Below the pieces are notes generated by a model. It had not been told where the DNA came from and ran no database searches. It was given only the letters and a program-made list of their open reading frames with translations. The position numbers were made by a program, and so were the translations under genes. DNA of 56,342 nucleotides, the filler included, from Basidiobolus ranarum (taxonomy: Eukaryota), in assembly GCA_040143965.1 (NCBI GenBank). It is 3 parts of 3 records of this genome, joined end to end, with 100 filler letters (N's around TTAATTAATTAA, not from the genome) between each part and the next. Parts side by side here need not be neighbours in the genome. Positions count along the whole stretch, not along the records: positions 18,851 to 37,558 come from JASJQH010000269.1; 2 more parts are not named here. One strand, given 5' to 3'. Within the stretch, counting starts at the first letter, position 1, and each line of letters opens with the position of its first letter. Shown piece after piece: positions 1-56,342 of this stretch.

Positions 1-374
1 ATAAAGCGACCTCCCCCTGGTATGTCCGGTTCTTCTGTAATACGCAATAATCGTCACGGTTGCATCTGAATTGGCATACCAAGTTTACCAAGTGTCGTCT
101 GAATCGTCATACAACCTCACTCTATTGCTTATTTGTTACACTATTCGTGAGGAAGAGTAATGGTGGAACGAATTATGTTGTTGAGGTGAGCCAATTAAGG
201 TTTTTGAATACAGGTTTCAATAAAGCACCAATAGCTTTGAATGAATAAATCATTTCGAGAACTGGATTAGCGCAGCTTTTTTTTTCTGAAAAGCTGCTTG
301 TCAATATATATTCGAGCCAAGCGACAGAATTTCGAAAGGTAGCCATGCTCTTATTTTGACAGCTTTGGGTGATT

Positions 375-431
375 ATCATACTCCCATTATACTGACCATC
401 ATACCCCCATTATACTGACAATCATATTCCC
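375..431. repeat. 23-bp tandem repeat (about 2.5 copies, atcatac(t/c)cccattatactgac) just upstream of the first gene
   Basis: Copies at 375-397 and 398-420, partial copy at 421-431. Confidence 0.85.
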
Positions 432-438
432 ACTTGTA

Positions 439-1388
439 ATGGACAAAGTTAGTCTGGATACTGAAGCAATATTCCATGCCAACTTTAAGAATGCTGTGTC
501 CGCTATGGCACTACCAATAGCACTTAGCAACACCTGGAACTCCATTCGAATGGTCCGTCAGAACAACCCGCTCATATATAAGTTAAATCTAGCCCAATCT
601 CTGTTTCTACTCGTCAACGCGATCGTCCAGCTACTTGGGGGGCTAGAGATTGGATTTAACTGCAGTGTACAGCATTACGTTTATGGAGGGTGTTCATATA
701 TCTCTATCATGCTTATTGATCTGATACTATTCATGAAAGCCTACTATACCAATCGCTCCAACTATGTCATTGTAGCTGTACATATTATCCTTCGTTTGGT
801 CCACTTAAGCTGTTGGATCATGATTATGGTGAGCACCAGCATTGTAATTAAGCCCTATGGATCGTGTCAAGTAGTGAGCAATGATCTTTGGTTTGTCGGA
901 CTGTTGAGTACGGAGGCAGTAATCATTGCCCTCTTGACATTTATCTTCTTGGCTACTCTTTACCGCACCCATCAGTTCAATCCCGCACACTTTTACACCT
1001 CTTTGATGCGCGACGGTCTGATTTTTGCTCTCTCTCGATGCGTTATATATTTCGTGATAAGCATACTCTATCTTCTACGTGTAGCAACTCACACAGAAAT
1101 GTTGTTTATTGAATGTATGTAGATTTCCAACATTGTTGTGAATATATACGTAACTAAATTTCTCCTTGATTTGTAGGGACAATTGCATCAAAGCTTATGA
1201 CCGAACAACTATTGCATTCCCACGAATGGCGGAAAAAAACCACAACAGGTCTATCCAACTCCAATGTCCCCGCCTCCAGCACACTAATGCCGCCTAAAGC
1301 TTTTACCACATCAACATTCGATGACAAGAACTATTATCCTTTAGAGCATGAGCTTAGCGTCTATCCATCTCAGTCTAGGCATCAGTGA
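439..1388 (+). CDS. Multi-pass (about 7 TM) membrane protein, GPCR-like; 2 exons
   Basis: ORF 439.. joins ORF 1197..1388 in frame via GT-AG intron 1115-1176 (…IE W TIASKLMTEQ…); about 7 hydrophobic segments, a Cys near the start of TM3 and one in the presumed ECL2 (GSCQV), polar C-tail. Confidence 0.7.
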
Positions 1389-1859
1389 TAAAAAGGCTTG
1401 AATGAGTCTAATACCGTATTGCATCGAAATCTTGTTCATTTCGAATCATTTTTGAATCCTGCTCTTGTTGAACTTTGATAGATATTTTTGTTATTATTGA
1501 GCTTCCGATCTTTTGTAGAATTAATCATTCGGAATGCTTTTAGACACCAAACCTAATTAAACTTAACTAACTATAATCAAAGATTAACCTTCATCTGACC
1601 AATGCTTTTCAACCTGCAGAGATCGTCCAAATTTAGCTACACTCTATTGATCATAAAGTTCACGATGAATTAGCCATAGGAGAATATGAAGTCGATGTTT
1701 TTCGGGGTCGGAATTATTAGAATCGCCTAACTACGGCAATTCACAATCATGTGAAGCAATTCTTGATTGATTATAATCCGAAAGCTTATTTATTCAACAT
1801 GTCGAAACCCACTTCAACCTTCAAATATTTGATCTCTGCTATAACTATTATTAAGCAAT

Positions 1860-1928
1860 ACTTCTCACTTTGTGTCCTAAACACTTCAGTTATTTACTTT
1901 TCTCTGTGTGTCCTAAACATCAGTTATT
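1860..1928. repeat. Imperfect ~35-bp direct duplication (tgtgtcctaaaca…cagttatt)
   Basis: Two adjacent copies sharing tgtgtcctaaaca and tcagttatt. Confidence 0.7.
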
Positions 1929-1953
1929 AGTGCTCCTTCCCATCATTTCTTCA

Positions 1954-2442
1954 ATGCATTCACACTTTCGCTCTGTTCAAGTTGCCTTCACGGTGGTGGG
2001 TTTAATATTAGTTATCAGCTTGATAATATGTAATATTTATCTGAAGCGGCCCCATATACGTGATCTGGTTATTGTAATATGTACATATGTTGCAATCTAC
2101 GTACTTTATATGGTAAGCCATTATCTTCTGTAGTTGTATTTCTCCGATTCTAATAAGTAAATACAGGGATTCGCGAACTTTCGGCAACGTCGAAATCGTC
2201 GTCGCAATAATCAAACACCAACCCTACCTTCGACCTCGGAGATACCACCTGTGTCTTATCCAACTTATACCGATTATAGAAACTCGCTTTTACCTCCTCT
2301 CAGAACCATACCCCAAGTTCAAATTCCAATTCCCCCAGTGGAAGAAGCGGCTCTACCAAGTTATAATATGGCAATCAACGAGCCTGCACCTTCCTATAGA
2401 TCAGCATCCAATTTATCTATTCAAACCTCTCATAACCCTTGA
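1954..2442 (+). CDS. Small two-TM protein with basic juxtamembrane patch and PY-like motifs (LPSY, APSY); 2 exons
   Basis: ATG 1954; intron 2113-2166 (gtaagc…tctaat…acag) joins the TM exon in frame to ORF ending at 2442. Confidence 0.65.
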
Positions 2443-2920
2443 AGAGAAATGAATGTTGCTCAACCTAAGCGCGGTAAATAGTACAAAAGGAAGAAAACCA
2501 TCCCAAGCTTAAAATTCTAGGATAATATTTCACATAGGTTACTTCTACTTCCACACTCCTTTTCCCATCAATTTTGATGAAATCGAACGTTTACAACTTA
2601 TCAAGTCTTCGATTTGTTACTAATTTAGAAAATGTTGTTTGGTTATTGTAATATATAAAATATAATTTAAAGTGAACGAGAAGTCACCATTCTATTTTCT
2701 TCAAGTGAATTCAAAGTAAATTTAAGCTATTCTGGAGAGAATGTTACAGTGATATTCGAGGATTTTTTATTTCTTTTCTCAACCACACGATTTGGTATTA
2801 TTGCTTACTACCCTATGACTACCAAAATGAGTGCTAAAAAAATAATCGAAACTTTATCATAATTTAGGCTATTTGTTGAGAATAGGTTTCATTCCAATTG
2901 TATTGATGAGTTGAAATAAC

Positions 2921-2956
2921 AATTGGCTGTTGAATTGGCTGTTGAATTGGCTGTTG
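2921..2956. repeat. 12-bp tandem repeat aattggctgttg x3
   Basis: Three exact copies. Confidence 0.9.
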
Positions 2957-4007
2957 AATCCAACATTCCGAGTCTTACACTGTTAAGGAAGGATTCAGGG
3001 GAGATATACAAAGCGGGGGAACCTTTGTAATCTCTAACATTCAAACCATATCAAACTCTATTGTTTCGGCTAAATAGAACACTTGCGGTAATCTTTACTA
3101 GACTAAGGGTAAATACGTAGCCTAACCCGGCTAGCTCAGTGACCGCGAATATCAACTAAGTGACATATGCGAAACGTAGGTTAGGGCAAGACTGTTAACA
3201 TTTGGATCCTCAGTATTGAGCGCAACTGCTTGAAATAATACCTCTCAGAAAATTGGGTTTTGAATATAAGAAACATGTGTGATTTTAATATGTATACTTC
3301 TAAAGTACATACATAGCTCAACTATGTGAGTTCACTAGATTGAGTAAAGTAACCTAAAGTTGACCATTATCATGCATCTTCGGGCCTGATATGCTTTCAT
3401 CATTCTCACTTTATAATATTGAACCAAGATTCCATAGCTGGCCTGATAAGATTAGCTTGTTTCTGTTGAAGTATTTTGGGAGTTGTTAGAAGTGATTTGG
3501 AGAACTAGAAGGTCGTAAATTCCAAGTGAAGATATTGAATAATTACATAGTAAAATTTAGGTAGCTATGTCATTTTCAACAGTTTCTTCCTACTTCTTTG
3601 TGGATTTTTAAATTATCTCTGACCGTATTTTAGAGATACAGGCAATCGGACTTAGAATGGATGCTCGATAAATTCCCCAGATTCGTATTCATCACAACTT
3701 CCTTTTCAACCATTTATACACTAAACACTAGTGTCCGTATCAATATTGGTATCAGTGCTCTGTGTCTATATCATAGCTGGGAATTTAATCCAAATTATTG
3801 ATTCTTGATTTACTTCCTCTCTAAAGCCGAGAAAGATGATTAGCATGAATAATAATCATGGTGATAAGAATATTGATTATAAGAGATGAATTTTTTTTTT
3901 GACATTTTTTTTTTCGTGAGCCAGCCTATGTCCTAACCCGGATCAATAAAGTAACCAAATGTTGGAAAAAGAACCTTTCTCCTTTACTTGGTGTCTCAAC
4001 GTTCATC

Positions 4008-4633
4008 ATGGTAAGGGAAAATTTACGAATTTTATTTTAGCGATTATTATGTACGATCTTCACCAGAGTGAAGGATGGATGTGTTGGATCAAAGACATGG
4101 ATAGACCATTTAGATGCGAGTAAATGATTTATGTTGAAATATGTATTTACCTTTCTTTTTGTCCTCAATAGTCTCTCGTTGTTCCCGACAAGAACCAATT
4201 CCAACACATTATCCGTCTTCTCAATACCAATATTGAGGGTAGAACCAAGGTCGTCTTCGCCTTGACTGCTATCAAGGGTGTTGGTAGACGTTACTCTACC
4301 ATGGTCTGCAAGAAGGCCGATATCGATCTTACCAAGAGAGCTGGTGAACTTACCAACGAAGAATTGGAACGTATCGTCACCATTATCCAAAACCCTCTCC
4401 AATACAAGATTCCCAAATGGTTCCTCAACAGACAAAAGGATATTGTCGATGGTAAATACACTCAAGTCTTGGCTAACGGTCTTGATAACAAGTTCCGTGA
4501 AGATTTGGAACGTATGAAGAAGATCCGCGCCCATCGTGGTCTTCGTCACTACTGGGGTCTCCGTGTTCGTGGTCAACACACCAAGACTACCGGCAGAAGA
4601 GGAAGAACTGTTGGTGTCTCCAAGAAGAAATAA
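4008..4633 (+). CDS. RPS18: 40S ribosomal protein S18 (uS13); ATG-only first coding exon
   Basis: ATG 4008-4010, intron 4011-4171, then [20 protein letters not shown]…[24 protein letters not shown]; strong ribosomal-protein codon bias. Confidence 0.98.
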
Positions 4634-6699
4634 GTATGAGAAAGAACCGTTGGTGTTTCCAAGAAGAAGAGTAAGCTACTTCTCATTGAATGGATATATG
4701 ATTACGATTCTCTTTGCTAACCAGACTCACTTGATTAGATTAACGGGAGTCTTTACCTGGAGATTTTCTATACTAATATTTCTTGTAATTTAAAATCATT
4801 CGATTCGAATAAATTATTTTGCACCACGCATTCTTCAACTGAACTTGCATTATTTAAATCCATAATCTCGCATTAGCATCGAAGTTGCTAACTCTTTGTA
4901 TAATCACATTCCACAATTCTCTATCTACTTGCTAAACAACAGTATTTTCTCTAGTAGAATTTATAGATTGGTTATTCGTGATTCGACCGTCCATTAATAC
5001 ACCTGAACCTGCGATTAAGCCCACAACCCTAACCCTATAGTCGCTGAAGGAATAGTTTGAATTCTATATTAGGAGTGTCTAAAATGACTCAACTATCCTA
5101 GCAAGAAACACTTACATTATCTGATCAGTATTCCTTCTTCAGTCCATACGAACTAAAACCCTTAAGGACGGAGTTGTTTTAGAGATTTCAACAGATGAAG
5201 CTAGTGATGACTGGCTAGAATGATCTTAGGACTTGGCAATAATGTATTTAATGAAAGCCCCTAGTGAGACACAAATCACCTGCAATCAACAGTAACCATG
5301 TGAGCAAGCAGTAAAGAATGAATCTAAATTGAGTCGAACAATTAATGATTTCTAAATAAGCTTGTTTATTATAGTAACAGCACTGGAGGTGCTTGTACTA
5401 TATAATTCCAATTAGCCATACCCGTTACCCATTTAAACCGAGGCGTAATCATGAGACCATGGACCTGTATGTAAATCCTTACATCATTTAGTAACTATAG
5501 TAGGAGTAGAGAACCCAGTCTTCCATCCAACCAACTAATCATTACCGACCAACCCGGAGTTATCACCGAACAAAAAGATTCAAACAATGGTTCAGACAAT
5601 TCAGACACAGATTATCAACCAACTCGTTCGCTTCTCACGCCATATTGAATTGGGTTGAAATAGAAATCACTCCCAATAAAAACAAGATCCATCCTCCTGT
5701 TTAGGTGATATTGAGGTGCTCCCACAGAACCAATACTGCAACTTTCATTTGGGGATGGAATTTCTGATAAATGGTACGACAATCACGTACGGTAATGGTA
5801 ATGACAATACCCATGGTATTGATGGAGGTAAGAGTCATGGTTTTGGGGTAATTTCCATGTATCGGTAGCAGTTTCCCGATGACCGTAAATACCCGGTTCC
5901 AAGAAGGTATCGGTAGGATGTTAATTCTAGAGCCCTACGGGAAGTTTGCTAACTACAAATAGTTTCTGAATTACTCAACTGATCATACACCAATGAGCTG
6001 AAGTCTATAAAAAACCAATGGGAATTTTAATCAACCAATTCCTTGAATATTTTTAATATTAGCCTTTGGATTAACATTCACTTGAGCTCAATGTACGTTA
6101 ATTTCTTCACTTATTCGTTCACTGCGGGAATATAAGGTGATACGAAGATATTGAATACTGTGTTCGATATCCTTATTTCGATCGATTTTATAATGATAAA
6201 CCGAATTTAGACGGTTGATCGATTCAATGGTGCGACTGAACACTGCCCACTGACTACGCCAGTTACCAGTATGGTTTCAACGAGGTATGTCACGAAGTAT
6301 GCGGTAATCAATTGACTTTTGAAACCATGTCAATATTTTCATTTTATATTCTCAGGGACAAATGGTACGAGTTAGACAACAACTTGCTGGTTCGAGGGAA
6401 TCCCAGGTTGAAGAAAATGGATTTATTGTGGCCTAGTGCTATATACATAATGGGCCAAGGCCGCTGATGAAGTGATATAAAAATAAATGGAAATGATTCA
6501 ACCAATCGGTTAAGAGAACATCGATTTAGTTGATAAAAACCGAAGACATATCGGGATGCAAATAGTAATCAAAGTGTATAACAAATAGAAAAGTGAGTGA
6601 AGTAATGCTTGGTATTATTAAGTGAAGGTGCTTTGACTAAGGAGATATGAATCGTATCAATGTTGGCGAAGTGTGAGCACTTTCGGATAATTAGAGAGA

Positions 6700-7649
6700 T
6701 CAGAATAGTTTCTTGGGACTAGGTTGACCGCACATCAAAACTTCATAAACAATACCACCGAAGATGGCTCCGAAAATAGGACCGAAAATTGGAATCCAGA
6801 AGTAGTGATTGGAAGCAGTGAATACTTCAGTACCATAACCAGCAGCCCAGGTGAAAAGACGAGGTCCGAAGTCACGAGCAGGGTTGATGGCGTATCCGGT
6901 CAAGAAACCGGTACACATACCAATGGCAACAACTAAAAGACCAACGAAGATAGGGTTGGCGGGTGCGTGAATTGAATTGCGCTTATCACCACAACCAAGA
7001 AGAGCAATCATCAATAGGGCAGTACCAACGAATTCTGACCAAAATGCAGTACCGGTAGTGAGGAAAGCTTGAGGATAGGTGGCATAGAAGCCAGCAGTTC
7101 CCTGAGGACCAGAAACTTGGCGAACACCTCCATCAAAGATATCGATCTCTTGGAACCACATGGAGTGGACAACAGCAGCTCCGCAGAAAGCACCCAGAAC
7201 TTGAGTGAAAATATATCCAGGGACTTTTTTCCAAGGGAATCCTCTCAATAAAGCTAAGGTAAGTGTTACAGCGGGATTTAAATGAGCACCCTTTAAGATT
7301 AGAAATTCAAAAATTAGTATAATCTCTACAGTAAAGCGTATCTACTTGAACTTACCGAGACACCACCATTGGAATAGATAGCAGCAGTCAAACCCAATCC
7401 CCAACCCAAGTTAACACTCAAGTAACTACCAGCAGAGCCACCCGGATTAAGGAAAACTTGATGAACCACAGAGTTTCCGAAGATCAAAAGGATCATTGTG
7501 CTAAGGAATTCGCCAAAATATTCACGATATTCGTAGCGAAAGTTTCCGAAGAAATTACTAAGTACTTTTTGCAATGGTGTAAGAGAAGGTTGCTCTTCCT
7601 GAGAGTATGAATCTCCCAAGTCAAGTGTGGTAGGATCTTCAAGGCCCAT
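6700..7649 (-). CDS. Aquaglyceroporin (MIP family, GlpF/Fps1-like); 2 exons
   Basis: Intron 7291-7355 joins …NGGVS|GAHLNPAVT…; second motif GYAINPARDFGPR (NPARD is the glyceroporin signature). Confidence 0.95.
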
Positions 7650-8768
7650 GACAGATGATTAGATAGTGTAGAAAAAGAAAAGAATATGGAATGTAAGAGC
7701 GCGTTGATCTGATTTATACTAATCTAGGTAGCACCAAAATGGAAAACACATCAATTTATCACTGGCGGTATCAGGTTAAGCCAAAAATAGAGCCAGACAA
7801 TAGAGTCCAATCACGACCGATTACAGTTGCAACAAAAGAAATTCTCTCAATATGCCCAAACATCTCCACCAGTCTTAAAATCAATGATACTCAAGACCTG
7901 GACACATATATGGTGGGAATTAATGGCTAGTTTAAAAGAATGCGCCTATTTTAGAAAATATACGCCGTGATAATTGTTTCAATTTCTTGAATAAATTTCC
8001 AACCGAACTTGATGTCGGACGGGAAAATGATTTTCATGCGATTGCTCCCAATTTGTGGTAATACAACTGTGTGGTAATGGTAATAGTATGAAGTTCACAT
8101 TGCTGCACCTTGACTGAAAGGGTACAGCACAAATTCCCACACTTTGTTGATTTCACGTGAGTGGCTTTCGTCTTTTAATCCAACTGTTTCGGTACTTTTT
8201 CTCCACTCCAGCACGGAAACACCATCCTCCTCACTTTCCAAATGGTAATATCCGAAAACCATGAGTTCCACTAGATGAAACATTCTGATCATGTCTCCCC
8301 ACAAAACCCATCCCCTTTTGTATAGACTGAGTAAGCTTCATCATTTGACCATATAGACCACCAATCAAATCCGCCAATATCCCAAATCTTGATTGAGTAA
8401 CATTCCCAATCCAATGGTATTCAATCCAATTCAACACCATCGCCCATTCGATCAACATAGATTTATTATACAAGCTAACACATTTATTAGATCGGGTTTT
8501 GGATAGAAATTTTAAGCTGAAACTTGCACTAAATACAAGCTGAGGTAGCCAAGTCCAGACTATATATATTCGGATAACACGGCAAGCATGGCCCCATATA
8601 CTGTCAATGAATGAATCAGCTAACTAAGCTGCTGAATATATCCAGGTTTTCACTGAACCAATTGCCCAAGTGCTACCCTGTGAATTGATAAAGTGAATAT
8701 CAGGAAAATGCCTAAAAGGGTTGTGTGAATCTGGGGTTGAAGGTTTCAGATATCTACTTACTTGGGGT

Positions 8769-9253
8769 TTACAATGAATCCACGATGAGTGGAGTTTTGG
8801 CTTCTCTAACTACCCATTGAATCTTCCAATCAGGCATAGCATGGTATGAGGCGTCCCCATATGCCCGTAGGTAATTAAGACCTTGTGGTAAGTCAGTGGG
8901 TACAATCCAACTGATGTTTCGAACCCACAGCCCTTCGCCTGCTGGTCGTGTAGATGTGTCGATGTTTCTTTGAATCACTATTCCATTTGCATCCTGTAGT
9001 TCCACGGTTACGTTTCTTAGTAAACTGATATCCTGATAAGATACTCGATAGCTTAATGGAATTGTGGAACCAGGCACAAGGGTGCTGTTTGGTTGAGGTG
9101 ATTGAATTACGATGACATCTAGTTTTTTTCTGAAGCTTTAGTAACATATAGCAAGTAAATATCAGGGCCTATGGTCTTACCGGTCATAACTAGGCTACAC
9201 TTCAATACTATGAGAAGTGCTGAAGAGAGCTTCCAGGCAGTCAGGTTGAACAT
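8769..9253 (-). CDS. Small secreted protein, distantly Kre9/Knh1-N (Ser-Thr-rich GPI-anchored family)-like; 2 exons
   Basis: Signal peptide MFNLTAWKLSSALLIVLKCSLVMT; intron 9119-9180; then DVIVIQSPQPNSTLVPGSTIPLSY…SWIVPTDLPQG. Confidence 0.6.
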
Positions 9254-9965
9254 GTTTGTTAGAGTAGATTGTGTATATTGTGTAGCATTACGAAGTAAGT
9301 GGCTCTTATATAAAAGCGCCAATGTTCTTATTTTGCTTTGGAACTATCAGTAATTCAGATGGTAATTAGATCCTTTGATGACTACGGCTATGACCACGAT
9401 GACAGTTAGATATATGCTCATCATATTTGTTTGTTCAGAGTAAGATTTAGTTATGTCATGTTCACACTATTGGTTGCACTTGAAAGAATTTGATGGTATG
9501 TGTTTTGCTGCATTTCTACATAAATATACTACTTTCCTTTATCAAAACAGTGGCTTCATTTATTTGACTCGCATCGATCCTAATTGGTAGAAAATCTTGA
9601 TCTACCGTATAATAGAAAATATCACGTGCCTCGGTCTTTTCACAATAGGAGGATTAGTCTGTTGTGATGGTAAAATATATTGTTTACTGTTGATCTTGCA
9701 TCGAGACAATTCGCGTGTATGCATTGGATTATCTCTAAATGCACTAGTGCGCTTTGATTACTGAGCATTTACTAGTTTATATCTATAGGGTTATCCCTTA
9801 CGGTTTTTCTTTTGCTCTCTTTCTCTCCCTCCTGTTTGGATATCTCGTTTTTTCTGTCTTGGTTTGGTTGAAGAATCTTTGGTGATTTAACTTCGAATTT
9901 ATCAAACCCAACCTCAGCAGATTCATTGAGCATACGTATATACACGCTCTCTGTACGCTCTCTGG

Positions 9966-10850
9966 ATGCCATTTCATCCCTTGAAATTGATCTTATATAC
10001 AAGTGGGATGTTACCCAATATCCAACTAAAGTCTATTCGAACCGCCTCCATAGTTCTAACTCTAATTTCATCCGGTATTATGGCCAAAAATCCATCGTCT
10101 ATTGGATGTTATAGTGACTCTGGGAATATGCCAATTTTAAATGGAATACATCTCCAGAATCTTAATCCACCTTCTTTCGAGCCTGCACAAATATACATTT
10201 CTTGTCAACAATTCTGTGGAAAGTATCAATTTTCGTACTTTGGAATTCAAGAAAGGAAGATATGTACCTGTGGAAACAACTTACCGAGTAAGGGTGGTAA
10301 AGCGGGTGAAGGCAACTGTGATATGATATGTCAAGATAATGGTAAAGAGAGTTGTGGTGGATATGATTATACAAGCGTTTACATGCAAAGCATTGAGCAA
10401 GTCGGAGCTGTCGATGTAGCAATTGCTAGTTCTGGGAATTCAACACTGGGTATGTAAACTACTTTATCCAATCCATTTAAACAAAGTCATTAACACAAGA
10501 GTTTTATTTCAAATCAAGAAGTCAGTAATCCCAGTCCAGCTTCTGTGTCTTCGCCTCATAAGCTTTCGCCCCCCGCCGGGTCAAATAGTGTGCCTGTTAC
10601 TTCGATGCCAGCAACATTCATTGACAATACTGGTCTTATGGCAGCAGTTTTTACTTTAGCGGGAGTGGTACTACTAGGATGCGGAATTTTGGGATTCGTT
10701 TTGTATCAGAGACGGAAAGCTACCGAGTATGATCTTACTTGTGATGAGAGCTTACAAACCAGCTATCTGTGGCAAAGAAGATCTAGTCTTAGTTTAAGAG
10801 ATGATATGGATTATACAAAGAAATTAAGAGTTATAAATCCCGATATTTGA
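9966..10850 (+). CDS. WSC-domain cell-wall stress sensor (Wsc1/Slg1-like); 2 exons
   Basis: WSC Cys pattern (IGCYSD…CQQFC…CTCGN…CDMIC…ESCGG); intron about 10450-10518; Ser/Pro linker, one TM, conserved tail SLRDDMDYTKKLRVINPD. Confidence 0.9.
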
Positions 10851-11577
10851 TTTAAGGAAAACGCCAAGGTATCATTGTAATCTATACGCTTTAGGGTGGA
10901 TCCCAATTTTGAACATTTCGATGGTAAGCGTGTTCATGGTAGGATTATGTTTATTATAGAATTCTTTATAGACTGATATGATTTATTTAGATGAAAGTTT
11001 TTGCTCACAAATATAAGCTTCTACGTATCCACAAAGATCATGGTTGCCACTCTTGATGAGCTTCAAGATGAGGAAGCTATTAATGACGATATAATACAAC
11101 ATTCTATTTTCAATCAGCTTTTGTTCTTTCATATAAGCTAGAGCAAAGAATTAATTTTATATCTTATTTGTTGATCCATATGTCTATGTGATTTAATTCA
11201 TTATTATACAAATTCTTTATATGAACCTCTTCCTTCTCTTCTCTTCTCCTTTCCCCTCATTTCTTTCTATCCTTTGTATTACACAGAATATATTTTAAGG
11301 TAGGTTCTACTACCATGGAGATTTGATAGAACCTCTAAGATACAAATCAGATAAATTCCCATTATTTCATTCATAATTACTTTATAGATTTATTTAATCC
11401 TTAGTGTAAGAGACTCGATCTTTATGCAACAAAGTGAAGTAAGTTACAGATAATGCTAGTGTGAATATACATCAAAGAGTGAAGTGAAATTCGGTAACTC
11501 ATTCTACTCGCAGAGAATAAAGAAAATTCAACAAGGAACGCTTGAACAGCCCAACACCAAATTGAAAAGAAGGCTGT

Positions 11578-12555
11578 TTAGTTACTGTTACCACTACTAC
11601 TGGATAATCGCCATTTATGAAGACCCACCACTATAGTAGATCCTATAATCAAGACTGCACCTAGAATAGTGAATCTATTTGGAGTCTCATGAAATATGAA
11701 TACACCAAAAGTAAAAGCAAAGATAACATCCAAATTACGCATTAAAGTACCAGGACCAGCTGGACTAAGTTGAAGGCCTTTAGTCAACATGACTTGCCCT
11801 GCGAATGCAGTTAAACCAATCATCATAAGATACATCCATTGAGTAGAATTATCTGGTAATGAAGGTTTCTCAAAAATGAATGTACCAAATAATGAAAAGA
11901 TTGTACTGACCGCACCAAAATACACTACATGTACCAATGGTGGTACTCCTCTACCCATTTTTCTTACTGTAATATAGGCAATGGCTGACATAGATGCCCC
12001 TATTAAAGCGGCAACAACCCCCATCAACCGGGTTTGTGTATCGATATTTTTGGTGGGATCTTCGCCAAATATAAATTCCGGTTTGGCAACTAAACCAACT
12101 CCAAGTAAAGAAGAAAATGATGCTACCATATCCAAAACCCCAAAAGACTCCTTGAGTACTATACGAGCCAAGATAGCCGTAAATATCGGGTTAATAAAGA
12201 ATAAAACTGTGGCATCAGCCAGAGGTAAAGCAGTAACCGCAATATAAAAGAAGGCTAATCCGATGGACCCAGCAAAACCACGAATCAGTAGACCAAAGAC
12301 TAAATCTCTGCGACCAAAAGGATGAACACCTTGGAGTAAACAACCAACGAATGCTAATAAAAATTGTACAACCGAGCGAAAGAAGGTAATTTCTAAAGGA
12401 GGAAACCTAGCCCCACTCAACTTGACAAACAAAGAACTGAAACTAAAACCTAACGAGGTAAACGCCATCCAAATAAGTCCAGCGAGTTCTTGTCGACGTT
12501 CAGTATATTCTGAATTGGTGGTTGGAAGCAGTGGTGAGCTCTCATTTGTAGACAT
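11578..12555 (-). CDS. EamA/DMT family transporter (SLC35G-like), intronless
   Basis: 325 aa, about 10 TM in two EamA repeats (ALPLADATVLFFINPIFT); N-terminal ESSPLL acidic dileucine motif. Confidence 0.9.
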   Translation of the reverse strand: MSTNESSPLLPTTNSEYTERRQELAGLIWMAFTSLGFSFSSLFVKLSGARFPPLEITFFRSVVQFLLAFVGCLLQGVHPFGRRDLVFGLLIRGFAGSIGLAFFYIAVTALPLADATVLFFINPIFTAILARIVLKESFGVLDMVASFSSLLGVGLVAKPEFIFGEDPTKNIDTQTRLMGVVAALIGASMSAIAYITVRKMGRGVPPLVHVVYFGAVSTIFSLFGTFIFEKPSLPDNSTQWMYLMMIGLTAFAGQVMLTKGLQLSPAGPGTLMRNLDVIFAFTFGVFIFHETPNRFTILGAVLIIGSTIVVGLHKWRLSSSSGNSN

Positions 12556-12939
12556 ATTTGAGGTATCAGTATTGAGAAGAGGAGTTTATATGCATACTTC
12601 AACTGTGGGTACAGAATATCCTTTTCCATTAGTCACCATAGATCATTCATATCTGGCTGCAGCTACTAGATGTGTCATGGTGATCGCTTGTTGTATGGGT
12701 GATTTAGGGAGACAACAGGAATTTAGCAAGCTTACCATGGATTGATAATCTTAAGAACAAGAAATCAATGACTAATTATTACTAGCAATCCTCACTAGAG
12801 CAATAATCCATCATGCTCACGAATATATCACAAATGAAATACTATTCTACAAAGTAAAGCTCTGCTTGTATTAACAATGGTATCAAGAATGCTTTTTAAT
12901 AGAGAAATGCATATCTCAGCTTTTGCACATAAGGTAATA

Positions 12940-14206
12940 TCAATTGCTAGCCAAGAATTCTTTCATATCAAATTCAAGCTCGCCTTCTTTCTTGGTCACC
13001 ACTCCTTTTTCGGTGGCAATGGCAGTAATCAAACTGGCCGGGGTAACATCAAACGAAGGGTTCCATATATTGATTCCTTTGGCGGCCACTTGAACAGTTT
13101 TGGCAACCACTCCAACTTCGTCGGGTAAAATACCACGAACTAGGCTGACCTCTTGAGGTGGACGTTGTTCAATAGGAATCTCGGCACCACTGGCAATCTT
13201 AAGATCCACTGAAGTGGAAGGTGCCGCTACAATAAATAGAGCACCATGATGCTTAGCAGTAATGGCTAGTTGGTATGTGCCTATTTTGTTAGCGGTGTCA
13301 CCGTTTGCGGCAACTCGATCAGCACCAACAATGATGGCTGAAACTTTTTCTTGTCTCAAGAGTGCAGATGCCATAGAGTCACAAACGAGGGTAGCTGGGA
13401 TATTGTCATAAACCAGTTCATACGCAGTTAATCTTGATCCTTGGTTATAAGGCCGTGTTTCGGTACAGTAAGCGTGCTCAAGGCGCCCGGTATTATGAAG
13501 AGAACGAATAATTCCCAAAGCTGTTCCGTAACCAGCAGTAGCGAGAGAGCTATACAGAGAAACGTACAAAAGTCAATATAGTTTCAATTTTGCCAAAAGT
13601 TATCTTGGTAAAAATACTCTACCCAGTATTACAATGAGTTAAAACCTTGAGAGGGATAGATTCGGATATATTGTTCAAAATATATTCTGCACCATATTTT
13701 CCAATATTTTTGTTGTCTTGCACGTCATCGGTAAGCATTTGTTCGGCGGCATTAACGTAAGCGCTAATAACGTCTTGGGAAGAAACGGTTTGGGCAGCAG
13801 CTGCCTGTGTCGTTCTCCAAAGTTTCTCGGCAGCATCAAAAAGATTAACAGCAGTTGGGCGAGATGTCTTAAGATATTGTAGAGATTCCTCGATGAAAGC
13901 CAAAGTTGGAACAGTACCACTCAAAGTATCCCCTTTATTGAACAACTCGATGCAAAGTGAAAGTGCTGCTACAATAGCTATAGCAGGTGCTCCACGGACC
14001 TTTCCATATAAACAAGAAAATTAAGATATGAAAACTCACAAGTTAATCTCGAACCAAAAGAGTACCTGCATGGTTTTGATTGCAGAATGTCCCTCTTTGA
14101 TCCCATTAATCGGAATATAGACAGTTTCATGAGGAAGTAAAAGCTGATCTAAAACCAAAAGTTCACCTCGCTTGTAACGAATTGCTTCAAGAGTTGGAGC
14201 GGACAT
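12940..14206 (-). CDS. MRI1: Methylthioribose-1-phosphate isomerase; 3 exons
   Basis: Introns 14000-14065 and 13550-13622; motifs [69 protein letters not shown]. Confidence 0.96.
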
Positions 14207-14521
14207 GTTTACTAGAATTGTCAACAAAGAAAGGTGGTGATGAATGAATGTTGGGTAAATATATCATTTTGGATGGAATCTTTTTCTACTAATTATAGAT
14301 TTAAACAAGATTTAAAGATAACTTGTTAATCGAAGATTTCACAAGTTTCGAGATTTATCCCATCAACTGCCAAAACTAAGAATTTAGGGTATATTTACAT
14401 CAACTTTCGTCATTGAAATTTACGTGACTTGAATTGCAAAAATTCTACGCCCGAGTATCTATTAAACTCAATAAAATATAGCTACTACCCAAGCAACTAC
14501 TCCTTTATCTTATTTTTCATA

Positions 14522-14903
14522 ATGGACCACACTTTAGAAGAAGTAGTTAAGCATTGCGGTCTTCAGCTTGAGATGTATCAACGTTGTGTTGAGAGTAATC
14601 CAAGCAACTGGGAATCTACCTGTTTTAAACAAAAGCAGGCTCTTACGAAATGCTCCGAAGAAAAGTGGGTGGTTTATGCTATGTGGTATGTGTTCCGTGG
14701 TTAACTCATTTATTTTTAGCGTTGAAGCCTTGAGGGTGGTCAAACAAAAATGTACACCTATTATTACCATGTACGAAACTTGTTTAAAGAATCATCAACA
14801 AGAACCGGAGAAATGTCTTGATTCTCTAAAGGAGTTATACGAATGTACTCAAGAAGCACACGAAGCTTACCTCAAAACACAGGAAAGCAAAAATACAAAC
14901 TAA
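14522..14903 (+). CDS. Mitochondrial intermembrane-space twin-CX9C-type protein (Mix14/CHCHD5-like); 2 exons
   Basis: Intron 14665-14719; four CX9C/CX10C pairs (CGLQLEMYQRC, CFKQKQALTKC, CTPIITMYETC, CLDSLKELYEC); head-to-head with MRI1. Confidence 0.85.
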
Positions 14904-15673
14904 GAACTACCCTTCCTCAGACAACCTAGCTCACAAATTAAAATCAGACCTAGTTAATCATGTTTGTCTTGTACACCTTTTTCAACTTATAAAGATCATT
15001 GGAGCAGAATTCCGATCAAGTTCAAAGAGAAGCCTAGGCCTATATGATTCCATGTTATAGTTGATGGTTGTATGCAGTAATAGAGTTGATCACCAGTGCT
15101 ATTTAGTTTTTCCCATGGCACAAGGATTCTATAATTAGAGCAAGACATCAAATAGATATTAACAGGCAACTGGGGACTAGAACCACCTTGCTGATTCATT
15201 ATCGTGTGAGAGCTATGTAGTGTTTGGGGGAATCTGCAGGGAAAGCAGTGGTTGAGTGTTGGTAAATTACACTACCGTTCTTGATTCGAAAAGGCACACA
15301 TGTATATGGTAATTTTCCTTCTCATTCGTCTGGATAAACTTGTTTGGATCAGCCTGTTTAGCGAGAGTAGATTTTTAATACATCAACCAATGTAACGAGT
15401 TACCACACTCAGATAATATTGAAGGAGATAGAGAGAAGATAGCTATAAATGTAATTCTACGATCGAGTGAGCTGAATCGAATGAAATATCTGACAAGAGT
15501 TCACTATTCTTAGGATCAGTAATCTTAGACGGACTGGCCTATATTTCGTGTCTATGATAATAAGAAATTAGATGCTCACTGAAATAAACTTCAAAAACTA
15601 TATTGAAAATAATGCCAAAGTACTACAAGCGACGTATAAAGAGATATAATGAATATCTTTGTAATAATCCGTA

Positions 15674-16696
15674 TTAGTTTCTAGGATTCGCGTCAGGAAT
15701 ATGTGTATAAAAATTTAACATCGTATCATCCTCATCATCAACAGGATTCATAATGTTAGAAAGTGCTGCATCTGATTCAATATAGTGGGGATTGGAATTG
15801 ATTAGCATCCCGTGAATACCCATCAGCGATTGTGCAGGAACGGCCGTGCTAGAAGACGTGTATGGTAGATTAGATACTGATCCCAGAGAAGAAACTGGGG
15901 TTGAGGTAGCAGAGGCAGAATTGGAATTTGGGGAAGGTGAAGGTGAGTGCAGCAAAGGTGACTTCAAGGCTGAAGAATTATTGCTACCAACCGCTGAGCT
16001 AGAGCTTGGAGCTGCTTTAGAGGATTTTAGACCGTCAACTTCTTTCCATTTTAGCTTTTTTCGACTTGGCTCGGACGCGACAGGCTGAGTTTTATTACTT
16101 TCAGAACGAACTTTTGAAATAGGAAGTTCACCAGTCTGCGCGTACTCACGTACTAAACGAGCCACGGTATTTTTACTCATACCCAAATAAAAAGCAGTTC
16201 GGCGTACCGAGTCAGCTTTAATGGCTGTCTTTTGAGTTAAACGCTCTTCTTCACATTTAAAGTAGCAGTGAATCACAAGCTGAATTTCTTCGGGAGTTAA
16301 CTTTTTCCCGGAGGAACGTTTTGGTAAAGTATGGTTAACTTCGGTTTGAGGGCAGTTCATAGTGGTATGACCAGCTTCTCCACATTGATAACACGTTCTA
16401 CGTTTGGGTTTCGCTTTAGCAGGTTCTGATGTTAGGCTTTTTTCATCGGTATTTATGAGGTTACTGATATTATTACTACTGCTACTACTAGTGCTCAGTA
16501 AGCTATTCATGTATGAGTGGGGCTGACTTGGATTTGGCTGGTTATCAAAGGATGCATTGGTAGTGATGGACGAGGTGCCAGTGGAGGGGTTGTTTTCGGT
16601 ACTGATCTCTTTATTTGGAAAGGGCTTCATTGCGGAAACGTTGGACTCTTCTGGGTTCAAGATAGTGTGACCAACAGTTCGGTGTAGGGAATCCAT
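15674..16696 (-). CDS. CCHC zinc-knuckle plus HTH-like protein with low-complexity Ser-rich flanks; intronless
   Basis: CYQCGEAGHTTMNC (CX2CX4HX4C) followed by RRTAFYLGMSKNTVARLVREY (HTH pattern) and an NLS-like PSRKKLK. Confidence 0.8.
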   Translation of the reverse strand: MDSLHRTVGHTILNPEESNVSAMKPFPNKEISTENNPSTGTSSITTNASFDNQPNPSQPHSYMNSLLSTSSSSSNNISNLINTDEKSLTSEPAKAKPKRRTCYQCGEAGHTTMNCPQTEVNHTLPKRSSGKKLTPEEIQLVIHCYFKCEEERLTQKTAIKADSVRRTAFYLGMSKNTVARLVREYAQTGELPISKVRSESNKTQPVASEPSRKKLKWKEVDGLKSSKAAPSSSSAVGSNNSSALKSPLLHSPSPSPNSNSASATSTPVSSLGSVSNLPYTSSSTAVPAQSLMGIHGMLINSNPHYIESDAALSNIMNPVDDEDDTMLNFYTHIPDANPRN

Positions 16697-17696
16697 TCCA
16701 ACAAAATTTGAGTCATCTATTTACAACTGAAAAGAGAGCGAGAAGAGGTTGAAAGAGAACTGTACAAATACATGAACTATTAACAGTTAGAGTCTACTTA
16801 AAAATTCTTCGTGCTGAGAAAGTTCCTCTTTTAGCAAGTTAGTGCCAAATAGGAATACTTATTTACTACGAAATAAATAAGAATACTGTTGAAGTTATAT
16901 CAATTTCATGTTAAGAGGCAAACTAGGAATGAGATGTCTGGACCCTGGGGTTTTACTCAATAAAGCCCCGGCGGAGCTTGACCAAGTGTCTAATTAAGGA
17001 TTAGAGGGGAATCAAGATCGTGTTATTTGTGAATCGCTGTCAAATAACCTGTCATTCACTTTGATTAAGGCATCTGGAGGGTTAGGGCTCGTTAGTGAAA
17101 GTCAAGTGAGTAATGCATGAATCATCTGCATACGATTCATACTGCACACCTGCATAGATGTATTGTCTGACTTTTGTTATTGTTGGAATGCATACCAATT
17201 TGATGGCCAAAATAGTACCAGCCAATGGCTGAAGCTAATTTAGGTAAATCCTGTTTTAGCTGGTATTAAGCCACCTTCTCTACTGCCTTCCCCATATTAT
17301 GTATTTGAGTTAATCTTGTATGAATTCCATTTTTAGTTACTGTGGTGCAGGCGCAGTCATTTGGGTGAAAGATTCAGGCAGTAGGAATATTAGTAATGCC
17401 CGTTTATTAGCTATGGTTCCAGCGTGGCTCTCGACTCGAACTATCCAGCTCTTTTGAGATAAGGGCTCATAATATCGGCAGGATTACTTAGTCAGCAAAT
17501 AATACTAGTGTTTTATTACTGTAACATATCGGTATTGGTATTGAAGATAATTATATCATCAAATAAGTTGGTATATGGTAGGGAATGTGACACAATTGTA
17601 AGGGAAACGATGAGTAAAATTATTCATCGAATAACTATCTATCAGTGTTGGTATATTGTAGGGAATGTGTCACATTTGATGGTTCTGCATTCCTAC

Positions 17697-18059
17697 CTAC
17701 TCATCAGCTACCTCGAACATGTGGGAGTAGAAGTCCTTCTTGTTTACCTTCACGAGTATAGCATAGTTCTTGCCTGCTTCGATATCGGATGGAACATCCC
17801 ATGTGAATGATTTGTCATTCACCTTGGCAGTACTGGTGAGAGTGTACTCAGTTCGAAGAGTCTTTGCATCACCTCTTCGAAGCTCAATCACCACGGGAGG
17901 GTTGCTAGGCTCGTCACTAGTGATTCTCCACTCGACCACTGCTGAGGAGCCAGAGATCCATTTTGTTCCAGCCACTGGATTAGTGATAGAGATATCTGCG
18001 CGAACACTTAAAGCGGCCATAGAGATAAGGGCAGTAAGAAGGGCTGAAGAAAAGCGCAT
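17697..18059 (-). CDS. Small secreted Kre9/Knh1-N (Ser-Thr-rich GPI-anchored family) domain protein
   Basis: Signal peptide MRFSSALLTALISMAALSVRA; ITNPVAGTKWISGSSAVVEW…SFTWDVPSDIEAGKNYAI…YSHMFEV. Confidence 0.85.
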   Translation of the reverse strand: MRFSSALLTALISMAALSVRADISITNPVAGTKWISGSSAVVEWRITSDEPSNPPVVIELRRGDAKTLRTEYTLTSTAKVNDKSFTWDVPSDIEAGKNYAILVKVNKKDFYSHMFEVADE

Positions 18060-18750
18060 ATTAGTGTATGGAAAGGTAAGTAGTATGAAGAGAAGACTGG
18101 TTGAATCTGTGTTTGTGCTGAGCACTTTGGCAGCCTTTTGTAGTTGTATCGAGGTGAATGATAGCTCCTGTATGCCAATACTCCAGACTCGCTACCTTAG
18201 CCATTTGGGCCATTTCACTGCATCCTGCTCTGGGTCACTGCAACTTACTTCCTGTTGACACCCTATTTCTCACTTTAATCCATCTGTTTTAGTGTACTAC
18301 TTTTACTAGTTCAACGGATTATTCTAAACGTGAAATTATCATGATACATTTATTGGTCTGATCCACTTTTACATTCGGAGATTTATGCACCATTCTGGGA
18401 TCATATTTTCTAACCTAACTTGCTAATGCCATGAGAGTAACTGCATTGGTCGGACTAAGATCTAAGATGTATTCGACTGAGTATTTTCCGATGGATTTTT
18501 AACATAGAGATCTGTTTATATTAAATAATAATATAATATTTATTTCCGAGTTTGCAGTTCAAATAATTCATTGCCTATGCTATGGGGTACTGAATTAGTA
18601 GGGGAAATAAATTGAATTATAGGGTGTCAACAGGAAGTAAGTTGCAGCGGCCCAGAGCAGGATGCAGTGAAATGGCCCAAATGGCTAAGGTAGCGAGTCT
18701 GGAGTATTGGCATTCAGGAGCTATCATTCACCTCGATACAACTACAAAAG

Positions 18751-18850
18751 NNNNNNNNNNNNNNNNNNNNNNNNNNNNNNNNNNNNNNNNNNNNTTAATT
18801 AATTAANNNNNNNNNNNNNNNNNNNNNNNNNNNNNNNNNNNNNNNNNNNN
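18751..18850. other. Artificial contig spacer (44 N + TTAATTAATTAA + 44 N)
   Basis: Six-frame stop linker flanked by equal N runs, 100 bp in total; identical to the second spacer. Confidence 0.97.
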
Positions 18851-19349
18851 ATCAATTTAATAGCATTTTGATTGCGGTTATTTTACTTGATTATAACTAT
18901 TCAGTTAGGATAGTTACATAAATTTACGTCAAAATCCTTTAGCTACAAGTACGCTGAAAGAAAGGTGAACCATGCACTTCAAATAACTATCCAAGTAAAA
19001 AAGCCTATCAGATGGAATAGATTACCATATTGTATGTTTTAACATTGCTTATATTCAAGGACGAGAGTTGTACAACTTATTTTGGGCTCTGATAATTCTT
19101 CCCTAGAGGTTTATCAAGGCTACTTCATCAATATTTGCAATTGGCATGCTTTGTCAAAGTGTATACTCCTAAGTGTTCTATTTATAGTTAGATTTCAAAC
19201 TTCTCTTGAGCTGCCTTATTCAGTACTGCTAAGTATACCAGAAACAATACAATGCAAGAGCAAAGTGGACAGAAACACTAAACCGAGGTAAGTCAATTTA
19301 TTATCTATAAGATGGTAGCAAAGTTTTTTCTTGCAACAAATCTCATCCG

Positions 19350-20445
19350 TATGGACTTTTACATAGTGCAAATGCTCGGTGTTGAATGGCAAGTGCATTG
19401 CTGATATTTTCATCAGAGCTCCTATTTAAACATTCTAAGTTTGAAAAGAACGGTTACCTCACCCGAGCTCCATATTTATCTACCAGGAGGCCAAGCAACT
19501 CCAGCTCGAGCTCAGCAAGGGTCAAAATGCCAATATCAATACTCCTATGGATTGAAGCTAGGGTTTTTCAAGCAACATGAATGCATCTGCAGCTGATATT
19601 AATATGTTGTTTTGCTCTATAAAAAGGAATAGATAGTTGGTACTCATCATAGGATAAGCATTCAATAGTAGTTACCTAGTAAGCTTAGTGCAGGAAGTAA
19701 AAACGAAGGATGAGCAACCAGAGTATTTCCGATATCAAAATCTTCAAATATCTTGGCCACATTTGCTCCCGACTGCTCGAGTCTCAAGTACAATGGCTTG
19801 ATATATTCTGGAGTTCTACGGAGTGAAAAATACCACATAGGGTCTTCTTCTGTGAGAAGATATCGAAGCATTTCAGAGGCATTCAGATCAAGCTCTTGAA
19901 TATATTTGAATAGTTCTACGGAACGTTCTAATACAATCCATTGTTGTATCTTCTTATCTTCGGCGTTGAATTGTAAATTAAATGAATGTAACACATAATC
20001 AGCAACATCTATATTCACATAACCACGGCAAGCAGCCTCAAAAGTCTTTTTCAATATATCGTGGAATCCTTCAAATTGCAGTTTATCATTTACATGATAT
20101 ATCTCTTCTATTAGGAACTGAACCAACCCAAGTAGCTCTCCAAGATCATTCCCACACATTCTGGCGATATGTAGAAGAAGAGTCTTGGAGGTGTGAATGA
20201 TATTTTCAGTAGCCGGATCACCATATTTGATTAACCATTGTATGTTTTCTACATTTATACCATAGTTGGTCAAATTGGTTTCTATAAACTTCAAACGGAG
20301 TGTAACGGAATTTCAACTGCGACTTAGTATTAATATGTATATATTGTATTTGTATGACTAGCACTCTCAATTCCAGTGTAACAATCAAAGTATGAACGAT
20401 GGTACAAACCACATGTATCACTTGATTCAATCCGTTTGCAAGCAT
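19350..20445 (-). pseudogene. Probable degenerate ankyrin-like/helical-repeat protein gene
   Basis: 210-aa ORF without ATG (IQWLIKYGDP, LEQSGANV); after a putative intron near 19616-19675 the frame hits TAG, but a shifted frame continues ELLGLLVDKYGARV; boundaries approximate. Confidence 0.4.
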
Positions 20446-20603
20446 TCAATGAGGATAACAGAAAGTCAATATTTTGCTAGTTAAAAATCCAGTAAAATAG
20501 AGATTTTTATTCGATAGATTAGCCAGCCCAAGAATTAATAACTCAGGATGGGAAAAGAGGAAGATATATACATTTAAACTAAGTTGAAATATGAAATAGC
20601 ACT

Positions 20604-22125
20604 TCAACCACCAATACGAATCATTGGCCTGTTTTTCGTATTGGATAGCTCGATCATATCAGCATGCTCCTTCTTCTTATCATCCACCGCCATACTAATG
20701 ATGGCCAGTAGCTCCTCATCGGTAGCATTACGACGCATCATATCTCGCAGACTGACTTCTTCATTTCCAAATAGACAAACCTGGGAAGAAGATTTTTAGT
20801 TACATACTTGTGAACTCTATGGACAGCAAAACACTCCTTCAGATTTCCGTCAGTGGTAAGTCGTAGTCTGTTACAAATGCCACAGAAATGATCAGTCATG
20901 GAGCTGATAAATCCAAACTGTCCTTTAAATCCTGGAACTCGAAATCCCTTGGAAATGGGATTAGGATCATCTTCAACTTTGACTACACTTTTGAATTCTC
21001 CCTCGATTCTATCCAAAAGATCTTTGTACGGCACTAGGTTGTTGTTTTTCCATTCTTTACCTAAAGAAAAATCTGAGATTAGTCATCTCCCGTATACAAG
21101 GTAGGCAGAACAATCATCTAACCATCAACAGGCATCTATTGAATGAAACCAATATCGATTGGACTATTCTCTGTCATTCTGATTAAATGAACCACCTAGT
21201 GATCATTGACTCCGCGCATAACTACGTTATTAATCTTCACTGGGTGAACACCTAGGTCTACAGCTTGTTGAATGCTCTCCAACACTCTTTCGTGACCCTT
21301 TCTACGAGTCATAAGTTCAAATTGAAATTTATCCAAAGTATCCAGACTAAAATTCAATGCATTTAATCCATGTTTGACCATCTCTGGCAATTTCCGTTTC
21401 ACTGCGATTCCATTAGTAGTCATAGCGATAGTACGCAACCCACGTTCTCTTAATTTCCCAAGTTCCTCTAACAAAAGCTAAAGTTAGAACAAGCAATGAG
21501 TGATTCATTTGAAAGGGATGAATTACTTACGAACTAATTCCACTACATCCTTTCTGACTGTAGGTTCTCCTCCAGTTAATCGAATCTTAGTTACACCTTG
21601 GTCTACGAATAATCTAGCGAGACGTAAAATCTCTTCAGTAGTTAACATTTTTTCCGAGGGTTGTAAATCGATTCCTTCAGCAGGCATACAGTATAAACCT
21701 AAACCCGAGAGAAGAACCAACGTTAGATTGATTTCTATTCAAAAAAGATACCTAGTATTTAAACACTAAAGATAGTACACTTACAGCGTAAATTACATTT
21801 CTCTGTGATAGAAATGCGAAGATAATCGTGATGACGTTCATATCGATCCATTAAAACTGGTGAATAAGGATTTTCTGCATCCATAGCGGCAATCTTAGAC
21901 TAAATAGGTAACGAGTGGATTAGATACTGAAAAAAGGATTTCCTCTTTCTTAAGCATAGTTTTAATTACCTGAACTCTTAAACGAATAGATTCTGAACCG
22001 TTCAACACGACTGCACTTTGAACCTTATTGTTGGATAGAGCTGAAGTATGTAGCCAGTTATACCGGGATAACATGACTCGAGAGCCAGCTCTAGGGAGTA
22101 AAGAAGATCGGAGAAAGGCCTTCAT
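20604..22125 (-). pseudogene. moaA: GTP 3',8-cyclase (MoaA/MOCS1A/Cnx2), Moco biosynthesis; disrupted 3' half
   Basis: Spliced: [17 protein letters not shown] (radical-SAM CX3CX2C), [28 protein letters not shown]-terminal RPMIRIGG; in-frame TAG at 21196-21198 and 21136-21138; last intron 20781-20836 begins GA. Confidence 0.85.
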
Positions 22126-22989
22126 GGAGGCTTTAAAAGAATATATATATGAAGGAAAAGTGGGGGAAATGTGTGATTTGAAACGCAAAGAATTTGTGAT
22201 AAACACTTGTATTGTACTGATTGAACAAAGCTGACCTTGTAGTTAGAAGGTTAAAGTTGAGGTTGCTTCTATCTATTTCAAAGAGCAAAAGACGGATAGT
22301 TTCCAAGGTTCAATGTGGCTATTTATTCAAAAATGCAGATAGGATTATTCATTAACCGACTTTACACCACTTTTCGATCATAAATGCGTGTGATTAGGTT
22401 CCGAGTGGATGATTTGTGATCTGCACGTAGCTAGTACACATGATTTTTGGACGAATCTCCTATCAGGGGGCATTAACAAGAATTTCCAGTTTGAGGGAAA
22501 GGGTTAGCACAAGCACCACACGGATTGAGATTATCTTTCGACATAAAGCAGTAATTCGTTGGAGAAATATTTAGCGCGCAGTGATTGAAATAACCTGGGA
22601 AAGACTATCTAAAGAAGCGGTGATTACAATTCACCATACTATATATAGCAGCATTCAGCTAAATTGAGGCTGGAAGGAAGTAGTACATGATCTAGCTAGG
22701 TCTATTAGTGAATTTTCAGTGATTTTTCAGTGATTTTTCTCTACATGAGAATCTAGATCACCTGATGGATTGTCACTGAATTCAATTCAGTGGGCAGCAA
22801 AATGGTGTGGGCAGTGTATGGACAATACATAGTCCGTATTTGGAAGGTTGTTTACTCTTTTGTAAAATTGACATTTAGGTTCAAAGGTTTACTTAAATAG
22901 TCAAGTTGGTTTAATTGAGCCATTTAAATATAGGAAGTTAGTTAACTTTCTAGTCAAAGAGAGGAGTGTTCCAAGGCACTTGCGGGTGA

Positions 22990-24336
22990 TTACTGGGTGG
23001 TTTTATGGGAATATCTCAGGAGCTCTTCGTCCATTTGAAATGCTCTCATATTTTCAGCAACTAATCCCACATAGACCTCTAGACCATCTCCGTCGTGTCG
23101 TGGCAGAGAAATGGCAAGACCATCGAATTTACTGACCGGTAACCTAGCCCTGATTGGTGTTCCATATCCAAAATTCACTTCATATACTGGGAATTTGTGC
23201 CAACTAGTAAATGCAAAATCCTTATCAAGGAAAATGGAGAAACCAGGCTGAATGAGCGATTTGTTTGGCTTCGAGTTCACCCAATTCAATGCATCTTGGA
23301 TACGTTCCGAAGTCATTTTATCGACATTCTCTCGAATATTCCTACCAACCGCCTGCAAAGAATTGGAAATCAACTGGTTGGCTGTCAGCTCCGAACACGG
23401 ATAAAAGTTGACATTTCCAAAATATCCAGAGGGTAAAGGGGGCGACAATCGATTACGTCCATCACAAGCAAACCCACACTTCAATTCTACATCTCCCGAA
23501 AGTCCTCTAGCTCTGGTGACTGCTCTCCAAATAAGGGCTATCAAAGCATCGTTGGTGGAAATAAGAATCTCCGGGACATCTCCTTGAGCTGCTTGCTTTA
23601 ACTCCAATAGTTTTTCTTTTTGTATATGAAAGACCTTCGTTTCCATAGGTGGTAGAGTGGGTGGAGCCAACGGCTCAGTCTCTTCAACTTCGCTATCGAT
23701 TGGTGTTGATGGGGTTGGTTCTACATATCGATATTCTGGATGTTCTTGTCTCGGTTCACCTGTAGCTTTTAAAAGTTCTCGATTATGCGATATCGGTTCG
23801 CAAGGAAGTCCACGGCTTAGCCTAGACCAATTATTTAATAGAGAAAAAAAGCTGTTACCATCACCAACACTATGATGTAAAGCGGCACTAAGGATTACTG
23901 AGTTACAAGGGAGTCTAGTAATTTGAGAGGCGAAAATATATGGTTGTTTAGAGGATAGAAACACTCCACAGGGAAAATATTCGTCCGATAGGTTTTGAAA
24001 ATCCGTTTTCAAAAACCAACTAACATCTCTGGTAGTTTTTGCTTCGACGAGTAACACTCCTTGGTTATTTAGTTCAATCTCCATATTTCCGTCCGCTAAG
24101 TTGGTTAAAGTTCCTGTAAGTATTGGGTAAAGTCCTAATAGCTTCACCAAACTTGCTTTTAAGGTTTCCATGGGCATGAATGTCGCTTCATCGCTAGTAT
24201 TCTTAAAGAAGAGAGCAAGTCTAGTGAAACACCGTGGCATGACGACATCATTATTGGTTAAGCGAACAATTTCATGTTGCCCCAAGGTGGGATTCTCAAG
24301 TTTTATTATATTCTGGTTCACAATGGAGACAGACAT
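22990..24336 (-). CDS. BAHD-family CoA-dependent acyltransferase, intronless
   Basis: HXXXD motif (HHSVGDG), ISTNDALIALIW, GYFGN, DFGWG-like NFGYG. Confidence 0.92.
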   Translation of the reverse strand: MSVSIVNQNIIKLENPTLGQHEIVRLTNNDVVMPRCFTRLALFFKNTSDEATFMPMETLKASLVKLLGLYPILTGTLTNLADGNMEIELNNQGVLLVEAKTTRDVSWFLKTDFQNLSDEYFPCGVFLSSKQPYIFASQITRLPCNSVILSAALHHSVGDGNSFFSLLNNWSRLSRGLPCEPISHNRELLKATGEPRQEHPEYRYVEPTPSTPIDSEVEETEPLAPPTLPPMETKVFHIQKEKLLELKQAAQGDVPEILISTNDALIALIWRAVTRARGLSGDVELKCGFACDGRNRLSPPLPSGYFGNVNFYPCSELTANQLISNSLQAVGRNIRENVDKMTSERIQDALNWVNSKPNKSLIQPGFSIFLDKDFAFTSWHKFPVYEVNFGYGTPIRARLPVSKFDGLAISLPRHDGDGLEVYVGLVAENMRAFQMDEELLRYSHKTTQ

Positions 24337-24696
24337 GATGATTGCGAATTAAGAGAGCGTTTCAGACTATTGATGGATATTTTCGCATTCATTTATCCAG
24401 ATACTTCTTGATTTGTAATGATTTATTCTTTCTGCGGAATGTTTACTAGTAAATGCATATATATGTAGCAAATGTATATATCATTTTACTAGATTTAATT
24501 GGATTTGAAACTAGTTGATCAAAGGATGGCACTTTGGGCGTGAAGAAAGAAGGTTTGGAAAGGGTCACTGGGGGAAAATGAAGAGTCTCAGTGAAATATT
24601 AGTAAAGAACAGAGATGATGATGGGAAAGTAAGCTATGGTATATGGAAGAACGAGTAAATGTAAACTAACGAAGTGTGGTCCATGAAAGAAGGCAG

Positions 24697-26602
<1,906 letters not shown>

Positions 26603-27661
26603 CTTTTGGTTCACTCAATCCCAGGGAAAAAGTAATTTGAAAAAGAAAAGTACGAGGTTTCCTGATGGAGTGAGACAAGTGAAGAAGGAAAATCTAAAGC
26701 GTTTTCACAATAAGGTAGTGTATATCAAATATGTATATATCGAAAAGAAAGGGAACAGAAAGGTGAGGGTGGAAAGGAAATTGATCTGACTTGGGCGTTA
26801 ACTTTGATAGCTAAAAGTCTTTGTTAAGTGACACATGAAGTCAATACGGAGGTTATGGTTAGTTAATATTCACTCATGTATATGACGCTTATATATTACC
26901 AGAGGAAAAGAAAAGACCCAAACTGATAAGTGTTGAATTTATGTTATGCCAAAAGAAAGATGAAAAGAAACGAGATGGATTAAATTACGAGAAGAGGTAA
27001 TGAGAAAAGGCTTAGCAAAAAAGCATTCAGACCCAACTCTAGTACGAATTTTAACGGTGTAGTCGTAAAGCCTCGCAGAAAATCAAATTAAAACAAGGGA
27101 GTGGGTGCGAATGCGAATGCTGAATGAATTCGTAGACTGTGGGACCTACTGAGCAAATAATCGATTATTTCAGGGATATTCTGGCTTGGGCCAGAGATCG
27201 AGATTTAAGAGAAAACTATGGGAATGTGGAGAGATAGGCCCATGCGCTGATCCAAGTTCAAATATCTATATTTAAGGGTTGCGTTGTCCAAATTCTTGGT
27301 TTAGCAATAAGGTCACCTTAGATTAATACTAGTGAGAGGGAATATGTGGTTCTACAGAATGTTCGTCACATTGACACAGTTGATTTGAATCCAGAATCCA
27401 AAATAAATGGTCTAACGAATAAGCTCCGTAATACTCTGAGATAAATTAACAATAGCATAAATTAGCCGGAGAAAAGGAAGATATACAGTACAAGCAGGGT
27501 TGGTAGATCATATTATATAGTTATAATTTAGCTCATTTTCACCGAATTCGGGGATTACCACTATTAAGATATAATGCCAGCTCTTGACTCTAAAGTGGGA
27601 GCTGCTCGTCCGAACGTAACCTAAACCCCTCTAGCCGAACTAAAGGCTCAGTCTAACCCAG

Positions 27662-29709
27662 ATGAAAACCTCTAACACGTTAACCTTGTTAGTTGCCCTT
27701 TTATGTAACTCAACCCAAGCTAATCCTACAGCCCGGCTTATCGATCCATGTACTACCCTATCCCGCAACTCAGCGAGATTTTTAACTTATGATACAGTTT
27801 TAGCGTGCTATAGGAACATCCCATTTTCAAATTATGTAAGAGAGCATACCGTGAAAAATCTATTGAAAGCTCTCCAATTTTACGTATTCAAAGATATTGC
27901 CAAAGAGGGTTCGCACGGAGTAGACTTAAAGAAGGATTTGGAAGATTTATTACTAGAAGATTTCTCCAATGACTTTCAATTCCAGCAAAAGGTTCAAGAA
28001 GTATTTATACCGCTGAATGATGGTCATGTAGGATATCAACCTGGGTGCTATCGAACCATGAGCTTTATTCAGGCATTTCCTTTGACCTCGTACGTTGATT
28101 CTACTGGTACGCAACGTGTATACATATTAAACCACCTCGTATTCCAACGGGAGTTATACGATAAAGTTAGAGAGATTTCGGGGGTCAACGTCGAAAGCCA
28201 CCTTGGTATGGAGGTGACTGAAATCGATGGCATACCAGCGCTGGAGGCGCTACAACGCTTCGCCGATTGGGAGTTGGGACGAACTAAGGATCCTCAACAG
28301 CGATTTGAATTGCTACTTGCGAATCACGCCTTAACTTCGTCTGGGCAATGGCAAAGCTTTTTTGGATACTGGGCCTCACCAGGCATAGTTCCAGATAAAT
28401 CAAACATAACGTACTCTCTTCGCTCACCTCAGTATGGAACCATAAAAGTGACTATTCCATGGGTGGCTCTCCCACAGATCAGGCTGAATAGCTTCTCAAA
28501 CACACTAGGCTACAAAAAAGAGTATTGTGATGTGGACCCGGCAAGTCCATATGAAATGCAATATTTGAACCCTTCAACTTTGGGCCTGTTACCAGAGTCA
28601 GGGCCTGGACAGTCGGAAGTAGAATATCCATCTACCACGTACAGCCGATTCCCAGTCATGCTGAACAATCCTCTAGTCAACACTGGTCCACTAAAATTCT
28701 ACCGCCTTGCGGACAACACTGGGGTTTTGGTGCTTCCAACTTTTTCGCTAAGTGATCAATTTACTTTATACGATTTTGATGGATATATGGAGCAAGGATT
28801 GGGAAGGTTCAAACAGCTTGGAGTACGAAAATTAATCTTGGTAGGCCCAGCTCTAAGTGAGGAAAGGGATCATCAAACACTAACATGATTGTTCTATGTA
28901 GGATTTTACTAATAACCCAGGGGGGTCCATCTGTCTTGGTTACAAGCTAGTAAATCATATATTTCCCCAGATTCCACGCTCTCAGCTTTACTACCAGTCA
29001 GATCTAAGTCGTTCTCAACTAGCGGTAGAGCTTGCGAAGCGCAACTCAATTTGGAAGTGCTCGAACTATTACAATCCTCAAGACAGTGCCCTGCATGGAT
29101 CCATGTCCTGCATGCTGCCTGGTATGACGTACACCAGAGGGGGTGAGAAATCTAACTTCACTCATTTGGTGCAATACAACTGCGATTATCAGGTGAATCA
29201 AGGCACGGTCCGAAGACCTTGGTTTCAAGCCAAAGATGTGGCAATAGTAACCAATGGAAGATGTGCATCTACATGCTCCTCAGTTTCCAAGTAATTTTCA
29301 TCCGCTCTCTTTATCACCTACAAGCCTAGAATTTCGTTCTAACATTGTTTCCTCGCATAGCTTCTTACAACGGGTTATGAAGGTTCGTACATTCGTGACC
29401 TCTCCCTTCCCGACTGGCACTAATCCGCCGATTAGTACAGCACCAGGTGGAATGGTTTTCTCATATGATAATCTAATGTGGCAGATTGTAGATGCAGGCC
29501 TAGGCAATAGAGAAGAAGCACCCAAGAGATTGCCACAGAAAGCTGACTTCTATTTCACCATTATGGAGAATTACGGCTGGAATACAAGCTTGCCTGATGA
29601 GTATGCTCAAAGGCCTGCCACTGATCGGATAATCATGGATGAAACTAAACACTTTAGTCCAGGTGATGTATGGGCCGAAATATCGCAAAAGATGAATGCT
29701 AGCAGCTGA
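27662..29709 (+). CDS. Secreted S41-family (tail-specific-protease-like) peptidase; 3 exons
   Basis: Signal peptide; LNDGHV; introns 28841-28901 and 29291-29360 give LIL|DFTNNPGGSICLG and IVTNGRCASTCS. Confidence 0.85.
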
Positions 29710-29880
29710 GTATGATTGTTGTTCGGTCATTGTTCGATCATTGTATATACAAATTTACACCAATATATATAAACGAATACCAGCAATAAATTTGGTTCCA
29801 TAAGAAACCACTTGATATTTTATATATATTATACATTATACAGCGGGTATCGTAGCCGAGATTTATGTAGAAGGGAAGAG

Positions 29881-29906
29881 GGTTACGCGGGGTTACGCGG
29901 GGTTAC
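29881..29906. repeat. 10-bp tandem repeat ggttacgcgg (about 2.6 copies) overlapping the stop codon of the SNAP-like gene
   Basis: ggttacgcgg ggttacgcgg ggttac. Confidence 0.85.
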
Positions 29907-31320
29907 CATCTAGAAACTGGACTGCGGTTGCAGCTCTGGATAATATGGCCAGTATCCAATTAGGGAGAGGAGCAAGGTCGTGGTACCTTTGATACGCCTC
30001 AGTGAATTGGCTGGAATCGAAGCAACATGCAGCCTCCACCAAACTCTATTTAATATGCAAGCTCATCAATACAAATGCTAAATGTGTGACATGTCATTGA
30101 CCGTTAACCTACATCAATCAGACGATATTCATCGGAATTAAGGAAAGATCCATAAGTAGTGGCATATTCTTTATATGCCAAGCTTATGCGAGACCATTCT
30201 TCTAAAGCAATCATACATATGCAAGCTTGAAATAGGAAGCTCTTAACTTTGAAAGTCAGCGTCGGGTCATTGACTGATATCCTAGCCAATTCCTCGAGCC
30301 ATGGGATTGCTTCGTCATAATGACCAATTTGTGCCGCAAGCTCTGCCTGATGAATTAGTGAATATTTGAAATGGCTTCATCTCATTGTTAGACTGGCTTT
30401 TCCATTGGTAGCACAAAATAACTCCCATGCTTACCCATTATCTGCTGCTCGAAATATCTCAGTGGCCTTTTTATAGTATCCAAATGCCAATGCTAAAGCG
30501 GTCTTCTTGGGTTTGCCATTATTTGTTTTTTCGTAATAATCTCCGATTTTTTCAAAAAGCTTTCCAGCACGATTGGGATCCTTTTTGGTGGAATCAAATA
30601 CGGTGGCTGCATCTTTCAAAGCCTGAAGTGTTTTATCTATTGATGCAACATAAGTCTCTATGTTGTGCACAAAGCAAGTGATGATTTAAACTAACCTTCG
30701 TAGTTGGTATGCTTGTAAGCGTTATAGGCCTCCTCAAAGCAAATGGCCGCTTCGCGGGTACTGAGTTCGTCTCCCAATTTCATGAAAGCCTCCCCAGCTT
30801 CTTGAAAGCGTGCACCCGCTCGTTTATCTTAAGATATAAAGTTTAGTCTACACCTCTAACAACTAAAAGAAATTCAAACAAGCAAACATTTTTTCTTAGC
30901 TAAAGCTTGTTTGGCATCATCTCGAGCTTCCTGTCCAATATTACTAAAATTAGGCTCTTCTTGGCGGGAAGACCCTGCCACAGGAGTGGGACTTGCTTTG
31001 ATGTTACCACTTTCAGAAAATAAACTCCATCTATTTAAACAGCCAAGATAAACCGCACTACCATCCTTTAGCTTTACAATACTGAATAACTGATAGTTTT
31101 TCCAAGTGAAGTCAAGACTTGAACTTCGTCCGTGGGCCTTTGCTTTGGTTTTCGCAGCAAAGTTCTTTATCCAAGCAGCTCCATAAGAAGAAGTACTGCC
31201 TTCTTCTTGAAGTTTGGCATATTTACGGGTAATGAAAGTGCGGAAGGACTCAGGATTAGGGTTGGTGATATAGAATACATATGTAAAGAGTATAATCAAA
31301 AGGCTTATTAACAAGAACAT
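29893..31320 (-). CDS. Alpha-SNAP (Sec17)-like protein with N-terminal TM anchor and DUF4359-like segment; 5 exons, about 393 aa
   Basis: Introns 30828-30887, 30637-30695, 30375-30434, 30046-30112 give an open frame; SNAP-like motifs AGARFQEAGEAFMK, RAGKLFEKIGDYYE, GHYDEAIPWLEELARISVNDPTLTFKVKSFLFQACIC, FLNSDEYRLI, FTEAYQRY…LPNW. Confidence 0.85.
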
Positions 31321-31709
31321 TTCAAGGATATCATCAATTCAGAAGAAGGAATACAAGAAAAATGCAAACTGACTAGTGACCAGATTTAATTGATTTTAGG
31401 AGAAAAGGAGGTAACAGATTTCACAAGGAGATAGCTTGGAATATATTGGATGTACATACACGCAACTTTAATGTGTGTAAATCAGGCAGATATGGAGATC
31501 TGTTAAAAAGTCGTAATGTTAATGGAACGTCATCCGTATTCCGAATATCGGTCTCATGAAAATTGCTCGCTACTATAATCAATCGTCACAAAAATGCATC
31601 TTCAAAACTATCTACATCATCCCCTCCCCCCAATTCCAAATTTCTTAATAGCTGAAAACGCTAATTATCTTTCCTATACTTTTGACTCTTGGACCTATAA
31701 TACGTTTAT

Positions 31710-34700
31710 ATGAGCGAGACATTGAAAGACGTGCCGGAGCTATTTGAGAACGAACTCAAAGAGTCATTAAATGCTAGAACTGATGGACTTGGTTGTTATT
31801 CACCTTGAGCTAGAATCCTTCCATATCTTCATTTTACTTATGATTGCTTTACATTCTAACCAGCTTCGTACAAAGAGCTTGGTCCTCCAGATCTTTGTCA
31901 CTTGACAAAAGCTTCCGGGAAACAAGGAGTTAAAGAGGTATGCACTTTGAAACAACTCGAAAAATCTAGATAGAAACTGTTTTTGGAATTCGACGTGTTT
32001 CTAGTCTCGCCATCACCATCTTTCACTAGCTTTTATTCTCTCTTATGCATATACTCACCAATTCAAAATGTTAGATTGGCTCCTACCATCATATAATGGG
32101 CATAGATGCTTCCTCTTCTGCAAGTCTTGCCGCTTACATTAACTCTTTGACTTATTCGATGGTATAGTAACTTTTGGATAGTAAAGTAGCTGTAAAATGA
32201 ACAAGTATTGATCACCTCCATCAGGATGACCCTCACGGTTGGTTTAGCAAAGGACCAGCTTGGAAGATTAGTTCAGGAGTTTATTGGTACTTCATAGTCC
32301 TATCAGTATTACAACGATATATCTAGCTAACTCGTGTGAACCCCCAATACTAGTTGCTACAATGCATTTTCTCGAGTCGATGTACGCGTTGAAGTGAACA
32401 TCCCTGGCGGTGTATCCAGTTACGTAGTCAATCAAAAAGGAGAAAAGTAAGCAAGAGAAACCTCCAAATCCGAAGCCTTATGTAGACATCCGATACTAAA
32501 AACAAATCCCAAATTTAATTAGATTAGAAGCAAAAGCTGAGATTTGGCACGAAACACACATCTCATCAATCCTTCGCTCCTTCCTCTATTCAGATGATGA
32601 GAACTACCGTTTGTCGGGATTAAGAAAAATCGACCCGATATCCAACCTCAATGCAGAGAAACGCTTCTTGGAATCAGCCGAACAAGTGTTTTTCAAGGGT
32701 AAGTAACGTCATAAAGACCTACTCATAATAGTTTACTAACGGGTAACATGAATGTAACATAGGATGGCAACTTGGAAGTGACCCCATGATTCAAGTAGCC
32801 ACTAATGTCCATAATCATCTTATCGATGGATTGATGAAGTATTTCAGCGAGAGCTCTCGATTCGACATCGCAGCCAGCTTCTTTGAAAAACATATCCTTT
32901 TTTCTTTTTCACTTTCTTTACTATTCCAAGTGACAATTGTGCTTATAGCTCTTTAACTCCTCACACTGTATACAAAGGATCCTGAAGTTACTGCTCTTCT
33001 TGCCCGATCATACTTTGGAATGGGTAAACAATAGAATGGCAAAACTTACGCAAAGCCATGCATCCATATTTAATGAACATATATTTTGTAGACGAGGAAA
33101 TCAAAGGCGTTAAAGCATTGCATCACGCTTTAAAGAAGAATAGCATGAGTTATCCCTTACTTCATGTTCAAGCAGATTTCTTGTTAAAAAAGGTAAGCAA
33201 CTTCATTTCAGAATACTGAGAAAATATTTACTAATGGGAATGCGCTAGAAAAAAATGGATATCGCATTACAACTAGCTAAGCAAGCAGTCAATAGTGCTC
33301 CCTCAGAGTTCCTCACCTGGGCCAAACTCACCGAAATCTATATGGAGATGGAAGATTTCAAATCTGTAAGGCTTGGCTTTTGATGAACCCACTCCTACGT
33401 TTTCTCAATCTAACCTTTCCTGCATTAGGCCCTCTTAACTTTGAACTCCTGTCCGATGTTCACGTACACCGATCGTGACTTCCCTCGTATGCCACCGCCT
33501 TTGAAGGTTCATTTACCTGCCAAATTTGAGGGAAACTACGGTCTTGGTCCTGAAGAAGAAAACGAAAAAGAATTAGAAGTAATAGGTTTAAGCTAGTGCG
33601 AGTTAGTTAATATATTCTTACGTGGCAATTGATTATATGCATAGGTTCAATCTGCTCTTGCCAGACTCCCCGCTCCTTCATTAAGAGGCACATTTGCCAT
33701 CGCTTACAATATTCTCACCTTATTGGTTTCTAAGGTTGGATGGGATGATCTTTTAAAATGCAGATCTCATGTATTCGTAATGGAAGAAGAGTATCGTCTT
33801 CAAAAGGCTCAAGAAGAACAAGTCTACACATCCAGTGATACCGGTGCCAATGAAGACGATGACATCCCACTTGGTGTAAAAAAGGAACAAGCCGTCTCAG
33901 CTACAGTGGATTCTGTAGAAGAGAAAGAGGAAGACGATCAGCCAACCATGGTGAATGAGGCAGTAGAGCTTGATGAGAAACTTGATGAACAAGCTTTAGA
34001 TACAGTTCCTGAAGTTGCACCTACCAACATCAAACCAGCTGATTTAGTAAGCGAAGAGATTCATACCCCAAATGGTGAACCAGAAGAAGGAAAGAATGAT
34101 AGTGCAGATGACGACTCACTTGTTGGTAAAGTAGAGAGTGTCAACCTCGACGATACACCTAAGCAGGAACTCGAAAATTTGAATCAAGATAAAGAGAATG
34201 AAGAGGAGGTTGAAACCTCTCATTCAGATGTTGTTTCCGATGGTGAAAAAGAGAACGTTGAGACTACTCTCACTGAGGGTACCGAGCTTAATGATACAAT
34301 AAATGGAACCGATACTGAGCATGTAGAGAATATCCCGCCCTCCATGTCTGCTCGTAAGGATAGCGATCAATCTGAGAAGGTACAAATCATTAACCCTTTT
34401 TCCCCCTGGCTATTTACTAACTATTTACATAGACTGGGCAGAGTAGAAGAGACTTTATTACCACCTTTAGTAATAAGAGACTTTGTGAAAGGTAATATAA
34501 AACACCCATTTCCAAGTATGTTCGCTCACTAAAAATCGATGGACTGTGAATCCTCTAGATGGCTGGACAATTTATTTATGGTTCTATATGAGGTATGTAT
34601 ATATAGCTATTCAGTTGGTAAGCAATTTACGAATACTTTTGTTAGGATTTGAGAGCATATACCGCCTGGAGAGCTGAAGCTTCACATGTGAAATCCCAAC

Positions 34701-35232
34701 ACTTGTCCTACTCTAAAACCGGCGCCGAGTGGGAGGCACTTGGTGATTTAGGGCTCAGACTCCACCATAAGGTTTGTTTGGAAATTGTGAAGCATTTTCA
34801 CTCTCTCCATCCACTAACTTTGCTATAGGAAGAGGCTAAGGAAGCTTACCAACGATGCTTGCATAACAAATTCTCCGCCAAGGCCTGGTTCAAACTAATG
34901 AGAATATATGCGGATGAAGATAACCTTCAACATGCACTTTCAGCAATAGTCCAACTCTCCGTACATAATGATAGATGGTATAATGAAGTAGTGGTAAGTG
35001 AATTGTTTGTTCTTGTGATGTTACCATCGATACTGAATTATTCCTCGATTGGACACGTGCATAGTATCCCTCTCCTGTTGCCGATGTCTTGAATCATCTC
35101 ATCAAGACCCATGGCCTATCGAAAGTCCAAAATGTGTTGATTTCTATGAATCTTCCAGCACCAGTCTACAAGATAGTAACCCGGTACTTTACATACGCAG
35201 AACTATTCAAAATAGATGGATCAGAGTGGTAG
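31710..35232 (+). CDS. ChAPs family exomer subunit (Chs5-Arf1-binding, Bch1/Bud7-like); about 17 exons
   Basis: Spliced: ELGPPDLCHLTK, GIDASSSASLAAYI, CYNAFSRVDVRVEVNIPGGV, APSEFLTW, ALLTLNSCPMF, VGWDDLLKCRSHVFVMEEEY, KRLCERWLDNLFMVLYEDLR; 15 GT-AG introns plus one AT-AC. Confidence 0.93.
32892..32966 (+). other. U12-type (minor spliceosome) AT-AC intron in the ChAPs gene
   Basis: 5' ATATCCTTT, branch TCTTTAAC at about 32950-32957, 3' CAC; removal restores FFEK-L-YTKDPEV in frame; no GT-AG alternative fits. Confidence 0.92.
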
Positions 35233-35367
35233 AGACAAGCGTACATTCCCATTTTCTCTTCATCTTTTGCTTATTCTAACTTTCAATGCTAAGTTAACAT
35301 TTGATTAAAACCCAAAAATAGCCCATTTTCATTATTGATTTATCAGTGTTTTTATTTTCAATATTTT

Positions 35368-35751
35368 CTAAAGATTCGCTTCCTTTTTAGCCAAGTTCTT
35401 TTTGAAATGGTCTAGGTTAGAATTGGTGAGCTTTGATTGCTTCTTTTTTCCAAATAGATAATGATTTTTGTTCGCCACCACTGAAGTTTTACGGATACGA
35501 TAAGGTCCGGTTCTGAGAGCCTTTCTGACAGGATCTGGAAGTTTGTGGCTACTGGTGTCTGAGTCAGAATTGAGTCCATTGGAACTGAATTCAATGGACG
35601 GCTTGGTCAAAAGGGTTGTGCGGATACGAGCAGGGCCCGTTTTAAGTCCATCTTCGATGTCAGCTGGAACCGAAGGTTTAGTGCAATGTGAGAATTCATC
35701 TAAGCTAGATGCAGCATTCGCGTTAGTAGTAGATTTCAATGGGGATTTCAT
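35368..35751 (-). CDS. Hypothetical basic, disordered 127-aa protein with a repeated L(K/R)TGPxRIR motif
   Basis: ATG-initiated ORF convergent with ChAPs; internal repeat LKTGPARIR / LRTGPYRIR. Confidence 0.5.
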   Translation of the reverse strand: MKSPLKSTTNANAASSLDEFSHCTKPSVPADIEDGLKTGPARIRTTLLTKPSIEFSSNGLNSDSDTSSHKLPDPVRKALRTGPYRIRKTSVVANKNHYLFGKKKQSKLTNSNLDHFKKNLAKKEANL

Positions 35752-36358
35752 TTGTGTGATTTGAATTGAATTCGGATTTTAGATTTAGATTTGAATTTGA
35801 GTAGCAAGTGGAAAAGTGGAAAAATGAAAAAATGGGATTTTAAGTGGAGTTAAGAGTGTGGTTTCAACACAATGTTCAATTTAAATACTTCCATTGTTTA
35901 CTTTTTGGAAATTCAAACTGAATGCGAACCCATCAGTTTAATCAAAAGCATTGGTGGAATTTCATGTTCTTTTTTAAAATTACTATCTATGATACGTCAC
36001 CTTACCTACCAGTACTTCCCTTGGTTTTCAAAAAAAATCCCAGATAAATAGGTATTGCACGTGGTTGAGGGGCCTGGCTGAGTCCCTGTGGTGGCCTAAG
36101 TGAGGGATGTTCGACTAGAGATCCAGTCAATTCGTAAAAGTCAATTCCCAGTCATCCATTCCAAATATAGGTAATCCAAACTGGATTCATACATGCTTAA
36201 TGATAGACCAATAACTCCATCCCTATTGGTCAAAGGTGGCATGGAAGAGCAAAATGAATATGCACAAAGTATAAGAGCATTACTTGTGTTAAAGAAGCAT
36301 TTTATGTTTAAAATAACTGACAAAAATTATTTAACAAATATATCATGAGCAAAACCAA

Positions 36359-37099
36359 CTATAATGAGGGCGCATCGTTATGAACAAGAATGTAATAATT
36401 TTCGGTGGTTTTTTCTTTTCCATCAAAAGTAAAGCACATTCCTTTGGCCAAATGAAAACCCACTTTTCCAATATGTTCACCGGAATTGAATTCTGTTTTC
36501 GCAATAAAAAGCTATATTTTGAGTTAAAAAAGGTGTTTTTACTAAATTTATTATCTGGTGAACTTGCCTCTTTTCCATCTGATTCTCTACCTCCTTCCAA
36601 TATCAACCAGCCTTGAGGTATGCGTCCTCCTTCCCCTTTTAACCAACGAACTTTCATAGCATCACCGCATAAAACCTCATAGGTTGGTAAGCTTATTTCT
36701 TTGCCTAGAATATATAGATGTATTACTAGACTGAGCTATAGAAATTTAAAGTCATGATCTCTGTACCATCATATCCTATAGCAATCCCTTTGAGGTGTGG
36801 TGCAGTTTTACCCAAATGAACTCCGCCACGATAGTTAGTTCTATTGTGAGGATATTTAGTATAGCGACATTTTATAAATGCTACAAATAGAATCAATTTA
36901 CCTAGCTATATATAGTGGTTTTCCGTCGTTTTCGCGTCCTCCTTGAATAGCGCTTTCAGGAATCTCACTAATACATGAAAAGAAAATATATGAATACTTT
37001 CAAGCTGAACAGAAAATCCAATTTTTTTACAAAATACCCTCCAGCTGCGGGTATCCAATGTAGATCCGGATGTGGAGTACCATGTATTGTTGTATCCAT
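36359..37099 (-). CDS. DM9-repeat (DUF3421) protein, two repeats, about 163 aa; 5 exons
   Basis: Introns 36968-37037, 36841-36901, 36705-36766, 36512-36567 (GC-AG) give WIPAAGGEIPESAIQGGRENDGKPLYIAR…HLGKTAPHL…YDGKE…YEVL and a second copy WLKGEGGRIP…GGRESDGKELFIAK…HIGKVGFHL…FDGKE…YYIL. Confidence 0.9.
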
Positions 37100-37558
37100 A
37101 TTTTTGTGAAGCTTTCTTTAAAGTATCTATTATGAATCAAAGGGAGATATCTCGGATATATCACATGTCCAAGTCGTACTTAAATCAACCATTTTACCTA
37201 TGGTACCAAAAATTAAGGAAACCAATGCGAGGGTGGGCGGTTCTGAATAGAATTAAATGCAGTCATGGAACAAATATTGTTACGTAGTAAGTTCCCTTAA
37301 ATCACGTCATCCATTACTCTTTTGGTGGCTCACGTCACTCAAAAGAGATAACTACAAAGTGTCAATAGATTACGTTCATAAGGTGAACTATTTATTTGGT
37401 CAAATATCAAGGGAAAATTCATTGCTTGACTTTTTTTCCCTATATACTCTATTTTCTTCTTTATGTCTGGCTACCCTCAAAATCTACCCCCCGCTGGAGG
37501 CGTTTAACCACCTGGTCCTGGGGGCAATCAGGAGGCCCATCAACCCACTCCCAAACAA

Positions 37559-37658
37559 NNNNNNNNNNNNNNNNNNNNNNNNNNNNNNNNNNNNNNNNNN
37601 NNTTAATTAATTAANNNNNNNNNNNNNNNNNNNNNNNNNNNNNNNNNNNNNNNNNNNN
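37559..37658. other. Artificial contig spacer (44 N + TTAATTAATTAA + 44 N)
   Basis: Same 100-bp construct as 18751-18850. Confidence 0.97.
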
Positions 37659-38501
37659 CTGGGACTTCTGGCGGTACTCTTCACCATCATCTTTGGAATC
37701 ATGATATGGCAGCTACTTTGAATTTCCGACATATTCTTTTTGGGCTGCGTGAAAACGGCAAAAGACCAGAGCGATTTTGCAGACTGAAGGCAGCTCCCTC
37801 CACAAGCTCTAAAAGAAAGGGGGTCTCATTAGCTAGTAGTAGTCGACCCACTAAAAAACCAGTTTTGAGATAGCCATAATTACACCATTGATGATGCCAA
37901 ATATTGATGGTCAAATGAATGTGGGCTTATTCAATGTACTTTAAATGTGATATTTGACAGTAGACAAGAGATTAAGCTATTCGATGGGACATTAGTTAGT
38001 TAGTAATAGCATTATGCTAAAGTTCGATACAAAACACATGCTCACTATTACTGAATTTGTCAGGCCTACAATCATCAACCTGATGGTTTAAGCTTACAAT
38101 TCGATTCTATCATGAGCACTACTCTTCAAACATACACATCGCCAATCCTGATGTGAACGTAAGAAAAGCACGAGTACAGCGTAAAATGTGACCTAAGCCT
38201 GGAAATGGCTAAAACTAAATGTCTTGAGATATATTTTGGATGTACATCAATGACTATCAATTCATGATGCTAAGGGTATTGTTATTGCAGCGACGATCAA
38301 ATTAGTGAATAAATAAATGTTGGAGTTGGAGCCAGAGTTTTGCCAACTTACATCTGTGGTTTATTATACTGTGATATAAATTTAGAATGTCTACTGACTC
38401 TCAAATATATCTAACAGCTGTGTGTGAGTAGTGATGATGAGTAAATGAATATGATATTGAAATGGGAATGGGATGAGAAATGATAAGCATAACCAGGGAT
38501 A

Positions 38502-39707
38502 CTAATTTTTGGGCCACCAGTCGGGGATTACTGGATGTACATTTAGAGGATTACCATTACTGCCCTCTGTTCGTAGTTTGATGTCTGGTTTTTGTAATAA
38601 TTCCAAGCGAACCAACGCTAATCCGATATTATGTATACCGCCACAGAACTTGGCATTATTTCTAGCGTTCTTCGTGCCATCAACAATAATGTCCTGGGCA
38701 GGCGGAGGCAAATCCAGCTCCACACTTCGATCAACCTTAATCTGAGTAGGTGTTGACGATATTACCTCTGCGTCAGAGGTAATTTGAACAGGAAGAATGC
38801 GTTTACGAGTGACTCCAGTATGGTAGGTACGAATAGTAAGCTCTTGACCCACATAGCAGCCCTTGCGAAAATCAATTCCATTCATATAATCGAAATTGGA
38901 TTCAAGCGGTAAAGATGTATTGGTGAAGAAATCAGGCCCTTCAGGTACTCCGTGAAGGATTCGACGAATCGTATATTCACGTGAATTAAGCTCATTGAAA
39001 TCCGCGGGTAGTGATAGTACTTTGTCCGAGGGTAGAATAATGCGATTTCCTAGCCCTGGATATCTAGTGTCTTTGCATCTAATGTCTCCAATCTCTTTAA
39101 GAATCATACTTCCTTGAGGGATATTTACCGGCTTTCCGGTCTCGATAAAGTTAGCTTTGGGTCCCCATAGGTTCCAAACATTATACTCTTCGCTGACATC
39201 CTGTATCTTTACTCTAGAGCGAAGAATGTATTTTTTTATGTGCTTCAGCAAATCTTTAGTACTAGCAGAAGAGCACTCAATAAGGAATACAGGCGATGAA
39301 AAATTTAGTCCCTGATTCTTGGGGTATATAAAGGCGTCATAAAGTACACGACCCTGAATATAGTTGTTAGAGGTTAAACGTACAAATATAATTCCAAATA
39401 AAGCGGTTAAATAACTTACATTAGGAGCTAAAAAAGCAGTGAAAAACCCATCACCCCCCGTAGCAATGTGAGGCATATGATTAGTGATGATTCCTTGAAG
39501 GAATTTGACGGTATCGTCACCGTGAATTTGAAGGATACCTCTGTCCGGGACTTTTAAAAAATTATCACCCTCATGCAAAGGATCCTTCTCATGTGTAGGG
39601 GATAAAGGAGATATAGTGGTAAAGGTACGATTGTTTGAGCGTTTTAAAAGCGCTGTTGAGACGAGGGCCCTCAAAGGGGTCGATATCTTTCCCAGGCTAA
39701 TATTCAT
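38502..39707 (-). CDS. IBA57: Mitochondrial Fe-S assembly factor Iba57/Caf17 (YgfZ family); 66-nt in-frame intron
   Basis: KGCYVGQE signature, FLQGIITN, LPLESNFDYMNGIDF; intron 39354-39419 joins FLAPN|GRVLYD. Confidence 0.95.
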   Translation of the reverse strand: MNISLGKISTPLRALVSTALLKRSNNRTFTTISPLSPTHEKDPLHEGDNFLKVPDRGILQIHGDDTVKFLQGIITNHMPHIATGGDGFFTAFLAPNVSYLTALFGIIFVRLTSNNYIQGRVLYDAFIYPKNQGLNFSSPVFLIECSSASTKDLLKHIKKYILRSRVKIQDVSEEYNVWNLWGPKANFIETGKPVNIPQGSMILKEIGDIRCKDTRYPGLGNRIILPSDKVLSLPADFNELNSREYTIRRILHGVPEGPDFFTNTSLPLESNFDYMNGIDFRKGCYVGQELTIRTYHTGVTRKRILPVQITSDAEVISSTPTQIKVDRSVELDLPPPAQDIIVDGTKNARNNAKFCGGIHNIGLALVRLELLQKPDIKLRTEGSNGNPLNVHPVIPDWWPKN

Positions 39708-40094
39708 ATTAGAGGTGTACTGCTTTCAAAATAGAGTTCTGATGGAAAGCTTTGATATTCAAATATTCCACCTTGTCAGATATAACGCAAAATCAAAATC
39801 GCGTCTGGCTACACTAGATGCTCCGATTCAGCCAATGGACCTCCCATTGGTAAGGTTTCCAGATATATTTTAGACGATCACCGATTGGATCAGTGGATGA
39901 TTACTCGAGAAAAATATGCAGTAAAATTCCGAAATCCTCAGGATTCACCAATACAGGATAAAATCCATTTGGTGATACCATGATGGGAAATATTTCAGTA
40001 TAAATTGTGCAGTTTTGATAATCTTTGATAAATTTTAATTGCGAGTTTCATTTACATTCATGCCAAATTGCATGTGAATAATCATTGTAGCAGC

Positions 40095-40766
40095 TTAAGC
40101 GCGAGCGTTGGTATAACGTTCTGCAACATTCTTCCAGTTGACGATCTTCCAAATTTCAGTCAAGTAGTCGGGACGAACATTCTTATATTGGAGATAGTAA
40201 GCATGCTCCCAAACGTCGACACCAAGAAGGGGAACTAAATCAGTGAGGACATCCTGGTTTGGAGTAGTTTGAATCTGAAGAGATTGTTTGGCCTTGTTGT
40301 AGCCCAACCAACCCCAGCCAGAGCCCTGTACGGCAGCGGTTTGGGTGTTGAACTGCTTAATAAAGTTCTCCAAAGACCCAAAATCACGCTTGATAGCATC
40401 CAACAGTTCGCCCTTAGGAGGCTCGCCGCCACCTTCCTTGATAGGGGCCAAATTGGTCCAGAAAATGCTGTGGTTAACGTGGCCACCACCGTTGAACTTC
40501 AATGCGGATTGTAAGGAAATCTGGGTAGTAAGATCGTTTTTGGAAATGGCTTCCGCATTTTTTTCTTCAGCAATATTCAGGTTGTTAACGTAAGTTTGAT
40601 GATGTTTGCTATGGTGTAAACGCATGATCTCCGTGTTGACGACAGGTTCCAAGGCATCGTAATCGTAGGGGAGATCAGGAAGAGAATGCTTGCAACGAAC
40701 CACCACCATGGAAGGGGAGGCGAAATTTACTTTCTTGACAACAGATTTGGTAATAGTACGCAACAT
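40095..40766 (-). CDS. SOD2: Mitochondrial Mn superoxide dismutase, intronless
   Basis: [47 protein letters not shown]-terminal presequence. Confidence 0.98.
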
Positions 40767-40876
40767 GAGTAATGAGGGAAGGATAGTAACTCCTGGGCCA
40801 TGAGTGCTTGTGCCATTGTTAAATACCCTACATCCAAAGTGGGGTTACAACAAGGTTTCGGGGCTTTCACTCAAAA

Positions 40877-40927
40877 TGCGTCATGCTGTCCCCACCGTGT
40901 GACGTTAACCATCAGCAAGTCACGTCA
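40877..40927. promoter_or_regulatory. Cluster of three TGACG (CRE/ATF-like bZIP) cores upstream of SOD2
   Basis: tgcgtca 40877, tgacgtt 40900, cacgtca 40921; about 110-160 bp from the ATG. Confidence 0.4.
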
Positions 40928-41644
40928 TGGCCAATGTTTAAATCCTTTATAATAGTCCAAGTGAGTGCAGGCACATTCTCATGTGATTGGGTATTAGTAA
41001 TACTCTGATATTTACTTGCCATTTGGCCATAATATGGGAGTAGCAGGGAAAGTACACACGAATCCCATAAAGCGTACATATCACCAATTCGCTGCCTCTA
41101 CATGCCTGTATTCTTCTCTGATTACGTGGATGATCCCACTTTGCGGTGTTTTTGAGCTTCTACATCAATTATTTGTGATCTAACCAGATTAGTCAAGTCA
41201 GATTTGGTGACCTTAGCTCATTTAATGCGGATCATCCTTAGAAGATCTTGAATCTCAACCTGTCGACATTCATCAAGTTCCTTTGTCAGAGATTAAATAT
41301 GGTCGCTCATTATGGTTGAGACTGCTAAATGCGTTGAGGATTGGATTGGTATTCTTAAGTTTCGGCGAGTATTCAATCTGACAAGGCCGATGTTAATCTG
41401 ATGGAGCCAAATCATCCCAAAAACCATCGAGCTCTTGTATCATTATATTTAGCTGAAATCATTGACTGATTAGACTGATTGTGACTTGATCGATCAATCA
41501 GATTAACTAAAATAGTTAATAATACAAGACAGAGCTAGGACAGAGTAGAGCGAATGAACAATTTTTTCAGCGGATTAAAAGTTTTGGAGTGTATTGTAAC
41601 ATCCTCCTCTTTCCATTTTCCTGTAGGGATACATTTCGGTTGAT

Positions 41645-42383
41645 ATGGTTAGTATTTTAGACGTAGTCTCAACGGTTAAATGTCCTCAAACTATCTGAGA
41701 GATGATACTTTCTAAATGAATTGTTGAAGAATGTATATTAAAATATCGAGTTCCAGAGATGGATGGATGCAAGTTGAAAAATAGAAACAATTACGAATTT
41801 CAAAATTAACGACGAATTTAACTTGCAGGGTATTGACATTAAGAAACATCACGTTAAGAAGGGTAACAAAACCGAGCCCCGTAGTCAAGATGTCTACCTT
41901 AGATTATTGGTGAAATTGTATAGATTCCTTGCTCGTCGTACCGACGCCAAGTTCAACAAAGTCATTCTTAAGCGTCTTTTTATGTCTCGCATCAACAGAC
42001 CCCCTCTTTCTATTTCTCGTTTGGCTCGTTATGTCAAGGGTAAGGAGGGCAAGATTGCCGTCGTCGTTGGTACTGTTACCGATGATGAGCGTCTTTTGGA
42101 GACTCCCAAACTCACCATTTGCGCTCTTCGTGTGACTAAGACTGCTCGTGCCAGAATTTTGAAATCAGGTGGTGAGGTTATCACCTTTGATCAGTTGGCT
42201 CTTCGTGCTCCCACCGGCGCTAATACTGTTCTTTTGAGAGGTCCTAAGAACTCTCGTGAAGCAGTCAAGCACTTTGGTGCTGCTGGTGTTCCCAACGGCC
42301 ATGCCAAGCCCTATGTGCGCTCCAAGGGACGCAAATTCGAACGCGCCAGAGGTCGCCGTGCCAGTCGTGGTTACAAGAACTAA
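41645..42383 (+). CDS. RPL18: 60S ribosomal protein L18 (eL18); ATG-only first coding exon
   Basis: ATG 41645, intron 41648-41828, then [11 protein letters not shown]…[12 protein letters not shown]…[14 protein letters not shown]. Confidence 0.98.
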
Positions 42384-43649
42384 TTGTTGCTTATTATACT
42401 CTACTAGATTTGGTTACATTCATTCACACACTTGCACTGACAATAAACAGTTCATCCGCAAAGAAACGAGTGTCTTTGTTTTATCTTCAAATATCGTAGA
42501 CTTGGCTACTTTTTTACCTGAGATCGATACTATACTTAACCACCGTATATTGACCAAGACTATCATAGAATATTAAATTACCTTTGTTCACTCCACTCTC
42601 ATGTTGCCAACTAAGGTTTTGTAGAATCATACACATTGACTAGGACTGTCAAAAACTATATTGCTTAATGCTGGTTTTTTCAATTGAGGTTGAACAAAAG
42701 GCTACTTAGTGGAGAAATACTATAACTTGAGGTCTACAAAAGTTGGGATATCAATAGCAAGATGTGAAAGTAGAGAGAGAGTAGTAATTGATGTTCACTG
42801 GTATTAAGTATTGTTTTTGTCTGATCCGTATAGAATTCATTTGTCAGAAACAGACAAGTTTCCGAAAGCTTATCATCAGAGAAAGTGGAGCGGGTGATGA
42901 AGTGAGAGAAATAGCTACTTGCGAAATGGTGGGATCTGCTGGCTGGTATTTACCATTATTTATAGCTCAGTATCTAGCTAGGCAATGACCGCTTGGTTTA
43001 CTGATTCTCTCCAGCTTGAATGCTATAGGATCATAAATCATTGTTCATTTGGAGATGTACTCTCAGTATCATGATCACATTCACCAGGGTTATTGAGATG
43101 GTCAAAGGTTACCAGCGGATATTAAAGTGTATTTTGGCTATTAATAGACACTATACTTTCAAGATTAATGGACTGCTATCAATTTCGCAGTGTCGCTTAA
43201 GAAAGTGGGTTAATGCATATCCGCAGGCAAAAACGTCATCAACTGTTCCCATATGCAAGTAGTTCGAGCCTGGTATTGCCCAGCAAATGAGTATGACTCA
43301 CAAAGAGATCCAACTAGCCTCCTCCGTGCAGTATGAACACAGCCGATATTTCAATGCACACTCTGATCTTTCATCTCACAGCTAATATCCCTGGTGCTGA
43401 GGATCAGGGAGCCTATCAATCTTGAGTCTTTATGCTGTAAATCTTCCCCTTAATTTCCATTCAAATATTCAAGTGGCAGTCACCTAATCCACCAATAAGA
43501 GTTATGATAAGGGTAATGGTCGACAGCCGTTATGACTCCCTCTCCTTCCATCTGTGACTTTATCTATAGGTCTCTTCATACAAAGAAAGAAATCATAACC
43601 ACTCTTATCACTAGACAAATTCAATCTAGCGCCTACATTCTCAGCCATC

Positions 43650-44649
43650 ATGCGACTACAGCTTTGGTTTTTACGTATTCTTAATCTAATTAGTTACCTC
43701 TACTTCCTGCATACTACTTTGTACCAAGTTTTTTCTCCTGAGGGCAAAGAACCTCATAAGACTTACTCTGCCAACCTCTCACTATTGACTCCGGCTCCAT
43801 TCGTTTTATTTATCTACTTTCCAATTTCACTTGGTCTAGCTCTATTTAGTGTTTATCAGTTCACTCCAACTGCCGAAGAATATGTTGTTAGAGGGGTATC
43901 GTGGTCTCTAGTCTTGAGTTTAAGTTTATATGGTGCCTGGACTTGGTTTTGGGTATATTTCAACCTCAAATTTCTTGATATTTTTTCTTTTACTTATCAA
44001 CTTGGTGCAATTAGCAAAACTCGCATCCCGTTATCTCTCTGTTGTTTGCGATCCCAATTGCTGCCTTCATTTCTTATGGTCAAGCCTCTCTTTATCTGTT
44101 ATCTTCCTCTGCACCTTCGAAGATCAACAATATTCTCATTCAAATACCACTTTCTATGTGGCATGCTTGGGCGAGCGTCCTCTTGGTTTTGAACTTTAAC
44201 GCCGCCTTGTCAAATTCATTACATCCAGGCTTATATGAGAATATATTGGCATTTTTATTGTTGGCTGCTTTCTATGGGTCTGCGACTAGATATTTAGTTC
44301 GATTGGATTTTGTAGGAGTCTTGGTATTATTATGGTAATGATATTGTAACCAATCTTAATCTCTAGAGAACTAATTAGCATGATCAATATTAGGGTTCAA
44401 ATTGGTATAGTTATCAACCAATCATCAATGGTGATCCGTTACTATACCGCTTTTCAAATTCTAGCTATCGTATCATTGAGTGCAATCCGTATTTATGAAT
44501 ACAAGAAAGCAGAGGAAGTTACCCCTTGGGTTCGAAGCCTAGCGGAGTTCTATCAGTGGCGAAATTCCGAAGAGTCCTCTCCTTTGTTACCCGACACTAA
44601 CCGAGGTTCCACCACCTACACAGAACCCCAAACGAATATAAATGCCTAA
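43650..44649 (+). CDS. Multi-TM membrane protein (fungal DUF1774/TspO-like fold suspected); 3 exons
   Basis: Introns 43953-44014 and 44335-44393 join three ORFs; LTPAPFVLFIY, PLSMWHAWASV; C-terminal EESSPLL dileucine motif. Confidence 0.7.
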
Positions 44650-45446
44650 AGTTGATATTACTGAAGTTTTAACCTACGTTATACCACACCTACGAGTTAC
44701 ATAGCGTTATTATGTAATTAGTATATCCTCCCCTTTCGAAACGTTTCTAGATACTTTATTAAATACATCTCAGTGTTTTGCCAATCTTTGGCAGCTATTC
44801 TAAGCTCACTGTTCATTAAGCCTACTCGTATCTATGATTGAATATGGCTGAGGTAGTGAGTTGATATAAATTGGAGCGTTGGATTTATGTGATGCACACA
44901 TACGATACAGCTGGTTGAGGGCGCTACCATGATTTGGTGCGGCTACTCATAATTGTTCTAGTGAATAATTTCAGTTGACGAAACTTGGTGAAACTGGTTA
45001 GAGATAACGATGGGGGTTCTGTTAATATGCAATCTAAACGATGCTGGTATCAACTAACTAACAAGATCGTTCAGGACAATTGTCGCTAACATTCTACATG
45101 ATTCAGTAAGTGGAACACGGTATTTTACATTTTTAATTGACATCGCCTGATTAGGTACTATTTATGTATTGGCCGCATATAGTTCTGTTAAAATAGCGAA
45201 TTTTTCTATCCAATTAGCCAATGATCGGCATTTTACTCACTGTGAATCATAGGCTCGGCTGGAGTAACTCAGACCATGAAAAGCTATATCTGGGCTAAAA
45301 GCCTTGGGAGGCTCTAGGTTAGATTTTTGGTAGTCGGAGTACATTTACGAAATTCCTCTTCCCTATTTGACAATAAGACTTGTGAACTATTGCATATACC
45401 TACTTAACCTACCTCAATCTTTGAACAACCCATTAACAGTACAAAT

Positions 45447-47519
45447 ATGAATGACGAAAAAAGTACCATTGAAATCGGTATCATTGGTGCAGGTGACATG
45501 GGTCGTTTATACGGACGCAAGTTCCAACAGGCCGGGTGGAAAAAGTGTGTTTAACTTGTGGTATCGTTTTTAACTGTGAAATTATTTAGTGGGTATTTAG
45601 TTTTGTTTGTTTTATCACTATAGTGTGAATATTTGCGATTTACCCTCGCGGTTTGAACAATTAAAAGCTGAATTAGAAGGTATTTAACTTTGAAAATTTA
45701 CTCTCAGAAACTCTATTAATTCCTCTTATATTATCGATTGGTCGTAGGTGAAGGCTTCAATGTTTTCAGAGATGGCCACGCAGTCTCTCGTAGAAGTGAT
45801 TTTATTATTTATTCAGTCGAAGCTGAATTAATAGACTCAGTTGTTGCACAATTCGGCCCTTGTAAGCTCTCCTAGTCTTCACTCTTGGTTTTCCAGATCT
45901 TTAATATTAACTTTATACCTTTATAGCAACTAAGATTGGTGCTGTTGTAGCTGGTCAGGTATATAGGCTTTCTCAACCTTGTGATCTTTTTATTCCCGTA
46001 ATTTCTGGCTAAAATGGTTGATTATCTCGACAATAGACTTCAGTTAAAGCTCCTGAGATTATGGCTTTTGAGAAGCATCTTCCACAAGATGTTAACATTG
46101 TTACCTGTCACTCCATGCATGGGCCTCAAGTGGATACCAAAGGCCAACCCTTGGTTTGTATTTATATTTAGCAGCTTGGAAGGCAAATTGATTGATTTAA
46201 AGAAACACAGGTTATTATAAGACACCGTAGTGATCAAGAGAAATTCGATCTAGTTGTGCGAATTCTGGAGAGTTTTGAATCTCAAGTGGTCTATTTGACA
46301 TACGAAGATCATGATAGGTATTTGCGGGATGCTTTCAAATTGGATATATCAGGAATCACTCAAAGAATCTAATTTAGAATCACCGCCGACACCCAAGCTG
46401 TTACTCACTTGGCATTTAAGAGGTAATGCTTATGTAAAAAACTGAATCAACATTTTGATGTTTCTAACTTTTTTGTGCTTAGTATGGGTACAGCCTGGAA
46501 ATCCAAATCCGTTTTTCCGGTAAATCTTAGAACAAGTTGTTGTCAGTAGCTATGATGCCAACATACTCTTATATAGTGGGAGAATCTTTCTTTTGTTGGT
46601 GGGATCGAGAATGTTAAAGTCAATATGGCTTTGAGAATTTACGGTAGCAAGTGGCACGTATATGCTGGTAGGTTGCGTTCAAATACATGGCCCGTCACTG
46701 AAAAGACCTAACATCTCTACTCAGGTCTTGCCATAATGAATCCTAGTGCCCGGGCACAAATCAAACAATATGCTGATTGTGTGTCAGAGTTGTTTGAGTT
46801 GGGGATGCAAGAGAAAGAGGAAGAGTTCACAAATCGTGTAAAGAAGGTATGCTACTATTAAGCTTGACTTTCCTTTCCATTTCTAAAGACAACATTCACG
46901 TGTAGGCTGGAGAATATGTATTTGGGAAAGCTGACAGCTCGAAGCGAATCCTACTCTCCGATGATATATTAGATAGGTTTTCTCTATCGAGTGTCCCTAA
47001 AGAGAAACGGAAGCCAAACTCTCATCTTTCCCTGCTAGCTATAGTTAATATCTCTACCTAAAGCATATTTTCTTGGCAGGAAATTAACCCATTGAATCTT
47101 CATAGGTTGACTGTTGGCATCAAATGAAGATCAACCCTTATGATCATATGATATGTCAGACACCACCATTTCGTTTGTGGCTAGGCATTACGGAGTTTTG
47201 CTTTAGGAATCAGGAGTTTCTGAATGATGCCATTAGAGCAGCTTTGTATGATAAAGAAATCCGCGCACATGATCTTTCTGTTAGTTCACGATTATTCTAT
47301 TAGCATTTCAATATTTGTCTCTAAATACTCTTAAAATCCCATTAGTTTTATTCGGCTACTTTAGGATGGGCTCAGTGCATTGATCATGGAAATATGGACG
47401 GTTATCGCAAGCGCTTTACCGAGACTGCTGCTTTTTTCCAAGACCGTCTACCTGATGCCAGTACTATCAGCACCGAGATGATCCGTACAATCACCTTGAG
47501 AACAGAGCACGATTTGTAG
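45447..47519 (+). CDS. TYR1: Prephenate dehydrogenase (NADP+); about 13 exons
   Basis: Spliced: IGIIGAGDMG, GHAVSRRSDFIIYSVEA, GQTSVKAPE, CHSMHGP, HDRITADTQAVTH, GGIENVKVN, KWHVYAGLA, PNSHLSLLAIVDCW; not visible in the ORF track. Confidence 0.95.
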
Positions 47520-48002
47520 ATCTCTTGATTTAATCCAGACAATAAAATGATCGTTTAATTAAATCTCTCAAACATATACACAAGTCACCAGTGTGATAGC
47601 TTTGTAGGTACTAAAAATCTAAATGTCGCCATATTTTTAACATATTTTGAAAGTGGAGTTTGCCTTTATATTACAATTTTCTTGTGAGGATCGATTGATT
47701 TGTTTGAGAGATTACTATGTTCATAGATATAAAGTTAATATGGGAAAACGTGATTATTTAACTAATGTAAAATTACAAATCGTTGCGCTATGAAATACTT
47801 CTTTCCACGATCATGAAATGTGTAAAATCAGTCGATAGGTGATTCCATGCTCAACGAAAAGAAATTGTCTCGAAGAAAATAAATTTAACAAGCCTCGATA
47901 AGTTTCTTTTACAGGTTCGATTGCGACTTGAGTGCTGTACGTATAACGATTAGATACAAAGGGGTTTGTTCGGAAGAGCTCCAAAGTAAATCAAGATGGC
48001 TT

Positions 48003-49428
48003 TTACTCCAGAAGACTAACATCTACTCCGTTGGCGACATCCCAAACCAGAATCTTTTGGTCTTGGCCAACACTAAAAAGATCCCATTAGAATCAGACAA
48101 TATAATCAATCAAAGTAAAATAACATACCTAATAATTTTCGTTAAACTGAATTGGACATCAAAGACCCAGCTGGAGTGACCGTTCCTCAAATCAAGAATA
48201 CACTTTCCTGTTTGGATGTCCCAAACCTTTACTGTTTGATCGTAAGACCCAGATACAAGATGCTTTCCGGAGAGGTGGAGTGTGCGAACAAGATCCCGAT
48301 GACCAGTCAAAGTTCTTAGGCATCGTCCAGTTTGTGCATCCCACACTTTTATAGTATAGTCATTAGAACCAGACACAACTCTTTTACCATCAAATTGAAC
48401 GCAAGCTAGTCCTCGTGTATGTCCTACAAATTCGCGAATGCATTCGCCTGTATTTATATCCCACATTTTCACTATTGAATCTCCTGAAGCGGAAACCAGA
48501 ATATTATCTTGGAGTTGGATTGCATTGACTGGACCTCGATGGCCAAGCAAAACTTTTATTAACTCCCCGTCGTGTATGCTCCATACACGGATAGTTCCAT
48601 CTTTTGAGCAGCTTACAATATGATCTTTATCAAAGCAAACATCGAGAACGCCTGCGCTGTGACCTCGAATGCGAAATTTTGAAGTTAGTGTTTTCATGTC
48701 CCATACGATAATAGTCGTGTCGCTAGAGCCGGTAACCATAATTTCATCGTTGTAATCTAAGCATAATACCGAGCGGCAATGACCCGTTAAGCTCATCATA
48801 CATTTGCCGGTGTCAATATCCCAAAACTTTACTGAACGATCTCTAGAGCCAGTAACAATTTTTTTGCCATCGAATTTTAAGCAATAAACGCTGTCTGAAT
48901 GACCAGCAATAAGTCGCTTATCAATCATCCCAGCTTTCCAGCGTTTTTCAATCGTAGAACGCTGTTGATAGAGGTATTTCCAGTCTAGACGTGGATTATT
49001 GGGCGGAATCCGTACGTACCATTGCTGATCTAGATATAATTGTTTCCATATTTCCGAATCGCTAGCTATTTGGTGCCAATACTTCGAGACTAACATCAAG
49101 CGAACAAGCAGCATAAAATCTGCATATGTCAGAATGTGCAAACAGATCTCGAAAGGTAGCGAAGATATTAGATCTAAAGTATTGATAAAGAATAAGTACA
49201 TTTTACTGTAAGAGTTAAATCCAAAAAATTACCTATTCCTGTTAGCTGTAGCTCTTTACCACTGTCGTTTGCTTTACGTAGGTTAGAAAGACTATCGCTT
49301 GAAGAAGAGTAGGAAGAGAGAGATTTTGAACCTCTCGACTGGCTTCGAGGGCTAAAAGTGAATACTCGTTTTGTCAGACTTTTCCATAACTTCGTTTTAC
49401 TCATAAGCTTCAAAGTAGAAGTGCTCAT
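48003..49428 (-). CDS. F-box/WD40 protein (beta-TrCP/FWD-1-like SCF substrate receptor); 3 exons
   Basis: Introns 49174-49232 and 48073-48128; F-box DLISSLPFEICLHILTY…VSKYW; seven WD40 repeats beginning GHSDSVYCLKFD. Confidence 0.92.
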
Positions 49429-52144
49429 TGTACAAAGACACTTAGCCGGTTAAGGGGTTACGATAAGGTAAGAAAAAGGCTTCTAACGAGTGTGAATTAC
49501 TATCTAGACTACAGCTGAAGTCAAAATAGTCACAAGGAATATTGACAGTAACAGAAAATGATAAATTAAATACTGCCGCTTGGGGAGTGAGCAATTGATA
49601 TAGTAAGAACCCGGAGAGAAGAAGGGAATGCACCTGGGCTACTCCAACTCAAATAAGACCTTTGTAAAGTGATTGGATAAAATGTAAGTGGCTAGGAGTC
49701 CCAATTTATGAAGCCAATCCACAAATTGTCCAATAATAGAAATGCGAATGATTGGCGGAATCAATTCAGTATAAGTTTTAGGGAAGTTTTGAGAAGTTTT
49801 ACTTAGGATATCCTGATACAATGGAAAGTATATATATGGATAATTTATTAACTAGCATATAAAGAGTGTACCAATTTATTTGCATTTAAGACCGTATTTT
49901 CGGCCCACAATGATTTAAGACATCATTAAATTGCATTAAGGTTTCAATGTTACTGTCTACTTAATTCAATCTGTCGTCATGTACGCAAAACCGTTTCTAT
50001 TCAAAATACCGTTTCTCTTCTAGTCTATTTCATGCTGGAACGATGACAGCTTGCGAATTTAAAACATCCTATGAGAGTGAACGACGAACTTGTTTCACGA
50101 CAAGACACTACATCAGCCGCAACATAAGCATTGTTTCACTATCCATAACATTTAATCTTCTCTGGATCTTTCGTAACCAGTTTTGTAATTACTTCTACAT
50201 CGATTTGGGGCAGCGTGGAATCAGCTGAAGCACATATGCGAATTTAATTTAGCTAATGGACGGCCATTCATTAAGCGTTCCCTCCAAATTCATTTACTTT
50301 AGAGACCGTAGCTATCCATTTCCCTATATTAAATTAAGTAGCATAGTGAGTTAATTAAATAGGATGAACAGTAGGCTTGGAGATCCATTTCTAGCAAACA
50401 ACGTATTATTATTTCCAGTGTAGTAGCTGTAGCAAATAGTATCATTTGCAACCAGCTTTTCTCAGCATGTATTGAACGGGTAGATAATAGGGGCGATTTC
50501 TTGACATTACTGTGTTAATCCGGTGATGGGCTCATTAGCATTGTCCAACTTGAGAAATCCTACCCCTATCGGGCCGTGGTACCACCACCAACTAGTAATC
50601 ACATACATCCGCAACAGCATGGCCGTCTTGAGATATTTCTTGGATAGCAAAGAACACCCCTTCAACACTTGAATTGGGGATCTCGTCAAGTGGGGTTTCA
50701 GTACGATTCTCAACTAGCCGAAGATGGGCAATACCCGCGTTGTTATCCAGGATATCCTCTTTCCGTACTTTCCAAACTCAAGAAACTCTTTGACCGTATT
50801 TACTGCCAATAGTTTCTTCCTGCAGTATCAATAGCATAGATTACATTATGTCTTTCGAGAGTTTTTAAAATGGGCAGTCATGGGACTATCTCGGGACATC
50901 AATCATAGATGTCCACCAATATTAGTGCATCATCGTATTGTGATTCGCTAAGATGGATACATGCTATCCTTGATGACGTATCAATAAGATAATAAAGATG
51001 TACAGAAATGCTTGCTTAGCTCAGCCATAAACCAACACGGAGTATATGCAAGCCAGTAACATATCTAATCTCTCCCAAGATTCATGGTTTAAGTTTTTCC
51101 GTCGCACTGGTAAGTACTCTGTGCTGTCCATATTGTGGAGATTCGTATTCAACTTGACATATTAGTAGTCTTTAAGTGCCTTCTATTCTATGTATTTGCG
51201 GTATGATACTATTATCATAGGCTTTGCAGATAATTGATGCCTACAAGATGCTGATCTACCCATTAAAACTAATTCTGAATAGCAAACATGTGCAGGTAGA
51301 CTACTTGATTAAATGATTGATTGAAAAGCCGTCAGTGAGTTTTACTGATAACATTTAGCACGAACTTTAGATGTTCCAGAATAAGGAAGACTGATGATTC
51401 CAGATTACCTGAATGTGTGATTGTCCATACGACACCAACACTTCAGTTCAGCAAAGAAGCTTGTATAGGATCAATACGCTCTTCAAGCGTCCAGTCTTGA
51501 TTTATGGCAGTTTAGAAACCAGCTAAAACTTTAATCCATACTACGATTGGTATCAAAATCGCATCTGTATACTCGAATACTTGATACACACAAACATGGT
51601 ATTTCTATCTGTCGGTTGCTTCACTTGTAAGTCCTTTGAATTGATCTAGTGGATACAAAATAGTGATGAAAATCAAGCGGATATTTAAATAATCAGCGAG
51701 CTAGTAAAGTCCAGCTGCACTCCTGCATTCCAGCATCGAGGTAGTTTTCAAATTCAATCATAGGCAGGGATCTGTCATTCAATCTAGATGCCGTTGCCTT
51801 CGGTGGTCAAGATACATTCAGATCGTGCTAAATCTCGTGTAAAGAGCATTCTTCAATCTAATGATTCATGAACGTGATTGTAGACATACTGTATTAAGAA
51901 TATTGCTTACTAGTTAGCGACCTTAATGCCTCCTGTATTTGTGCGTGTAGTAAGCGCTATACTGTGTGGTATGGTCAACAGCATTTATGAATTCTGAGAT
52001 ATTGAAAATAGTTATAAAAGTGGCGACTTTGCGGAAATAATTCAATTCAGTTATCCTTGTTGCCTTCTCACTTTCTCATAATAGAATCTTTAGAAGAGCT
52101 GTACACTCCTATTTCACATACCTTTCTCAATAAGTGAATGCAAA

Positions 52145-53763
52145 ATGAGATTCTTAATTTCGAAAAATGCTTATTTGATACTCTTTTCATTATTAAGCAT
52201 CCCAACGATTGCCACTGCTCTTTTTAATGATACCGAAATTAACACTAAAGCCGCCACACCTAGTATAGTAGAAATCGACACTGAATCCAGTACTATGCCA
52301 CGCCATCTGGTCAAATTCAAGAATCTCCCAGGGAAGAGCTGGGTCAAAACGTTCGGTGGAGAGGTTCAATCCTTATCCAACAAATTCCACTTTATGGTTG
52401 GTAATTTTTCCAATGGCGAGCTCAGTGTTATACAGAAGGATCCCTTGGTCGATTATGTGGAGCAAGAAATGACAGTTAAAACCTTCCTGGTAGAGAATAG
52501 TCCACCTAGCTGGGTTAGTAATTTAAACAATACCAGACATCCTTTGATTATTGATTTGAGCTGATTCATGCTTTAAAAGGGATTAGATCGATTAGACCAA
52601 CGTCAGCTTCCATTGGATAAGAAATATAATTACATAGACTCGGGTGGCGCCGGTGTAGATGTATATGTAATTGATACGTATGACATATATTGTAATTTAT
52701 TTTTGCAACGCAACAGTGGCTAATGGTGCTTTACACTTACTAGTGGTATTTATATAGAACATGAAGACTTTGAAGGTCGAGCCCATTGGGGTGCTACAGT
52801 AGTAAATGGCACATCTGTTGACGGTAACGGACATGGAACATTTGTAGCAGGAATTATAGGCGGTAAGCAATATGGCGTCGCTAAGAAGGCAAATATACAT
52901 GCGGTTAAAGTAAGTTTTCTCATCATCTTCTCTGTTGTTCGAGGTCGGCCTTTTATGCCTTTATCAGGTACTTGACTCTAACGGAGGAGGCAGCACTAGC
53001 TCATTGATCAAGGGATTGCAGTACGTTTATGAAGAGCACCAAAAGAAAGAGAACAAACGAACAGTCATAAAGTATGGTACAATACAATAACCCCACATAG
53101 TCCTTATACTTATTTCTTCGCAATTCAGTATGTCCTTAGGAAGTGACTATAGTAGACTGGTGAATGACATTGTTGGTGAGGTCATTCAGGCTGGGATCGT
53201 AGTAGTAGTAAGTAGCTATCTGAAGAGATTCACGCCCGTGTCAAATATTAAATCTTAAAAACATGTAGGCTGCTGCTGGTAACGGCAATGAGGCGGGCAT
53301 AGGGATTGATGCATGTGGAGTATCACCAGCTTCAGCACGTGGAGTGATTACTGCCGGAGCAACACGTAGTGATGACCAGATTGCCATTTTCTCGAACTTT
53401 GGCCGTTGTGTTACACTGTTTGCACCTGGACAACAAGTTATTTCTGATTTTATTGGTTCCAATATAGCTAACAGTAGCCTCTCAGGAACCTCCTTCTCTT
53501 CACCATACACTGCCGGCGTGGCTGCTTTAATTTTGGGCAACTCGGATGAGGTTCTAAGTCCTGCAGAGGTTCAACACCGGCTTATTAGCTTGGCTACAAA
53601 AAAGATAGTGAAAGGTTTGCCTTTCGGCTCTCCTGACCTACTATTATACTCACAAGTTCAAGAGTATAGATCAAGTTCCAATCGCTCGGTTATTCCATCT
53701 CTTATGGCACAACTCATCGTCACATTGGTATCGCTTATTCTAATAACAGAATTTCTCCAGTAG
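52145..53763 (+). CDS. Subtilisin-like S8 (proteinase K-type) protease with I9 propeptide and hydrophobic C-terminal tail; 6 exons
   Basis: Signal peptide; VDYVEQE; SWGLDRLDQ; VYVIDTG (Asp), GHGTFVAG (His), [13 protein letters not shown] (Ser); tail [20 protein letters not shown]. Confidence 0.93.
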
Positions 53764-56342
53764 ACCATTTATTATCATTTGTATTAGTATCATCAATTCA
53801 TTAGCAGAGTCGAAGTAAAGTTACAATCATTGCATCTTCATATTAGAAATCCTGAATAATCACCTCCTCAGTCTGGTTCTAGAATAAACACTCATGAAAT
53901 AATTTCCCCTGAATCAGACCAGAACTTAGAATACCCGACTTCTTTCAAAATTCCTGTAGAATCATTTTAGAGTCAAACAGTCCTAATACGATTGTGTTTA
54001 CATGACATCAATTCACATGTGTTTACCAGACCTTCAACAACCTCCATTAGATGATCCACTGACAAAAACTGTGCAGAAAATGGCGTCTATACCATATCTT
54101 GATATTTGGACACAATATACAACTTCAATAACCCTTGAAATCAATTTCAAATTGGGTTGAGAACTAGTGATTTTGATGCTAACATGCAATTTATGCATTA
54201 TGTTCCGGCAAACTTAGTGATAATTGCATGTTGCATAAGCATCAATTGAATATAGTTTTAAGCGACAGTCGTATCTTTGAGTAAAGTTTGTAATGAATGG
54301 CCATTTGTTTCATGACTGTTCTGCCTCTGACAGTTGATTCTATTTCTAAAACCATATTGGAGTGTTTGAAGATTTAACCCGAATGATAGTCACCCCGTAT
54401 GGAGAGTCAATCATCTTACGAACATTAAGTTCAGTGTTCCTGCTTTCTAATCATTATTTCAGTTACTGAGCCGGTTCTGGACCCATTGTGATATTGTTGA
54501 GGATTACTATAACTTTGGGGCCAAAGACAAGGTGAAACCAAAACTGAAATGGAATATATTACCAAGTAATCTAAGACTATCACCTGTATCTCAGCTGGTA
54601 TTATGTGTATATATAATATAAGAAGCACCCTGTGCAAAATTAAACTCCCGACAATTATGAATACACTGTGTAGATATCAAATACCCTGCTAGGCTTAGCT
54701 CATTCATAGTCTTGACTTTCATGGTTGAGATGTTACCTAGTAGACCTTCTGTTTATGTTAGACCCTATACCTGATATGATAGCCGGTATATAGTTTCCTC
54801 TCATATATCCTTTTTACGCCGATTAGGCTTTGCCAGTTGCGTTATATTCGCTACCATTTGTTAGGGGAATTACTCGTTCAATTCCATAGAGTTTATATGA
54901 CAGGGAATCCCCAGTTTTCTCTCAACGGGATGTTTCATAATCAGGGCTATGTAGTGGGATCCTCCATCTACAAAACTTGGAAATTTTCATACTCGTGTTT
55001 ACTAACACAATAGTATGGGCTCTGAAATCAATCATTGAATTGAGATAATAAAAGTATATTATTTACTACATAATCACGGCTAATAAAACACCACTTCAAT
55101 CTGGATCACCGCCACTTTTATACATAAAAATCTCTTTATTCATTACACCATAATTACATATCTCGGGATAATATTGAAACCCGGCATTCCCTCCAACAGA
55201 TTCATGTATCGTAAGTTGAATAACATGTGCAAGTCTTTGGCCCACTTCCGCTTTAACTCCTAATTCGTCTGTTGATTTATTAAGAGATTCCCCCTTATAG
55301 TAGAAGTATATTATCAAGCATCCAATGTTTCGGGAATATCCAGCACGAGATTATATTACTATGGATATGTAAATATAGCATTTCATCGATCCAAAAGTGT
55401 ATATAGCGGATATACTGGCTTTAACTACACAAACAGCCTTTATTCTCCCAGAATCGTCTTCGGATACCATCAACTTTAAATATGAAAGGAAAAGAACCTG
55501 TTTACTGATTCTTCCGATGTCGTACCCTCAATGAGCCATGACTCAAACTGCAATTTCTTCTGTCACATGGATTAGAATTGTAATACCAAATAACGATCCA
55601 ATCTCAAATAACCCTAGGGCTAGATATGATCTGATCCGAACACAAGCCCATGAAACACTGATTGAGACTTACATTGGAATATGCATGTAGTTGCTGATGA
55701 GCATTCCTATGTCAAGTTACTGATTATCCTCAACATCGATAACTTCTAGGAAAGTGGGTTTACAATGAGACGCTGTAAGGGGAGAGGGGTTAAAAGTCAC
55801 GAGCAATATTTGAATTTTAATTTAACTCAATGCGGTTTGATTTTATTGTTTCTTCCAAGAATTACCTTCAATTGACGTTGCCATCTTCTGTTGTCTTTGT
55901 CAGAGATACCGACTGGATCGAGTCATTCGAGGATCATCTCATTACACTTTGTTGTTACAAGTTTTCATCTGAGGTCATGATTGACAAACCCAAAGAATAA
56001 CTGGGAAGAGATAAAAGCTAATCTACTACGTCTGAAATTGGATCACAGATGAGACTAGAACTTAAGCATTCACACTAACAAGATACTTCTCACTAACACT
56101 CAAGTTGGAGTTGGTCAGATCTGTTACCAATTACAGGATTCCAACCTTGAGTGGCAGGATACCCTGACATTACTAGTGTAGCATATATAGACATTCATTG
56201 AGACCTCTTGGCTATGCTTACCTTATATTATCTCTTGATAGAGTATCGAGGCGTTTTGCAACTTGTTGCATGAGGTATACACACATGTATAGACTGATCC
56301 TTCACAGTCACACCCACTTCCAAGAAACGGAGTGAACCACCG

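Follow-up and report, generated by a model that had tools for sequence, protein, structure and literature searches.

A predicted membrane-anchored SNAP-family protein with a DUF4359-homologous domain in Basidiobolus ranarum

The gene K7432_006248 of the fungus Basidiobolus ranarum encodes a 393-aa protein (P0001) in which a predicted N-terminal signal anchor and a homologue of the bacterial domain DUF4359 are joined to a SNAP-family domain. The same anchor–DUF4359–SNAP architecture is found in P0002 from B. meristosporus, in the environmental proteins P0004 and P0006, and in the partial protein P0003 from Olpidium bornovanus, the last placing it in another early-diverging fungus, as an earlier note made from the DNA sequence alone had proposed to look for. 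This architecture thus recurs in a small number of other eukaryotes, and the literature searched, in which few subscription journals were covered, describes neither a transmembrane anchor nor a DUF4359 domain in any SNAP. We are highly confident of the architecture and family assignment of P0001, and moderately favour the reading that a genuine, conserved gene at this locus encodes an integral-membrane SNAP-family protein, a putative paralogue that would be weakly coupled to NSF and would act as a SNARE holder. Because P0001 is predicted to be anchored and has lost the apolar loop and most NSF-coupling residues, membrane attachment, SNARE caging and NSF recruitment would be separated in it, and P0001 would thereby separate naturally the activities that in vitro Sec17 work dissects by mutation. 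If P0001 does bind SNAREs, it would regulate membrane fusion in early-diverging fungi in a new, compartment-specific way.

A small apolar loop brings SNAPs to membranes; in the 20S complex, this loop of α-SNAP points to the bilayer, next to the anchors of the SNAREs. To our knowledge, SNAPs are by definition soluble and work only with NSF, and we know of no membrane anchor or DUF4359 domain in the diverged family members γ-SNAP and HAP40. Unlike the soluble canonical SNAPs, P0001 is a predicted integral membrane protein with an additional DUF4359 domain and linker. An N-terminally membrane-anchored Sec17 has been engineered, and the accessible text of its description reports that it works together with Sec18 in reconstituted fusion and that fusion still needs the apolar loop (PMC8143792). 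P0001 resembles this construct, as far as that text describes it, in that a transmembrane segment is predicted to hold the SNAP domain to the bilayer at its N-terminal, membrane-facing end. By contrast, the construct described there retains the apolar loop and the Sec18-coupling tail, neither of which P0001 has, and it differs from P0001, where a folded DUF4359 module separates anchor and SNAP domain.

Gene model and SNAP domain

K7432_006248 lies on the minus strand at positions 29893–31320 of the window, the 56,342-nt stretch of B. ranarum DNA that was analysed, and consists of five exons separated by four GT–AG introns of 59–67 nt. An exhaustive GT–AG search, from the ATG at 31320 to the stop at 29893 (29893–29895), returned a 393-aa product identical to the NCBI hypothetical protein K7432_006248 (Basidiobolus ranarum). 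This reproduces the frame of about 393 aa that the earlier note had spliced by hand, and the strings quoted there (MFLLISLLIILFTYVFYI, TNPNPESF, WKNYQLFSIV, YLGCLNRW and the terminal LDGNPA) are all found in the protein. Introns 1 (60 nt, 30828–30887, phase 1), 2 (59 nt, 30637–30695), 3 (60 nt, 30375–30434) and 4 (67 nt, 30046–30112) start with GTTTGC, GTTAGT, GTAAGC and GTAGGT, respectively; all end in AG, and the frame is kept throughout. The ending of a rival 394-aa model, which has an alternative last intron, falls in a frame without SNAP likeness. An in-frame stop lies six codons 5′ of the ATG and, since no AG intervenes, Met1 is placed directly on the hydrophobic helix.

The SNAP domain begins within exon 1, with a first helix equivalent to Sec17 helix α2 (30888–30948, codons 125–144 and one further nucleotide; profile alignment and structure model), and continues through exons 2 (30696–30827), 3 (30435–30636), 4 (30113–30374) and 5 (29893–30045), the last of which encodes the final SNAP helices and a short, non-acidic tail ending in QFLDGNPA. 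The Pfam SNAP profile PF14938 matches P0001 at 109.6 bits (cut-off 25; E = 2.6e-31), with residues 141–384 aligned to profile positions 47–280 of 282. Exon 2 accounts for profile positions 48–89, exon 4 for 159–238 (E = 7.4e-12 alone) and exon 5 for 241–281, and exon 3 carries K214, aligned with α-SNAP K122. All seven PDB sequence matches at E ≤ 0.01 are α-SNAP or Sec17, the α-SNAP chains scoring E = 1e-15, and a profile of the family aligns its positions 121–390 with residues 23–287 of Sec17 (1QQE) at E = 8.3e-33.

The structure model of P0001 has an overall pLDDT of 87.5, exceeding 90 for residues 125–388. It comprises a twisted sheet of helical hairpins and a C-terminal helical bundle, as in α-SNAP and Sec17 (PF14938; PDB 1QQE, 3J96, 9CRU and 9NG2; r.m.s.d. 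of about 3 Å), with TM scores of 0.76–0.84 on Sec17 and α-SNAP targets. The helix at residues 125–141, encoded in exon 1, is predicted with pLDDT above 90 and is directly followed by the helix at 145–162, encoded in exon 2. The best Foldseek matches are Sec17 (9ng2_H; E = 3.8e-11, TM score 0.82 on the target, r.m.s.d. 3.2 Å over 287 columns) and α-SNAP (9pff_L; E = 4.3e-11). The diverged SNAP branches γ-SNAP (2IFU) and HAP40 (9YR6 and 8VLX) share the overall fold, but match P0001 more weakly (2ifu_D at E = 5.8e-6 and HAP40 at 9.2e-5, versus 4e-11 for Sec17 and α-SNAP), and no sequence match to either was obtained at E ≤ 0.01. Residues 125–388 are a SNAP-family domain extending from the equivalent of Sec17 helix α2 to the end of the fold. 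The assignment of the C-terminal ~260 aa to this family, made by eye in the earlier note, is borne out by the Pfam, PDB and Foldseek matches; both sequence and predicted fold speak for a SNAP domain rather than for generic TPRs. In the ESM Atlas, whole P0001 retrieved only canonical SNAP clusters, at 0.84–0.86 and under the 0.9 level, and these serve as a lead only; their members have 258–329 aa, compared with 393 aa for P0001.

Unlike α-SNAP and Sec17, P0001 lacks helix α1 and the apolar loop. The alignment of the family profile with Sec17 starts only at residue 23, just past F21 and M22, which the accessible text of PMC8143792 identifies as apolar loop residues. The region that normally forms helix α1 and the loop is indeed replaced, and a disordered linker precedes the aligned part.

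N-terminal anchor and DUF4359 domain

The first 18 codons (31267–31320) encode a hydrophobic helix, predicted from hydropathy, the structure model and the upstream stop to be a signal anchor. Residues 1–18 have a mean Kyte–Doolittle value of 2.63, hydrophobicity over 19-residue windows of P0001 peaks in the first three, and residues 2–18 are predicted to be helical with pLDDT above 90. On the same scale, a window starting at residue 295, within a SNAP helix, is also marginally above 1.6 (1.62). In the Basidiobolus proteins, no charge precedes the helix and a net charge of +2 is found in the 15 residues after it, whereas in all 16 bacterial DUF4359 proteins Lys or Arg precedes the helix. This predicts the opposite orientation for the bacterial proteins, with their domain outside the cytoplasm. 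The flanking charge of P0004 is near-neutral (0 versus ~0), a weak topology signal, and the annotated starts of P0003 and P0006 are doubtful. We infer that the helix of P0001 serves as an uncleaved signal anchor that leaves the N-terminus outside and all that follows in the cytosol.

Codons 19–103 (31012–31266) encode an α/β domain, assigned to DUF4359 from hhalign, a bacterial HMM and the model, in which a TNP motif, two helices, an NYQLFS strand and a YLG...W segment succeed one another and four strands are predicted. In an hhalign comparison, the eukaryotic N-termini matched 14 bacterial DUF4359 proteins with 98.3% probability (E = 1.1e-14, 91 columns). An HMM built from these 14 bacterial open reading frames, whose loci were located with Pfam PF14271 and which were chosen with a P0005/P0008 seed HMM, scored all five eukaryotic N-termini at 22.6–29.8 bits; the N-terminus encoded by exon 1 of P0001 reached 28.5 bits, as against at most 11.1 bits for 2000 shuffles. 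Searched with phmmer against 1.84 billion representatives, exon 1 matched P0005 (E = 1.5e-4), a bacterial-type bridge protein that itself scores 26.8 bits with PF14271 (cut-off 27). An alignment of 21 sequences shows no or almost no variation at N20, P21, F26, N75, Y76, S80 and G93. The resemblance to DUF4359 that had been proposed holds up as homology in the hhalign comparison and with the custom HMM; its detection by HMMER fared differently with different profiles, as the custom bacterial profiles succeeded while Pfam's own PF14271 gave no match to exon 1 of P0001 at E ≤ 1, nor to P0003, P0004 or P0006 at E ≤ 0.1. Judged by these profile comparisons, the N-terminal segment of P0001 is a true DUF4359 homologue that only custom profiles detect. 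The same phmmer analysis also returned, as its sixth hit, P0007 (E = 8.3e-4), a protein of chitin-binding CBM14 repeats, which we rejected as a relative and regard as a composition artefact because its match is confined to the Pro/Ser-rich linker and its DUF4359 HMM score is −1.8 bits.

Bacterial DUF4359 proteins (PF14271; about 110–140 aa, with a single N-terminal helix) share with P0001 a hydrophobic helix immediately followed by x-N-P, a conserved Phe, the helices, an (R/K)xNYxLFS strand and an (F/Y)LG(I/V) strand. The bacterial proteins stand alone, whereas the eukaryotic copies begin at the helix and run into the SNAP domain. The two domains of P0001 are connected by a Ser/Pro/Gly-rich linker (codons 104–124, 30949–31011), which is predicted to be disordered (pLDDT below 50 for residues 105–119) and cannot be aligned between family members.

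No Foldseek match of the N-terminal domain to the PDB was found at E ≤ 0.001 (best E = 0.35), and the best VIA-align match among 48,161 chains had a Z score of 6.1, at the noise level of the tool. That match was 7cgp_C, from the human TIM22 complex (r.m.s.d. 3.5 Å over 92 residues, noise level), followed by NTF2-like proteins with Z scores of 4–5, also at noise level, and these matches support no fold assignment. The ESM Atlas gave one weak lead for the N-terminal part (0.75), a cluster with DUF4359 in 13% of its members. The literature search, whose single hit for DUF4359 was a transcriptomics paper, found no function for this domain, and the neighbours at five bacterial DUF4359 loci (DUF4159 at three, an RsmE-type methyltransferase at two, and SHMT and GH20) yielded no functional clue. 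With P0001 and the proteins that share its architecture, this orphan bacterial family gains eukaryotic relatives for the first time, together with a defined partner domain, which could help to assign its function.

SNARE-contact and NSF-coupling residues

The penultimate residue of α-SNAP is a leucine, L294. The acidic stretch D290–D293 of α-SNAP and L291/L292 of Sec17 serve NSF/Sec18 coupling, according to the accessible parts of PMC11532144 and PMC8143792. Those parts, together with that of PMC6457932, describe binding of the NSF N-domain by the acidic residues D217, E249, E252 and E253 of α-SNAP, SNARE contacts by the basic residues K122, K163, K203 and R239, and a requirement for K163 (K159 in Sec17) in SNARE binding and disassembly. 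We mapped the equivalent residues by hand count on pairwise alignments to α-SNAP and Sec17.

The D217, E249, E252 and E253 equivalents in this hand mapping are Glu, Glu, Cys and Cys in P0001, Glu, Glu, Leu and Arg in P0002, Gln, Thr, Glu and Ala in P0004, and Leu, Ser, Ser and Ser in P0006. The D290–D293 stretch is absent from P0001, and the last ten residues contain one acidic residue each in P0001 and P0002 and none in P0006. As had been claimed from its LDGNPA ending, P0001 lacks the acidic tail with penultimate Leu found in α-SNAP and Sec17: Leu388 is six residues from the C-terminus, and the proteins end in QFLDGNPA (P0001), QYLDGSST (P0002), KRPDLT (P0004) and AHVGIR (P0006). In P0004 and P0006, the penultimate residue is aliphatic, as in α-SNAP, and NSF coupling may therefore persist in some lineages. 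Among the hand-mapped SNARE contacts of P0001, P0002, P0004 and P0006, the K122 equivalent is basic in all four (Lys, Lys, Arg and Arg), the K203 equivalent in three (Lys, Arg, Asn and Lys) and the K163 equivalent in none (Tyr, Tyr, Thr and Phe), and at the R239 position P0001 and P0002 have Asp, the other two Arg. P0001 keeps two of the four basic positions by this mapping, sharing with α-SNAP those of K122 and K203. In a similar alignment, Sec17 itself has no basic residue in the K122 column. Taken at the level of these alignments, the NSF-coupling residues appear mostly lost and the SNARE-contact residues half kept.

In the inferred orientation, the anchor would set the N-terminal end of the SNAP domain beside the membrane, as in the 20S complex, and would thus give permanently the membrane attachment that the loop gives transiently. 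The most likely ligand of P0001, on the membrane in which it resides, would be a helical bundle, probably that of SNARE complexes or of Q-SNARE subcomplexes. Since the NSF-binding acidic residues and the Leu motif are mostly lost and the apolar 'wedge' is gone, it would probably recruit Sec18/NSF poorly and not promote fusion, acting as a local SNARE holder or regulator rather than as a general disassembly cofactor. We put a SNARE-related role at slightly short of evenly balanced; given such a role, weak NSF coupling is rather more likely than not. The earlier note had suggested, as possible roles, an organelle-tethered SNARE-disassembly adaptor or an NSF-uncoupled decoy; residue conservation tends towards weak NSF coupling.

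The loss of the K163 equivalent in all four proteins and the change of R239 to Asp in Basidiobolus mean that SNARE binding itself may be lost. P0001 could then be a SNAP-fold scaffold outside SNARE/NSF biology, with a new organelle partner and a contribution from DUF4359, which we consider rather unlikely. The largely missing acidic residues for NSF would fit such a scaffold, as would the identity of only 21–27% between SNAP domains in the family, which suggests relaxed or changed constraint. A precedent is HAP40, which is itself among the fold matches (E = 9.2e-5) and which the accessible text of PMC7725122 describes as a SNAP-derived partner of huntingtin that has lost its service to NSF. 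However, P0001 is far nearer in sequence and fold to Sec17 and α-SNAP than to HAP40 or γ-SNAP, the K122 equivalent is basic in four of four proteins and that of K203 in three, and with the N-terminal end of its SNAP domain at the membrane, P0001 would reproduce the arrangement in which SNAPs work on SNARE bundles. If the partner were other than SNAREs, P0001 would be a second case, after HAP40, of the SNAP fold in a new job.

P0001 might instead be a fully working, compartment-restricted SNAP, whose anchor concentrates the adaptor and which recruits Sec18/NSF for cis-SNARE disassembly. The retained K122 and K203 equivalents, E314 and E347, which preserve half of the first acidic set of four, and the aliphatic penultimate residue of P0004 and P0006 agree with this proposal, as do the action of engineered anchored Sec17 with Sec18 and the paralogous α-SNAPs with separate locations in protists, in the portions available of PMC8143792 and of PMC6172762 and PMC12019078, respectively. 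It is nonetheless improbable: the acidic terminal stretch is absent, with at most one acidic residue among the last ten in P0001, P0002 and P0006, E252 and E253 are replaced by Cys in P0001, Leu388 lies six residues from the end, and the K163 equivalent is lost throughout.

Returning to the SNARE holder that we favour, a wider version of it is speculative and rather unlikely. P0001 and its relatives may represent an old, sparsely kept and unrecognised group of eukaryotic integral-membrane SNAPs, formed by fusion of a bacterial DUF4359 membrane module, in reversed orientation, with an α-SNAP paralogue. The fused protein would mark one organelle and would hold or shield SNARE bundles on it without NSF. 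If so, this membrane-SNAP family would be a compartment-specific brake on SNARE recycling and a natural counterpart of the anchored Sec17 constructs.

Relatives and origin of the fusion

P0001 and P0002 are 73% identical overall, with 68% identity in the N-terminus encoded by exon 1 and 71–75% in the SNAP domain. PF14938 scores 114.5 bits with P0002, 83 bits with P0004 and 104.5 bits with P0006. The SNAP domain of P0001 (residues 125–393) scores 58.8 and 45.0 bits against relatives, while whole P0001 scores 60.6 bits against mammalian α-SNAP; by such pairwise bit scores, the SNAP domains of the family appear no closer to one another than to mammalian α-SNAP. The DUF4359 module is probably bacterial in origin and was probably fused once to a SNAP paralogue.

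The occurrence of the architecture in other sources shows that the fusion is not a splicing artefact. Although the unspliced frame of exon 1 closes four codons into intron 1 (ORF 30874–31338), it is very improbable that the SNAP-like exons form a separate, N-terminally truncated gene or pseudogene, distinct from a small DUF4359 gene made of exon 1 alone, as exon 1 encodes the first SNAP helix (residues 125–141) and the alignment with Sec17 begins within it, at profile position 121, so that SNAP homology spans the exon 1–exon 2 junction and joins the exons as the earlier note had them, the four canonical introns of 59–67 nt preserve the frame, the same fusion is found in four other proteins from different sources, and B. 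ranarum and B. meristosporus have both parts in conserved form.

When metagenomes were scanned with the family alignment and with P0004, 375 and 41 pattern matches arose, respectively, none of which was confirmed. Word-index homologue searches returned family members only, with two proteins of 1996 candidates at E ≤ 1e-5 for the SNAP part and three of 8000 candidates at E ≤ 0.1 for the family alignment.

SNAP domain of P0001

P0001, the 393-residue Basidiobolus ranarum protein encoded at 29893–31320 (−), matches the Pfam SNAP model PF14938 at 109.6 bits (cut-off 25; E = 2.6e-31), with residues 141–384 covering profile positions 47–280 of 282, and generic TPR Pfam models fall under their cut-offs. 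Exon 4 by itself matches PF14938 at E = 7.4e-12, exon 5 gives a weak match at the expected position (profile 241–281), and exons 2 and 3 give weak matches, each at profile ~38–89. By sequence, seven distinct PDB chains match at E ≤ 0.01, all of them alpha-SNAP (E = 1.3e-15) or Sec17 (5.8e-8). Sec17 (1QQE) is hit at E = 8.3e-33 by a profile built from four family members, with profile 121–390 aligned to Sec17 23–287. The AlphaFold2 model, built with 17 aligned sequences (mean pLDDT 87.5), has thirteen long helices and one four-residue helical turn in residues 125–388, mostly at pLDDT >90. Sec17 and alpha-SNAP chains head the Foldseek results for this model (Sec17 9ng2_H, E = 3.8e-11, TM score 0.82 on the target, rmsd 3.2 Å, 287 columns; 9pff_L, 4.3e-11; 1QQE, 3.5e-9); gamma-SNAP 2IFU (5.8e-6) and HAP40 (9.2e-5) also match, and ordinary TPR proteins rank lower with poor TM scores. 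By sequence and predicted fold, P0001 is a SNAP family member and its C-terminal part, in agreement with the earlier note, a SNAP domain and not a generic TPR; the outcome raised there against that reading, a generic TPR assignment lacking a SNAP match, did not materialize.

N-terminal helix and DUF4359-like domain

Residues 1–18 of P0001 are strongly hydrophobic (mean Kyte–Doolittle 2.63) and are modelled as a single helix. The three most hydrophobic 19-residue windows of the protein are its first three, and the only later window above 1.6 starts at residue 295, in a SNAP helix (1.62). Signal-peptidase sites carry small residues at −3 and −1, a rule that the sequence after the helix (...VFYITNP) does not fit, suggesting that the helix would be an uncleaved signal anchor.

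The earlier note had likened the region after the helix to DUF4359 and had named Pfam's own model as a check. That model, PF14271, gave no match to exon 1 (30888–31320 (−)) at E ≤ 1, and the sole Pfam match was DUF4199 at E = 0.14. With exon 1 as query, HMMER found six matches at E ≤ 0.001 among 1.84 billion representatives: the query itself, P0003 from Olpidium bornovanus (1.4e-6), the environmental fusion proteins P0004 (8.8e-6) and P0006 (5.4e-4), the bacterial-type P0005 (1.5e-4) and P0007 (8.3e-4). The last, a chitin-binding CBM14 repeat protein, was rejected as a homologue because it matches the Pro/Ser-rich linker only. P0005 is a stand-alone protein of 102 residues scoring 26.8 bits on PF14271 (cut-off 27). 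Its bacterial relatives (Rhodothermales, Apibacter and Bacteroidales MAGs) have a PF14271 match in three of three genomes, two above the cut-off, and 15 of 201 genomes in a same-phylum sample have one (11 above it).

We assembled 14 distinct bacterial ORFs from PF14271-matching loci, leaving out three duplicates of loci already included, one identical ORF (L013 = L012) and two loci (L008 and L019) with no ORF passing the seed HMM. An HMM of these proteins scored five eukaryotic N-termini at 29.8, 28.5, 27.6, 27.2 and 22.6 bits, against a best of 11.1 bits among 2,000 shuffled controls, and hhalign matched the bacterial and eukaryotic alignments with 98.3% probability (E = 1.1e-14, 91 columns). 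Both share a layout of a helix, x-N-P, a conserved Phe, helices, an (R/K)xNYxLFS strand and an (F/Y)LG strand; N20, P21, F26, N75, Y76, S80 and G93 vary little or not at all across 21 sequences. These comparisons bear out the DUF4359 assignment, and judged by them the Pfam model is too narrow to detect the eukaryotic copies. The modelled domain (pLDDT 76.7) comprises the N-terminal helix, two more helices and a four-stranded sheet, with no convincing match among PDB structures.

Among five bacterial loci examined (L005, L007, L016, L011 and L017), the small DUF4359 gene immediately follows a DUF4159 gene in three and is downstream of an RsmE-type RNA methyltransferase gene in the other two; SHMT or GH20 hexosaminidase follows it in all four loci where the downstream ORF was scanned (all but L016). 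ORF sizes suggest the same gene order in L009 and L020.

Exon 1 also encodes the first SNAP helix (125–141) and the beginning of the stretch aligned to Sec17, and exon 2 encodes its hairpin partner (145–162). The same order of parts is found in P0002 from B. meristosporus CBS 931.73 (402 residues, 73% identical to P0001; PF14938 114.5 bits), P0004 (IMG record, 397 residues; 83 bits) and P0006 (Logan record, 416 residues; 104.5 bits). P0003, a partial model from an O. bornovanus MAG, has a DUF4359-like part and then the first SNAP helices, an example of this architecture in another early-diverging fungus, for which the earlier note had proposed to look. Helix alpha-1 and the loop are absent from every family member, and in each the domain opens with the helix and T-N/K-P. 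The DUF4359–SNAP fusion is, by sequence and model, real and conserved, and derived features common to its members argue for a probable single origin. Identity between the two Basidiobolus species is comparable for the exon 1-encoded N-terminus (68%) and the SNAP domain (71–75%); beyond the genus the SNAP domain is very divergent (21–27%). Residues 125–393 of P0001 score 58.8 bits against P0004 and 45.0 against P0006, and whole P0001 scores 60.6 bits against mammalian alpha-SNAP, at least as high as against P0004 and P0006.

Two database models appear to contain errors. P0002 carries an extra VSDSVSCFPDK (~146–156) exactly at the position of the B. ranarum exon 1/2 junction, which looks like intron sequence kept by the gene caller and suggests an intron position common to both species. 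P0003 (KAG5460373.1) has 246 Arg/Ala-rich residues without a match before its hydrophobic helix, and its SNAP likeness is gone past ~residue 440; it was probably mis-called at both ends, with the Met just ahead of the helix as its likely start.

Retained and lost SNAP features and a proposed role

The family profile alignment starts at Sec17 residue 23, just past F21/M22, described in PMC8143792 as the apolar loop that enters the bilayer and is needed for Sec17-driven fusion. Helix alpha-1 and this loop have no counterpart in P0001, in line with the initial view that the hydrophobic-loop region is replaced; residues 104–124 are Ser/Pro/Gly-rich with pLDDT <50. The alpha-SNAP acidic sets D217/E249/E252/E253 and D290–D293 bind the NSF N-domain (PMC11532144, citing Zhao et al. 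2015), and Sec17 L291/L292 are required for cooperation with Sec18 (PMC8143792). We mapped alpha-SNAP columns by hand from the printed alignment, setting the PDB chain offset by K122, K163 and M105, and read the family residues in the order P0001/P0002/P0004/P0006. The NSF-contact columns hold E/E/Q/L (D217), E/E/T/S (E249), C/L/E/S (E252) and C/R/A/S (E253). The tails end ...QFLDGNPA, ...QYLDGSST, ...KRPDLT and ...AHVGIR, with 1, 1, 2 and 0 acidic residues among the last ten, and that of P0001 ends, as first described, in LDGNPA instead of an acidic Leu motif. From these columns and tails, the NSF-facing features appear largely lost, least clearly in P0004. The SNARE-contact columns hold K/K/R/R (K122), K/R/N/K (K203), Y/Y/T/F (K163, equivalent to Sec17 K159) and D/D/R/R (R239), suggesting that the SNARE-facing features are half kept. 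All such residue-level arguments are fragile: a similar alignment gives Ala for Sec17, too, at the column of K122.

The membrane orientation was predicted from flanking charges. Bacterial DUF4359 proteins have K/R ahead of the helix in 16 of 16 cases and a more positive N-flank than C-flank in 15 of 16, whereas the Basidiobolus proteins show no charge ahead of the helix and +2 over the 15 residues that follow. Applied to these flanks, the positive-inside rule predicts an outward-facing bacterial domain and cytosolic eukaryotic DUF4359 and SNAP parts; the charge signal is weak for P0004 and unreadable for P0003 and P0006. PMC8143792 describes a 20S complex in which each SNAP turns its N-terminal loop to the bilayer, next to the SNARE anchors, and its C-terminus to NSF, a geometry in which an N-terminal anchor and flexible linker would keep the SNAP domain in working orientation at its own membrane.

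Our best reading is that P0001 is a putative resident SNARE-holding SNAP of one compartment. Of the fold it would retain the groove side, including two of the four key basic residues. It would bind SNARE bundles or Q-SNARE subcomplexes on that compartment and hold or shield them. A role with a new, non-SNARE partner, for which HAP40 is a precedent (PMC7725122), is possible but less probable, favoured mainly by the loss of the K163 equivalent in all four members. Less probable still is a fully canonical but anchored SNAP. P0001 departs from the working alpha-SNAP/Sec17 adaptor on three defining traits, namely solubility combined with an apolar loop, acidic NSF patches and a Leu tail. The anchored Sec17 engineered by Wickner and colleagues was still Sec18-dependent and still needed the apolar loop for fusion (PMC8143792), whereas P0001 lacks this loop, so fusion-promoting wedge activity would not be expected; with neither acidic sets nor Leu motif, poor NSF/Sec18 recruitment would be.

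Gene model and neighbouring genes

Enumeration of all GT-AG intron combinations from the ATG at 31320 (−) reproduced the hand-spliced frame of about 393 residues, which ranks among the two longest and has its stop at 29893. Its introns, at 30887–30828, 30695–30637, 30434–30375 and 30112–30046 (−), are 60, 59, 60 and 67 nt long with donors GTTTGC, GTTAGT, GTAAGC and GTAGGT. The sole longer model (394 residues) uses another last intron and was rejected, as its closing frame lacks SNAP likeness. An in-frame stop lies six codons 5′ of the ATG with no AG between them, so the protein begins right at the hydrophobic stretch. The exon 1 search returned an identical database protein, already at NCBI as 'hypothetical protein K7432_006248 [Basidiobolus ranarum]' and named 'Soluble NSF attachment protein' in UniRef, and all peptide strings quoted in the earlier note occur in it; a gene-model artefact is highly improbable. 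In a full-text search of the main text of mostly open-access papers, no account turned up of any SNAP carrying a transmembrane anchor or DUF4359 domain; DUF4359 and PF14938 are each mentioned in one paper there.

The head-to-head neighbour (~32000–34532 (+)) has many exons; the last (33645–34532) aligns at E = 3.5e-20 with the C-terminus of Pfam ChAPs, the Chs5p-Arf1p-binding proteins that act as exomer cargo adaptors. It would thus be a second trafficking gene on a common upstream region, an arrangement that may be coincidence. The convergent neighbour (27644–29709 (+)) is a long open frame that starts like a signal peptide and includes a CPAF-like PDZ domain (PF23658, 27.6 bits; cut-off 27). 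It probably encodes a secreted relative of S41-type peptidases, split across three or more frames. At 29880–29906 a 10-bp unit repeats perfectly in tandem, GGGTTACGCG x2.7 (+ strand), across the last codons and stop of the anchored SNAP gene; the unit length is not divisible by three, and TAA is therefore in frame in the second copy only. The repeat probably did not shorten the protein, as the B. meristosporus tail is equally long (LDGSST versus LDGNPA).

Follow-up and report, generated by a model that had tools for sequence, protein, structure and literature searches.

A predicted U12-type AT-AC intron in the exomer ChAP gene of Basidiobolus ranarum and the minor spliceosome of its genome

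In fungi, U12-type introns were reported from Rhizopus and Phycomyces in 2010 (PMC2846911), and two later surveys treat the organisms closest to the one considered here. In these surveys, Rhizophagus irregularis is given 205 minor introns and Basidiobolus meristosporus 249 (0.554%), the highest density then found in a fungus (Larue and Roy 2023, PMC10639083); Olthof et al. (2024, PMC11347168) count 237 in B. meristosporus and list its U12 and U4atac as putative. Basidiobolus ranarum resembles this sister species in genus, in intron class and in its set of snRNAs, with U12 and U4atac being putative in the one and scoring below threshold in the other. The published passages name neither B. ranarum nor a ChAP gene, which encodes a cargo adaptor of the exomer, and the supplement of Larue and Roy (2023, PMC10639083) yields no match to ChAPs, Bud7 or exomer, but the intron described below may be contained in the per-intron databases of these studies. 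In the literature searched, no paper on the introns and the spliceosome of B. ranarum was found. As the public gene model already splices this intron and U12-intron richness has been published for the genus, we regard the finding of this intron as correct and fairly ordinary; it adds one U12 intron to a genus with about 240 published, and one that probably dates from before Basidiobolus and Glomeromycota separated. It also lies in a protein family, ChAP, that seems to have no counterpart in the usual human-centred comparisons of minor introns.

The ChAP gene is located on the plus strand (31710..35232) of a window of 56,342 nt, this being the whole stretch of B. ranarum DNA analysed (assembly GCA_040143965.1, filler included). 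It has 17 exons, all of which are open, and encodes 804 amino acids in our model and 801 in the public protein P0001 (“bud site selection protein [Basidiobolus ranarum]”), which is the top protein match. The two are identical in 801 of 804 columns, the junction of intron 7 included, and their sole difference is an acceptor placed 9 nt later in P0001 at intron 12; the public model of this organism, as judged from its protein, thus already splices intron 7. The ChAPs domain (Pfam PF09295) was matched in eight of the 11 exons scanned, and the protein has the likeness to the Bch1/Bud7/Chs6/Bch2 group expected of an exomer ChAP; among solved structures, Bch1 is the best match (E 1e-69), ahead of Chs6 (E 2e-28). 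The exomer partner Chs5 is encoded in the same genome (CHS5_N, 64.1 bits, on G000:C7016). The ChAPs domain, the likeness to Bch1 and the presence of a Chs5 gene are what B. ranarum has in common with PF09295, with yeast Bch1/Bud7 and with the pre-duplication fungal ChAP, as the latter is described by Ramirez-Macias et al. (2018, PMC6057913); unlike the pre-duplication ChAP and yeast Bch1/Bud7, Basidiobolus has two paralogues specific to the genus, and its protein is not Chs6-like.

Of the 16 introns of the gene 15 are GT-AG, and the seventh is the sole AT-AC and the sole U12-type intron, in agreement with the preliminary description of this locus. Intron 7 occupies 32892..32966 on the plus strand (75 nt, phase 1); it starts with ATATCCTTTTTT, ends with CAC and contains TCTTTAAC at 32950-32957, which ends 9 nt before the 3′ end and includes A32956, the putative branch point, 10 nt from that end, so that the segment and the motifs reported earlier are confirmed in place. 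The junction can be slid leftward by up to 2 nt with identical mRNA, because AC ends both exon 7 and intron 7; among the possible positions, only 32892-32966 has AT-AC ends. Excision yields FFEK-LYTKDPEV, which is the reading of P0001. The reading does break after FFEK, as had been claimed, but the frame does not shift: the 75 nt amount to 25 codons, and a transcript retaining them would continue through 21 unrelated codons to a TAA at 32954-32956, inside the branch site, giving a peptide of 255 amino acids instead of 804, with the stop as codon 256.

Both splicing signals are complementary to snRNAs encoded in the same genome. At the 5′ splice site (32892..32902, plus strand; ATATCCTTTTT), which was compared with the U12 donor consensus RTATCCTT as given in the preliminary description, all eight positions from +4 to +11 pair with nt 1-8 of U11 (seven Watson-Crick pairs and one G-U). 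In the branch region (32948..32959, plus strand), nine of ten positions pair with nt 15-24 of U12 (eight Watson-Crick pairs and one G-U), leaving A32956 bulged; the in-frame TAA lies within this stretch. The branch site TCTTTAAC is one base off the commonest form, TCCTTAAC, the two being found in 6 and 15, respectively, of 27 sampled candidates. The four matches of the donor motif RTATCCTTT by itself in the window could be due to chance, the shuffle mean being 1.97 and 12 of 100 shuffles giving at least four. Donor, branch site and AC together match once, at intron 7, and in none of 100 shuffles.

The acceptor is similarly constrained by the protein. When 11 AC or AG positions were tried with the intron 7 donor, the AC at 32965..32966 (plus strand) was the only one to yield a homologous protein; the acceptors at 32957 and 32987 are in frame but add three residues or remove seven, and were rejected. 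The last base of exon 7 (32763..32891, plus strand) is the first of codon 235 (Leu); the exon covers positions 153-194 of the ChAPs profile, exon 9 begins at profile position 215, and the gap of 20 positions is filled by the residues that the AT-AC model provides, with exon 8 at 32967..33023 (plus strand; 57 nt). At residues 225-245, 88 of 90 homologues have residues, and exactly 21 of them in 76 of these 88; the in-frame GT-AG and GC-AG alternatives fit worse for this reason, since every one of those enumerated near intron 7 inserts or deletes residues in a gap-free stretch, and all were rejected. The nearest of these pairs (32930..32977, plus strand; 48 nt) would replace four conserved residues by 13 unrelated ones and is disfavoured by the alignment. 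With its AT-AC ends, whose use restores the protein, and its complementarity to U11 and U12, intron 7 is on this sequence evidence a U12-type AT-AC intron, which is the class that had been claimed for it.

The presence of minor snRNAs and of U11/U12-specific proteins had been named as a check on this assignment, and family searches of the B. ranarum genome recovered all four snRNAs. Each is represented by one full-length gene: U11 (84.6 bits) and U6atac (66.3 bits) exceed their Rfam cut-offs of 39 and 33, respectively, and U12 (49.4 bits) and U4atac (46.6 bits) are below the Rfam gathering score of 53; in 14 control genomes, the family searches found none of the four. U4atac pairs with U6atac through both stems, the duplex having −30.1 kcal/mol against a shuffle mean of −17.2 (sd 3.0; 1 of 500 shuffles reaches it), and U11, used as a control, was no different from shuffles. 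Helix I of U12/U6atac did not rise above shuffles (245 of 500), the helix being too short for a shuffle test. Upstream of each of the four snRNA genes, between −63 and −68, lies an RTCCCAYA element, with a TATA-like stretch closer to the start; the background of this element is 0.044 per kb (4 in 91 kb).

Two families of U11/U12-specific proteins, Ubiquitin_4 and PDCD7, were sought, and both were found. Ubiquitin_4, of the SNRNP25 type, matches with 41.3 bits, and the exon concerned weakly matches the U11/U12 25 kDa protein in the PDB (E 0.011); PDCD7, which we take to be U11-59K, matches with 27 bits, only just at its cut-off, and has no match in the PDB. A genome-wide scan with strict consensus returned 73 AT-AC and 57 GT-AG U12-like matches against 17 and 6, respectively, in reversed controls, counts in which a few entries are duplicates differing in their ends, and four of the AT-AC matches resemble repeat copies. 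By these sequence matches the genome encodes a minor spliceosome. The working U11/U12/U4atac/U6atac system of the preliminary description can accordingly be upheld as far as its parts go, that is, four snRNAs and the PDCD7 and SNRNP25-type matches; that it works is something we infer.

The reading that we prefer, with a probability of roughly 0.92, is that intron 7 is an ancestral U12-type AT-AC intron of a fungal ChAP gene, and that B. ranarum would excise it constitutively with a minor spliceosome of its own. The order of events in minor splicing is established knowledge, as set out in a review (PMC8199999). Applied to this gene, U11 and U12 would bind the donor and the branch site jointly, U4atac/U6atac.U5 would then join, A32956 would attack the donor, and exon 7 would be joined to exon 8 at the AC. 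Transcripts left unspliced would reach the stop at codon 256 and would probably be degraded.

The intron appears to be old. A second ChAP gene of B. ranarum lies on G000:C7056; the codon split by intron 7 is interrupted there too by an AT-AC intron, of 66 nt, and the two genes agree in all 16 intron positions. The four Basidiobolus ChAP proteins form one clade (100/100), and the duplication is therefore placed at the level of the genus; the tree of ChAP proteins does not resolve orthology between the paralogues of B. ranarum and B. meristosporus. Outside the genus, a protein-based scan of metagenomes was confined to the best 80 of 277 loci, of which 76 cover the site of intron 7 and four do not; one of the 76, L055, has an AT-AC intron there, and the other 75 have none. 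By best stored protein these loci are mostly Dikarya-like, with no recognisable genomic locus of Mucorales, Mortierellaceae or other Zoopagomycota among them, and some match as a single unbroken piece and may be transcripts, which makes them uninformative on introns. Two further loci, L100 and L116, were flagged as intron-bearing by the script and rejected, as their DNA at the site continues as coding sequence.

L055 is a Glomeromycota-like contig; its identity is 88% with a protein of Funneliformis and 85% with two of Rhizophagus, one of which is R. irregularis P0016. Its intron of 85 nt is AT-AC and agrees with intron 7 in codon and phase, and its 10 internal and two bordering introns lie at the exact codons and phases of introns 3-14 of the gene in the window. 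The position of the U12 intron is conserved in the paralogue and in L055, this single contig being the DNA-level evidence outside Basidiobolus, and from these two lineages we infer that intron 7 predates the split of Basidiobolus and Glomeromycota. On the preferred reading the intron would have been present in their common ancestor, both Basidiobolus paralogues would have kept it together with all 15 ordinary introns, and the Dikarya would have lost it.

The preliminary description had also suggested that intron 7 could act as a rate-limiting switch on chitin-synthase trafficking, that is, that it is real and regulated, and sets the output of ChAP and exomer and hence the delivery of chitin synthase. 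It is the only U12 intron of the gene, its retention brings in an in-frame stop, both paralogues have kept it and Chs5 is in the genome; moreover, bottleneck and molecular-switch models from animal cells have been reviewed (PMC8199999), and vesicle-mediated transport is enriched 2.57-fold among the minor-intron genes of Rhizophagus (PMC10639083). However, L055 covers 11 U2 introns, each of which matches in position as precisely as the U12 intron does, and because of this equal conservation the persistence of intron 7 needs no special selection. The bodies of the U12 introns compared share little apart from the two motifs, and no intron is found at the site in 75 of the 76 covering loci (mostly Dikarya-like, among the best 80 of 277). 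Larue and Roy did not find minor splicing to be higher in Rhizophagus cells that proliferate (PMC10639083), and the role of exomer in chitin synthesis is described as recent, as arising within Saccharomyces and as tied to Chs6 by Ramirez-Macias et al. (2018, PMC6057913); the protein encoded here is nearer to Bch1 than to Chs6. We consider such a switch improbable and do not retain it. The intron would rather have persisted as part of a gene whose whole structure is conservative.

One component of the putative machinery departs from expectation. The box of U6atac that would pair with the donor after release of U11 is GUCGA instead of the AAGGA of the Rfam consensus; it pairs with positions +4 and +5 of the intron 7 donor and is mismatched at +6 and +7, and the pairing of donor and AAGGA box is thus not found with this U6atac. 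The same lack of AAGGA pairing has been published for other organisms with a minor spliceosome (PMC2396436), for which reason it does not exclude the intron from the U12 type. Lopez, Rosenblad and Samuelsson (2008) described there a “CC variant” of U6atac, with [GU]CCGA, in Trichoplax, cnidarians, amoebae, moss and oomycetes, and termed it difficult to explain (PMC2396436). Their alignment, as far as we draw on it, has 31 rows, with AAGGA in 20 (all five fungi included), CC-type boxes in 10, AUGGA in one and GUCGA in none (PMC2396436). Like the CC variant, the Basidiobolus box is not AAGGA and pairs poorly with canonical U12 donors, and the region downstream of it resembles the CC rows; unlike [GU]CCGA, it reads GUCGA, one base from GCCGA, and would work like the variant without being a literal member of it.

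A single copy of this U6atac was found by the family search, in which 45 of 2894 candidates were scored, and likewise by a DNA search, the assembly consisting of 13,754 contigs. The gene lies among spliced, eukaryotic-looking ORFs, has a T run at its end and carries the RTCCCAYA element upstream. About 130 U12-like introns in the genome keep the canonical donor, and a class of donors that would compensate the GUCGA box is not enriched genome-wide (46 matches against 123 in controls, about 10 of them from one repeat). In the literature searched, which covered few subscription papers, the form GUCGA is not reported, and Lopez et al. (2008) was the only relevant source. We see an even chance that the GUCGA gene is the sole working U6atac of the genome, is unreported, and sustains minor splicing on a core of two base pairs between U6atac and donor. 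If it is the sole copy, it bears on the question of how far minor splicing needs the pairing of U6atac with the donor; the puzzle of 2008 would then become testable in a fungus that can be cultured, Basidiobolus, with the ChAP intron as reporter.

This poor pairing of the U6atac box is also one of the points in favour of the idea that a major or hybrid spliceosome removes the segment, be it as an AT-AC intron of U2 type or by way of cryptic GT-AG ends such as 32930-32977. In-frame GT-AG and GC-AG pairs are indeed present, and hybrid spliceosomes have been brought up by Olthof et al. (PMC11347168) with regard to fungi without a high-confidence U4atac. Against this, the pairs listed insert or delete residues where 76 of 88 homologues are gap-free, the donor and the branch site of intron 7 fit U11 and U12, respectively, and the U4atac of B. 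ranarum pairs specifically with U6atac through both stems and has the upstream element common to the four snRNA genes; removal in this manner is accordingly very improbable. Least probable, and close to negligible, is that the segment is never spliced and the gene is a pseudogene or makes a truncated protein of 255 amino acids, with function left to the paralogue. A paralogue does exist, but each of the 17 exons has an open reading frame, identity to a B. meristosporus protein amounts to 90% over residues 135-340, a stretch that spans the junction, and an argument from this intron would have to disable the paralogue too, which shares it.

Removal as a U12-type intron would also account for a regular fault in public gene models. 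The preliminary description held that predictors restricted to GT-AG introns would mis-model the gene; this is borne out in Glomeromycota, of which 14 of 17 models are broken at the junction, and not in Basidiobolus, where the ChAP gene described here and three other proteins are intact. These counts are from 90 proteins that were retrieved with a region not containing the junction, which makes the set unbiased, with groups assigned from source names and several Glomeromycota rows coming from one genus and not being independent; junction gaps occur in none of 12 Mucorales, none of 41 Dikarya and none of the four Basidiobolus models. Among all 193 proteins, 15 of 18 Glomeromycota models are broken at this junction, as compared to 5, 0 and 2 of 18, respectively, at three junctions of U2 introns used as controls. 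Counts of such lesions in Mortierellaceae (0 of 25) and for 27 of 39 Mucorales/Umbelopsis proteins were set aside as evidence of loss, because they stem from a ranking by the junction region (the best 120 of 783), which selects against broken models.

The spliced junction is present in P0001-P0004, P0009, P0016 and P0021. R. irregularis P0016 carries it, and the related L055 has its AT-AC intron at the codon used in B. ranarum; unlike P0016, most other public models from Glomeromycota are broken there. The U12 intron would thus explain why most ChAP models of arbuscular mycorrhizal fungi break at one and the same codon, and it indicates a route to their repair. Two Glomeromycota proteins appear to retain traces of the intron itself. 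P0018 has an extension with LNS at the junction, which probably represents read-through of the branch site. P0005 has YILF after FEK, and the DNA of L055, read through the donor, gives FEKYIL; YILF is therefore likely to stem from read-through of the phase-1 U12 donor.

The only U6atac gene found by searching the Basidiobolus ranarum genome lies on the plus strand of contig C89 (G000:C89:21836-21969; L003:1501-1634 in the coordinates of the extracted U6atac locus) and carries GUCGA as its donor-pairing box, where AAGGA would be expected. This box is near the "CC variant" of U6atac, in which [GU]CCGA replaces AAGGA, but differs from the box in all five fungi of the published alignment (Lopez 2008, PMC2396436). 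The box region (L003:1511-1520) has a 10-nt copy at L003:1414-1423, some 90 nt before the gene, either by chance or through a small duplication.

All four minor snRNA genes (U11, U12, U4atac and U6atac, together loci L001-L004) have in common an RTCCCAYA element 63-68 nt upstream of the respective gene, with a TATA-like stretch after it; the element resembles the upstream sequence element of plants.

Three further matches to RTATCCTTT are found in the window, at 12616 and 54805 on the plus strand and at 4443 on the minus strand, none of them accompanied by a fitting branch site and AC, and they are within chance expectation. In the genome-wide scan, four apparent copies of a repeat (G000:C3750, C4193, C11937 and C11991) fit the AT-AC U12-like pattern. 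About ten copies of another repeat, of 75-80 nt (on G000:C391, C786, C1367, C7179, C7354, C7520, C7548, C7565 and others), turned up in the control for the search for donors complementary to the altered U6atac box.

Among the homologous proteins compared, one Mucorales model alone, that of Spinellus fusiger (P0171), has a lesion where ChAP intron 7 would lie. Judged from the protein sequence, the SLT inserted there could be read-through of a U12 branch site, and the ChAP gene of S. fusiger may therefore retain the U12 intron.

For intron 12 of the B. ranarum gene, the public protein (P0001) follows an acceptor 9 nt downstream of that in the present model (window 34433-34441) and lacks three residues; one or both acceptors may be used. 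In the paralogue (G000:C7056; L010:3504-3574), the public protein (P0003, "variant 2") extends into the final intron and ends prematurely; at the DNA level a regular last exon is present. This hints that the annotation drew on transcripts.

The ChAP gene sits on the middle piece (G000:C269) of the three that are joined by N runs at window positions 18751-18850 and 37559-37658, so that neighbours on opposite sides of these runs are not linked. Other open reading frames of the window presumably resemble ribosomal protein S18 (4172-4633), aquaglyceroporin (6700-7658), methylthioribose-1-phosphate isomerase (12940-14020), Iba57/YgfZ (38502-39725), Mn superoxide dismutase (40095-40844), ribosomal protein L18 (41778-42383), an F-box/WD40 protein (48110-49228) and a subtilisin-like protease (52094-53763).
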